Shown here: piece by piece, positions 1 through 31,582 of the stretch
Numbering within the stretch: position 1 is the first letter of the stretch
How the letters are laid out: the number at the start of each line of letters is the position of its first letter
NCBI GenBank assembly: GCA_043798775.1
Contig: JAZDOL010000052.1
Coordinates: 1-31,582, forward strand
Direction: 5' to 3'
Length of the DNA stretch: 31,582 nucleotides
From: a bacterium
GTDB taxonomy: Bacteria; Patescibacteriota; Minisyncoccia; Minisyncoccales; GWA2-46-15
The notes under the pieces: generated by a model
Databases searched by the model: none
What the model saw: the letters and a program-made list of their open reading frames with translations, nothing else
What the model was told of the DNA's origin: nothing
Translations under genes and position numbers: made by a program

Positions 1-1103
1 TCTTCCCCCGTTAATCTGGTCTCGATTGTCACCTTGCTTCCTTTGTAAACGGTTGTCGGCTGGGTTTCGTTCAGTTGGTAGTATTTGTTCTTATATCTCA
101 CCACATAATCGTTGCCGACCGTCCTCTCTTCTTGGAGGGAGAATACTTGGTCGAGATCTATTCGTTCTCCTATCTGCCGGTGCAAGTCTGTCTTATTCTT
201 CGCAACAACGCTGAACTTGGCGTTAAATTTAGGAATGAACTCTTCGTTCAAAAATCGATTGGCTTCTTCTGCGTTTCTAATATTCCTAAATCGTAATTCT
301 CTGACCAATCTTCCTTGCAGTGTTCCGTTCATCTTCTCCACTCGACCTTTGGCCTCCGGGCTATTGGCGGTAATCAATTTAATTCCTATTTCCTTTGTCG
401 CTCTCTGGAACTGAGTCAGCAAATCCTTATTATCCACCGCGTTTTTGTGGTTAATTTTGTAGGTCGAGAACTTGTCGAGATAAATCGTCAAAGGTCGGCC
501 ACGGCGCTCGATGTATTCCTTCCAAAACCTGAATACCGCCAACACCGATTCGTTATCCTTGAACATGGCGCCGGTAATCTTGCCAGTGGCATCATCGACC
601 GCGAGCAGAAGACATTGCTCTTCCTTTGTCGAAAACCAGTGATGATAACTGCCGTCAAACTGTTCCATCTCTCCGTAACTGTCCTTTCTTTCTCTCTGCG
701 AGAAGTATTGCGGCTTCTTTCTCGCCTTGCGTTTCCAGAGACCCTCCTTAATCATCAGTTGTCTTATTGTTTCTTTGTTGGTTTTAATATTGTCATCATC
801 TTCCAAGTGTTCTTTGGCCAAAAGCGGGTTGAAGTAGGGATACTTCTTGTGAAGCAGAGAGACGATCTTATCCCTGATCTTGTCGGCCAATTTCCGGTTG
901 CCCGTCTTGCCTCTGTTTCCATGGATTATTCCTTTGGGGCCGAGGGTAATGACACTTCTCTTTAATCTGCGAGCCTGCCTGACAGATAATCCTATTTGCT
1001 TTCCGGCTTCGGTTCCGTTGATCTTTTTGTCGATTAGATTACTGATGATTAAAAACCTTTCTGCTTCTCTTTTTGTCATAGTAATTGTTTCTTTTGTGGA
1101 CAT
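1..1103 (-). CDS. IS1202/ISNCY-family DDE transposase, C-terminus runs off the window edge
   Basis: Manual translation from ATG at 1103: MSTKETITMTKREAERFLIISNLIDKKINGTEAGKQIGLSVRQARRLKR...IIHGNRGK (HTH), then EQFDGSYHHWF, YLDKFSTY and SPEAKGRVEKMNGTLQGRL (D-D-E triad). Open to position 1. Absent from the ORF track because it has no stop in the window. Confidence 0.93.
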   Translation of the reverse strand, partial: MSTKETITMTKREAERFLIISNLIDKKINGTEAGKQIGLSVRQARRLKRSVITLGPKGIIHGNRGKTGNRKLADKIRDKIVSLLHKKYPYFNPLLAKEHLEDDDNIKTNKETIRQLMIKEGLWKRKARKKPQYFSQRERKDSYGEMEQFDGSYHHWFSTKEEQCLLLAVDDATGKITGAMFKDNESVLAVFRFWKEYIERRGRPLTIYLDKFSTYKINHKNAVDNKDLLTQFQRATKEIGIKLITANSPEAKGRVEKMNGTLQGRLVRELRFRNIRNAEEANRFLNEEFIPKFNAKFSVVAKNKTDLHRQIGERIDLDQVFSLQEERTVGNDYVVRYKNKYYQLNETQPTTVYKGSKVTIETRLTGE

Positions 1104-1203
1104 ATTTTCGGTAGTTATCAATGATAACTACCGATACCACAAAGAGCGTTACTAGGACATTTCTATCTTGCCCGCACTAGGACATTATCATATTGCCTCA
1201 ACA
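1..1203 (-). mobile_element. IS1202-family (ISNCY) insertion sequence, left part
   Basis: On the minus strand the end begins 5'-TGTTGAGGC at 1203. An 11-bp subterminal repeat ACTAGGACATT occurs at 1151-1161 and 1176-1186. A 27-bp palindrome (1108-1134) precedes the transposase ATG. TGT ends with repeated subterminal sites are typical of this family. Confidence 0.85.
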
Positions 1204-1853
1204 GGGGAATCGAGTAATTGTTGCTTCTGGTATACGATTATCAAATCTTCGCCGATTTCCGTAATTACAAGCTCTTTTCTATCTTCGATAACCCCAAAAC
1301 CGTCGTTCGCTTCTTTTACTAACCGTTCCCTGGTGTAACATTCTTCTCGTTTTGGTTGATTAACGCCATCTTGTTCCGCGATAGCGAACATTAAGCTGTC
1401 CCATGTGTTTTTCAGGTAGTTAGGTTCGGGCTTGACTACCGGATCACAGATCACGAGGTATTTTTTGGCAGATTGATAGCAGTATTTAATAAATACCGAC
1501 CTGTCGGCTGGCTTTAGATGATGAAGGATATCACAGACAACAACAACATCCGCCGGTTTATAATTATTTTGGTCTAAAACATTGCCGACAGATGCGTTAA
1601 CTCCTCTACTTTGGGCGTATTTTACAAACCGATCGTTAGTATCAAATCCGTAATAATTAACAGAAGGGGGCAAGTAATCAACAAGAATTGCCGGTCCACA
1701 TGCCGGTTCTAAAACACTATCGTTATTTTTCGCAAAACTTGCCATAAACCGATAGCGCTTGTCAAAATCAGCTCCATGGATATGTTTCAGCCCCCAAATA
1801 TAAAGTCTGGGGGATTGATAGAAAATGCTTTTTGAGGACATAATTATTTTCAA
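1188..1853 (-). CDS. Class I SAM-dependent methyltransferase
   Basis: VLEPACGPA (motif I), GFDTN (motif II), VVVCDILHHL. The last codons (VEAI*) come from the IS end. The real start may be the ATG at 1841. Confidence 0.85.
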   Translation of the reverse strand: MKIIMSSKSIFYQSPRLYIWGLKHIHGADFDKRYRFMASFAKNNDSVLEPACGPAILVDYLPPSVNYYGFDTNDRFVKYAQSRGVNASVGNVLDQNNYKPADVVVVCDILHHLKPADRSVFIKYCYQSAKKYLVICDPVVKPEPNYLKNTWDSLMFAIAEQDGVNQPKREECYTRERLVKEANDGFGVIEDRKELVITEIGEDLIIVYQKQQLLDSPVEAI

Positions 1854-1905
1854 CGACTACATGAAGCAACCGCAAGGTGAACAAGGATAAAACATGTAGA
1901 TATCG

Positions 1906-2072
1906 AGGCCAAGTCTGACTTGGCCTGCCATTCGAAGCATGACTTAATTTGAGTCCGTTCTTCGCCCTTTGGGCTTCGAAGGACCCTTCTTCTTTCTCTT
2001 AAAATAACCTAATTATTATTTATGTTGGCTCGCCCTTCGTAGCTCGACGTGTTAACGAAGAGCGAAGAAGGG
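1906..2072. repeat. Cluster of REP-like palindromes 3' of tRNA-Gly
   Basis: Perfect palindrome AGGCCAAGTC-T-GACTTGGCCT at 1906-1926. TTCGCCCTTTGGGCTTCGAAGG (~1961-1982) and CCTTCGTAGCTCGA...GAAGAAGGG (~2034-2072) are related to elements at ~3020-3075. Confidence 0.6.
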
Positions 2073-2144
2073 AGCGGGTGAGGGGAATCGAACCCCCGTA
2101 TCTTGATTGGCAATCAAGTGCACTAACCATTATGCTACACCCGC
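2073..2144 (-). tRNA. tRNA-Gly(GCC)
   Basis: Minus strand GCGGGTG-TA-GCATAATGGTTAGTGC-A-CTTGA-TTGCCAA-TCAAG-ATAC-GGGGG-TTCGATT-CCCCT-CACCCGC-T. Full cloverleaf, U73 discriminator, no complete encoded CCA. Confidence 0.96.
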
Positions 2145-2812
2145 GTTTGCGCTCCGCCAAAATATTGAGAAGCGAGACCAATCCAGATAAGGATTTTCTC
2201 TTTAAGTCCTCTACTCAATACACAAACTGTGCACATTCCGTGACTAACTTTCTTGCGAATCATTTTTCCCTTAATGAATTGAGTTTTCCAAAATTGTTCT
2301 TTAGGGATTCCGGTTTGTTCTCTCCAAAATTTATTGCAATCTTCCTCCGATAAATCGGGATAAAGAGTGGTACTTACTATTATTTTTTCCTTTGGAACTT
2401 TGCATATTTCTGACAAGAATCTGATAAACAAAGGCAACATTCTTTCGTCTGTATTCACCAGAGAAACTCTTCCGTTTTCAGCTTTTTTATCGCCTTCTCC
2501 CCAGTAAAGCATTATGCCGGTTATAAACAGAGGATTCGAAGCTAATTCCGGAAATTCTTCCATCGCTTCTTTTCTGTAGGATTCTCTCCATGCTGCCCAC
2601 TTTTGCTTGTTTTTTTCCGCCATTATTCTTATTCGTACATTTGTTTCAATTCTCGCCTTTGCGGTTAAAGTTTCTTTTGTTTTTTCGGACCATGGAACAT
2701 TTCTAAACCAGCAACCGATTGTACTTTTGGGTATGTTAAGTTTTTTCGATATCTCTCGATAGCTGTTCCCATTTCTTCTTAAAATAGTCGCTAACTCTTT
2801 ATCTTTTCTCAT
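2135..2812 (-). CDS. HTH + LAGLIDADG-like domain protein between tRNA genes
   Basis: N-terminal HTH (SYREISKKLNIPKSTIGCWF), then GIMLYWGEGDK, which resembles a single LAGLIDADG helix, followed by VSLVNTDERMLPLFIRFL. The stop codon lies inside the tRNA-Gly 5' end. Confidence 0.75.
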   Translation of the reverse strand: MRKDKELATILRRNGNSYREISKKLNIPKSTIGCWFRNVPWSEKTKETLTAKARIETNVRIRIMAEKNKQKWAAWRESYRKEAMEEFPELASNPLFITGIMLYWGEGDKKAENGRVSLVNTDERMLPLFIRFLSEICKVPKEKIIVSTTLYPDLSEEDCNKFWREQTGIPKEQFWKTQFIKGKMIRKKVSHGMCTVCVLSRGLKEKILIWIGLASQYFGGAQTRV

Positions 2813-2814
2813 GT

Positions 2815-2856
2815 TAGACCATTACTTATACATTTATAGTATAACACATTGGTCTA
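2815..2856 (-). promoter_or_regulatory. Extended -10 promoter enclosed by an inverted repeat
   Basis: Minus-strand TG-T-TATACT (hexamer at 2843-2838), flanked by TAGACCA (2815-2821) and TGGTCTA (2850-2856). Confidence 0.55.
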
Positions 2857-2875
2857 TTTGTGAAAGTTCATTTTT

Positions 2876-2951
2876 TGGTGCCGCGGGTCAGACTTGCACT
2901 GACGACACTATCTTTTTCAGAGATATGCTCTACTACCTGAGCTACCGCGGC
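2876..2951 (-). tRNA. tRNA-Phe(GAA)
   Basis: Minus strand GCCGCGG-TA-GCTC-AGGTAGTA-GAGC-A-TATCT-CTGAAAA-AGATA-GTGTC-GTCAG-TGCAAGT-CTGAC-CCGCGGC-A-CCA. CCA is encoded. Confidence 0.96.
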
Positions 2952-3088
2952 GTGTGTTGCGTTTGTATTAATGATAAGCAATGAATCGGGCGATTGCCTT
3001 GACTTAATATTGCTCGTCCGCCCGTAGCTCGAACGAAGCCCTCCTTCGCCAAGGCTTCGAAGGGTGAAGGGGAAGCTACCGCGGCGTG
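2940..3088. repeat. 15-bp direct repeat AGCTACCGCGGCGTG covering the tRNA-Phe 5' end
   Basis: Identical at 2940-2954 and 3074-3088, bracketing a REP-like palindrome. Confidence 0.8.
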
Positions 3089-3178
3089 ATAAGTTTTACT
3101 TGTTAAATGTCCAACGCATCGATATTTCATATAGACCCATTGATGCCTGTCCGCAGTAGTCCCGCTTAGCGGGACCGC

Positions 3179-3283
3179 GACATATTTTCGGTAGTTATCA
3201 ATGATAACTACCGATACCACAAAGAGCGTTACTAGGACATTTCTATCTTGCCCGCACTAGGACATTATCATATTGCCTCAACA
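3179..3283 (-). mobile_element. Orphan IS1202-family left end, exact 105-bp copy of 1099-1203
   Basis: Base-for-base identity from the terminal ACA through both subterminal repeats and the palindrome to the transposase ATG plus 2 nt. No transposase follows. Confidence 0.93.
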
Positions 3284-3347
3284 ATTTGTCGAGGGGCTTG
3301 CCCCGAGTGGATTCGACGAGCTCACCATTACAACTTTGTCGAAGGAG

Positions 3348-3421
3348 TGGGCGAAAGAGGACTCGAACCTCTGACCTCTTCTGTGTAAGAGAAGCGCTCT
3401 AACCAACTGAGCTACCCGCCC
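3348..3421 (-). tRNA. tRNA-Val(TAC)
   Basis: Minus strand GGGCGGG-TA-GCTC-AGTTGGTTA-GAGC-G-CTTCT-CTTACAC-AGAAG-AGGTC-AGAGG-TTCGAGT-CCTCT-TTCGCCC-A. No encoded CCA. Confidence 0.95.
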
Positions 3422-3460
3422 GTAAGACCCAAGAATCCTTCATGTTACAAAAAATTGTGA

Positions 3461-3500
3461 CAAAAAAGGAAAACGGGCAATATCACGAAGTGATATTGCA
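3461..3500 (-). terminator. Probable intrinsic terminator of the RT gene
   Basis: Perfect 10-bp stem GCAATATCAC/GTGATATTGC (3477-3499) with a 3-nt loop, followed on the minus strand by CCGTTTTCCTTTTTT. Confidence 0.7.
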
Positions 3501-3549
3501 AACCCTAAACCGGAAACAGCCTGCTCCGCGGCATTATATCGTTCCGGCC

Positions 3550-5949
3550 TCAAGTTTTAAGAGCACGCGCCGTTGGCGCGAATCTTGGGTCCGTATTCCC
3601 AATATAGCCGAGAACCCTTCTTCTGGCAATAATTTTTTTTGTGTTTAAAGTAATTCTAACCAGATTAGCCAGGCCGTGATTATTATGCAATTCATCGTTG
3701 GTTAAACGGCGACGATCTCTAAGATGAAATCTTTTATACACGGCGACTCTTATCCTGTCGCATATATAGTCATCGAGTTGGTTAAGGAGGCGGAAATCGT
3801 TAATTCGGGAATAATACCTAATAAATGAATATTGCTGGTTTAAGGCGTATATCAGCCTGTTGATATAATTGATAATCTGGCGAAGGGTTCTTTTCTTATT
3901 TCTTTTTGTCAGTTTAACTATCTTTTTCTTAAATTGGGCAATATTGTATTGGTCAATGGTTATTAGTAATGGCTGGCCATCTTTTTTCTGAAACGAATAG
4001 CCAAGATATTCAACGGAAAAATTTTCATCATTATTTATGTTTGAATACCGTTTTTCATCCCATGCCATATTCAGCTTTTGAAGATAGAGGGCGAATTGGG
4101 TGATAAAGTTTTTATTATTCTTGTCGTAGATTATCAGAAAATCATCGGCAGTTCTTACAAACATTGCCGACAGCGGTTTTATGTAAGAATCGATTAGCGA
4201 CAAATATGTTTCCACGAGAATATTGTTTATCGGTGTACCCCGAGGCAATCCGGCAATGTTTGTTTCTAGAAGACGGTTGAACAAAGAACCGATTATCTGT
4301 TCAATATTACGGTTAACTGACACGCTCTGTAATATTTCCCGAATTATCCGGCGGTCTAGTCGTTCATGAACTCGGCCTAAGTCAATTCGCAGTAAACGAT
4401 AATTGTCTCTATTCTTGTTGAATAATCGCATCAAGCGAATTGCCGAACCAACCTTGCTATATACGCAATCATTTGCCATCAGTAGCTGTGGATATAAAAT
4501 TTTCTTCAAGTACAGATGCGTTGCCCGAAGAGCAATCTTTTCGTTGATGCTGTGGCTTATTATCGGTTTAACAGAGTGTCCGTTTAAATGAGTTTCAGAA
4601 AATGAAATTTGTTTATTTTTCAATAATTCAGACAAACGAATCGAATTCTCTTTTCGATTTACGAAGTACTCTTTCCATAGAGGAGAAGTTGTAGAGGGTC
4701 TAAAATAGTGGATAAAAGATTGTTCCAGCTCTTTGGGTGAAAATAGGCGATCAAAAAAGTTTTTTCTTAAAAGATGGGCCTTCTCCATTCTATGGAATAA
4801 GCAATGCGAGGAGATAAAACCGAAATTATGGAACAAACGATAGGGGGCTTGGCGAATAGCTCTTCCGCTCCACGAACCGGTAATCTTGTGGCGGATGTGG
4901 GAGACTAACCAATCATCGATCTTCGTAAACGGATAATCATTCCCGACTAATACAAAATATTTCATCCGGCTCTTAATTGGGCTTTCGGTTAAAAGATTAT
5001 TAATTTCGTAAAAAAAGAAACTGAATAGGTATCGATTGTCGCCAATACAGTTAAGCGATAACTTGCGGTAGGCTAACTTATTCATTATCGAAAGCAATCG
5101 TCGTTTAATTCTTTTAATCGTTGCTTCCTTGAAATTTATATTGCCATTCTTGAAATAGAAACCGATATAGTCAAAGCCATCTCTTGGCGAAAGTAATTTT
5201 GTCTTTTCTGAAGATAGCGTCAATTCTTGGTCGGATAGCTCTTTAGTAATGGTTCCCATTATCGGTTCGGGATTATTTTTCCCAATAAGAATAATATCGT
5301 CGCCGTACCGATAATAACAAATTGTTTTTTGATTCATATTCCGGTCGAATGGCAGTAAATAAAGGTTTGCTAAATCGTTAACCGGAGAGAGTCCCGTGGG
5401 AAGGCCGGGGCCGGAGAAATTAATCAATCTTTTGATTGTTCTTACGATATTTTTATCTAGGTCGCATTCTTTTCGCGCGTTGTCAACCATTTGCGACATT
5501 TTTTCCTTATTAATTGAGTCGTAGAAGCTTTTAATATCTGCTTTAATCGCCCATTCTCCCAAGCGGTTATCTGAAAAAGCGATTGCCGATCGAATAGCCC
5601 TTAGTATGCCGGCTGGATTATCTTTTTTCTTGCGATAACCGATAACATAGTCCGGCAACATCGGTCCGGTCTTTTCCAATAAGTATTGATGAAGATAAAT
5701 CAGGACCAGTTCGTCTTTCAATGTCGCGCTCTGATAAACAGTGCGATGTTTGCCGTTCTCTTTAGGGACGCGAAAACTTATAAATGGATAAAATTCATAA
5801 TCGCCACTACTTAATGGATCGATAACTTTATCGGTAAGATACTCGTCTTTTAGCGATAAAAAATCTTTGTGGTCGGGAAAAGAAAAAAAACGTTCCGGCT
5901 TGCCGTAAATTGATCTGATTATTCTATGAGCATTATCGATTGTAAGCAT
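3550..5949 (-). CDS. Tandem double reverse transcriptase (RT-RT fusion), group II-like palm and thumb in each half
   Basis: RT1 (aa ~1-395): VPKENGKHR, GYR, ADIKSFYDSI, GLPTG...ANLYL, RYGDD (5307-5296), FDYIGF and a thumb. RT2 (aa ~396-799): LFSPKELEQSF, RIDLGRVHERL, GLPRG...ETYL, RTADD (4152-4141), EYLGY and a thumb with LDDYICDRIR. Confidence 0.92.
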   Translation of the reverse strand: MLTIDNAHRIIRSIYGKPERFFSFPDHKDFLSLKDEYLTDKVIDPLSSGDYEFYPFISFRVPKENGKHRTVYQSATLKDELVLIYLHQYLLEKTGPMLPDYVIGYRKKKDNPAGILRAIRSAIAFSDNRLGEWAIKADIKSFYDSINKEKMSQMVDNARKECDLDKNIVRTIKRLINFSGPGLPTGLSPVNDLANLYLLPFDRNMNQKTICYYRYGDDIILIGKNNPEPIMGTITKELSDQELTLSSEKTKLLSPRDGFDYIGFYFKNGNINFKEATIKRIKRRLLSIMNKLAYRKLSLNCIGDNRYLFSFFFYEINNLLTESPIKSRMKYFVLVGNDYPFTKIDDWLVSHIRHKITGSWSGRAIRQAPYRLFHNFGFISSHCLFHRMEKAHLLRKNFFDRLFSPKELEQSFIHYFRPSTTSPLWKEYFVNRKENSIRLSELLKNKQISFSETHLNGHSVKPIISHSINEKIALRATHLYLKKILYPQLLMANDCVYSKVGSAIRLMRLFNKNRDNYRLLRIDLGRVHERLDRRIIREILQSVSVNRNIEQIIGSLFNRLLETNIAGLPRGTPINNILVETYLSLIDSYIKPLSAMFVRTADDFLIIYDKNNKNFITQFALYLQKLNMAWDEKRYSNINNDENFSVEYLGYSFQKKDGQPLLITIDQYNIAQFKKKIVKLTKRNKKRTLRQIINYINRLIYALNQQYSFIRYYSRINDFRLLNQLDDYICDRIRVAVYKRFHLRDRRRLTNDELHNNHGLANLVRITLNTKKIIARRRVLGYIGNTDPRFAPTARALKT

Positions 5950-5954
5950 AAGAG

Positions 5955-6103
5955 TGTTAGCACTCTAACGCAAGCAAATAGTGGTCTATTACCCGACAAG
6001 CGGACAAGTTCAGGCATCGCGCCCAATTTGCCTGAAAACTTATCGGGCTTTCGATTAAAGGCGCCCCTGAATCGCGCATAGATAAAGGGATAGAGTGCTA
6101 ACA
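5955..6103 (-). ncRNA. Putative RT-associated structured ncRNA (~149 nt)
   Basis: Perfect 13-bp terminal inverted repeat TGTTAGCACTCTA (5955-5967) / TAGAGTGCTAACA (6091-6103). Internal stems CGATT/AATCG, CCCGATAAG/CTTGTCGGG (a G-U pair favours the minus strand), TTCAGGCA/TGCCTGAA and AATAG/CTATT. It ends 5 nt before the RT ATG. Confidence 0.7.
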
Positions 6104-6109
6104 GCTGTT

Positions 6110-6118
6110 ATCATATCA
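6110..6118 (-). promoter_or_regulatory. Extended -10 promoter (TG-A-TATGAT) for the ncRNA-RT unit
   Basis: Minus strand TGATATGAT at 6118-6110. The expected TSS 6-7 nt downstream falls at ~6103-6102, the start of the 13-bp inverted repeat. Confidence 0.55.
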
Positions 6119-6123
6119 CATTG

Positions 6124-6269
6124 ATTATTTGGTATACCTCGCAGTCTCTCGGGTCTGAAACTCGGGATCGATGACTTGCCGCGAGGAACTAAATAATTAG
6201 GATTCCAAAGGAGGTCACTTCTTTGGTTACTCGGCAGGGTTTAATGCCCCGCTGAGCGAAACGCATTAA
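6124..6269 (+). other. Second structured intergenic element of unknown identity
   Basis: Nested stems ATTATTT/AAATAAT, CCTCGC/GCGAGG, AGTC/GACT and TCTCGGGT/ACTCGGGA. Separate hairpins CCAAAGGAG/CTTCTTTGG and TTAATGC/GCATTAA. G-U pairs in the first two hairpins favour the + strand. Confidence 0.45.
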
Positions 6270-6388
6270 AAAATTATAATTTACAATCAATGATTTAAGT
6301 GATAATCTTGGGTTGTAATTATTAGGATTTGTTTTCTTAAATCGAGGCGAAATAGCTGTCAAAACTGTTTCTATAAATCATTTTTCAA

Positions 6389-6940
6389 ATGTATTTTGCC
6401 CACCTTCCAGCGTCATATTTGATGATTAGATTTGTCGAATTATTCGGGATTAGTTTTTCGTTACCGGAAACAGTAATCATTGCTGTTAGTGGAATCGTTC
6501 CGGATTTTGATTTAATACTCGGGTTTATCCGACGCTGTGGCCATCACCGGCTTTTTACTCATACCCCGATGTGGATGGTCGTTATCTGGATGATAATTAT
6601 CGGTCTGTGTGGGATGGCCGGAGTCGAGTTGTCGCTAATGGCGATAATTATGATCCTATTTTCTTTAATACTTCACTTGGTTCTCGACGATCTTGGTTGT
6701 TACTGGTTTCACAGATTAGGCTTACAAAGCGATAATTGTGGGCCACGAATAATATGGTTGTATCCGATACAAAAAATGCCAAACGATGAAAGTGGAGATT
6801 TAAAAATAACCTCTCTTGCAAATTATTGCATTGAATCGCTTCCTATGTATTTTAAAAAATACCCGGCTAATCGTTGGGCGGAAATAATAATTATTCTAAC
6901 GGCAGTCATTGTATTCTTAATATCAAATAATTTATGTTAA
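6389..6940 (+). CDS. Membrane metal-dependent hydrolase (YdjM/DUF457-like)
   Basis: AHLP, PDFD, HHRLFTHT and LHLVLDD motifs with transmembrane segments. Confidence 0.8.
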   Translation: MYFAHLPASYLMIRFVELFGISFSLPETVIIAVSGIVPDFDLILGFIRRCGHHRLFTHTPMWMVVIWMIIIGLCGMAGVELSLMAIIMILFSLILHLVLDDLGCYWFHRLGLQSDNCGPRIIWLYPIQKMPNDESGDLKITSLANYCIESLPMYFKKYPANRWAEIIIILTAVIVFLISNNLC

Positions 6941-7692
6941 GTCTCGACCCGGTGATTCTCACTCTGTTAAGTGTTTTAGTTGTCAGCTTAATTTCTTTCG
7001 TTGGCGTTATTAATCTTGCTTTCGGTAGTCAGCGAATAAAGTCCACGATTTCGTTTATGGTAAGCTTTGCCGTTGGTGGACTGTTTGGCGACGCTTTTAT
7101 TCATTTGCTCCCAGAAGCGTATGTCAGGTTGGGAACAGGACTAAACACGGCGTTATATGTGATTGGCGGTATTTTCATATTTTTCATTTTAGAGAAGTTT
7201 ATGAGGTGGCGTCATTGCCACGATAATGAATGCGAAGAGCATAATCACCCAGTTGCCGCTACGGTTCTTGTTGGTGACGCGTTCCATAACTTTTTTGACG
7301 GAATGCTAATTGCCGCCAGTTATTTAATTTCTCCGGAAATCGGCATTGCGACTACCACTGCCGTGGTCTTACACGAAATACCGCACGAGATGGGAAATTT
7401 TGCCGTACTAATTCACTCTGGATATACGGTTAAGAAAGCGTTGATCTATAATTTTATTTCTGCTCTCACGGCTTTTGTCGGAGCAATTGTTTCTTTGGTT
7501 GCCGGGTCGGGAATCAGCAATTACTCATTAATCCTTATACCGATTACCGCTGGGGGATTTATATATATCGCCGGATCCGACTTATTGCCGGAATTGCATC
7601 ACGAGACTCGCGCCTCCCACTCGCTTAAGCAATTATTAGCCATTGCTTTAGGGGTTCTTATTATGGTTTTATTGGCGCTAAAAGAAAGCTAA
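6934..7692 (+). CDS. ZIP family metal (Zn) transporter
   Basis: FIHLLPEA, His-rich loop HCHDNECEEHNH, HNFFDG, LHEIPHE, LLPELHHE. Confidence 0.93.
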   Translation: MLSLDPVILTLLSVLVVSLISFVGVINLAFGSQRIKSTISFMVSFAVGGLFGDAFIHLLPEAYVRLGTGLNTALYVIGGIFIFFILEKFMRWRHCHDNECEEHNHPVAATVLVGDAFHNFFDGMLIAASYLISPEIGIATTTAVVLHEIPHEMGNFAVLIHSGYTVKKALIYNFISALTAFVGAIVSLVAGSGISNYSLILIPITAGGFIYIAGSDLLPELHHETRASHSLKQLLAIALGVLIMVLLALKES

Positions 7693-7701
7693 CGATAAGA
7701 T

Positions 7702-8556
7702 ATGCCAGAATTGCCTGAAGTAGAAACTATTGTAAGATATTTAGATAAAAATATTTGTGGCAAGAAAGTTACCGATGTTTTGGTGTTATCTAAAAAACAA
7801 TTTCCTCAAGATTCAAAATTGGTAATTGGCGCTAAGATATTATCGGTTAGCCGTCGGGGGAAAAACACGATTATTAGCCTGTCAAACGGCAAGACGATGA
7901 TTGTTCACTTAAGAATGACTGGGCAATTGATTTTAATGGACGGCAATAAAGAGAAATACGAAACAGGGAAAGTGATACCCCTAAGCGGCGGGTCGGAATT
8001 ACCCGCCAGATCAACGAGGGTAATAATTAGTTTGAATGGCGGCAAGCTATTTTTTAACGAATCACGGAAGTTTGGCGCAATTCGTGTTGTCAGCAATGCC
8101 GAGGCCGATAAAGAGGCAGATAAATTAGGGCCGGAGCCGTTTGGAAAAGATTTTTCGATTGATTATTTAACCCGTATTTTCAAAAAGACCGCAAAACCGA
8201 TTAAGGCGTTATTGTTAGATCAAGAAAAAATTGCCGGGATTGGCAATATTTATGCCAGCGAAATATTATTTGAAGCAAAAATTAACCCCAAAAGACCGGC
8301 AAAAGGCCTGAACCGAAAAGAAATAATAGCGCTTTACTGCGCGACCCTATCTATTCTTAAGGAGGCGATTAAGTATGGCGGTTCGAGCGCTTCCGATGAA
8401 GCGTATATTCAGCCAGACACCAGCCGTGGGTTATATCAAGATTATGCCCGTGTTTATCAACGCGATGGACAGCTGTGCCGAAAATGTAAAGCGTTAATCA
8501 AAAGGGTTGTTATTGGCGGTCGGGGGACATTTTATTGTCCGAATTGCCAAAAATAA
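7702..8556 (+). CDS. mutM: Formamidopyrimidine-DNA glycosylase
   Basis: N-terminal PELPEVE, HLRMTG, H2TH motif IAGIGNIYASE, and C-terminal CRKC...CPNC zinc finger. Confidence 0.97.
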   Translation: MPELPEVETIVRYLDKNICGKKVTDVLVLSKKQFPQDSKLVIGAKILSVSRRGKNTIISLSNGKTMIVHLRMTGQLILMDGNKEKYETGKVIPLSGGSELPARSTRVIISLNGGKLFFNESRKFGAIRVVSNAEADKEADKLGPEPFGKDFSIDYLTRIFKKTAKPIKALLLDQEKIAGIGNIYASEILFEAKINPKRPAKGLNRKEIIALYCATLSILKEAIKYGGSSASDEAYIQPDTSRGLYQDYARVYQRDGQLCRKCKALIKRVVIGGRGTFYCPNCQK

Positions 8557-8567
8557 TCGACTTTTTT

Positions 8568-9344
8568 ATGCTTGAAGAAGAAGTAATCACAATCAATGGT
8601 CAGGAGATCAAATATCTGAAACGCCTAAACGACGGACCGATAGTTTTATTTTTACCGGGAATCAGCGGAACGCACAAAGGATGGACGCGGGTTATCGACA
8701 AGTTGTCAAGTCGTTTTTCGGTAATTAGCATCTCCCTACCGCCATATAGCGGGGATAACGACCTGGTATCGTTACCTAAATTGGTGAAGGGATTCATTGA
8801 CGAGATGGATATTAAAAAGGTTATTCTCGTCGGCCATTCTTTGGGCGGCTTAATCGCTTTAAGAGTCAGCTCTCTTTATCCTGAACGGGTATTGAGGGTG
8901 GCAATTGTCGCTTCGCCATTGCCAGATATTGAAAAAAGAAAATTTATTAGGGGTATCATTCCTCGATTTAAGGAAATTAAGAATGTTGATAAATTAACTC
9001 GCTATTACGGAAGTCACGAAAAGCTGATAAATAATCTGGCGCGTTTCTTAGATTACGGACAGGGTAGTGAAAAAAAGATGAACGAAGAAGAATGGAATAA
9101 GTTAGTTTGCTGTATTATCGATATTGTTAACCACCAGTGGATTAAAGATATCGGAAAGGTTAAATGTCCGTCATTGATTGTTTATGGAGATGAAGATCGA
9201 GCGCTTGTATTTTTCGGCGGTACCGAATTATATTCAAAATTCAAAGATGTCATAATTTTAAAAATTGGTGGCGATCACCGATTGCCAAGAGATAAATCAG
9301 GCGAATTAGCGCTAATTATCAACGGCTTTGCCTGTGAAGAGTGA
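8568..9344 (+). CDS. Alpha/beta fold hydrolase
   Basis: FLPG oxyanion motif, GHSLGG nucleophile elbow, YGDED and GDH. The ATG at 8568 is preferred over the TTG at 8535 that overlaps mutM. Confidence 0.88.
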   Translation: MLEEEVITINGQEIKYLKRLNDGPIVLFLPGISGTHKGWTRVIDKLSSRFSVISISLPPYSGDNDLVSLPKLVKGFIDEMDIKKVILVGHSLGGLIALRVSSLYPERVLRVAIVASPLPDIEKRKFIRGIIPRFKEIKNVDKLTRYYGSHEKLINNLARFLDYGQGSEKKMNEEEWNKLVCCIIDIVNHQWIKDIGKVKCPSLIVYGDEDRALVFFGGTELYSKFKDVIILKIGGDHRLPRDKSGELALIINGFACEE

Positions 9345-9393
9345 TGGATAATAATAACGGATTTGGTCTTAATCAAAAAATGAGTTACGAGAT

Positions 9394-11286
9394 ATGAATA
9401 AACAAACAATCGTAGGGTTAGTAATAAGGGCAATAGAAAAATGCCAAAAGGAAAATGTTTTTCCTGTCTTTATTATCCCGGAAATTGTTGTTGAAAAGTC
9501 GCGTGACGGCCGTTATGGCGACTATGCCACGAGTATCGCGTTAAGATTGGCTAAAGATATTAAACAGTCGTCGTTAGGTATTGCCGAAAAAATTAAGAGC
9601 ATCCTTGAGGGATTGAATTCAGGTTATTTTTCAAAAATTGAAATTGCTGGACCGGGATTTATCAATTTTTTCTTAAGCGACAATTATTTAAGAAAGCAAG
9701 TTAGAGAGATTATTAAAAAAGGAGAAAAATATGGCGAAGTTAATATTGGCAAAAAGAAGAAAGTGATTGTCGAACATACGAGTGTTAATCCTAATAAAGC
9801 AATGCATATCGGCAATTTAAGAAATGCTATTCTAGGTGATAGTATAGGCCGTTTGCTTAGAAAGGTTGGTTATTCTGTAGAGATTGAGAATTATATAGAC
9901 GATACCGGCTCTCAAGTGGCCGATACGGTTACAGCTATTCTTTATTTAAACAAAAAACCAAAAAACAAACAAATGTTTGATGATTTTTGTTGGGATATTT
10001 ATGCCGAAATCAATCGGCTATACGAAACAGAACCGCAGTTATTAGAAAAGAAAAAAGAAGTTATTAAGAAAATCGAAGAAGGAAACAATAAAACTGCCGA
10101 TTTAACCGAAGAGGTTTCTAATAAAGTTTTACAATGTCATCTTCAAAGGTTGGCGGAATTTGGTATATTTTACGATCTTCTAGTTTACGAAAGCGATGTG
10201 ATTAGGTCGGGTTTTTGGGAGAAAGCATTTAAACAACTCAAAAACAATCCTCGTTTTATCCTTGAAACCCAAGGAGAACAGAAAGGATGCTGGATTTTAA
10301 AATACGAGGGGAGTGGCGGCAACAAGATTTTCGTGAGAAACGACGGAACTAAAATTTACACGGCTAAAGATACCGCTTATCATCTTTGGAAATTTGGTTT
10401 ACTGAAAAAAGATTTTTTGTATAAAAGATGGTCTTGGAAAATAGGGAATAAAAAGATATGGAAAACTAGTCAAGGTGGTATCCATAAAAACAATTTTGGC
10501 AGAGCGGATAAGATAATAAATGTAATCGACGAAAGGCAATCTTATCCGCAAGAAATGGTTAAACTTGCCCTTAAGTCTCTTGGTTTCGAAAAGGAAGCTG
10601 ATAATTATCACCATCTTGCCTATGGAGTGGTTTATCTTTCGCCCTTAACTGCCAAAGAATTAAAAATAGATATTTCTGACAATAAGCCATTCTATGCAAT
10701 GGCCGGGAGGAAGGGCATAGGAATCAAAATTAGCGATTTGGTAGAGTTGTTAACCAAAAATATTAAAGAAAAAGAAAGGGACAGAACAGAAGAAATAACG
10801 AAAGACAAAGAATTTGCTACTAGCTTAGAGATTGCCGTTGGAGCTATCCGTCACTATATTTTAAAGTATAATTACCGATCCCAGGTTATTTTTGATTATG
10901 ATCAGGCTTTATCTTTAAATGGTAATACCGGTCCCTATCTTCAATATTCCCATGTTAGGGCAGCTGGGATTTTAAGAAAAGCGGGAAAGTTTAAATACCA
11001 ATTTGATAAAAAAGAAGATCTAAGTCCAAGTGAAAGGGGGATGATAAAGAGCTTGAGTCGATGGCCAGAGATCGTTGAAGAAACTGGCCGTGATTTTGCG
11101 ATTTCCCGAATCACAGATTACGCTTTTGAACTTTCCTCCTGTTTTCACCTTTTCTATGAAAAAAACCCAGTTATAAAAGCGAAAGGCATTGTTAAAGACT
11201 TCAGATTAACATTAGTTTTCGCCTATCAGAAAATCATTAGTGATGTGCTTTCGGTTATGGGAATCTCTAGCCCCAAGCGGATGTAA
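9394..11286 (+). CDS. argS: Arginine--tRNA ligase
   Basis: GDYAT, AGPGFINF, EHTSVNPNKAMHIGNLRN, GNTGPYLQY, and C-terminal MGI..P.RM. Confidence 0.96.
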   Translation: MNKQTIVGLVIRAIEKCQKENVFPVFIIPEIVVEKSRDGRYGDYATSIALRLAKDIKQSSLGIAEKIKSILEGLNSGYFSKIEIAGPGFINFFLSDNYLRKQVREIIKKGEKYGEVNIGKKKKVIVEHTSVNPNKAMHIGNLRNAILGDSIGRLLRKVGYSVEIENYIDDTGSQVADTVTAILYLNKKPKNKQMFDDFCWDIYAEINRLYETEPQLLEKKKEVIKKIEEGNNKTADLTEEVSNKVLQCHLQRLAEFGIFYDLLVYESDVIRSGFWEKAFKQLKNNPRFILETQGEQKGCWILKYEGSGGNKIFVRNDGTKIYTAKDTAYHLWKFGLLKKDFLYKRWSWKIGNKKIWKTSQGGIHKNNFGRADKIINVIDERQSYPQEMVKLALKSLGFEKEADNYHHLAYGVVYLSPLTAKELKIDISDNKPFYAMAGRKGIGIKISDLVELLTKNIKEKERDRTEEITKDKEFATSLEIAVGAIRHYILKYNYRSQVIFDYDQALSLNGNTGPYLQYSHVRAAGILRKAGKFKYQFDKKEDLSPSERGMIKSLSRWPEIVEETGRDFAISRITDYAFELSSCFHLFYEKNPVIKAKGIVKDFRLTLVFAYQKIISDVLSVMGISSPKRM

Positions 11287-11340
11287 ATAACCCCTTATCT
11301 TTTGCGATAATTAACTTCATACCGTTGTTTTCTGTTTATC

Positions 11341-11369
11341 TTGACAATAAATTAAGTAGCGATTATTAT
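11341..11369 (+). promoter_or_regulatory. Sigma70 promoter of the vapBC operon
   Basis: TTGACA (11341-11346), 17-bp spacer, TATTAT (11364-11369). Confidence 0.8.
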
Positions 11370-11408
11370 TAAAAGTAAGGAATCGTTAAAAAGTAAACCT
11401 TAGAGATT

Positions 11409-11648
11409 ATGACTTACCAAACAACGATAACAAAAAAAGGACAACTCACTATTCCTAAAGGCATCAGAGACGCTTTGGGAATCTTAGCGTTGCAAAAAAT
11501 GGTCATTAGATTCGAAAAAAAAGAACGGGAAATCAGGATTAAGCCGATTCAGGACTTTTTTCAATCAGCAAGGCAAATAAAAGTCAAAAAGAAAAGAAAT
11601 CCATTAGAAGCAAGAAAATATTTGGAAAATAATTATGTTCGTTCCTAA
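11409..11648 (+). CDS. AbrB/MazE/SpoVT-family antitoxin (VapB-like)
   Basis: TTITKKGQLTIPKGIRDALG AbrB signature. Overlaps the downstream PIN gene. Confidence 0.9.
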   Translation: MTYQTTITKKGQLTIPKGIRDALGILALQKMVIRFEKKEREIRIKPIQDFFQSARQIKVKKKRNPLEARKYLENNYVRS

Positions 11649-12072
11649 TTATTTCATAGATAGCAATGTTTTTTTACGGCCGGTGGTTAAAGACGATAAA
11701 AAAGCCGCTGATGACTGTGAAATAGTCCTTAAAAAACTAAGTCAAGAAAAGAAAAAGTTTTTTACTTCGACTTTGGTTTTAGCAGAAATCATCTGGGTTG
11801 GAGAAAAGTTTTACAAGATCCCCAAAGCGGACATCGTAATAATTTTGAAGGGGATATTGGCTATAAGAAATTTGAAAGTAATTGATAAATTTAATCCCAT
11901 TTGGGCAATTGAAGAATACGGCATTATGAATATAAAGTTCATTGATTGCCTATTGGCCTCCATCTTATTTGGTCAGAGAGGAAAAATGACGATTGTTTCT
12001 TATGACCGCGACTTTGATAAAATTAAGGGGCTAACACGCGTTGAGCCGCAAGAAATAATAAACTTTTTGTAA
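11635..12072 (+). CDS. vapC: PIN-domain toxin (VapC family)
   Basis: FIDSNVFLR, LAEI, FIDCLL and SYDRDF acidic PIN residues. Confidence 0.9.
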   Translation: MFVPNYFIDSNVFLRPVVKDDKKAADDCEIVLKKLSQEKKKFFTSTLVLAEIIWVGEKFYKIPKADIVIILKGILAIRNLKVIDKFNPIWAIEEYGIMNIKFIDCLLASILFGQRGKMTIVSYDRDFDKIKGLTRVEPQEIINFL

Positions 12073-12168
12073 TCTTAGCTTAGTTAAGTGGCCAAGAAAG
12101 GATCTGGGCAGGGACAACTTGCTTGATTTTGATTTGAAAAATTGAGAGAAAAGTGCTAATTTTGATTT

Positions 12169-12753
12169 ATGATCTTGCGAAACCATTATTATATTTTGCG
12201 TCACGGGGAGCCGGTAACCTCTTGGCACAAAAATCCGAAAGCCAAGTATAGTTATCCGTGGCCCGATAGTCCGGCAGTCCACCTTAGCCGTAAAGGAATT
12301 AGCGATATTAAGAAAGTTGCCGAATCGTTAAAAGGTAAAAGCATAGACATCGTTTATTCATCCGATCTTTATCGGGTAATGCAAACCGCGAAAATTGTCG
12401 CGAAAGCAATAAATAAACCGATTATCTTCGACAAACGCTTACGAGATACATATTTAGCAAAGTATCACGGCCATCCGGTTACAGATTTTTATCGCGATTT
12501 CCCCGATCCGGCTAAGCGGTTTAAGTTGGGGCCAAAAGGCGGGGAAAGTTGGGATATAGTAAGAAATCGTGTTAAGAGTTTTATTAAAGAGGTTGACAGG
12601 CAATATAAGGACAAAGTAATCCTGATTGTCAGCCACGGCGATCCGTTAATGTTTTTAATCGGTATTATTGGCAATTTAAACAACAGGAATATGCTAACGA
12701 TCCTTAGCGAGAATAATCATATAAAAAAAGGCGAATTAAGGAAATTGAACTAA
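12169..12753 (+). CDS. Histidine phosphatase family protein
   Basis: LRHGE, SSDLYRVMQTA, DKRLRD, VSHGD. Confidence 0.9.
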   Translation: MILRNHYYILRHGEPVTSWHKNPKAKYSYPWPDSPAVHLSRKGISDIKKVAESLKGKSIDIVYSSDLYRVMQTAKIVAKAINKPIIFDKRLRDTYLAKYHGHPVTDFYRDFPDPAKRFKLGPKGGESWDIVRNRVKSFIKEVDRQYKDKVILIVSHGDPLMFLIGIIGNLNNRNMLTILSENNHIKKGELRKLN

Positions 12754-12757
12754 TAGT

Positions 12758-15619
12758 ATGGACGATATTAAATTTCCCGAAAACGAAGAAAAAATATTGA
12801 AATTTTGGAAAGAAAATAAGATTTTCGAGAAATCAATTACCAACCGCTCAATAGATAATCCAGTGTCATTTTACGACGGCCCGCCTTTTGTTACTGGCGT
12901 ACCGCATTATGGTCACTTATTAGGGAGTATCGCCAAGGATATTATTCCTCGCTATTTGACGATGAAAGGCAAGCGGGTCCGGCGGGTGTGGGGATGGGAT
13001 TGCCACGGCTTACCGATTGAAAATAAGGTTGAACAAAAACTGGGTTTAAAAAATCGACGGGATATCGAAAAAATCGGGTTGGAAAAATTTATCGGTGAAT
13101 GTCAAAGTTATGTTCTTCAGATTTCCCGGGAATGGGATTGGTATGTCGATCATGTTGGCCGGTGGGTGGATATGGAGCATGCTTACAAAACGATGGATCT
13201 GAAATATATGGAATCGGTTATTTGGGTGTTTAAACAGCTATACGATAAGGGTTTGATCTATAAGGGAATGCGAATATCGTTATTCTGTCCGCGCTGTTCA
13301 ACGCCGATCTCCAACTTTGAGATCGCGATGGATAGCTCCTATGCTGATAGAGAAGATACGGCAATAACAATGAAATTTGAAGTTACCGATAGTGAACTTA
13401 TTAGAAAACACCAACTAACCAAGCCATGTTATCTTTTGGCGTGGACAACAACTCCATGGAGTTCGGTAAGCGTGATGGGGCTGGCAATCAACAATGACTT
13501 TAAATACTCGATTGTTGAAACCGCTGAAGCAATATTTATTGTTGCGTCAAAACGAGCGGAAGCGATGTTTGGCGGACAGGATTATAAGGTAATAATCGAA
13601 CTGGAAGGCAAGGATATTTCGGGATTAAAATATCGCCATTTGTTTGATTATTACGACAATCAGTTTACCGACTTTAAAACATACCCAACTGACTATGTCT
13701 CCGAAGAAGAAGGGACAGGAATCGTGACGATTAATGGCGCCTTTGGCGATGTTGATATGCAATCAGCGAAGAAATTCAAATTGCCGATCATTGTTAATGT
13801 TGATGAAGAAGGAAAATATACCCCGGAAGTATTAGTTGCTCCCGGGATATATGTTAAAGATGCCGAGGTTTTAGTGATTGAGGACTTGAAAAAACGGGAA
13901 TTGCTTTTTAAGGAGGAAAGAATTATTCACTCTTATCCGCTTTGTTATCGTTGCGAAACGCCACTGATATACCGCGGGCAAGACAGTTGGTTTATTAATA
14001 TAGAGAAATTAAAACCGCGATTATCAGAGAATAATCAGAAAATTAATTGGGTCCCGGAACATTTTAAAAACGGCAGGTTTTTAGAAGGAATCAAATCGGC
14101 GCCGGATTGGTGCATTTCCCGTACCCGCTATTGGGCGACGGCGATGCCGATTTGGGAATGTAACAAATGTGAAAAACGCGAAGTATTCGGCTCGATTAAA
14201 GACATCGAAGAGAGAAGCGGACACAAGGTTACCGATTTACACAGGCCGTTCATCGACACGGTTGTATTCCCATGTGATTGCGGGGGGGAGTTTCATCGGG
14301 TAAAAGAGGTTCTTGATTGCTGGATGGAGTCGGGGTCGATGCCCTATAGCGAAAGGCACTATCCATTTGAAAATAAAGAAGAATTTGAAAAAAGCTTTCC
14401 CGCGGATTATATTTCCGAATATACCGGACAAGTGCGGGCTTGGTTTTATGTTCTCCATGTTTTGTCGACAGCTCTTATGAGTTCTAACAGCTATAAAAAT
14501 GTCGTTGTTTCGGGAGTGATTATGGGAACCGATGGCCGGAAAATGTCAAAGTCGTTTCACAACTATCCCGATCCGCGATTAGTAATCGAAAAGTATGGCG
14601 GCGACGCTTTGAGATTATACCTGATGGGCAGTCCGACAATGGCTGGCCAGGACATGAACATTTCTGAAGAGAAAATCGCCGAGCAGGTAAAAAGGGTCCT
14701 TCTGATTTACTGGAATTGCTATAAATACTTCCAAATGGCTAAGGAGATGAATAATTTTACCGTTACTATTGGGCCATATACCGATTCAAAAAATGTTATG
14801 GACAAATGGATTTATAGCCGGACCAATGGATTCATCAATAATTTTTCTAACGCCCTCGACGGTTACCATATCCCCGAAGCAACACGGCTTGTTCCGGAAT
14901 ATTTAGACGATTTATCGCGTTGGTATATCAGAAGAAGTCGTGATCGGTTAAAGGACAACGACCCTAACGCCTTAAACACTCTCCACCGCTGTTTGATGAT
15001 GTTCACAATCACCTCTGCTCCGCTCATTCCATTTCTTACGGAAACAATTTATCGCGAGATAGGCGGAGCCAAGGAATCGGTCCATCTCGAAGATTGGATT
15101 GTGGTAAACAAGCAGACAATCGACGAGACCCTTGAAAGTAATATGATTAAAGTTAGAGAGATTGCCGCGATGGCCCTGGCCGAGAGGGCGGAAAAGGGAA
15201 TCAAGGCGCGTCAGCCGCTTGGCGCGTTAACAATTAATATTAATCTGCCCGAGGAGTTTCTCGGATTATTAAAAGACGAAGTTAATGTAAAAAATGTGGT
15301 TGTTGATGAAAAATTTAGCCAACTGGCTAAGCTGTCAACGGAAATTACTGACGAACTAAAAGAGGAGGGAATGATCCGCGACATTGTGAGAGATATTCAG
15401 GAACACAGGAAAGAAATACACTTAACGCCGAAGGATAAAATAAAGATAATTGTATCTGGTAATAAATCTCTAGTTAGCATGGTAAATAGGTGGCAGGAAG
15501 TAATTAAGGAAAAAACTATCGCCGGAGAACTATTAGTTAAAGAAACCGAACAGGAAGGCGCCACCGAACCGGTTTTTAATAGTAGCGGTTATGATCTTTT
15601 GGTTGAGCCAATTAAATAA
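12758..15619 (+). CDS. ileS: Isoleucine--tRNA ligase (IleRS2-type)
   Basis: DGPPF, HYGH, GWDCHGLP, WTTTPW, WCISR.RYW and KMSKS. Confidence 0.97.
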   Translation: MDDIKFPENEEKILKFWKENKIFEKSITNRSIDNPVSFYDGPPFVTGVPHYGHLLGSIAKDIIPRYLTMKGKRVRRVWGWDCHGLPIENKVEQKLGLKNRRDIEKIGLEKFIGECQSYVLQISREWDWYVDHVGRWVDMEHAYKTMDLKYMESVIWVFKQLYDKGLIYKGMRISLFCPRCSTPISNFEIAMDSSYADREDTAITMKFEVTDSELIRKHQLTKPCYLLAWTTTPWSSVSVMGLAINNDFKYSIVETAEAIFIVASKRAEAMFGGQDYKVIIELEGKDISGLKYRHLFDYYDNQFTDFKTYPTDYVSEEEGTGIVTINGAFGDVDMQSAKKFKLPIIVNVDEEGKYTPEVLVAPGIYVKDAEVLVIEDLKKRELLFKEERIIHSYPLCYRCETPLIYRGQDSWFINIEKLKPRLSENNQKINWVPEHFKNGRFLEGIKSAPDWCISRTRYWATAMPIWECNKCEKREVFGSIKDIEERSGHKVTDLHRPFIDTVVFPCDCGGEFHRVKEVLDCWMESGSMPYSERHYPFENKEEFEKSFPADYISEYTGQVRAWFYVLHVLSTALMSSNSYKNVVVSGVIMGTDGRKMSKSFHNYPDPRLVIEKYGGDALRLYLMGSPTMAGQDMNISEEKIAEQVKRVLLIYWNCYKYFQMAKEMNNFTVTIGPYTDSKNVMDKWIYSRTNGFINNFSNALDGYHIPEATRLVPEYLDDLSRWYIRRSRDRLKDNDPNALNTLHRCLMMFTITSAPLIPFLTETIYREIGGAKESVHLEDWIVVNKQTIDETLESNMIKVREIAAMALAERAEKGIKARQPLGALTININLPEEFLGLLKDEVNVKNVVVDEKFSQLAKLSTEITDELKEEGMIRDIVRDIQEHRKEIHLTPKDKIKIIVSGNKSLVSMVNRWQEVIKEKTIAGELLVKETEQEGATEPVFNSSGYDLLVEPIK

Positions 15620-15630
15620 TTAATCCCAGG

Positions 15631-16368
15631 ATGTTTAAAAGTCAGCGAGCCACAGGCTTAGTAATTGCTTCAATTGACAGGGGGGAAGCCGATCGCTTTC
15701 TAACGGTGTATTCTAGAGAATTTGGAAAAATTAAAATTATTGCCAAATCGGTCAGGAAAATTACTTCAAAGTTATATGGCGGTACGGGGCTATTCAATCT
15801 CGTGGAGATCGAGTTCGTTGAAGGGAAGGTATTTCGCACAATGACCGATTACCGAAAGTTAAAGAGCTTCGATCGTATTAAGAGTAATCCCTTAAGAACG
15901 AGAATTGGATATGATATTTGCGAAATAATCGATCTATTAATAGAAAAGGAACAAAAAGATAATCGGATCTGGCCCTTGACAAAACAATCGTTTCAGCTGT
16001 TAGACGAAACCAAAGCCGACAATAATACTTGGTTAATATGTTATCAATATTTTTTCTGGAACTTGATGTCTTTATTGGGGTATAGACCGGACACGGATCG
16101 TTGCTACCTGTGCAAGAAAAAATTGACCCCAAGAGATATGGCTTTCAACCCGGTTAATGGTGGGGTAAAATGCTTTACGTGCCTTAGTCAGGGATACTTT
16201 GAGCACGAAATCAAAGTGAGTACTAGCGCAGTTAAGATTCTTCGCCTTATAATAAAAGGGAGAAGAGATACCCTTCAAAAGATTAAGCCAAATAGTAGGG
16301 TGGAGGAAGAGTTAAAGGGATTATTGGATTCGTTTTTAAAATATCATTTCTCTGTGTCAATAAAATAA
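15631..16368 (+). CDS. recO: DNA repair protein RecO
   Basis: GEADRFLTVYSREFGKI, AKSVRK..SK, and C-terminal CYLC...CFTC zinc site. Confidence 0.92.
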   Translation: MFKSQRATGLVIASIDRGEADRFLTVYSREFGKIKIIAKSVRKITSKLYGGTGLFNLVEIEFVEGKVFRTMTDYRKLKSFDRIKSNPLRTRIGYDICEIIDLLIEKEQKDNRIWPLTKQSFQLLDETKADNNTWLICYQYFFWNLMSLLGYRPDTDRCYLCKKKLTPRDMAFNPVNGGVKCFTCLSQGYFEHEIKVSTSAVKILRLIIKGRRDTLQKIKPNSRVEEELKGLLDSFLKYHFSVSIK

Positions 16369-16378
16369 TATTAGGAAT

Positions 16379-18091
16379 ATGCATTTCAATAAAATCAGAA
16401 AAAAGATAATCACGATATTTGCGATTATTGCCACGATCCTTGCCGTTTTGGCGCTTTGGTATTATCAGAAAAACTCTTTCTCAAAAGAATCTTTGAAGCT
16501 TGAATTGCTCGGGCCAGAGCAAGTAAATCTGACCGATGAAGTAGATTATGTTGTTAAGTATAAGAATAACGGTAACATCCTTTTGGAAAATGTTCGTTTG
16601 GTATTCGAATATCCGAACAACGCTATCTCAACAGAAGACGAAGTTGCGGGAGTCAATAGCGCCGGGAGCGATGAATCGCGAAGAGAAAAAAAGTTAAGCG
16701 ATATTTATCCCGGTGAAGAGCGGTCGTTTTCTTTTAGAGCGCGGCTGATTGGAAAAGAAAATGAGGCGATTGTCGCTAAGGCATGGCTCAGCTACCAACC
16801 TAAGGGTCTGAAGTCGCGCTACGAATCGGCGACAACCTTAACGACAGTGATGAAAAATGTTCCCGTAACATTCGAATTCGACCTGCCATCGCGATTAAAA
16901 CCGGGCAACGAATTTCGGTTTCGCCTCAATTATTTTTCTAATGTTGATTACCCGCTTTCTGATTTACGGATTAAGGTTGATTATCCTAACGGTTTTGATT
17001 ACACGCAAAGCGTCCCTGTGGGACTTGAGAATAACGAGTGGGCGATAAGCGTATTAAATCGCGCCGAAGGGGGGAGGGTCGAGGTGGCGGGGCGCTTACA
17101 GGGAGCGATTAGCGAGGAGAAAAGTTTTCGGGCAACCTTAGGGGTTTGGCATAACGGAAAATTCGTTGCCCTGAAAGAAACGACAAAAGCGGTAGTGATG
17201 ATCGAGCCGATGTTGTATATTACCCAGCAAATTAATGGCAATCCGGGCTACATTGCCAGTCCAGGAGATCAGTTACATTACGAGATATCATATAAAAACA
17301 TCGGCGATAAACCATTAACCGATCTATTTTTGATCTGCCGCTTGGATGGCAAGTTATTCGATTATAATTCTTTAAAATCGGAATTAGGGAAGTTTCAAGC
17401 AGGCGATAACTCGGTTGTGTTTGATTGGCGAAACGTGCCGTCTTTACAATTCTTAAACTCTCAAGAAGAGGGTAGGGTTGAGTTTTGGATTGACTTAAAA
17501 GGCGAATCAAGCTTTATAGAAGGAAGAACGCTTAACCCGTTGGTTAGAAATAAAGTAATCTTGAGTCAGACACAAAATGAGTTTGTTACTCGTGTGAATT
17601 CAAAGATACAGATCATTCAAAGCGGGTTTTTTCAAGATGAAATATTCGGCAATACCGGATCTATCCCTCCCAAGGTTGGCGAAACGACTACCTATACCAT
17701 TACCTGGCGGGTAAAAAATTCATACAACGAAGTAAAAAATGTTCGCGTAAAAGCGCAATTGCCGTTAAGTGTCCGCCTAACTGGGCAAATCTTTCCTACC
17801 GACCAGGCATCTAAGTTTGCCTACGATCCATTGTCGAGAGAAATTGTTTGGGAAGTTGGTAATCTTGAATCGTGGCACGGATACATAAATAGCGCGACTA
17901 ATATATCGTTTCAAGTCGCGCTAAACGCCACCGAAGACCAAAGAGGTCAAATTGTTCCTGTTGTCGGCGAAGCGGTTATAACTGGCGAAGATAGCTGGAC
18001 CGGCCAGATGCTTATAAGCAGGATCGGGTTGATTAATAGCGGTTCCGTTGACGGCAAAGTTGACGATCCCCTGATCGGGCAAATACAATAA
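16379..18091 (+). CDS. Membrane-anchored exported beta-rich (Ig-like/DUF11-like repeat) protein
   Basis: Single N-terminal TM helix after a basic stretch. Repeated Y-x-(V/I)-x-Y-K-N beta motifs (DYVVKYKN, HYEISYKN, TYTITWRVKN). Confidence 0.65.
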   Translation: MHFNKIRKKIITIFAIIATILAVLALWYYQKNSFSKESLKLELLGPEQVNLTDEVDYVVKYKNNGNILLENVRLVFEYPNNAISTEDEVAGVNSAGSDESRREKKLSDIYPGEERSFSFRARLIGKENEAIVAKAWLSYQPKGLKSRYESATTLTTVMKNVPVTFEFDLPSRLKPGNEFRFRLNYFSNVDYPLSDLRIKVDYPNGFDYTQSVPVGLENNEWAISVLNRAEGGRVEVAGRLQGAISEEKSFRATLGVWHNGKFVALKETTKAVVMIEPMLYITQQINGNPGYIASPGDQLHYEISYKNIGDKPLTDLFLICRLDGKLFDYNSLKSELGKFQAGDNSVVFDWRNVPSLQFLNSQEEGRVEFWIDLKGESSFIEGRTLNPLVRNKVILSQTQNEFVTRVNSKIQIIQSGFFQDEIFGNTGSIPPKVGETTTYTITWRVKNSYNEVKNVRVKAQLPLSVRLTGQIFPTDQASKFAYDPLSREIVWEVGNLESWHGYINSATNISFQVALNATEDQRGQIVPVVGEAVITGEDSWTGQMLISRIGLINSGSVDGKVDDPLIGQIQ

Positions 18092-18099
18092 TTAAAAAC

Positions 18100-19458
18100 A
18101 TGGCAAACACAATAGAGAAAATAGTTAATCTGGCAAAAAGAAGGGGATTTGTTTTTCCGTCATCGGAAATATACGGCGGGTTTGCGTCGACGTATGATTA
18201 TGGACCATTAGGAACAATGGTGATTAAGAATATCAAAGATTTATGGTGGAAATATTTTGTCGAAAAACGAGACGACGTGTTCGGAATGGATGGAGCGATA
18301 TTTTGCCATCCGAAAACATGGGAAGCATCCGGACACATATCATCATTTAACGACCCTTTGGTAGAGGATAAAGTAACTCACAAGCGGTATCGCGCCGACC
18401 ATCTGCTCGAAGAAAATCTTAAAATCGAAACATCAAAGATGACTTTTGACGAAATGGCAGAGTTGTTAAGAAAAAACAATATCAAAAGTCCGGACGGGAA
18501 TATTCTCACCGAACTTAAGTCCTTTAATTTGTTAGTGGAGGCAGGGTTGGGAAGTACTAACGAGGAAAAGACAAAAGCATATTTAAGGGGGGAAACTTGC
18601 CAAATCATTTTCTTAGAATACCTCAATATTCTAAGAGCAATGAGGGTAAAAGTTCCTTTTGGAATTGCCCAAATAGGGAAGGCCTTTAGGAATGAAATTA
18701 CCACCAAGGATTTTTTGTACCGAATGCGTGAATTTACGCAAATGGAAATGGAATTTTTCACAAATCCGAAGGAAACAGAAAGATGGTACGAATACTGGAA
18801 ATCTTTTATGCTTGACTGGTTTAGTAGTGAATTGGGAATGCCTAGAGAGAAGTTTCGTTATCGATCTATTCCCAAAGAAGAAATGTCGCATTATGCTAAA
18901 ATCCAGAATGATTTTGAATTTGAATCTTCTTCAGGAAAATGGTTTGAGTTGTCGCCATTAAATCACCGAGGGGATTGGGACTTATCCCGTCATCAAGAAT
19001 TCAGTGGCCAAGATTTCACCTACCACGACGAAGTCGTTGGTGAATCGTATATTCCCAATGTTGTAGAAATTTCAATCGGGCTAGACCGCACCTTTTACGC
19101 GATTATGGACAATGCGTATTCTGAAGAAGGAGATCGTGTTGTCTTGAAGCTTAACCCCAAAATTGCCCCTTATAAGGTAGCGGTGTTTCCGTTATTGGCG
19201 AATAAACCAGAATTGGTAACTTTAGCAAGATCGGTTTACGAGGGATTAAAGGAATATTTTTCCGTTTCATTTGACGATCGCGGCAATATTGGCAAACGTT
19301 ATTACAGTCAAGACGAAATCGGCACTCCTTATTGTATTACCGTTGATTTCGACACTCTTAAAGATAATACCGTAACCGTCCGCGACCGCGACACTACCCG
19401 CCAAGAACGGATTGCTATCGCTAACCTAAAACAGTATATCACCGATAAGCTGAATTAA
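18100..19458 (+). CDS. glyQS: Glycine--tRNA ligase, alpha2 (eukaryote/archaea-like) type
   Basis: KRRGF..S.EIYGG, LRGETCQ, AQIGKAFRNEI, R.REF.QME and DEIGTPYCITVD. Confidence 0.96.
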   Translation: MANTIEKIVNLAKRRGFVFPSSEIYGGFASTYDYGPLGTMVIKNIKDLWWKYFVEKRDDVFGMDGAIFCHPKTWEASGHISSFNDPLVEDKVTHKRYRADHLLEENLKIETSKMTFDEMAELLRKNNIKSPDGNILTELKSFNLLVEAGLGSTNEEKTKAYLRGETCQIIFLEYLNILRAMRVKVPFGIAQIGKAFRNEITTKDFLYRMREFTQMEMEFFTNPKETERWYEYWKSFMLDWFSSELGMPREKFRYRSIPKEEMSHYAKIQNDFEFESSSGKWFELSPLNHRGDWDLSRHQEFSGQDFTYHDEVVGESYIPNVVEISIGLDRTFYAIMDNAYSEEGDRVVLKLNPKIAPYKVAVFPLLANKPELVTLARSVYEGLKEYFSVSFDDRGNIGKRYYSQDEIGTPYCITVDFDTLKDNTVTVRDRDTTRQERIAIANLKQYITDKLN

Positions 19459-19459
19459 A

Positions 19460-20725
19460 ATGTTTAAAAAATATGTAATGAAAAACGGCGTCCGGATTAT
19501 CTTGTCGCCAATAAAAGATAGCCAGGCGGTGACTATTTTAATAATAATTGCCGTGGGGTCGCGATATGAAACAAAAGATATCAATGGTATTTCCCATTTG
19601 CTGGAACACGAATTCTTCAAGGGTACAAAGAAGCGCTCGGATAAGGCGCTGATTATTAAAGAACTCGATGCCGTTGGCGGAATGTATAACGCATTTACCG
19701 GTAAAGAGGTGATGGGTTTTTGGGTGAAAGTTGAAAAATCGCACCTTCGGCTTGCCGTTGATATCCTCTCCGACATGCTGTTTAATTCATCGTTTAAGGC
19801 GTCGGGGATCGTTAAAGAAAAAAAAGTTATTACCGAAGAGATTAATATGCGCGAAGATGACCCGCAGACGCTCATTGGTGATCTCTGGGAGGAGATATTG
19901 TATAAGGGAGAATCGATCGGTTGGCCGATCGCCGGCACTTATAAGTCGCTTAAAAGCATAAGCCGGAAAAATATTATTGATTATTTTAAACAACATTTTA
20001 CCGCCGGAAATATTGTTATTTCTCTGGCTGGCGGAATTGAGGAAAAAAAAGATCTAAAAACGATAGAGGATTCGTTTCGTAATTTCAAAAGCGATAGGAC
20101 TGAAGCCAATCATTCGGAAAGTAAATCGCAAACCACCCCGATAGTATTTATAAGGAATAAAAAAACTGCTCAATCGCACCTTGTTCTCGGAGTAAGAGCA
20201 TTTCCTCTTTCCCACCCCGATCGCTACCCGCTGGCCGTAATTTCTGCCATTTTAGGCAGCGGTTTGAGTTGCCGCTTATTTACCGAGGTAAGAGAGAAGA
20301 GGGGTTTGGCATATTACATTTATACATCTCTTGGTGATTATACGGATCGGGGATATTTAGCGGCGTCGGCCGGCGTTGACAATAAACGGGTCGGCGAAGC
20401 GGTCAAAACAATTCTTAAGGAATTCAAAAAGCTAAAAACAGAAAAGGTGACGCCAAAAGAGCTATCCAAGGCGAAGGATGGAATTCGGGGGAAAATGCTT
20501 TTAAACTTAGAGACATCTGATCAATGGGCTTCGTTTACTGCCGAACAAGAAATTCTTGAAAACAGAATAATGACTATTCGGGAGTTATGCGATAGAATTG
20601 GAGAAGTTAGTCAGCACGATATCTTGCGGGTTGCAAAAACGATATTCGCTCCGGAGAGATTGAACTTGGCAGCGATTGGACCCGATTTAAGCAAGAAGGA
20701 GTTGGAAAAAATATTAATAATTTAA
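19460..20725 (+). CDS. M16 family zinc peptidase
   Basis: GSRYE, inverted zinc motif HLLEH, NAFT, SCRLFTEVREKRGLAY. Confidence 0.93.
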   Translation: MFKKYVMKNGVRIILSPIKDSQAVTILIIIAVGSRYETKDINGISHLLEHEFFKGTKKRSDKALIIKELDAVGGMYNAFTGKEVMGFWVKVEKSHLRLAVDILSDMLFNSSFKASGIVKEKKVITEEINMREDDPQTLIGDLWEEILYKGESIGWPIAGTYKSLKSISRKNIIDYFKQHFTAGNIVISLAGGIEEKKDLKTIEDSFRNFKSDRTEANHSESKSQTTPIVFIRNKKTAQSHLVLGVRAFPLSHPDRYPLAVISAILGSGLSCRLFTEVREKRGLAYYIYTSLGDYTDRGYLAASAGVDNKRVGEAVKTILKEFKKLKTEKVTPKELSKAKDGIRGKMLLNLETSDQWASFTAEQEILENRIMTIRELCDRIGEVSQHDILRVAKTIFAPERLNLAAIGPDLSKKELEKILII

Positions 20726-20740
20726 TTATTACTTAAACAA

Positions 20741-21763
20741 ATGGAATCAAATAAGGGAAATATTTTAGACATATCCGGTAGCGCCATCTTGAAAATTTCG
20801 GCGGCGATTATTGTCTTTTATATCTTGTATCAGATAAGGAGCATTTTGATGTGGTTCCTTTTCGCTTTGGTTATCTCTATTTTGTTTGAACCATTGGTAT
20901 CGTTTCTAACAAGGATGAAAATTCCCCGCGTACTATCGGTGGTATTTGTTTATGTAACTTTCTTTGGCCTGTTAAGTATTATTGCCTACATTACAATTCC
21001 GATGCTGATTAACGAGGTTCAAGAATTTTCGCGGGTTTTGCCTCAATATTTTGAAATCATCGCCCCGCCATTAAAACAATTGGGCTTTACGGCTTTCACT
21101 GATATCGAGTCTGCCCTGGGGGCATTAAACGGCATTTTGAAAAGCGTTGCGGCTAATATCTTAAATATATTATTCCTTGTTTTTGGCGGAATATTTACCA
21201 CGATATTTATTTTAACAACGGCGATATTTATCTCACTTGAGGAAAAGGGGGTGGAGCGAACGCTCGCCCTATTCTTTAAAAAAGAGTATGAGGAACGAGT
21301 GATTGTTTTGTGGAATAGGTGTCAAAAAAAAGTTAGCAGTTGGTTTATGACAAGGGTGATTGCCGGTTTATTTGTTGGTATTCTTTCAACAATTTCTCTT
21401 TTTGTTTTTAACGCTCCCTACCCATTTACGTTGGGGGTTCTGGCAGGAGTTCTTAGTTTTGTGCCAATTGTCGGTGCCTTTGCTACGGGAATTTTATTTT
21501 TTGCGGTGATATCTATCGACAGTATGGCGAAGGCATTATTCGCGATATTGGTTTATACGATTATTCAACAACTGGAAAATAATATTTTAACCCCCATTAT
21601 CTCTAAAAAATTCATCGACCTTTCACCGACCTTGGTCTTAATTTCGATGGCGATTGGCGGCACTTTATGGGGCTTTTTAGGAGCGATATTAGGTGTTCCG
21701 ATTTTAGGGATAACCTATGAGTTTATTAAAGACTACCTAGTGGCAAGAAGAGAAGAATCATAG
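20741..21763 (+). CDS. AI-2E family transporter
   Basis: Multiple TM helices with FVPIVGA, IQQLENNILTP and GFLGAILGVP motifs. Confidence 0.92.
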   Translation: MESNKGNILDISGSAILKISAAIIVFYILYQIRSILMWFLFALVISILFEPLVSFLTRMKIPRVLSVVFVYVTFFGLLSIIAYITIPMLINEVQEFSRVLPQYFEIIAPPLKQLGFTAFTDIESALGALNGILKSVAANILNILFLVFGGIFTTIFILTTAIFISLEEKGVERTLALFFKKEYEERVIVLWNRCQKKVSSWFMTRVIAGLFVGILSTISLFVFNAPYPFTLGVLAGVLSFVPIVGAFATGILFFAVISIDSMAKALFAILVYTIIQQLENNILTPIISKKFIDLSPTLVLISMAIGGTLWGFLGAILGVPILGITYEFIKDYLVARREES

Positions 21764-21908
21764 ATCTTTTTCCGAGATACGATGGCTGAACCCGACGACG
21801 AAAATGTAATTTGTTATGTTATTGGCGCTGCTGGCCGGGAAAAAACATGAAATCCATGCATATTAAACAACCATAATAAACCAACAAAACAAAGAAATTA
21901 AATAAGTT

Positions 21909-21937
21909 TTGCTTTCATTTAATTTTTATCCTATACT
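21909..21937 (+). promoter_or_regulatory. Sigma70 promoter of the DUF5678/protease module
   Basis: TTGCTT (21909-21914), 17-bp spacer, TATACT (21932-21937). Confidence 0.65.
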
Positions 21938-21960
21938 ATAGATATAAACTCAATAATTCT

Positions 21961-22254
21961 ATGACAAACCCGTCCGATAACAATCTATTCAGTCCGGAAA
22001 TTATATCTGAAAGGGGAGAGAAAATTTATCAAGAAAAATTAAAAGATATTCTTGAAAAAGACCATAAAGAAGAATTTGTGGCGATTGAAGTTGAGACCGA
22101 AAAATATTTTTTAGGCAAGTCTCCCGAAGAAGCATTGGAAGTCGCAAAAAAAGAGTTTCCGAACAGAATTTTTCATCTCATTCGCATTGGATACTCCGGA
22201 ATTTATAAAGTGAGCTGGTCTGTCGGAAACAAAAACTATGGATGGATTTTTTAG
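21961..22254 (+). CDS. DUF5678-like small protein
   Basis: LEKDHKEEFVAIEVETEKYFLG...EEALEVAKKEFP. Overlaps the downstream protease, the usual pairing for this family. Confidence 0.65.
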   Translation: MTNPSDNNLFSPEIISERGEKIYQEKLKDILEKDHKEEFVAIEVETEKYFLGKSPEEALEVAKKEFPNRIFHLIRIGYSGIYKVSWSVGNKNYGWIF

Positions 22255-22648
22255 TCAAAACGGACACCCAATTATATCGATTGAGGTTTATGGATTTTCT
22301 AAAGAAGTCACGCAAAAGTTTGACGCAATGTTAGACACTGGTTTTAGCGGATTTCTTTCTTTGCCATTAGTTTATGCTTTCAAAGTCGGTTTGATATTAG
22401 CCAGCACTGCCTCGTTTACTTTGGCGGATGGTTCTACCGATAATACTTTATTGTGTTTTGGAGGAATTAAATTAAACGGAGAAGAACAAGCTGGCTTGAT
22501 CTCGGTTTCAAAAGGAAGTGATATATTGTTGGGCATGGAATTTTTAAGAAAATTTAAGAAAAAATTACACTTGGATTGCGAAAACAATACAGTGAGGTTA
22601 GAAAATACAGAAAAAACAACTACACCAATAATCGTTCCACGGCAATAA
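22238..22648 (+). CDS. Clan AA (retropepsin-like) aspartyl protease
   Basis: AMLDTGFSG catalytic motif and ILLGMEFL C-terminal motif. Confidence 0.88.
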   Translation: MDGFFSQNGHPIISIEVYGFSKEVTQKFDAMLDTGFSGFLSLPLVYAFKVGLILASTASFTLADGSTDNTLLCFGGIKLNGEEQAGLISVSKGSDILLGMEFLRKFKKKLHLDCENNTVRLENTEKTTTPIIVPRQ

Positions 22649-22663
22649 CGAGGAATTAAAACA

Positions 22664-22783
22664 ATGATACATTTCATTATTAAGTTGGTTATCGGTTATC
22701 TTTCTTTTTGTTTTATTGTTTTCGCGGTAGGCGGAATTTGTTTTGGCATAGGAGATTTTTTCGGAGTATACAAAAATAAATAG
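22664..22783 (+). CDS. Small hydrophobic protein (39 aa)
   Basis: MIHFIIKLVIGYLSFCFIVFAVGGICFGIGDFFGVYKNK, preceded by GAGGA. Below the length cutoff of the ORF track. Confidence 0.5.
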   Translation: MIHFIIKLVIGYLSFCFIVFAVGGICFGIGDFFGVYKNK

Positions 22784-22841
22784 AAAGGGTTCATAATAAA
22801 TCATTTTTAATATAGCAGGTATCAGGTAATTTCGTTTTTTT

Positions 22842-22862
22842 AACCGGCAATTGCCGGTTTTT
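22842..22862 (+). terminator. Intrinsic terminator T1
   Basis: Palindrome AACCGGCAATTGCCGGTT followed by a T run. Confidence 0.75.
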
Positions 22863-22879
22863 AGTCGGGAAAATGAAGT

Positions 22880-22907
22880 TTGACATCCGATTAGTTTTTG
22901 TTAAAGT
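22880..22907 (+). promoter_or_regulatory. Sigma70 promoter of hicBA-1, probably leaderless
   Basis: TTGACA (22880-22885), 16-bp spacer, TAAAGT (22902-22907). The ATG is 6 nt downstream. Confidence 0.55.
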
Positions 22908-22913
22908 AAAAAT

Positions 22914-23162
22914 ATGACCAAGGCATTTTTAGCGAGAATTAAAAATAATCGATTTCCGGTTTTCGCAGAAAAAGACGAAGACGGTTTTTATGTGGTTGAA
23001 TGTCCGATCTTTCGTGGTTGTTACACTCAAGGAAAAACATTAGATGAAGCGTTGGTGAATATTAGAGAGGTGATTGAACTTTGTTTAGAAGAGAAAGAAA
23101 ATCGAGTGATTCTAGAATCGTATCGGCCGAAAGAGATTAGTTTACACACCATAACCCTTTGA
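22914..23162 (+). CDS. hicB: HicB family antitoxin (short form)
   Basis: EDGFYVVECPIFRGCYTQGKTLDEALVNIREVIELCL. Confidence 0.92.
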   Translation: MTKAFLARIKNNRFPVFAEKDEDGFYVVECPIFRGCYTQGKTLDEALVNIREVIELCLEEKENRVILESYRPKEISLHTITL

Positions 23163-23395
23163 GTAAATTCGTGTCCAAACTTCCAATTATATCGGCTAAG
23201 TCGGCAATAAAAGTGTTTACGGAAGTTGGCTATCGAGTAGTGAGGCAAAAGGGCAGTCATATCAGATTGTGTCATGATTCAAAAAGACCATTAACCGTCC
23301 CGAATCACAAAATTATTGGCAAGGGTTTGTTAAGAAAACTATTAAGAGACGCCGAGTTATCGGTTGATGAGTTTGTATCTTTGCTCAATAAATAA
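23159..23395 (+). CDS. hicA: HicA family toxin
   Basis: RQKGSHIRL, TVPNH..IGKGLLRKLL. TTGA overlap with hicB. Confidence 0.92.
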   Translation: MSKFVSKLPIISAKSAIKVFTEVGYRVVRQKGSHIRLCHDSKRPLTVPNHKIIGKGLLRKLLRDAELSVDEFVSLLNK

Positions 23396-23399
23396 CTAT

Positions 23400-23663
23400 A
23401 TGGAAAAAGAAGAACTTCGGTTCAAGATATCCCAGTTACGGAATGATAAGATTATTTATGCCGTTGAATCCTGCGCCACGAATTTAATTTGTCTATTTAG
23501 TTTCTTTTTTAGTAATCAATATCTCTCGGACTATGTTAGAAATACTGTCAATATCTTTCTCATCGTAATCGCAGTCGGTTATACTGTTTATATGGGTATC
23601 GGCAATGCTTGTCGTTTGAGAGAGGTGAAAGAACTTGAAGTAAGGCTGGAATCTATCAAATAA
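23400..23663 (+). CDS. Small two-TM membrane protein
   Basis: From ATG 23400: MEKEELRFKISQLRN...; two hydrophobic segments. Confidence 0.6.
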   Translation: MEKEELRFKISQLRNDKIIYAVESCATNLICLFSFFFSNQYLSDYVRNTVNIFLIVIAVGYTVYMGIGNACRLREVKELEVRLESIK

Positions 23664-23697
23664 CATAATAAGACAAGACGTTTGATTTCTTAACGAT

Positions 23698-23720
23698 AAC
23701 CGGCGCTTGAGCCGGTTTTT
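23698..23720 (+). terminator. Intrinsic terminator T2
   Basis: AACCGGC-GCTTGA-GCCGGTT followed by TTT. Confidence 0.75.
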
Positions 23721-23735
23721 GGTTGGAGAATAACT

Positions 23736-23764
23736 TTGACTTTGGTTTCCTGCTCTGTTAGCAT
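23736..23764 (+). promoter_or_regulatory. Sigma70 promoter of hicBA-2
   Basis: TTGACT (23736-23741), 17-bp spacer ending in TGT, TAGCAT (23759-23764). Confidence 0.65.
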
Positions 23765-23786
23765 ATTAATAGGATAATCTAAACCC

Positions 23787-24059
23787 ATGTCAGAATTTAA
23801 ACTATCAGTTTCTATACTCAAGGAAGGTAAGAGGTATATTGCCTATACTCCGACGCTTGATTTGTCTACTTCAGGTAAAACCTACGAAGAGGCAAAAAAA
23901 CGCTTTGAAGAAATAGTGACGATATTTTTTGAAGAGCTTGTAAAAAAAGGAACTCTGGAAGAGGTCTTGCTTGGTTTGGGGTGGAATAAACTTCAGGCCA
24001 AGTGGAATCCGCCAATAGTAGTTTCGCAGGGCATACAGAATATTAAGATTTTCGCTTAA
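23787..24059 (+). CDS. HicB-like antitoxin
   Basis: YIAYTPTLDLSTSGKTYEEAKKRFEEIV, a HicB RNase H-like core. Confidence 0.82.
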   Translation: MSEFKLSVSILKEGKRYIAYTPTLDLSTSGKTYEEAKKRFEEIVTIFFEELVKKGTLEEVLLGLGWNKLQAKWNPPIVVSQGIQNIKIFA

Positions 24060-24074
24060 ATTACTATAGCCCGC

Positions 24075-24296
24075 TTGATGCCAATCAGTTGGAGGAAATT
24101 TGAGAAATTTCTTCTGTTTATTGGTTGTCGGCTGGAAAGGGAAAAAGGCGACCATCGAATTTATTGGCGTGAAGGGTTGAAAAGACCGGTGATCATTCCT
24201 CGTGACAGCGAATTGCCAATATTCGTTATTAGAAATAACTTGCGGGTCTTGAGTATTTCGCCGGAAGAATACCTTGAAATTTTAAGAAGAACTTAA
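24075..24296 (+). CDS. hicA: HicA family toxin
   Basis: FLLFIGCRLEREKGDHRIY, PVIIP...LPIFVIRNNL. The start may be the ATG at 24078. Confidence 0.85.
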   Translation: MMPISWRKFEKFLLFIGCRLEREKGDHRIYWREGLKRPVIIPRDSELPIFVIRNNLRVLSISPEEYLEILRRT

Positions 24297-24316
24297 GTTT
24301 AATATTAATTGATCGA

Positions 24317-24340
24317 AATTGGCGTTCGAGCCGGTTTTTT
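24317..24340 (+). terminator. Intrinsic terminator T3
   Basis: AATTGGC-GTTCGA-GCCGGTT followed by TTTT. Two G-U pairs relative to T2. Confidence 0.7.
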
Positions 24341-24353
24341 GATAAGATAGAAA

Positions 24354-24401
24354 ATGACTAAATACATTTTACATGGCGGTAATTTAAGAAATAACCTATG
24401 A
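24354..24401 (+). pseudogene. 15-codon relic N-terminus MTKYILHGGNLRNNL, ATGA-coupled to the SDR gene
   Basis: Its TGA (24399-24401) overlaps the SDR ATG at 24398. Confidence 0.4.
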
Positions 24402-25150
24402 AAAATATATTGCTAATCGGTGCTTCTGGCGGAATAGGAAATAAGGTCGCAGAGCTTTTACTGGAAGAAAAACTTAACATAATCGGTACCTATTTTCAGC
24501 ATCCAGAAAGGATCAAAAATTTAAAAAAATTAGGCAATTTTGTTGATCGTTTTGTCGATATAAGAGACATAGAATCAATAAAAAATTTGCACGGGTTTGT
24601 TGAAAAAAAATTCACAGAATTATTTGCGGTAGTGAATTGCTCCGGCATAGTAGATTTTGAGGGCAAGGATCAGGAAAAAGATTTCGAAATATGGAACAAA
24701 ATTATTGCTACTAATCTATCGGGTAACTATTATCTCGCAAAAATATTTTATGATCTTCTTTCCAAGGAAGGTCGTTTTATTATGACCAGCTCAACCGACG
24801 CCTACTTTGGAGGAGCGATTACCGCCAGTTACGCCGCAAGCAAAGCCGGAGTCAATTCTTTGACCAAGCCCCTTTCCCTTTTGTTTCAGGATAAAAAAAT
24901 ATCGGTTAATTCAATTGCTCCCGGGTGGGTAATGACGCCGATGGCGAAAATTAATGGCAGTGAGTTTCTTGATAAAGTGGCTTCTATTAATCCTCTAAAA
25001 AGAAACGCTTTTCCAAAAGACATTGCCGGTTTGGTCAAGTTTCTTCTTTCAGAGAATGCAAGTTATATCAATGGTCAAGTTATTTCCATTGAGGGCGGTT
25101 ATACTAACCAAGACCCAACGCTATTGTTAGAGCAAGACATTCAGGGTTAA
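24398..25150 (+). CDS. SDR family NAD(P)-dependent oxidoreductase
   Basis: IGASGGIG, VNCSG, YAASK (YxxxK), VNSIAPG, YINGQVISIEGG. Confidence 0.93.
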   Translation: MKNILLIGASGGIGNKVAELLLEEKLNIIGTYFQHPERIKNLKKLGNFVDRFVDIRDIESIKNLHGFVEKKFTELFAVVNCSGIVDFEGKDQEKDFEIWNKIIATNLSGNYYLAKIFYDLLSKEGRFIMTSSTDAYFGGAITASYAASKAGVNSLTKPLSLLFQDKKISVNSIAPGWVMTPMAKINGSEFLDKVASINPLKRNAFPKDIAGLVKFLLSENASYINGQVISIEGGYTNQDPTLLLEQDIQG

Positions 25151-25177
25151 ATAATACTATCGCTCAACTTCAATTTT

Positions 25178-26905
25178 ATGTCCAAAATTAGAAAAATTTC
25201 TTCCAAACCTAGAAAGGTTTATATCGGGGTTGCCTGGCCGTATGTTAACGACGTTTTTCACTTGGGCAATCTGGCGGGGGCATATCTGCCACCGGATATT
25301 TTTAGCCGTTTTCATAAATTATCAGGAAATAAGGTGATGATGGTGTCCGGCTCGGATTACCACGGAACGCCCACAACAATAAGGGCGGAAAAAGAAGGAG
25401 TCAGCCCGATTGAGATTGCCAATCGCTATCATAAATCAGACGTGGAATATCTGAAGCGTTTTCGCATCGAATATAGCTTATATACATCTACTCACACAAA
25501 AAATCATTTTGCCGTTACTCAAGAAATGTTTTTGCGACTGATGAAGAACGGTTATATTAAGATTCTAAAAACAAAACAATTATACTCTCTATCTAGCGGT
25601 AAGTTTCTGCAAGACCGATATATTGAAGGAGAATGTCCGTATTGCCACGATAAAGGAGCGCGCGGCGATCAATGCGAAAAATGCGGGCGGGTATTAGATG
25701 CCCTTGAGCTGATAAATCCCATTTCCAAAGTTGATAAAAGCCCGTTAATTCCTAAAGAAACGGAAAATTATTTTCTTGATCTGGAAAAATTGCAAAAACA
25801 AATTAAAAAATGGCTGATATCAAGAAAGAATTGGCGATCATGGGTTAAAAAGGAGGCGTTGGGCTGGGTAAATGAGGGGCTAAAGCCGCGGGCGATCACT
25901 CGCGATTTAAATTATGGGATTCCTTTGCCAATCAATAAAATCCCCAAAAACCAGCGAATCGAGAATATAAAAGAAAAAGTGTTCTATGTGTGGTTTGAAG
26001 CGGTAATCGGGTATTATTCGGCGGCAATAGAGTATTCCAAAAAAATCAAACATCCGAATGAATGGAAAGAATATTTTTACAAAAAAGACGGAGAAACATA
26101 TTATTTTGTCGGTCAGGACAATTTGGTTTTTCATACTATCAACTGGCCGGCGCAATTAATGGCTTACGATAAACAGATTAATTTACCGGTTAACGTTTTT
26201 GTTAATAAATTCTTGCTTTTAGAAGGCGAAAAAATGAGCAAGAGCCGGGGTTGGTATTTAAGCAATGAAGAATTATTAAACAGTTATACAAGCGATAGTT
26301 TGCGGTTTTACCTTTCGCTAAATATGCCGGAATCAAAGGAGTTTAGCTTTAACTGGGCGGATTTTATCGGAGCAAATAATAATGTGCTGGTAGCGAAAAT
26401 CGGCAATTTGGTCCATCGGGTTTTAACAATTACTAAAAATAATTTCGGAAACGATATAATCCTTAAAACCGCCGTATCGAAAGCAGTAAAAGCGCGGATT
26501 GAAAAAACTTATAAATTCACGAGCGCTAATATTGATAAAGGAAATTTTAAAGAATCATTGCAGGAAATAGTTGATCTGGCGGCTTACGGCAACCAGCAAT
26601 TCGATAAATATCAGCCGTGGAGATTAGTTAAAACCGATAAAAAGAAAGCAATGTTAGCGATTGGTGATTGTCTGGCAATAATTATTAACTTGCGGATTCT
26701 CCTTTATCCGTTTCTGCCCGACACCGGCGAACAATTGTCTATATTGATAGGTCTTTTGAAAATATCCACAAAGCCGGGATTAGATCAATGGAAATACGAA
26801 ATACCAAAAAAGATTGATATCGCCGAAAACTTTAAACCATTATTCCCGAAGATTCCCGAGGAGATGATTGAAATAGAACTGACGAAATTAAAAAGAAATA
26901 ATTAA
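25178..26905 (+). CDS. metG: Methionine--tRNA ligase
   Basis: AWPYVN..HLGN, SGSDYHG, CPYC/CEKC zinc knuckles, YVWFEA and KMSKS. No C-terminal tRNA-binding domain. Confidence 0.96.
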   Translation: MSKIRKISSKPRKVYIGVAWPYVNDVFHLGNLAGAYLPPDIFSRFHKLSGNKVMMVSGSDYHGTPTTIRAEKEGVSPIEIANRYHKSDVEYLKRFRIEYSLYTSTHTKNHFAVTQEMFLRLMKNGYIKILKTKQLYSLSSGKFLQDRYIEGECPYCHDKGARGDQCEKCGRVLDALELINPISKVDKSPLIPKETENYFLDLEKLQKQIKKWLISRKNWRSWVKKEALGWVNEGLKPRAITRDLNYGIPLPINKIPKNQRIENIKEKVFYVWFEAVIGYYSAAIEYSKKIKHPNEWKEYFYKKDGETYYFVGQDNLVFHTINWPAQLMAYDKQINLPVNVFVNKFLLLEGEKMSKSRGWYLSNEELLNSYTSDSLRFYLSLNMPESKEFSFNWADFIGANNNVLVAKIGNLVHRVLTITKNNFGNDIILKTAVSKAVKARIEKTYKFTSANIDKGNFKESLQEIVDLAAYGNQQFDKYQPWRLVKTDKKKAMLAIGDCLAIIINLRILLYPFLPDTGEQLSILIGLLKISTKPGLDQWKYEIPKKIDIAENFKPLFPKIPEEMIEIELTKLKRNN

Positions 26906-26916
26906 TAATAAATCTA

Positions 26917-26971
26917 TTGACAAAATGATCCCGAATTAATATTATATTGGTAAAGAAGTAAAGAAGTAAAA
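26917..26971 (+). promoter_or_regulatory. Sigma70 promoter and direct-repeat operator of the abrB-relE operon
   Basis: TTGACA (26917-26922), 17-bp spacer, TATTAT (26940-26945), then GTAAAGAA-GTAAAGAA-GTAAAA (26950-26971). Confidence 0.78.
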
Positions 26972-26984
26972 CTATAATAACATT

Positions 26985-27269
26985 ATGCTTACCACTCGCA
27001 TTAGCCCCAAAAAACAAATTACCATCCCCACCGCGCTTTTCGATGAACTTGGGTTAGAAATAGGAGATCATCTAGAGGTAAATATCGAACGGGAAAAACT
27101 CATTTTTACCCCCAAAAAGCTTATTTCAAAAGATCAGCTTTGGTTTTGGAGCAACGGTTGGCAAAATAAAGAAAAAGAAGCCGGGAAAAATATCAGAGAG
27201 AAAAAAATTACCGGACCTTTTTCTTCCGGAAAAGCGTTGGTAAAATCGCTTAAATCCAGAAAATCTTAG
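26985..27269 (+). CDS. AbrB/MazE/SpoVT-family antitoxin
   Basis: TRISPKKQITIP.ALFDELGLEIGDHLEV, plus a DQLWFWS.GWQ.KE.EA tail. Confidence 0.88.
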   Translation: MLTTRISPKKQITIPTALFDELGLEIGDHLEVNIEREKLIFTPKKLISKDQLWFWSNGWQNKEKEAGKNIREKKITGPFSSGKALVKSLKSRKS

Positions 27270-27299
27270 ATTGAAAGAAGAAGATTTTTAACTCAAAAA

Positions 27300-27560
27300 A
27301 TGAAAGTTTTTTACGCCAAGACGTTTAAAAAAGATTTTCAGGAATTATCTCAAGAAATTAAATTAATAACTCAAAAAAAGTTGGAGCTTTTCGTGAACGA
27401 TTTTCGTCATCCCTCCTTAAGAATAAAAAAGATGGAAGGATTGAATAATATCTGGGAAGGAAGAATTAATGATAATTACCGTTTTACTTTTCAAGTTGAC
27501 GGCGATATCTGTATTCTTCGCCGTATCGGCAGCCATAATATCCTTAAAAAAGAAAAATAA
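27300..27560 (+). CDS. RelE/YafQ-superfamily toxin
   Basis: FKKDF, HPSLRIKKMEG..IWEGRI..NYRFTF, RRIGSH. Confidence 0.88.
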   Translation: MKVFYAKTFKKDFQELSQEIKLITQKKLELFVNDFRHPSLRIKKMEGLNNIWEGRINDNYRFTFQVDGDICILRRIGSHNILKKEK

Positions 27561-27582
27561 ATTGTCCCGATAGTTGTTTTCG

Positions 27583-27617
27583 AACAATCTCCCGGGAACA
27601 GTTTTCGGGAGATTGTT
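27583..27617 (+). terminator. Long hairpin after the toxin gene
   Basis: 12-bp perfect stem AACAATCTCCCG/CGGGAGATTGTT, extendable by G-U and A-U pairs. Confidence 0.6.
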
Positions 27618-27649
27618 TACGACATCGCAAGTCGTGAAAATTAATCGAT

Positions 27650-28483
27650 ATGTTTGATACTCATGCTCATATAAATTTTAATGCTTTTAAAGAAGATGCC
27701 GACGAAGTGATTCGCCGGTCGCTTTTAGGCGGGGTAGGGATAATCAACGTTGGTTCGAATTACGATACCAGCAAAGCCGCGATTGAATTGGCGGAAAAAT
27801 ATCCAAACGATATTTACGCCGCTGTTGGCTTGCATCCGATTCATTTAGCGAAAGGAGTATTCAAAATGAAGATGGACGAAGAAGAAATGGCAAACGACAA
27901 AGATGAACCGGTTGATTTTGATAAATTCCGAGAGTTAATATTATCATCAAAAAAAGTCGTGGCGGTCGGCGAAATCGGTCTGGACTATTATTATCGGCCA
28001 AAAACAAAAACCCGAATGGAAGAATTCAAGTCTCGGCAAAAAGAGGCGCTACTGGCGCAGATGGAAATAGCCGATGATTTAAGACTGCCGGTTATCTTCC
28101 ATTGCCGTTCTGCCCACGAAGATTTGATAAATCTTCTTAAATCATCAATCATCAATCATCAATCATCAATCACGGGTGTTCTTCATTGTTTTACGGGGAA
28201 TTGGGAAGAGGCGCAGCAATATCTTGAATTAGGACTATACCTTGGGCTTAACGGGATTATCGATAAGCTTGACCTTGCAGAGACAATTACCAAGATGCCA
28301 CTCGATAAAATGCTGGTTGAAACTGATTGTCCGTATCTTGCGCCTAGAGAATTAGGGGATATCCGCAACGAACCGGTTAATGTTAAATATGTGCTAAAGA
28401 AAATTGCCCAACTGCGGAAAATAAGTTATGAAGAATTAGAAGAGATTACTACCGATAATGCTAAAAAACTGTTTAAAATATGA
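27650..28483 (+). CDS. tatD: TatD family hydrolase/DNase
   Basis: DTHAH, GLHP, VGEIGLDY, FHCR, LHCF and ETDCPYLAP. Confidence 0.95.
   Translation: MFDTHAHINFNAFKEDADEVIRRSLLGGVGIINVGSNYDTSKAAIELAEKYPNDIYAAVGLHPIHLAKGVFKMKMDEEEMANDKDEPVDFDKFRELILSSKKVVAVGEIGLDYYYRPKTKTRMEEFKSRQKEALLAQMEIADDLRLPVIFHCRSAHEDLINLLKSSIINHQSSITGVLHCFTGNWEEAQQYLELGLYLGLNGIIDKLDLAETITKMPLDKMLVETDCPYLAPRELGDIRNEPVNVKYVLKKIAQLRKISYEELEEITTDNAKKLFKI
28144..28171 (+). repeat. Heptamer tandem repeat (ATCAATC)x4 inside tatD
   Basis: Read directly from the sequence; encodes part of SSIINHQSSI. Confidence 0.9.
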
Positions 28484-28569
28484 ACCCCTACGAGCCGCAA
28501 AAAATTGAATCAGAGTGGCCCCGAATAAATTTTTCCTCGAAAAATTCTACGGGACAAGCAAACGTATGA
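28480..28569 (+). pseudogene. 29-codon bridge ORF: relic LeuRS/ValRS-like N-terminus plus a palindromic insert
   Basis: MNPYEPQKIESEWPRINFSSKNSTGQANV. ATGA-overlaps tatD at its start and leuS at its end. Palindrome at 28520-28553. Confidence 0.6.
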
Positions 28570-30983
28570 TATATAATCCTCAAGAAATAGAACCCAAATG
28601 GCAGGAAAAATGGGAAGATAAAAAAATTTATCAGGCAATTGATTTTGACAAGAAGCCGAAATTTTATGTTTTGATAGAATTTCCTTACCCGTCCGGCGCC
28701 GGACTTCATGTCGGTCATGCCCGATCTTGGTCGGCAATGGATACTTATTCTCGTAAGAAAAGAATGGACGATTATAATGTTCTTTATCCGATTGGCTGGG
28801 ACGCTTTCGGTCTGCCGGCGGAAAACTATGCCATTAAAATGGGTCTTCATCCGTCGAAAACCGTTTCGGAAAACATAAACCGCTTCAAGGAACAATGCCA
28901 AGCAATCGGTTTGTCTTTTGACTGGTCTCGGGAGATTAATACCACCGATCCCAAATATTATAAATGGACCCAGTGGATATTTTTAAAATTGTTGGAAAAT
29001 AATCTGGCCTATCAAGCGGAAGTTACGGTTAACTGGTGTCCGTTTTGCAAGACCAATTTGGCCGATGAAGAAGTGATGCCCGACGGCAATCATGAACGAT
29101 GCGGTAAGATGACCGAAAAACGGATGCAGAAGCAGTGGCTGTTAAGGATTACCAAGTATGCCGAACGATTGTTGTCCGATTTAAATTTAGTTGATTATTC
29201 TTATAAAATCCGTGTTCAGCAAGAGAATTGGATTGGTAAAAGCGAAGGAGTTATTATCGATTACCCGATTACTAATAGCGATAAAATTGTATCTTGTTAC
29301 TCAACGCGTCCAGATACGAACTTTGGCGCGACTTTTATTGTGATCGCTCCCGAACATCAGATGGTTAACGAATTAGTAACGGCAGAAAACAAACAAGCAG
29401 TTTCCGATTATATCAATAATGCGAAAAGAAAGTCAGAAATCGAAAGAGCGGATGTCAGTAAAGAGAAAACGGGCGTGTTTACCGGCAGTTATGCTCTTAA
29501 CCGGTTGAATAATCGAAAAATGCCGATTTGGGTAAGCGACTTTGTCGTTTTATCGGCAGGGACGGGAGTTGTTGTTGGCGTTCCGGCGCACGATAAAAGA
29601 GACTGGGATTTCGCAAAAAAACATAATATCGAAATAATCCCTGTCGTTAAGCCGGATAGTGGTAATGATTTTGATTTTGAGAGCGGGCCGTTCACGGAAA
29701 TTGACGAGGCGATTATTTTTAATTCTGAATTCCTAAACGGACTAAAGGCGATAGAGGCGAAGGAAAAAATTATTGGCTATTTGGCGGATAAGGGATGGGG
29801 GAAAAGAGCCGTTAACTATCGGATCAGGGATTGGATATTCTCCCGTCAGCATTATTGGGGAGAACCGATTCCGATTATCCATTGCGAAAAATGCGGCGCG
29901 GTGCCGGTTCCGATTAACGAACTGCCGATTGAACTGCCGTATGTTGAAAAATACGAACCATCGGGAACGGGGGAATCGCCTTTGGCAAAAATGACTGACT
30001 GGGTAAATGTTAAATGTCCGGAATGCGGCGGTTCGGCAAAAAGGGAAACCGATACGATGCCCAATTGGGCGGGATCGAATTGGTATTATATCCGCTATCT
30101 GGATAATGGAAATGGTGAAGCGTTGGCAGACAAAAAGAAAATGGAGTATTGGATGCCGATTGATATTTACGAAGGGGGATTCGAGCATACGACTCTCCAC
30201 CTGCTTTATTCGAGATTTATTTACAAATTTTTATTCGATATCGGCATTGTCCCCGGTCCTGAGCCGTATAAATGCCGACGGTCGCACGGAATAGTGTTAG
30301 GTCCGGATAACCGCAAGATGTCGAAGTCGTTCGGGAATGTTGTTAATCCCGACGATATTATTGGTAAAAGAGGCGCTGACAGTTTGCGTTTATATGAAAT
30401 GTTTATGGGGCCATTCGAACAAGAAATATCGTGGAATGATTCCAGTTTAGACGGATGCTATCGGTTCTTGAATAGGATATGGAAACTTTTTAACGAAAAT
30501 ATTAAAAACGAGCCGACCCCCGATTATTTATCGATTAAATTGCATCGGGTTATAAAGAAGGTCGGCGAAGATATTCTCGCAATGCGTTTCAATACAATGG
30601 TGGCGGCAATGATGGAATTTAGTAACGAATGGGAGGATAGCTTCTTGTCAAAGACGGACGCGGAAATGTTTATTAAAATATTGGCGCCTTCAGCTCCTCA
30701 TCTGGCGGAAGAGATATGGGTTAATATTCTGGGAAATAAATTTTCTGTTCACCAAGAGAGTTGGCCAGTTTATGATCAGCAGTTGATCTTAAATGAAGTA
30801 ATCACTCTAGTAATCCAGATCAATGGGAAGGTTCGCGACAGGGTCGAGACCAGTTCCGGAGTATCCAAAAACGAAGCGGTTGAGTTGGTGAATACTCGAG
30901 AAACAGTAAAAAAATGGTTAACTGGTAAAGAGATAAAAAGAATTGTGTTTGTTGCCGATAAATTGATAAATATAATCTGTTAA
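28566..30983 (+). CDS. leuS: Leucine--tRNA ligase
   Basis: EFPYPSG.GLHVGH, GWDAFGLPAEN, DWIFSRQHYWG and KMSKS. Start at the ATG of MIYNPQEIEPKW rather than the GTG at 28515. Confidence 0.96.
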   Translation: MIYNPQEIEPKWQEKWEDKKIYQAIDFDKKPKFYVLIEFPYPSGAGLHVGHARSWSAMDTYSRKKRMDDYNVLYPIGWDAFGLPAENYAIKMGLHPSKTVSENINRFKEQCQAIGLSFDWSREINTTDPKYYKWTQWIFLKLLENNLAYQAEVTVNWCPFCKTNLADEEVMPDGNHERCGKMTEKRMQKQWLLRITKYAERLLSDLNLVDYSYKIRVQQENWIGKSEGVIIDYPITNSDKIVSCYSTRPDTNFGATFIVIAPEHQMVNELVTAENKQAVSDYINNAKRKSEIERADVSKEKTGVFTGSYALNRLNNRKMPIWVSDFVVLSAGTGVVVGVPAHDKRDWDFAKKHNIEIIPVVKPDSGNDFDFESGPFTEIDEAIIFNSEFLNGLKAIEAKEKIIGYLADKGWGKRAVNYRIRDWIFSRQHYWGEPIPIIHCEKCGAVPVPINELPIELPYVEKYEPSGTGESPLAKMTDWVNVKCPECGGSAKRETDTMPNWAGSNWYYIRYLDNGNGEALADKKKMEYWMPIDIYEGGFEHTTLHLLYSRFIYKFLFDIGIVPGPEPYKCRRSHGIVLGPDNRKMSKSFGNVVNPDDIIGKRGADSLRLYEMFMGPFEQEISWNDSSLDGCYRFLNRIWKLFNENIKNEPTPDYLSIKLHRVIKKVGEDILAMRFNTMVAAMMEFSNEWEDSFLSKTDAEMFIKILAPSAPHLAEEIWVNILGNKFSVHQESWPVYDQQLILNEVITLVIQINGKVRDRVETSSGVSKNEAVELVNTRETVKKWLTGKEIKRIVFVADKLINIIC

Positions 30984-30992
30984 GCGGACAAT

Positions 30993-31223
30993 ATGATTAA
31001 AAGACGCACAGGAGAGTCGTTAGGCGATTCGTCGACGGGGGAAAAACACGAAGTTCAAGAAACGCTTGCCACAAAAAGATCGACGATTGAGTCTATCGCG
31101 AAAAAATACGAAATAACCGTAAAGATGGTCGAGGAGTTAGAAGACCTTGATTCGGGATTAGGTCAAATGCTTGCCGAACAAAGGCAGGGCGGAGTAAAGC
31201 GACGCCCCTCTATTAAGAAGTAA
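30993..31223 (+). CDS. Hypothetical charged protein
   Basis: ORF in operon orientation; no recognisable motif. Confidence 0.45.
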   Translation: MIKRRTGESLGDSSTGEKHEVQETLATKRSTIESIAKKYEITVKMVEELEDLDSGLGQMLAEQRQGGVKRRPSIKK

Positions 31224-31320
31224 GGCTGCATTGAGAAATAGAAACCACATTTCATACAAAATACGAATCATCGCCAAAGACATGGCTTTAAGTTAAAATG
31301 GCTTATCTAATACCACTATT

Positions 31321-31582
31321 ATGGATAATTTTTTAACCGGAAAAAACGGCGAGAAAATGATCTTGCTAGGGAACGAAGCCCTTGTCAGGGGAGCTATCGA
31401 ATCAGGAGTACAGTTTGTCTCCAGTTATCCGGGGACGCCGGCATCAGAAATCGGGAACATATTTTCGGATAACGCCCGCGACTTGGGGGTTTATTTTGAA
31501 TTTTCAACCAACGAAAGAGCGGCAATGGAGGCGGCGATCGGCGCCAGTTTTTCCGGCTTGAAGTGTCTTGTGGCGATGAAAA
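31321..31582 (+). CDS. iorA: Indolepyruvate:ferredoxin oxidoreductase alpha-like subunit, runs off the window edge
   Basis: Manual translation: MDNFLTGKNGEKMILLGNEALVRGAIESGVQFVSSYPGTPASEIG...EFSTNERAAMEAAIGAS..G..CLVAMK. Confidence 0.85.
   Translation, partial: MDNFLTGKNGEKMILLGNEALVRGAIESGVQFVSSYPGTPASEIGNIFSDNARDLGVYFEFSTNERAAMEAAIGASFSGLKCLVAMK

What the first reader, a model, noticed from the sequence alone, without database searches (positions are those of the whole stretch)
3550..5949. One polypeptide containing two complete reverse-transcriptase units (RT-RT fusion)
Seen: the 799-aa ORF has two sequential sets of RT motifs, each with a group II-like thumb. RT1 has D138, GLPTG..ANLYL, YGDD (215-218) and YIGF. 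RT2 has D523, GLPRG..ETYL, TADD (600-603) and YLGY. The halves are highly diverged, so this is not a recent duplication or a collapsed assembly repeat. Established: two-RT systems exist as separate genes (UG3+UG8, DRT3), and many RTs act as dimers or oligomers. Inference: this may be a covalent pseudo-heterodimeric RT, probably anti-phage or nucleic-acid processing. I do not recall a described family with this architecture. No cas1, avd, TR/VR pair or intron domains are nearby.
Basis: partly seen in the sequence, partly recalled or inferred. Interest (0 to 1): 0.92.

Follow-up and report, generated by a model that had tools for sequence, protein, structure and literature searches.

The report
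Fused double reverse transcriptase with leader RNA
One gene in a tiny Saccharibacteria genome encodes two complete, diverged reverse-transcriptase units in a single protein and is preceded by a conserved structured RNA; this rare, undescribed layout is most likely a self-contained DNA-synthesising (probably antiviral) system.

Summary
Window 3550-5949 (minus strand) is one 799-aa ORF with two full RT units (aa 1-402 and 403-799).

The fusion is not an artefact. A search of 1.84 billion representative proteins found only seven hits below 1e-30. All are 740-858 aa RT-RT proteins from other assemblies (Saccharibacteria, Dojkabacteria-like, Anaerolineae and Deltaproteobacteria MAGs). Both halves are under purifying selection.

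Neither half belongs to a named RT group. They score 84-184 bits on UG17/UG26/Drt3a profiles, where true members score 370-530. They branch near the class-2 UG and group-II-like RTs.

RT1 has a canonical active site. RT2 keeps the three aspartates in 8 of 9 proteins. It always lacks the aromatic gate residue and always has LP[RK]G.

All eight loci share a -10 promoter box followed by an 11-14 bp closing stem. The stem encloses 86-175 nt of hairpins just upstream of the start codon, and covariation supports it. No partner gene is conserved.

Best reading: a stand-alone RT-RT plus leader-RNA system of the DRT2/9/10/3 kind. Defence is inferred, not shown. No paper describing it was found. This is a new variant of a known kind.

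The parts
3550..5949 (-). RT-RT gene, 799 aa (P0001): two reverse-transcriptase units in one ORF
   Evidence: Searches give the ORF. Searches give RT profile hits for each half. Searches show full-length two-domain homologues. One search gives dN/dS of about 0.07-0.18 along the whole gene.
4744..5949 (-). RT1 unit (aa 1-402): canonical polymerase site (D138, Y143 at the gate position, YGDD 215-218 = nt 5296-5307) plus thumb
   Evidence: UG17 130 bits. TIGR04416 98 bits; the motif table shows D, an aromatic at +5 and Y[GAC]DD in 8 of 9 family members; the model is folded, with pLDDT mostly 85-94.
3550..4743 (-). RT2 unit (aa 403-799): Asp triad kept (D523, D602, D603; TADD = nt 4141-4152); gate position is H528; GLPRG; thumb with weak GIIM similarity
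   Evidence: Searches give the profile hits; at +5 all 9 members have a non-aromatic residue (H/N/Q/L/C), and LP[RK]G (LDRG in P0008) is present in all. The ancestral Y[AG]DD has become T[AV]DD only in the two Saccharibacteria proteins.
5955..6103 (-). Structured leader RNA (149 nt): 13-bp closing stem (5955-5967 / 6091-6103) enclosing a short hairpin, a long hairpin and a conserved single-stranded 3' tail; ends 5 nt before the ATG
   Evidence: perfect 13-bp inverted repeat, 123 nt apart; the aligned stretch is strongly conserved against the sister species (about 85% by my count's invariant columns) while synonymous sites are saturated; 3 compensatory pairs; the same architecture is present in all 8 loci; a model built from four other loci hits these exact ends (10.2 bits, E 3; the sister copy gives E 0.031 and is the top hit); 0 of 500 shuffles reach the stem length; single copy in the genome.
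6110..6118 (-). Extended -10 promoter box (TG-A-TATGAT) 6 nt before the closing stem; the predicted transcription start lies at the first bases of the stem
   Evidence: Read directly from the sequence. A -10-like box 2-8 nt before the 5' arm is present in all eight loci. The two-hexamer consensus scan did not call it, so it is an inference.
3477..3499 (-). Terminator-like hairpin between the RT-RT stop codon and tRNA-Val
   Evidence: 10-bp stem, 4 GC pairs, T-rich tail. The number of such sites in the region equals the chance expectation, so this is weak evidence.

Best explanation
The unit is promoter, then a 149-nt structured leader RNA, then an 799-aa RT-RT protein, then a terminator. It is self-contained and belongs to a rare, previously undescribed family related to the class-2 UG RTs (DRT2, DRT3a, DRT9, DRT10) and to group-II-like RTs.

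Proposed mechanism (inferred):
1. The transcript starts at the closing stem.
2. The protein binds its own leader RNA.
3. RT1, which has a canonical dNTP-selective site, copies a short template in the RNA. The most likely template is the conserved single-stranded tail next to the 3' arm (GUAAUAG...UUGCUUGC), possibly read iteratively.
4. RT2 keeps the catalytic aspartates but has a remodelled nucleotide pocket. It carries out a second, different synthesis step, such as the complementary strand or a priming or extension reaction. The single chain would then do what DRT3a and DRT3b do as two proteins.
5. With no partner gene, the nucleic-acid product itself would be the effector, as in DRT2 and DRT9, most likely against phage.

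Shown here: the two-RT architecture, its conservation and selection, the conserved RNA and its placement, and the absence of a conserved partner gene.

Inferred: RNA binding, template use, the activity of RT2, and the defence role.
For: Architecture and conservation:
- Only 7 proteins among 1.84 billion representatives score below 1e-30. All are 740-858 aa with two RT domains.
- A Dojkabacteria copy adds another.
- dN/dS is about 0.1 in both halves and in the linker, with saturated synonymous sites.

Family placement:
- Best profiles are UG17, UG26, Drt3a and a generic group-II-like RT.
- In the IQ-TREE tree, the window's RT1 and RT2 clades group weakly (78/82) with UG17, UG26 and UG27.

Active sites:
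- RT1 is canonical.
- RT2 keeps D...DD in 8 of 9 proteins. It always has a non-aromatic +5 residue and LP[RK]G.

RNA:
- All 8 loci have a -10 box, then an 11-14 bp closing stem enclosing 86-175 nt, ending 5-62 nt before the start codon.
- Compensatory changes: 3 pairs, 11 pairs, and 9 of 20 pairs in the four-locus alignment.
- Shuffle test, combined P = 4e-7.
- Cross-detection by a covariance model at the exact ends.

Stand-alone nature: neighbours differ between lineages and are housekeeping genes.

Precedent: class-2 DRTs use adjacent ncRNA templates (PMC12632851; 10.64898/2026.04.29.721553). DRT3 needs two active RTs to make dsDNA (PMC13174585).

Sporadic spread typical of accessory genes: 2 of 11 genomes in the family and 1 of 401 sampled genomes in the phylum. 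Decayed copies also exist (L009; P0008).
Against: - There are no expression, cDNA or phage data. No RNA run holds the locus.
- The loci are not in defence islands. In Saccharibacteria and in the Dojkabacteria-like pair the gene is syntenic among housekeeping genes, which fits a cellular role equally well.
- In the window's own lineage RT2 has T[AV]DD instead of Y[AG]DD, so it could be weak or inactive here.
- RNA homology across the family is weak at sequence level. The model gave E 0.031 and E 3 and missed L005 and L008. With G-U pairs allowed, the closing stems are only marginally longer than in shuffles.
- The template assignment is a guess from conservation.
- The RT-RT proteins split into two subfamilies. 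A single origin is neither shown nor rejected (AU p = 0.114).
Confidence: 0.5

Rival explanations
1. Domesticated cellular RT. The RT-RT plus RNA serves a housekeeping job in these reduced genomes, for example DNA repair by end-joining or gap filling as described for G2L4, or making a small regulatory or structural DNA. It is not immunity.
For: - The gene is embedded among aaRS, Fpg, RecO, TatD and transporter genes.
- It keeps its position between species whose synonymous sites are saturated and between L007 and L013 (49% identity).
- It is the only RT in a 785-kb genome.
- Purifying selection is strong.
- G2L4 is among the structural matches.
Against: - It is far too sporadic for a core function: 1 of 401 sampled Patescibacteria genomes and 2 of 11 in the family.
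- It is scattered across unrelated phyla.
- Decayed copies exist.
- In the window it lies beside tRNA genes, IS fragments and a dispersed repeat, a typical spot for acquired DNA.
Confidence: 0.2
2. RT2 is a non-catalytic scaffold. Only RT1 polymerises, and RT2 acts like the p51 subunit of HIV RT, or like a maturase, holding the RNA or the other half in place.
For: - RT2 lacks the aromatic gate residue in all members.
- The motif-B glutamine position is R/K in all members.
- In the window's lineage the motif-C tyrosine is T.
- P0008 has lost RT2's motifs A and C altogether.
- RT2 scores lower than RT1 on every RT profile.
Against: - The three catalytic aspartates are retained in 8 of 9 proteins from lineages only 21-30% identical. 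Six of them keep Y[AG]DD.
- A dead site would not be expected to keep them.
- P0008 also has a damaged RT1 (YSDN), so it looks like a decaying gene, not a model of function.
Confidence: 0.2
3. Retron-like element. The leader RNA is an msr-msd analogue (terminal inverted repeat, short hairpins, then one long hairpin, directly upstream of the RT). The protein makes a branched or free multicopy ssDNA from the long hairpin.
For: - The RNA layout resembles a retron ncRNA: an 11-14 bp closing inverted repeat, its own promoter, and a position immediately 5' of the RT.
- Retron RTs are among the structural matches.
Against: - Retron RT profiles score far below the others. NCBIfam retron_St85 gives 60 bits against a cut-off of 235, and PADLOC Ec107-like gives 55 bits against 130-202 for UG17.
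- No retron RT appeared among the 150 best sequence relatives.
- There is no effector gene.
- Class-2 DRT ncRNAs also combine stems with an internal template, so the RNA layout is not diagnostic.
Confidence: 0.08
4. Selfish retroelement or artefact: a group II intron, DGR or CRISPR-RT remnant, or a chimeric assembly joining two RT genes.
For: Group II intron RT/maturase is the best solved-structure relative. IS fragments lie nearby.
Against: - There is no intron RNA domain at E<=1.
- TIGR04416 gives 157 bits against a cut-off of 300.
- It is single copy in the genome.
- There is no TR/VR pair and no cas or avd gene.
- The same fused ORF is present in at least 9 independent assemblies.
Confidence: 0.02

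Closest known systems
DRT3 (UG3/Drt3a + UG8/Drt3b + ncRNA)
   Same: Two reverse transcriptases act in one system with an adjacent ncRNA. Both active sites are needed, one strand is RNA-templated, and the product is DNA with no separate effector (PMC13174585). Drt3a is among the better profile hits, especially for RT2.
   Different: DRT3 consists of two separate genes from different classes (class 2 and class 1), and its ncRNA lies downstream of drt3b. Here the two RTs are one polypeptide. Both halves are class-2/group-II-like, and no Drt3b/UG8 hit appears in the lists. The RNA is a 5' leader. Drt3a scores 58-78 bits against an NCBIfam cut-off of 200.
DRT10 / UG17 (ncRNA + SLATT + RT)
   Same: It is the best-scoring PADLOC profile for both halves of the window protein. 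It is a class-2 RT with a short structured ncRNA upstream of the operon that templates tandem-repeat DNA (PMC12632851; 10.64898/2026.04.29.721553).
   Different: True UG17 RTs score 430-495 bits on the profile, whereas the halves score 84-171. UG17 forms its own clade (100/99) that excludes them. There is no SLATT gene next to any RT-RT locus. UG17 has a single RT of about 430-475 aa.
DRT2 and DRT9 (single RT + ncRNA, no effector gene)
   Same: They are stand-alone RT plus adjacent ncRNA systems in which the DNA product is the effector. DRT9 is the top Foldseek match.
   Different: Each has a single RT domain. Sequence similarity is modest: Drt2 gives 57-91 bits and Drt9 81-94 bits.
UG26 and unclassified single RTs (e.g. 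P0009, P0010, P0016, P0018)
   Same: These are the nearest free-standing relatives. P0009 and P0010 nest inside the RT-RT subfamily A clade (97/94). UG26 is the best or second-best profile for several halves.
   Different: They have a single RT of about 400-480 aa. UG26's function is unknown and its defence association was inconclusive in PMC9226505. True UG26 members score 370-507 bits.
HIV-1 RT p66/p51 heterodimer (analogy only)
   Same: Two copies of an RT fold work together asymmetrically.
   Different: It comprises two chains derived from one sequence by proteolysis, and p51 is catalytically inert. There is no sequence-level relationship closer than the RT fold.

Membership tests
UG17 / DRT10 | RT scores at family level on the UG17 profile and falls inside the UG17 clade | tested here: not met
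   The halves score 130 and 84 bits. True members score 427-494 bits. The UG17 clade (100/99) excludes both halves.
UG17 / DRT10 | Adjacent SLATT (SLATT_5) effector gene | tested here: not met
   Only 128 nt lie between the stop codon and tRNA-Val. Upstream neighbours are YdjM and ZIP. No SLATT gene is present at any of the other loci. PF18160 found nothing in the genome, but the control genomes were silent too.
UG17 / DRT10 | Structured ncRNA that templates tandem-repeat cDNA | tested here: inconclusive
   A conserved structured RNA is present upstream. Its product and template cannot be tested with these tools.
DRT3 (UG3 + UG8) | One class-2 RT (UG3) and one class-1 RT (UG8), encoded as two genes | tested here: not met
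   It is a single ORF. Neither half lists a Drt3b/UG8 profile among its hits. NCBIfam Drt3a gives 78 and 58 bits against a cut-off of 200.
Group II intron RT/maturase | Family-level score on TIGR04416, and an ORF embedded in intron RNA (domains I-VI) | tested here: not met
   It scores 157 bits against a cut-off of 300. Rfam at E<=1 finds only two tRNAs in 2800-6500. It is single copy.
Retron | Retron-clade RT | tested here: not met
   retron_St85_RT gives 60 bits against a cut-off of 235. PADLOC retron RT profiles give 50-55 bits. None appears among the 150 best relatives.
Retron | msr-msd ncRNA with terminal inverted repeats, yielding msDNA | tested here: inconclusive
   A terminal inverted repeat and hairpins are present. 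msDNA production cannot be tested here.
DGR | TR/VR repeat pair and Avd accessory gene | tested here: not met
   There is no TR/VR-like direct repeat in window 1-12000. No Avd domain was found in the neighbours.
CRISPR-associated RT | Fused or adjacent cas1/cas2/cas6 | tested here: not met
   No Cas domain was found in the protein or in the ORFs scanned (about 1-26.9 kb of the window). ORFs beyond that were not scanned.
RT-RT family (proposed here) | Two complete RT units in one ORF of 740-860 aa; RT1 canonical; RT2 has a non-aromatic +5 residue and LP[RK]G; structured leader RNA closed by an 11-14 bp stem | tested here: met

The most novel reading that the evidence does not exclude
A single-chain, two-polymerase machine. 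RT1 reads a short template in the protein's own leader RNA to make a repetitive first strand. RT2, with a relaxed or re-specified nucleotide pocket, makes the complementary or a protein/RNA-primed second product. One polypeptide plus one RNA would then yield a double-stranded or composite nucleic-acid effector. This would be a covalent, minimal counterpart of DRT3, maintained in ultra-small CPR genomes.
Probability: 0.25. Interest if true: 0.85.

Novelty: new variant of a known kind. Interest (0 to 1): 0.74.

Why it matters
Defence-associated RTs are under active mechanistic study, and each newly characterised type (DRT2, 3, 9, 10) has shown a new mode of DNA synthesis.

A natural fusion of two diverged RT units with a dedicated leader RNA would be the most compact two-polymerase system known. 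It would allow a direct test of how two RT active sites divide labour, by mutating each site within one protein. It could also be a small, self-contained tool for programmed DNA synthesis.

Its presence in Saccharibacteria and Dojkabacteria, which have genomes under 1 Mb and few known defences, bears on how episymbiotic bacteria protect or maintain their genomes.

The family is very small, about ten sequence clusters, which explains why surveys have missed it.

Tried and rejected
- Word-index homologue search found only one relative. The exhaustive phmmer search was needed.
- The search for related loci with the 8-protein alignment failed because no conserved stretch was available. With 5 proteins it found the sister genome and one Dojkabacteria locus.
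- Scans of JGI metagenome contigs and IMG/VR viral contigs gave only single-RT relatives. Three loci with long match spans proved to be separate adjacent RT genes.
- A 400-genome Patescibacteria sample gave no further RT-RT.
- Sequencing runs: one DNA run holds 7% of the words. Laying it gave a single 253-nt contig (4163-4415), which says nothing about the junction or the RNA. No RNA run was found.
- A literature search using 'RT-RT' was swamped by RT-PCR papers.
- The covariance model from four loci found the Saccharibacteria RNAs at the exact ends but only weakly, and missed the GC-rich L005 and L008 elements.
- The closing-stem shuffle test with G-U pairs allowed was only marginal. The Watson-Crick-only version is significant.
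- The SLATT_5 genome search was negative, but its controls did not ring.
- I could not read inter-domain contacts or PAE from the model, so the RT1-RT2 interface remains untested.
- Readings rejected: group II intron, DGR, CRISPR-RT and assembly chimera (see the rival explanations).
- The 'second structured element' at 6124-6269 is a dispersed genomic repeat, not part of the system.
Full report
**1. Observation**

The window holds a 799-aa ORF at 3550-5949 on the minus strand.
- RT1: D138, GLPTG 182-186, YGDD 215-218, YIGF 261-264.
- RT2: D523, GLPRG 567-571, TADD 600-603, YLGY 648-651.

Each half alone matches RT profiles.

| Profile | aa 1-400 | aa 400-799 |
|---|---|---|
| PADLOC RT_UG17 | 130 bits | 84 bits |
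| NCBIfam group II RT/maturase | 98 bits | 65 bits |

Pfam RVT_1 passes its cut-off only for RT1. GIIM touches RT2's thumb weakly, below its cut-off.

The halves align with each other over about 330 residues at 19% identity (E 9e-8).

An AlphaFold2 model built on eight family members has mean pLDDT 80.9 and pTM 0.62. It shows two complete fingers-palm-thumb units. Foldseek finds GsI-IIC group II intron RT (TM 0.70 on the target), DRT9, G2L4, retron and DGR RTs. A profile search of PDB sequences agrees.

**2. The fusion is real and conserved**

The word-index search found one relative: P0002, 797 aa, 64% identical, in a syntenic position next to YdjM and ZIP.

The exhaustive search of 1.84 billion cluster representatives found only seven proteins below 1e-30. 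All are 740-858 aa with two RT domains. An eighth, P0011, is a truncated RT-RT.

The public names of these proteins are 'hypothetical protein', from Anaerolineae and Deltaproteobacteria MAGs.

A genome scan named the sister genome as an uncultured Candidatus Saccharibacteria bacterium. It also added a Dojkabacteria MAG with an 832-aa RT-RT, 49% identical to P0005.

Between the two Saccharibacteria species synonymous sites are saturated (pS about 0.74), while pN is about 0.21. This gives dN/dS of roughly 0.07-0.18 in RT1, the linker and RT2 alike.

The only interrupted copy, L009, has a frameshift in RT1 and an in-frame TAA at the start of RT2. It looks like decay, not a two-gene version. P0034 sits on a 1.6-kb contig and is the RT2 part of another copy.

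**3. Rarity**

- The window's genome is 785 kb and 96.8% complete, and this is its only RT.
- In its family, 2 of 11 genomes (one genus) have the gene.
- In a sample of 401 genomes of the phylum, only the window's genome has a full-length match. The rest are single RTs.
- Scans of viral contigs and JGI metagenomes gave only single RTs or separate adjacent RT genes.
- The ESM Atlas has no large RT-RT cluster.

**4. Family placement**

I labelled reference hits with PADLOC. True members score as follows on their own profiles:

| Group | Bits for true members |
|---|---|
| UG17 | 427-494 |
| UG26 | 370-507 |
| UG27 | 527 |

The RT-RT halves reach only 84-184 bits on their best profile, which is UG17, UG26, Drt3a or a generic group-II-like model.

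In a careful IQ-TREE tree of 47 RT domains:
- The window's subfamily (P0001, P0002, P0003, P0005, P0006) has an RT1 clade (91/88) and an RT2 clade (100/97, without P0005's RT2).
- Both lie in a weakly supported group (78/82) with UG17, UG26 and UG27.
- A second subfamily (P0004, P0007, P0008, P0011) has RT1, RT2 and two single RTs (P0009, P0010) in one clade (97/94), nearer the CRISPR-associated and group-II-like RTs.

AU tests:

| Constraint | Result |
|---|---|
| All halves form one clade | not rejected (p 0.114) |
| RT1 and RT2 of the window's subfamily are sisters | costs only 0.84 log-likelihood units (p 0.36) |
| All RT2s form one clade | borderline (p 0.046) |

The data therefore fit one or two ancient tandem duplications of a class-2/group-II-like RT. 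They do not place either half in a named group.

**5. The two active sites differ consistently**

RT1:
- It has the motif-A aspartate.
- It has an aromatic residue five positions later, the position of the sugar-discriminating gate in well-studied RTs (my knowledge).
- It has Y[GAC]DD in 8 of 9 proteins.

RT2:
- It keeps the motif-A aspartate and the DD of motif C in 8 of 9 proteins.
- Its +5 residue is never aromatic (H, N, Q, L, or C in P0008).
- The motif-B position that is often Q in RTs is R or K in all nine.
- The ancestral Y[AG]DD has become T[AV]DD only in the two Saccharibacteria proteins.

P0008 has damaged motifs in both halves.

A retained catalytic triad inside a pocket remodelled across the whole family argues for a specialised second activity. 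A dead scaffold cannot be excluded, especially in the window's own lineage.

**6. The leader RNA**

*Conservation against the sister species*
- Upstream of the ATG, the aligned stretch is strongly conserved (about 85% by my count's invariant columns) even though synonymous sites are saturated.
- It folds with a 13-bp perfect closing stem (5955-5967 / 6091-6103) around 123 nt.
- There are three compensatory pairs between the two species.

*Shared plan across loci*
- All eight loci have an 11-14 bp closing stem enclosing 86-175 nt: a short hairpin, a long hairpin and a single-stranded 3' tail.
- The stem ends 5-62 nt before the start codon.
- A -10-like box, often TG-extended, lies 2-8 nt before the 5' arm.
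- In L004 the stem overlaps the annotated start. The alignment suggests the true start lies 25 codons downstream.

*Covariation*
- L007 against L013 shows 11 compensatory pairs, mainly in the long hairpin.
- The four-locus alignment shows compensatory changes in 9 of its 20 predicted pairs, most of them in the closing stem.

*Statistics and cross-detection*
- Watson-Crick-only closing stems this long occur in 0-1 of 500 shuffles for four loci. The combined P is 4e-7 over six independent loci.
- With G-U pairs allowed the test is weak.
- A covariance model built only from L007, L013, L004 and L009 ranks the sister species' element first (1856-2003, E 0.031). It also hits the window element at exactly 5955-6103 on the minus strand (10.2 bits, E 3). 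It misses the two GC-rich loci.

*Conserved single-stranded sequences*
- One is a GUAAUAG-like box followed by a UUGCUUGC-like run next to the 3' arm.
- The other is a UUYGAGCAU-like apical loop.

*Other features*
- The element is single copy in the genome.
- A terminator-like hairpin follows the gene (3499-3477).

**7. Surroundings**

- Upstream on the other strand lie YdjM, ZIP, Fpg, a hydrolase and ArgRS.
- Downstream lie tRNA-Val, tRNA-Phe and tRNA-Gly, interspersed with IS630-like fragments.
- The scanned ORFs across most of the rest of the window encode housekeeping proteins plus a PIN toxin.
- Neighbours differ between lineages, and no partner gene is shared.
- The roughly 165 nt at 6120-6290, absent from the sister species, is a dispersed repeat. 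It has at least four full and about ten partial copies in the genome and is not part of the system.

**8. Mechanism and comparison**

Class-2 UG RTs (DRT2, DRT9, DRT10, DRT3a) bind an adjacent structured ncRNA and copy a short internal template, often repeatedly. In DRT2, DRT9 and DRT3 the DNA product is the effector. DRT3 needs two active RTs to make double-stranded poly(TG/CA) (PMC12632851; 10.64898/2026.04.29.721553; PMC13174585).

The RT-RT locus has the same ingredients in the smallest form: one RNA and one protein with two different RT sites.

I therefore propose that RT1 makes an RNA-templated DNA and RT2 performs a second, distinct synthesis step, most likely for defence. This is inference (confidence 0.5).

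The main rivals are:
- a domesticated cellular role, supported by housekeeping synteny and opposed by extreme sporadicity;
- RT2 as a scaffold;
- a retron-like msDNA element, where the RNA layout is similar but the RT is not of the retron clade.

**9. Novelty**

Searches of the held literature found no prokaryotic tandem-RT family. These covered the UG/Abi classification, myRT and the DRT3, DRT10 and DRT11 papers. This does not prove that none exists in unindexed papers.

I class the finding as a new variant of a known kind (DRT-like RT plus ncRNA systems). Its distinguishing features are a covalent double RT and a leader-RNA arrangement.

Noticed in passing
window 6120-6290: A roughly 165-nt GC-richer structured segment just upstream of the RT promoter is absent from the sister species. 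It is a dispersed repeat with at least 4 full-length copies (88% identity) and about 10 partial copies on other contigs of this 785-kb genome. It resembles a MITE or REP element, which is notable in so small a genome.
   Followed up: partly
window 1099-1203 and 3179-3283: There is an exact 105-bp direct repeat, 2080 bp apart. It brackets a methyltransferase-like ORF, tRNA-Gly, an HTH ORF and tRNA-Phe, next to an rve/HTH transposase ORF that runs off the window end.
   Followed up: no
L009:555-2910 (GCA_054040455.1): This RT-RT homologue is broken by a frameshift near 1150 and an in-frame TAA at 1861-1863. It was called as three RVT_1 ORFs and is probably a decaying copy. A CYTH-domain gene overlaps its end, and CYTH also lies near the P0003 locus L004.
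   Followed up: partly
L004:6001-6075: The annotated start of P0003 is probably 25 codons too far upstream. The 3' arm of the leader-RNA closing stem (6044-6055) lies inside the annotated N-terminus, and homologues align from the internal Met.
   Followed up: partly
L011:93-4992: The single-RT relative P0009 nests within RT-RT subfamily A in the tree. It lies beside PemK and NTP_transf_2 + HEPN toxin-antitoxin genes, a defence-island-like setting.
   Followed up: no
L045 (Pseudomonas sp. RGM 3321); L118 and L136: These are clusters of separate adjacent RT genes: three in L045 (471, 470 and 678 aa) and two in L118/L136 (580 and 608 aa). They are multi-RT loci that are not fused.
   Followed up: no
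window 11409-12072: A PIN-domain ORF (11635-12072) overlaps a 79-aa ORF (11409-11648). This is likely a VapBC-type toxin-antitoxin pair among aminoacyl-tRNA synthetase genes.
   Followed up: no
L007 and L013: The Dojkabacteria-type RT-RT loci share gene order (glycosyltransferase, TatD, RT-RT, then a class I tRNA synthetase on the other strand). This indicates vertical retention in that lineage.
   Followed up: partly

What the first reader, a model, noticed from the sequence alone, without database searches (positions are those of the whole stretch)
4141..4770. The second RT keeps its three aspartates but has a remodelled nucleotide pocket
Seen: RT1 has DIKSFYD, whereas RT2 has DLGRVHE, so the aromatic steric-gate position (D+5) is His. 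YxDD becomes TADD. The fingers hairpin (PKENGKHR in RT1) is shortened to HLNGHSVKP, losing the K/R that normally bind dNTP. RT2 has an RT0-like helix (LFSPKELEQSF) that RT1 appears to lack. Established: the D+5 aromatic residue excludes rNTPs in RTs, and the fingers K/R contact the incoming dNTP. Inference: RT2 is either a structural, catalytically dead partner (like the p51 role in HIV RT) or a specialised polymerase (template-independent, rNTP-using or priming).
Basis: partly seen in the sequence, partly recalled or inferred. Interest (0 to 1): 0.72.

Follow-up and report, generated by a model that had tools for sequence, protein, structure and literature searches.

The report
Second polymerase of a double RT
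The second half of a rare two-in-one reverse transcriptase keeps its catalytic residues but has a rebuilt nucleotide pocket in every known relative, so it is more likely a working, specialised partner polymerase than a dead scaffold.

Summary
The stated residues are real and at the stated coordinates: window 3550-5949(-) encodes a 799-aa protein made of two complete reverse-transcriptase (RT) units. RT2 (residues 394-799) has D523, H528 and T600-A-D602-D603.

I found 10 RT2 sequences from double-RT genes (21-64% identity). RT2 keeps the motif A Asp, the xDD pair, the motif D Lys/Arg and the LGY primer grip in 9-10 of 10. The sugar-gate position (D+5) is never aromatic (0/10, against 48/52 in single-domain relatives). 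The motif B Gln is Arg/Lys in 9/10. The fingers hairpin is shortened.

RT2 keeps the second fingers basic residue (K461; K/R in 10/10). RT1 has the same N-terminal helices as RT2.

RT2 evolves as slowly as RT1 (dN 0.26 against 0.25). It models as a full fingers-palm-thumb RT (Z 27.8 to GsI-IIC RT).

Closest known system: DRT10 (UG17), where two RT copies sit on one pseudo-symmetric ncRNA and one is processive. This protein looks like a single-chain, hard-wired asymmetric version without the SLATT partner.

I favour an active, specialised RT2 (~0.55) over a dead partner (~0.2).

New in passing: a conserved structured element overlaps the RT2 C-terminal codons.

The scan had noted the fusion and the 5' ncRNA on this window only.

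The parts
3550..5949 (-). Double-RT gene (799 aa): RT1 = residues 1-393, RT2 = residues 394-799
   Evidence: both halves hit RT_UG17 best; full-length AlphaFold2 model has pLDDT 88.5 and pTM 0.74
4771..5949 (-). RT1 unit with a canonical pocket: K63, R69, D138, Y143 sugar gate, YGDD 215-218, K249
3553..4770 (-). RT2 unit: complete N-terminal extension, fingers, palm and thumb, with a remodelled pocket
   Evidence: E 3e-24 to UG17; pLDDT 90.3, pTM 0.85; Z 27.8 to GsI-IIC RT, Z 23.3 to DRT9
4564..4590 (-). RT2 fingers segment HLNGHSVKP (454-462). The hairpin is shortened and the first Lys is deleted. K461 (4567-4569) is retained.
   Evidence: K/R in 10/10 RT2 at the column where relatives have R/K in 51/52
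4366..4383 (-). RT2 motif A, D523 to H528 (D+5, sugar-gate position); V527 at D+4
   Evidence: Asp in 9/10; D+5 aromatic in 0/10 RT2 against 48/52 relatives and 7/8 RT1
4237..4251 (-). RT2 motif B, GLPRG (567-571): Arg570 replaces the usual Gln
   Evidence: R/K in 9/10 RT2; no R/K among the residues listed for 52 relatives (Q 29, A 11, T 6, P 3, E 2, I 1)
4141..4152 (-). RT2 motif C, T600-A-D602-D603
   Evidence: DD in 9/10; Tyr/Phe before it in 7/10; Thr only in this genus
3553..3663 (-). RT2 C-terminal helix (763-782) and disordered tail (783-799) carrying Y782, T786, T793 and T799. This is the only free C-terminus of the protein.
   Evidence: helix, then pLDDT below 50; 85% identical to the ortholog; DRT10 primes from a C-terminal Ser/Tyr after such a helix
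5956..6102 (-). 5' structured ncRNA: 12-bp closing stem (6091-6102 with 5956-5967), with a UGCUUGC repeat at 5970-5976 just before the 3' arm
   Evidence: z -4.45; 90% conserved, with one compensatory pair; 12-14-bp closing stems before the start codon in L001, L008, L009 and L010; a weaker 10-nt, 90% stem further upstream in L007
3426..3591 (-). 3' structured element. Its 5' arm lies in RT2 codons about 786-790 and its 3' arm abuts tRNA-Val. It contains the stop codon and a terminator-like hairpin (3477-3499).
   Evidence: 82-98% nucleotide identity against about 65% in the gene; pS 0.195 against 0.74

Best explanation
RT2 is the second, diverged polymerase unit of a single-chain version of a DRT10-type particle (two RTs on one ncRNA).

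Shown:
- It is a complete RT fold.
- It keeps the full catalytic set: motif A Asp, the xDD pair, motif D Lys/Arg, the fingers Lys/Arg and the LGY primer grip.
- It is as constrained as RT1.
- Its nucleotide pocket is rebuilt in the same way in all known double RTs: no aromatic sugar gate, Arg in place of the motif B Gln, and a shortened fingers hairpin in this subgroup.

Inferred:
- RT1 does canonical ncRNA-templated DNA synthesis.
- RT2 binds the other side of the RNA, or a second RNA, as DRT10's second protomer does.
- RT2 is still catalytically active but with altered, probably laxer, sugar and nucleotide selection.
- RT2 is the unit whose free C-terminal helix and tail could supply a protein primer.
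- In homodimeric DRT10 the RNA alone imposes the asymmetry. Here it is written into the protein.
For: Family placement:
- Both halves hit UG17 best.
- In the tree, the RT1 clade (support 97/93), the RT2 clade (100/100) and the true UG17 clade form one unresolved group. The branching order inside the RT1 and RT2 clades is similar, so the fusion is old.

Catalytic residues across 10 RT2 sequences:
- Motif A Asp 9/10 and DD 9/10.
- Motif D K/R 9/10.
- Fingers K/R 10/10.
- LGY glycine 10/10.

Pocket remodelling:
- D+5 aromatic in 0/10, against 48/52 single-domain relatives.
- Motif B R/K in 9/10.

Constraint: dN is 0.26 in RT2 and 0.25 in RT1, with synonymous sites saturated.

Models:
- Full length has pLDDT 88.5 and pTM 0.74.
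- RT2 alone has pLDDT 90.3, and Z 27.8 to GsI-IIC RT over 361 residues.

DRT10 literature:
- The complex is 2 RT : 1 ncRNA.
- Both pockets are competent and one is processive.
- The priming residue lies at the extreme C-terminus after a helix.
- The fingers beta-hairpins form the dimer interface.
- Sources: 10.64898/2026.06.29.735271 and 10.64898/2026.10.08.757509.

ncRNA: a closing-stem RNA lies just upstream of the ORF in most double-RT loci checked, with 12-14-bp stems in five and a weaker stem in L007.
Against: - No biochemistry exists for any double RT.
- In this genus RT2 has extra losses (Tyr to Thr in YxDD, and Val at D+4) that could reduce or abolish activity.
- P0008 lost the RT2 aspartates.
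- The 10 RT2 sequences form only one or two clades. The 0/10 and 9/10 counts therefore reflect few evolutionary events.
- dN/dS could not be measured because dS is saturated.
- Neither half is a true UG17 member (130 and 84 bits, against about 430 for real ones). No SLATT gene is nearby. DRT10 rules may therefore not transfer.
- I could not inspect the active-site geometry of the models.
Confidence: 0.55

Rival explanations
1. RT2 is a catalytically dead pseudo-polymerase. It only scaffolds the RNA and RT1 or stabilises the nascent cDNA, like DRT10's non-productive protomer or HIV p51.
For: - The sugar gate, the first fingers Lys and (in this genus) the YxDD Tyr and the D+4 aromatic are lost.
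- P0008 lacks the RT2 Asp and DD.
- In DRT10 only one pocket holds product, and the other protomer is proposed to stabilise the cDNA. It makes only ~10-nt abortive products.
Against: - The three aspartates, the motif D K/R, the fingers K/R and the primer grip are kept in 9-10 of 10 RT2 at 20-27% identity.
- P0008 is degenerate in RT1 too (YSDN, and motif D Lys lost). It does not show RT2-specific dispensability.
- RT2 dN equals RT1 dN.
Confidence: 0.2
2. RT2 is an active polymerase that incorporates ribonucleotides, acting as an RNA- or mixed-product polymerase or a primer maker, because its sugar gate is gone.
For: - D+5 is His, Asn or Gln in 7/10 RT2 and never aromatic.
- The equivalent MMLV F155V substitution raises NTP incorporation (PMC8857657).
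- A new Arg sits at the motif B position near the sugar.
Against: - D+5 is Leu, Leu and Cys in three members.
- Four of 52 single-domain relatives also have Thr or Ala there.
- D+4 is still aromatic in most RT2 sequences.
- No product data exist.
Confidence: 0.12
3. RT2 makes the second strand. It copies the RT1 cDNA (DNA-templated) to give double-stranded repeat DNA. This would be a fused analogue of the DRT3a/DRT3b division of labour.
For: - DRT3 needs two RTs to make complementary strands (PMC13174585).
- DRT10 cDNA accumulates as first- and second-strand species.
Against: - RT2 is not DRT3b-like. It hits UG17 and Drt3a, no Drt3b/UG8 model is among its listed PADLOC hits, and it has a helical thumb.
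- No evidence on products exists.
Confidence: 0.1

Closest known systems
DRT10 (UG17 RT + ncRNA + SLATT); 10.1101/2025.10.16.682844, 10.64898/2026.06.29.735271, 10.64898/2026.10.08.757509, 10.64898/2026.04.29.721553
   Same: - UG17 is the best profile match for both halves.
- A structured ncRNA with a closing stem lies just upstream.
- Two RT units would sit per particle.
- There is a C-terminal helix followed by a flexible hydroxyl-bearing tail.
- Functional asymmetry between the two polymerase units is expected.
   Different: - The two RTs are fused in one chain and have diverged to 19% identity. In DRT10 the two protomers are identical.
- No SLATT gene is present.
- Profile scores are weak (130 and 84 bits, against about 430).
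- RT2 lacks the aromatic sugar gate that true UG17 RTs have (FY at D+4/D+5).
- RT2 lacks the long fingers hairpin that forms the DRT10 dimer interface.
DRT3 (UG3 Drt3a + UG8 Drt3b + ncRNA), PMC13174585
   Same: - It has two RT active sites, both required, with one ncRNA.
- Drt3a is the second-best profile hit.
- In DRT3 the ncRNA lies 3' of the genes. Here a conserved 3' structured element exists.
   Different: - DRT3 has two separate genes from different classes.
- Drt3b is a thumb-less, alphaRep-bearing, protein-templated enzyme.
- RT2 here is a class-2-like RT with a thumb.
Group II intron RTs (GsI-IIC RT, PDB 6AR1/7K9Y) and DRT9 (PDB 9VMA)
   Same: RT2 shares their fold: Z 27.8 over 361 residues and Z 23.3 over 366 residues.
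   Different: - Those enzymes have Phe/Tyr at the sugar gate and the PQG motif.
- There is no intron, maturase or hexamer context here.
HIV-1 RT p66/p51 heterodimer
   Same: It has two RT-fold units in one enzyme, only one of which is known to polymerise.
   Different: - p51 has the same sequence as p66 and is inactive by conformation.
- Here the units differ in sequence and RT2 keeps its catalytic residues.
- No test of this analogy was possible.

Membership tests
UG17 / DRT10 | RT matches the UG17 profile strongly and over its full length, and falls inside the UG17 clade | tested here: not met
   RT1 scores 130 bits over profile positions 49-323 of 429 and RT2 scores 84 bits. True UG17 proteins score 427-430 bits end to end. 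The tree places RT1 and RT2 beside the UG17 clade, not inside it.
UG17 / DRT10 | Adjacent SLATT effector gene | tested here: not met
   Neighbours are YdjM, ZIP, an HTH protein and a methyltransferase, with no PADLOC defence hit. Other double-RT loci have unrelated housekeeping neighbours.
UG17 / DRT10 | Structured ncRNA with a closing stem and an A-B-A' template loop next to the 3' arm of that stem | tested here: inconclusive
   The fold has z -4.45 and is conserved with one compensatory pair. Closing stems of 12-14 bp occur in L001, L008, L009 and L010, with a weaker one in L007. The UGC(C)UUGC(C) repeat at the expected place in three loci is only a sequence reading.
UG17 / DRT10 | Two RT units per ncRNA | not testable with these tools
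   Two units are in one chain. Stoichiometry with RNA needs a structure or biochemistry.
UG17 / DRT10 | Priming Ser/Tyr at the extreme C-terminus after a conserved helix | tested here: inconclusive
   RT2 has helix 763-782 and then a disordered tail with Y782, T786, T793 and T799. Most relatives end with Ser or Tyr near the terminus. RT1 has no free C-terminus.
DRT3 (Drt3a + Drt3b) | The second RT is UG8 class 1: no thumb, alphaRep domain, protein-templated | tested here: not met
   RT2 hits UG17 and Drt3a, and no Drt3b/UG8 model is among its listed PADLOC hits. It has thumb helices aligned with GsI-IIC RT.
Canonical RT active site (Pfam RVT_1 type) | Motif A Asp, motif C DD and motif D Lys | tested here: met
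   RT2 has D523, D602/D603 and R634 (K633 adjacent). These are conserved in 9/10 RT2 sequences.
Canonical RT active site (Pfam RVT_1 type) | Aromatic sugar gate at D+5 and Gln in motif B | tested here: not met
   RT2 has H528 and R570. Across RT2, D+5 is aromatic in 0/10 and motif B is R/K in 9/10. Relatives have F/Y in 48/52 and Gln as the commonest motif B residue.
HIV p66/p51-type heterodimer | Identical sequence in two conformations, one inactive | tested here: not met
   RT1 and RT2 are 19% identical. Both model as open right-hand RTs.

The most novel reading that the evidence does not exclude
The two units have become two different enzymes on two RNAs. RT1 would copy the 5' ncRNA into DNA. 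RT2, with no sugar gate, a polar D+5 residue and a new motif B Arg, would be a ribonucleotide-tolerant or otherwise re-specified polymerase. RT2 would work with the conserved structured element that overlaps its own C-terminal codons and 3' flank. That would be a single-gene, two-polymerase, two-RNA system with no described counterpart.
Probability: 0.12. Interest if true: 0.85.

Novelty: new variant of a known kind. Interest (0 to 1): 0.62.

Why it matters
DRT10-type enzymes were recently shown to work as two identical RTs on one RNA. In a homodimer the two active sites cannot be mutated separately, so the role of the second, non-processive protomer is open.

A natural single-chain pair with diverged halves makes that question directly testable with single-domain mutants.

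It also shows which pocket features evolution changes once the second unit is freed from being identical to the first: the sugar gate, the motif B Gln and the fingers hairpin.

If RT2 has new sugar or template specificity, it would be a new kind of RT activity in a 2.4-kb gene. The gene comes from an ultra-small genome (785 kb).

Tried and rejected
- Complex prediction of RT1 against RT2 as separate chains gave no verdict (score 0.13, mark 0.32). I do not use it either way.
- The profile search of the 90%-clustered protein set with A1 was swamped by common RTs. It returned no further double RTs.
- The phylum-wide genome search (401 genomes) found only single-domain RTs. Among 60 relatives, only the same-genus genome has the gene.
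- dN/dS could not be computed because synonymous sites are saturated (pS about 0.74). Only dN and amino-acid identity could be compared.
- I considered that RT2 might be the CPR group UG38. I rejected this because UG17 and Drt3a score far better.
- I considered that RT2 might be Drt3b-like. I rejected this.
- Rfam finds nothing in 3200-6400 except tRNA-Val.
- Public runs: one DNA metagenome holds 7% of the words and there are no RNA runs, so I laid no reads.
- Literature searches for RT-RT fusions found none. The DRT10, UG/Abi and myRT papers do not mention any.
Full report
**1. Observation**

The minus-strand ORF 3550-5949 encodes a 799-aa protein, P0001.
- DIKSFYD at 138-144.
- DLGRVHE at 523-529 (D523 = 4381-4383, H528 = 4366-4368).
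- TADD at 600-603 (D602/D603 = 4141-4146).
- HLNGHSVKP at 454-462.
- LFSPKELEQSF at 402-412.

Window 4141-4770 corresponds to residues 394-603.

Pfam sees RVT_1. Both halves, scanned separately, hit the PADLOC profile RT_UG17 best, with Drt3a also among the top hits. The N half scores E 2.5e-38 and the C half 3e-24. The halves align with each other over 330 residues at 19% identity, motif by motif.

**2. Rarity and relatives**

The genome holds 785 kb at 97% completeness. Earlier notes from this scan on similar RTs point to ultra-small Patescibacteria. Only the same-genus genome has an ortholog, P0002 (64% identity). That ortholog lies between the same YdjM/ZIP genes and tRNA-Val.

An exhaustive HMMER search of 1.84 billion representatives found six more proteins of 740-858 aa with two RT units, P0003-P0008. 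Two short 'RT2-like' hits turned out to be pieces of double RTs:
- L011 is a contig that starts inside RT1.
- L010 is a gene broken by a frameshift and an in-frame stop.

That gives 10 RT2 and 8 RT1 sequences. Nothing more appeared in 401 genomes of the phylum.

**3. What is conserved in RT2**

| Feature | RT2 (of 10) | Single-domain relatives (of 52) |
|---|---|---|
| Motif A Asp | 9 | 52 |
| Motif C DD | 9 | at least 50 |
| Motif D Lys/Arg | 9 | 51 |
| Arg before YxDD | 9 | 52 |
| LGY glycine | 10 | 52 |
| Second fingers basic residue (K461 here) | 10 | 51 |

The only member lacking the aspartates, P0008, also has YSDN and no motif D Lys in RT1. It looks degenerate as a whole.

RT2-specific changes are systematic:
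- D+5 is H, H, N, L, N, Q, L, C, N, Q, so never aromatic. It is F/Y in 48 of 52 relatives and in 7 of 8 RT1.
- The motif B Gln position is Arg/Lys in 9 of 10. No Arg or Lys is among the residues listed for the relatives.
- The Asn of LAN is Glu in 6 of 10.
- The first fingers Lys with its hairpin tip is deleted in 7 of 10.
- This genus adds Thr for the YxDD Tyr and Val at D+4.

These counts come from one or two clades, so they reflect few events.

H528 is the homolog of the published sugar gate. RT1 Y143 aligns with F146 of the E. rectale intron RT. F146 and MMLV F155 are the 'sugar gate', and F155V raises NTP use (PMC8857657).

**4. Constraint and fold**

Between the two orthologs, synonymous sites are saturated. 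Non-synonymous divergence is equal: dN 0.25 in RT1 and 0.26 in RT2, with identity 65% and 64%.

The full-length model is confident (pLDDT 88.5, pTM 0.74).
- RT1 has a fingers hairpin (57-62 / 68-73). RT2 has none.
- Both units have four N-terminal helices, so RT1 does not lack the 'RT0-like' helix.

RT2 modelled alone has pLDDT 90.3. It superposes on GsI-IIC RT at Z 27.8 over 361 residues, from the N-terminal extension through the thumb, and on DRT9 at Z 23.3.

RT2 ends in a long helix (763-782) and a disordered tail with Tyr and Thr residues.

**5. Phylogeny**

For P0001, P0002, P0003, P0006, L010 and L011, the RT2s form one clade with 100/100 support. The RT1s form another (97/93), which also contains the RT1 of P0005. 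The branching order within the two clades is similar. Both are joined in an unresolved trichotomy with true UG17 RTs (E about 1e-128 to the profile). The fusion therefore predates the divergence of this group.

P0004, P0007 and P0008 lie nearer UG26-like RTs. The architecture may have arisen twice, or the deep nodes are simply unresolved.

**6. Comparison with the literature**

DRT10 (UG17) is an RT + ncRNA + SLATT defence system that makes protein-primed tandem-repeat DNA. Two 2026 preprints show a 2 RT: 1 ncRNA particle.
- Both pockets are competent. Only the one facing an A-B-A' loop is processive, and the other makes ~10-nt abortive products (10.64898/2026.06.29.735271).
- Only one pocket holds product. 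The other protomer is proposed to stabilise the cDNA. The two long fingers beta-hairpins interlock as the dimer interface (10.64898/2026.10.08.757509).
- The priming Ser/Tyr must sit at the extreme C-terminus behind a conserved helix.

The double RT reads naturally as a covalent version of this pair. The shortened RT2 hairpin can then reflect a changed dimer interface as much as changed dNTP binding. Only RT2 has the free C-terminal helix and tail.

Defining DRT10 features are not met. There is no SLATT nearby, and other double-RT loci have unrelated neighbours. Profile scores are weak. I therefore do not file this as a DRT10 member, only as working like one.

DRT3 uses two RTs, but its second RT belongs to a different, thumb-less class, which RT2 does not.

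I found no paper describing an RT-RT fusion.

**7. RNAs**

The 5' ncRNA (about 5956-6102) folds well (z -4.45). It is about 90% conserved while the gene is about 65%.

Closing stems of 12-14 bp just before the start codon recur in L001, L008, L009 and L010, with a weaker stem further upstream in L007. A UGC(C)UUGC(C) repeat lies next to the 3' arm in three loci. That is the position of the DRT10 template.

Unexpectedly, the last ~29 codons of RT2, the 125-nt spacer and tRNA-Val are the most conserved stretch of the locus. Identity is 82-98%, and pS is 0.195 against 0.74 elsewhere.

That stretch folds into a multi-hairpin element closed by a stem whose 5' arm lies in the RT2 tail codons. The same layout recurs in all five independent loci: an arm inside the last 10-25 codons, with its partner 117-157 nt downstream. 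At control ORF ends, perfect stems of 8 nt or more occur in about 14 of 71 cases. Stems of 9 nt or more occur in none apart from the RT genes.

There is no covariation support. In this window the element contains a terminator-like hairpin and abuts a tRNA, so it may be regulatory.

**8. Verdict**

The evidence favours an active, subfunctionalised RT2 (about 0.55) over a dead scaffold (about 0.2). rNTP use and second-strand synthesis are minor, untested sub-readings. This is a new variant of a known kind.

Noticed in passing
window 3426-3591 (-), extending to tRNA-Val at 3347-3421; also L007:8370-8519, L008:8556-8699, L009:8475-8665, L011:1284-1422: A conserved structured element overlaps the last RT2 codons and the 3' flank. 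Identity with the ortholog is 82-98% where the gene is about 65%. A long-range closing stem has its 5' arm inside the ORF in all five independent double-RT loci. It could be a second RNA partner or a regulatory 3' structure.
   Followed up: partly
window 5970-5976 (-); L001 about 1980-1990; L008 about 5965-5977: A direct repeat UGC(C)UUGC(C) lies in the single-stranded stretch just 5' of the 3' arm of the 5' ncRNA closing stem. This is the place where DRT10 carries its A-B-A' template. It would predict a short (4-5 nt) repeat cDNA.
   Followed up: partly
L010:543-2910 and L010:2885-3469; L007:3719-4300: One double-RT gene is broken into three ORFs: a frameshift between motifs B and C of RT1, and an in-frame stop in the linker. 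It is followed directly by a CYTH-domain gene. Another double-RT locus has a CYTH gene 1.7 kb upstream.
   Followed up: no
P0008 (812 aa): This double RT has degenerate catalytic motifs in both units: YSDN and no motif D Lys in RT1, and Ala for the motif A Asp and no DD in RT2. It may be a decaying or non-enzymatic copy.
   Followed up: no
tree: Double RTs fall into two groups. One lies beside UG17 (this window, P0003, P0006, L010, L011). The other lies nearer UG26-like RTs (P0004, P0007, P0008). The RT-RT architecture may have arisen twice.
   Followed up: partly
single-domain relatives P0021, P0024, P0052, P0064: A small clade of single-domain UG17/UG26-like RTs also has Thr or Ala at the sugar-gate position. 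Loss of the aromatic gate is therefore not unique to RT2.
   Followed up: no
genomes: About a quarter of sampled genomes of this phylum (96 of 401) carry single-domain RTs of about 330-400 aa that match the double-RT profile at E below 1e-20. RTs are common in these tiny genomes.
   Followed up: no

Follow-up and report, generated by a model that had tools for sequence, protein, structure and literature searches.

Directly upstream of a gene encoding two fused reverse transcriptase (RT) units, on the minus strand of a bacterial contig, an inverted repeat encloses a segment that the earlier note, made from the letters alone, had taken for a structured, retron- or DRT-like RNA and for the possible template or scaffold of a new RT class. 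The locus raises the questions of whether this RNA is real, whether it belongs to the RT-RT gene, and what the enzyme might use it for. Coordinates refer to the window, that is, the whole stretch of 31,582 nt that was analysed, unless another locus is named, and the features are collected in table 1.

Fold and promoter of the upstream RNA

The 13-bp inverted repeat was recovered exactly as it had been described, with arms that are 100% complementary and enclose 123 nt. Dinucleotide shuffling produced an equally good stem, ending at most 30 nt from the RT start, in 1/2000 cases. The minus-strand RNA (6110-5950) folded at −56.7 kcal/mol, compared with −41.05 ± 3.52 kcal/mol for dinucleotide shuffles (z = −4.45; 0/200 as good), and the fold bore out the three hairpins, one of them long, that had been proposed. 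From 5' to 3', the elements are the basal stem P1, SL2, loop A, SL3, SL4, loop B and the P1 3' strand. The proposal that G-U pairing works on the RT strand only was also upheld, by the pairs G56-U113 and U62-G108 (numbering of the window RNA), with more such pairs in the same-genus relative (locus L002). Loop A GCGCCU (RNA 40-45) could form a pseudoknot with the SL3 apical GGGCGC (RNA 80-85; window 6023-6064), and the sole difference of L002 in this putative pairing, C to U, retains it as G-U.

The extended −10 element (tgaTATGAT, read from 6118 to 6110) is followed by a 6-nt spacer and then by the first base of the stem (6103), the alignment that the earlier note had pointed out. This element is absent from the output of a generic promoter scan because it has no −35 box. 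The base that follows the P1 5' arm is U (position 6090), not G. At the other end, 5 nt separate the P1 3' arm from the RT AUG (5949), and no terminator between the ncRNA and the RT ORF was found in the window; because of this short distance and the lack of an intervening terminator, a separately terminated transcript of ~150 nt is predicted to be unlikely. The sequence was matched in DNA metagenome runs only, and no RNA sequencing runs with the locus were found.

Just upstream of the ncRNA promoter, a structured spacer (6114-6288) consists of a dispersed repeat of ~170 nt, with 13 full or partial copies of 85-91% identity in the 785-kb genome. The repeat is missing at the corresponding site of the same-genus relative, and several lake-metagenome contigs match 6124-6227. 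In character it resembles a MITE or REP element more than a locus-specific regulator.

Table 1. Elements of the RT-RT locus in the window.
Feature	Position	Strand	Evidence and remarks
Extended −10 (TG-a-TATGAT)	6110..6118	−	Predicted start ~6103; identical in L002; equivalent box in nine loci
Structured ncRNA, 149 nt, leader of the RT-RT gene	5955..6103	−	Fold z = −4.45; 83% identity to L002
P1 5' strand, UGUUAGCACUCUA	6091..6103	−	Inverted repeat, shuffles; U-A to C-G in L002 and lake-metagenome relatives
SL2, first hairpin (CCCU...AGGG)	6065..6089	−	Fold; variable apex, with most of the relatives' substitutions and indels
Loop A, 16 nt, single-stranded, GCGCCUUUAAUCGAAA, purine-rich end	6049..6064	−	One change relative to L002
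SL3, long hairpin, CCCGAUAAG..UUCAGGCA..UGCCUGAA..CUUGUCGGG	5991..6048	−	Fold; base G-U then C-G
SL4, small hairpin (AAUAG ACCA CUAUU), directly 5' of loop B	5977..5990	−	Fold; counterpart CAUC-GCG-GAUG in L016
Loop B, 9 nt, UGCUUGCGU, UGC-U-UGC (A-B-A'), candidate template	5968..5976	−	Counterparts in L002 and L016
P1 3' strand, UAGAGUGCUAACA	5955..5967	−	Inverted repeat, shuffles; stops 5 nt short of the RT AUG
RT1, N-terminal half, YGDD	4690..5949	−	PADLOC RT_UG17 3.3e-60, residues 40-412; Pfam RVT_1; confident AlphaFold model
RT2, C-terminal half, TADD, including stop codon	3550..4689	−	Scanned alone: UG17 83 bits, then Drt3a
Terminator-like hairpin 3' of the RT-RT gene	3477..3499	−	Terminator scan

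Conservation of the RNA at RT-RT loci

In comparison with L002, identity was 83% for the RNA, 67% for the RT coding sequence and 29% further upstream, and the −10 element was identical. All predicted pairs were kept (47/47; three compensatory, seven one-sided changes to or from G-U), as was pairing at 13/13 substituted stem positions. Of the compensatory changes, two turn U-A into C-G (one in P1, one in SL2), and the third turns G-C into A-U (in SL3). When the partner was slid out of register as a control, paired cells dropped from 100% to 32-45%. Two-sequence covariation was equalled in 52/500 shuffles, in a test that has little power with only two sequences. Contigs from lake-water metagenomes, ~91% identical to the window, have both 5964 T>C and 6094 A>G, which is the same compensatory pair in P1, and their remaining changes lie mostly in the SL2 apex.

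Conservation upstream of RT-RT homologues, which the earlier note had called for, was found throughout the family. A sigma-70-type −10 box, often TG-extended, the closing stem and the RT start follow one another in that order at 9/9 RT-RT loci, with the box 3-9 nt upstream of the 5' arm, a stem of 10-19 bp spanning 100-167 nt, and 0-24 nt between the 3' arm and the RT start. For each locus, 2000 dinucleotide shuffles were scored for a stem ending at most 30 nt from the start, and the Fisher-combined p-value was 1.4e-12 (5.5e-11 without L002). For this comparison the RT start of L013 was shifted 75 nt downstream (4001-4075 of that locus): the called start of its protein P0003 probably lies 75 nt too far upstream, the closing-stem 3' strand falls inside the annotated N-terminus of P0003, and an ATG preceded by AAGGA comes after the stem.

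The closing-stem sequences vary by lineage around a common covarying core, GGCU[A/G]C ... G[U/C]AGCC. At seven loci the elements follow a common order: P1, a loop A with a purine-rich end, SL3 and then loop B. In these, loop A ends before SL3 in GAAA, UAAA, GAAG or UGAG, and the base of SL3 is always G-U followed by C-G, while the rest of its 5-11 bp stem base (9-11 bp except in L013) covaries; the 5' strands include GCCCGAUAAG, GCCAUUUAG, GCCUUAUUUU, GCAAGGGAAAG and GCCAGGGCC, each with a matching 3' strand. A short segment, often GUAAUAG-like, follows SL3. The evidence for covariation at family level comes from the stems of the individual loci and from a helix table compiled partly by hand, in which L018 and L019 were unfitted beyond P1. 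Aligning the nine RNAs with MAFFT gave nothing usable for consensus folding, and three further loci of the L014 type carry identical RNAs and added no covariation.

The other loci were searched with a covariance model whose only source sequences were the RNAs of the window and L002. In L014 (E = 5.6e-5) and L015 (E = 0.019), the best match of the model fell where the RNA had been predicted. In L020 the predicted spot scored E = 0.09 and an unrelated hairpin (4749-4789) marginally higher, and weak matches were obtained at the predicted spot in L013 and L018. In the window's own genome the model detected a single copy, and 150 further genomes belonging to its order gave no match. Scanning metagenomes with the pattern CAGGGGCGCCN{4,14}CGAAAGCC, which was too loose, returned more than 120 GC-rich chance matches, and the loci fetched from it encoded neither a relative nor the RNA. 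An Rfam search, which had been suggested for recognizing the element, gave no match at E-value or gathering thresholds. On the evidence of the close-pair conservation, the layout at nine loci and the placements of the covariance model, the RNA is a real, homologous, structured element that accompanies the RT-RT gene.

The fused reverse transcriptase and its surroundings

The RT-RT gene (ORF 3550-5949, minus strand) encodes 799 aa with YGDD at residues 215-218 and TADD at 600-603. The aligned part of RT1 covers profile positions 49-410 of the 429 in RT_UG17, and the next profiles are Drt3a, UG27 and UG26; the best profiles of the window protein thus all belong to class 2 groups. For RT2, UG38 was rejected as an identity because it reached 40 bits where UG17 reached 83, and UG8 too ranked behind UG17, the best match. 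The whole window protein scored 202 bits on RT_UG17 and its relatives 141-255 bits, compared with 418-427 bits for the true UG17 proteins P0012 and P0014. On the UG26 profile the family scored 130-274 bits, several members higher than on UG17. Judged by these profiles, the RT-RT family is a neighbour of UG17 and UG26 among the class 2 UG/Abi RTs and a member of neither, because its scores are about half those of true members. The RT is accordingly placed in no catalogued group, in keeping with the new class that had been proposed.

The AlphaFold model of the RT-RT protein had a mean pLDDT of 89.7 and a pTM of 0.77. Its top fold match in the PDB was DRT9 (9vma, E = 3.4e-13), followed by group II intron RTs, and no DRT10 structure was among the matches listed (PDB to April 2026). 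With a class 2-like fold and sequence, and with an RNA conserved at 9/9 loci, the locus belongs to the broad kind of class 2 UG/Abi RTs with a cognate ncRNA.

The fusion is rare. An exhaustive profile search of 1.84 billion representative proteins returned only seven at E < 1e-30, all of them RT-RT fusions of 740-858 aa, among which were proteins from one Anaerolineae MAG and one Deltaproteobacteria MAG, both annotated as hypothetical and 21-30% identical. The full-length fusion was present in just one of 100 related genomes, that of the same genus, whose protein is 64% identical to that of the window, and a word-based protein search found one close homologue only. The second RT motif is YADD in most members, TADD in the window and TVDD in L002, and is lost in one; both active-site motifs (YxDD in each half) are usually intact across the family. 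The ninth locus, L020 (555-2910), is a degraded copy with a frameshift in RT1 beside YADD and a stop between the halves, so that gene callers give three RT fragments; its upstream RNA is intact, with a perfect closing stem of 12 bp.

No SLATT or other conserved partner gene was found at the RT-RT loci, whose neighbours, taken from precomputed Pfam lists, differ at every one, and Pfam, PADLOC and NCBIfam recognized no SLATT among the downstream ORFs of the window. The window genome measures 785 kb at 97% completeness. MAGs of the Parcubacteria group and of Daviesbacteria are among the named relatives of its ArgRS, so that the organism is probably Patescibacteria-like. Its RT unit lies between a housekeeping YdjM-ZIP operon and a tRNA cluster, a placement shared with the same-genus genome. 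The tRNA genes directly downstream, on the same strand, are Val-tac (3347-3421), Phe-gaa (2876-2951) and Gly-gcc (2071-2144), and between them (2071-3421) are an HTH-containing ORF of 225 aa and an ORF of 92 aa. The nearest single-RT relative, P0009 (417 aa; locus L154, 1935-4254), is UG26/UG17-like and also scores below member level. A gap of 65 nt separates its gene from an upstream gene with weak resemblance to SIR2 (2.5e-10 and 38 bits for the best PADLOC match). An NTase-HEPN pair lies nearby, and this locus could be a defence-island version of a lineage possibly ancestral to the fusion.

No account of the RT-RT fusion or its RNA was found in the UG/Abi survey (PMC9226505), the 2008 RT survey, the 2021 review, Rfam, PADLOC or NCBIfam, and an RT-RT gene layout with an upstream RNA appears to be new, none having been found in the papers or libraries searched. 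The G2L1 and G2L2 classes were considered as precedents for tandem RTs and rejected, being CRISPR-associated instead.

Relation to known systems and proposed mode of action

The comparison with DRT systems made in the earlier note proved apt, since the nearest characterized family, UG17 (DRT10), uses an ncRNA that lies upstream, measures 137-143 nt and combines a basal stem with four to five further stem-loops (PMC12632851; 10.64898/2026.04.29.721553). The loop that serves as template in DRT10 follows a stem-loop towards the 3' end of this RNA, and its A-B-A' pattern lets the nascent DNA slip back, which yields protein-primed tandem-repeat DNA (PMC12632851; 10.64898/2026.04.29.721553). RT and ncRNA are present in a ratio of 2:1, with a pseudo-symmetric RNA that threads one loop through each protomer, and only one of the two protomers makes the long product (10.64898/2026.06.29.735271; 10.64898/2026.10.08.757509). 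The RT-RT locus resembles DRT10 in its upstream RNA of similar length (149 nt here, ~140 nt there) with a basal stem (13 bp) and several hairpins (three), in a candidate template loop that follows a hairpin and adjoins the 3' strand of the basal stem, in two RT units per RNA, through a 2:1 complex in DRT10 and through fusion here, and in UG17 being the best-scoring characterized family for both RT halves. It differs in the score of its RT on UG17 (202 bits, against ~420 for true members), in RTs that are fused and only 18% identical (RT1 against RT2), in having no SLATT or other conserved partner, and in a loop B that is partly conserved across the family, whereas the template loops of DRT10 vary.

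Other systems share single features with the locus. Like DRT3 (Drt3a/UG3 and Drt3b/UG8 with an ncRNA), it combines two different RT units with one ncRNA, and Drt3a ranks second among the models that match the window protein; the NCBIfam Drt3a model gave 124 bits, against a cut-off of 200. However, the DRT3 RTs are separate genes of class 2 and class 1, whereas both halves are class 2-like here, and the DRT3 ncRNA lies at the 3' end with an ACACAC template, whereas the RNA of the window lies upstream and has no ACACAC. DRT9 (UG28 RT with an upstream ncRNA) is the best structural match and also pairs an RT with an ncRNA, its DNA product being the effector, but it is a single RT that forms hexamers and copies a poly-U template into poly-dA, and its profile reached 94 bits on the window protein. 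UG26 is the best or near-best profile for several RT-RT members (up to 274 bits); its proteins are single RTs of ~400 aa, and the RT-RT scores lie well below member level. No ncRNA or function was found described for UG26 in the literature searched.

Several other explanations of the upstream RNA were weighed. The one that fares best, still an unlikely one, would have the RNA act in cis as a 5' leader governing RT-RT expression, with the stem hiding the translation start, possibly under autoregulation by the RT, and with no template in the RNA. Such a leader would fit a 3' arm that lies so close to the start codon at all loci and the absence of a terminator before the ORF. Conserved loops, the G-U/C-G helix base and a multi-hairpin RNA of 100-167 nt nevertheless exceed what occlusion of a start codon needs, and in DRT2, DRT9 and DRT10 the structured upstream RNA is both template and scaffold (PMC12632851; 10.64898/2026.06.29.735271). 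A leader role and a template role can coexist.

Far less probable is a rolling-circle template as in DRT2, in which the stem would join the template ends and concatemeric cDNA would form a never-ending ORF (Neo-type). The locus likewise consists of an RT and an ncRNA with no effector gene, the 123 nt enclosed are a multiple of three, and the window RNA has one stop-free sense frame. That frame is not conserved, however, since each of the six frames contains a stop in L002, L014, L015 and L020, and Drt2 models scored low (74-91 bits; 74 against an NCBIfam cut-off of 390).

A retron msr-msd RNA closed by a1/a2 repeats, from which the RT would make branched multicopy ssDNA, shares with the locus an inverted repeat that closes a structured RNA directly upstream of the RT; it is a very improbable reading, and the earlier note was right to argue against a classic retron. 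The U after the 5' arm leaves no branching G, and there is no conserved G at that point in homologues; retron RT motifs and a conserved effector gene are lacking, Rfam gave no match, and retron models remained far below their cut-offs, with retron_St85_RT at 60 bits against 235, RT_Ec107-like at 55 bits against 202 for UG17, and all PADLOC retron RT models at 55 bits or less. The least credible reading, a group II intron remnant or variant with the upstream RNA as intron RNA, draws on an RT/maturase model at 157 bits, a weak GIIM match and group II RTs among the top fold matches, but this score falls short of the TIGR04416 cut-off of 300 bits, no Rfam group II intron RNA matched within the window, and the single-copy element has only 149 nt upstream with a promoter at its first base.

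The RNA is thus probably the cognate ncRNA of an uncatalogued, DRT10-like, fused RT-RT of the class 2 UG/Abi type, for which it would serve as scaffold and template. The structure, conservation, strand and promoter placement of the RNA, its co-occurrence with RT-RT genes and the adjacency of the protein to UG17 and UG26 are directly supported. Carrying the DRT10 mechanism over to the RT-RT protein is an analogy, because the protein reaches about half the score of a UG17 member and has no SLATT.

Of the two segments put forward in the earlier note as candidate templates, UGCUUGCGU (loop B) survived as the best candidate and is plausible: it is unpaired, conserved and located between a hairpin and the P1 3' strand, the position of the template in DRT10. 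The other, UCCCUUUAUCUAUG, is an unlikely template because it lies within SL2, is partly paired and belongs to the most variable part of the RNA. Loop A is flanked by SL2 and SL3, loop B by SL4 and P1, and SL4 is a candidate template-boundary element. The counterparts of loop B are UGCUUGCU in L002 (also given as UUGCUUGCUU) and UGCCUGCCU, a 9-nt loop, in L016 (Anaerolineae); the A-B-A' pattern reads UGC-U-UGC in the window and in L002, and UGC-C-UGC in L016. Across the nine loci this pattern was not enriched over shuffles, with A of at least 3 nt at 6/9 loci (7.5 expected) and of at least 4 nt at 3/9 (2.6 expected). The idea that loops A and B encode complementary products was rejected, as no complementarity was seen by eye.

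For the DRT10-like RT-RT system, the following course is proposed. Transcription would start at the extended −10 promoter of the ncRNA itself and run on into the RT-RT gene, so that the ncRNA forms the 5' portion of the transcript, with P1 enclosing the three hairpins and the two conserved loops. As the RNA of DRT10 does for its two protomers, this RNA may scaffold both RT halves. Loop B would be copied repeatedly through slippage between its two UGC triplets: UGCU would be copied and the product re-annealed on the downstream UGC, giving short tandem-repeat ssDNA of roughly (AGCA)n, probably protein-primed, for which tyrosines of the disordered C-terminal tail are candidate priming residues. 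Since there is no partner effector gene, the DNA product itself may be the active agent, as in DRT9, and phage defence is a plausible role. The simplest reading of the protein, from the profiles of its parts, is that both RT halves derive from one UG17/UG26-like lineage and form a fused, diverged dimer on one RNA.

A further step, more speculative and rather doubtful, would make the fusion of a DRT10-like homodimer a single-chain, permanently asymmetric double RT that works with one RNA and two loops, one per active site, the halves sharing the work with no separate effector. The suggested division of work follows from both active sites being usually intact; one half might make the long repeat and the other prime it or make a second product. 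If true, the system would count as a DRT class of its own, and its enzyme as a compact natural writer of repeat DNA.

Two diverged RTs from one lineage that were fused, kept one cognate RNA and lost, or never had, SLATT would corroborate the two-RT architecture of DRT10 on evolutionary grounds, and the RT-RT family would show how symmetry gets broken. With one gene and one RNA, the locus would be a directly testable system for repeat-DNA synthesis. It would also extend RNA-templated RT systems to ultra-small, apparently Patescibacteria-like genomes, in which each retained gene is notable.
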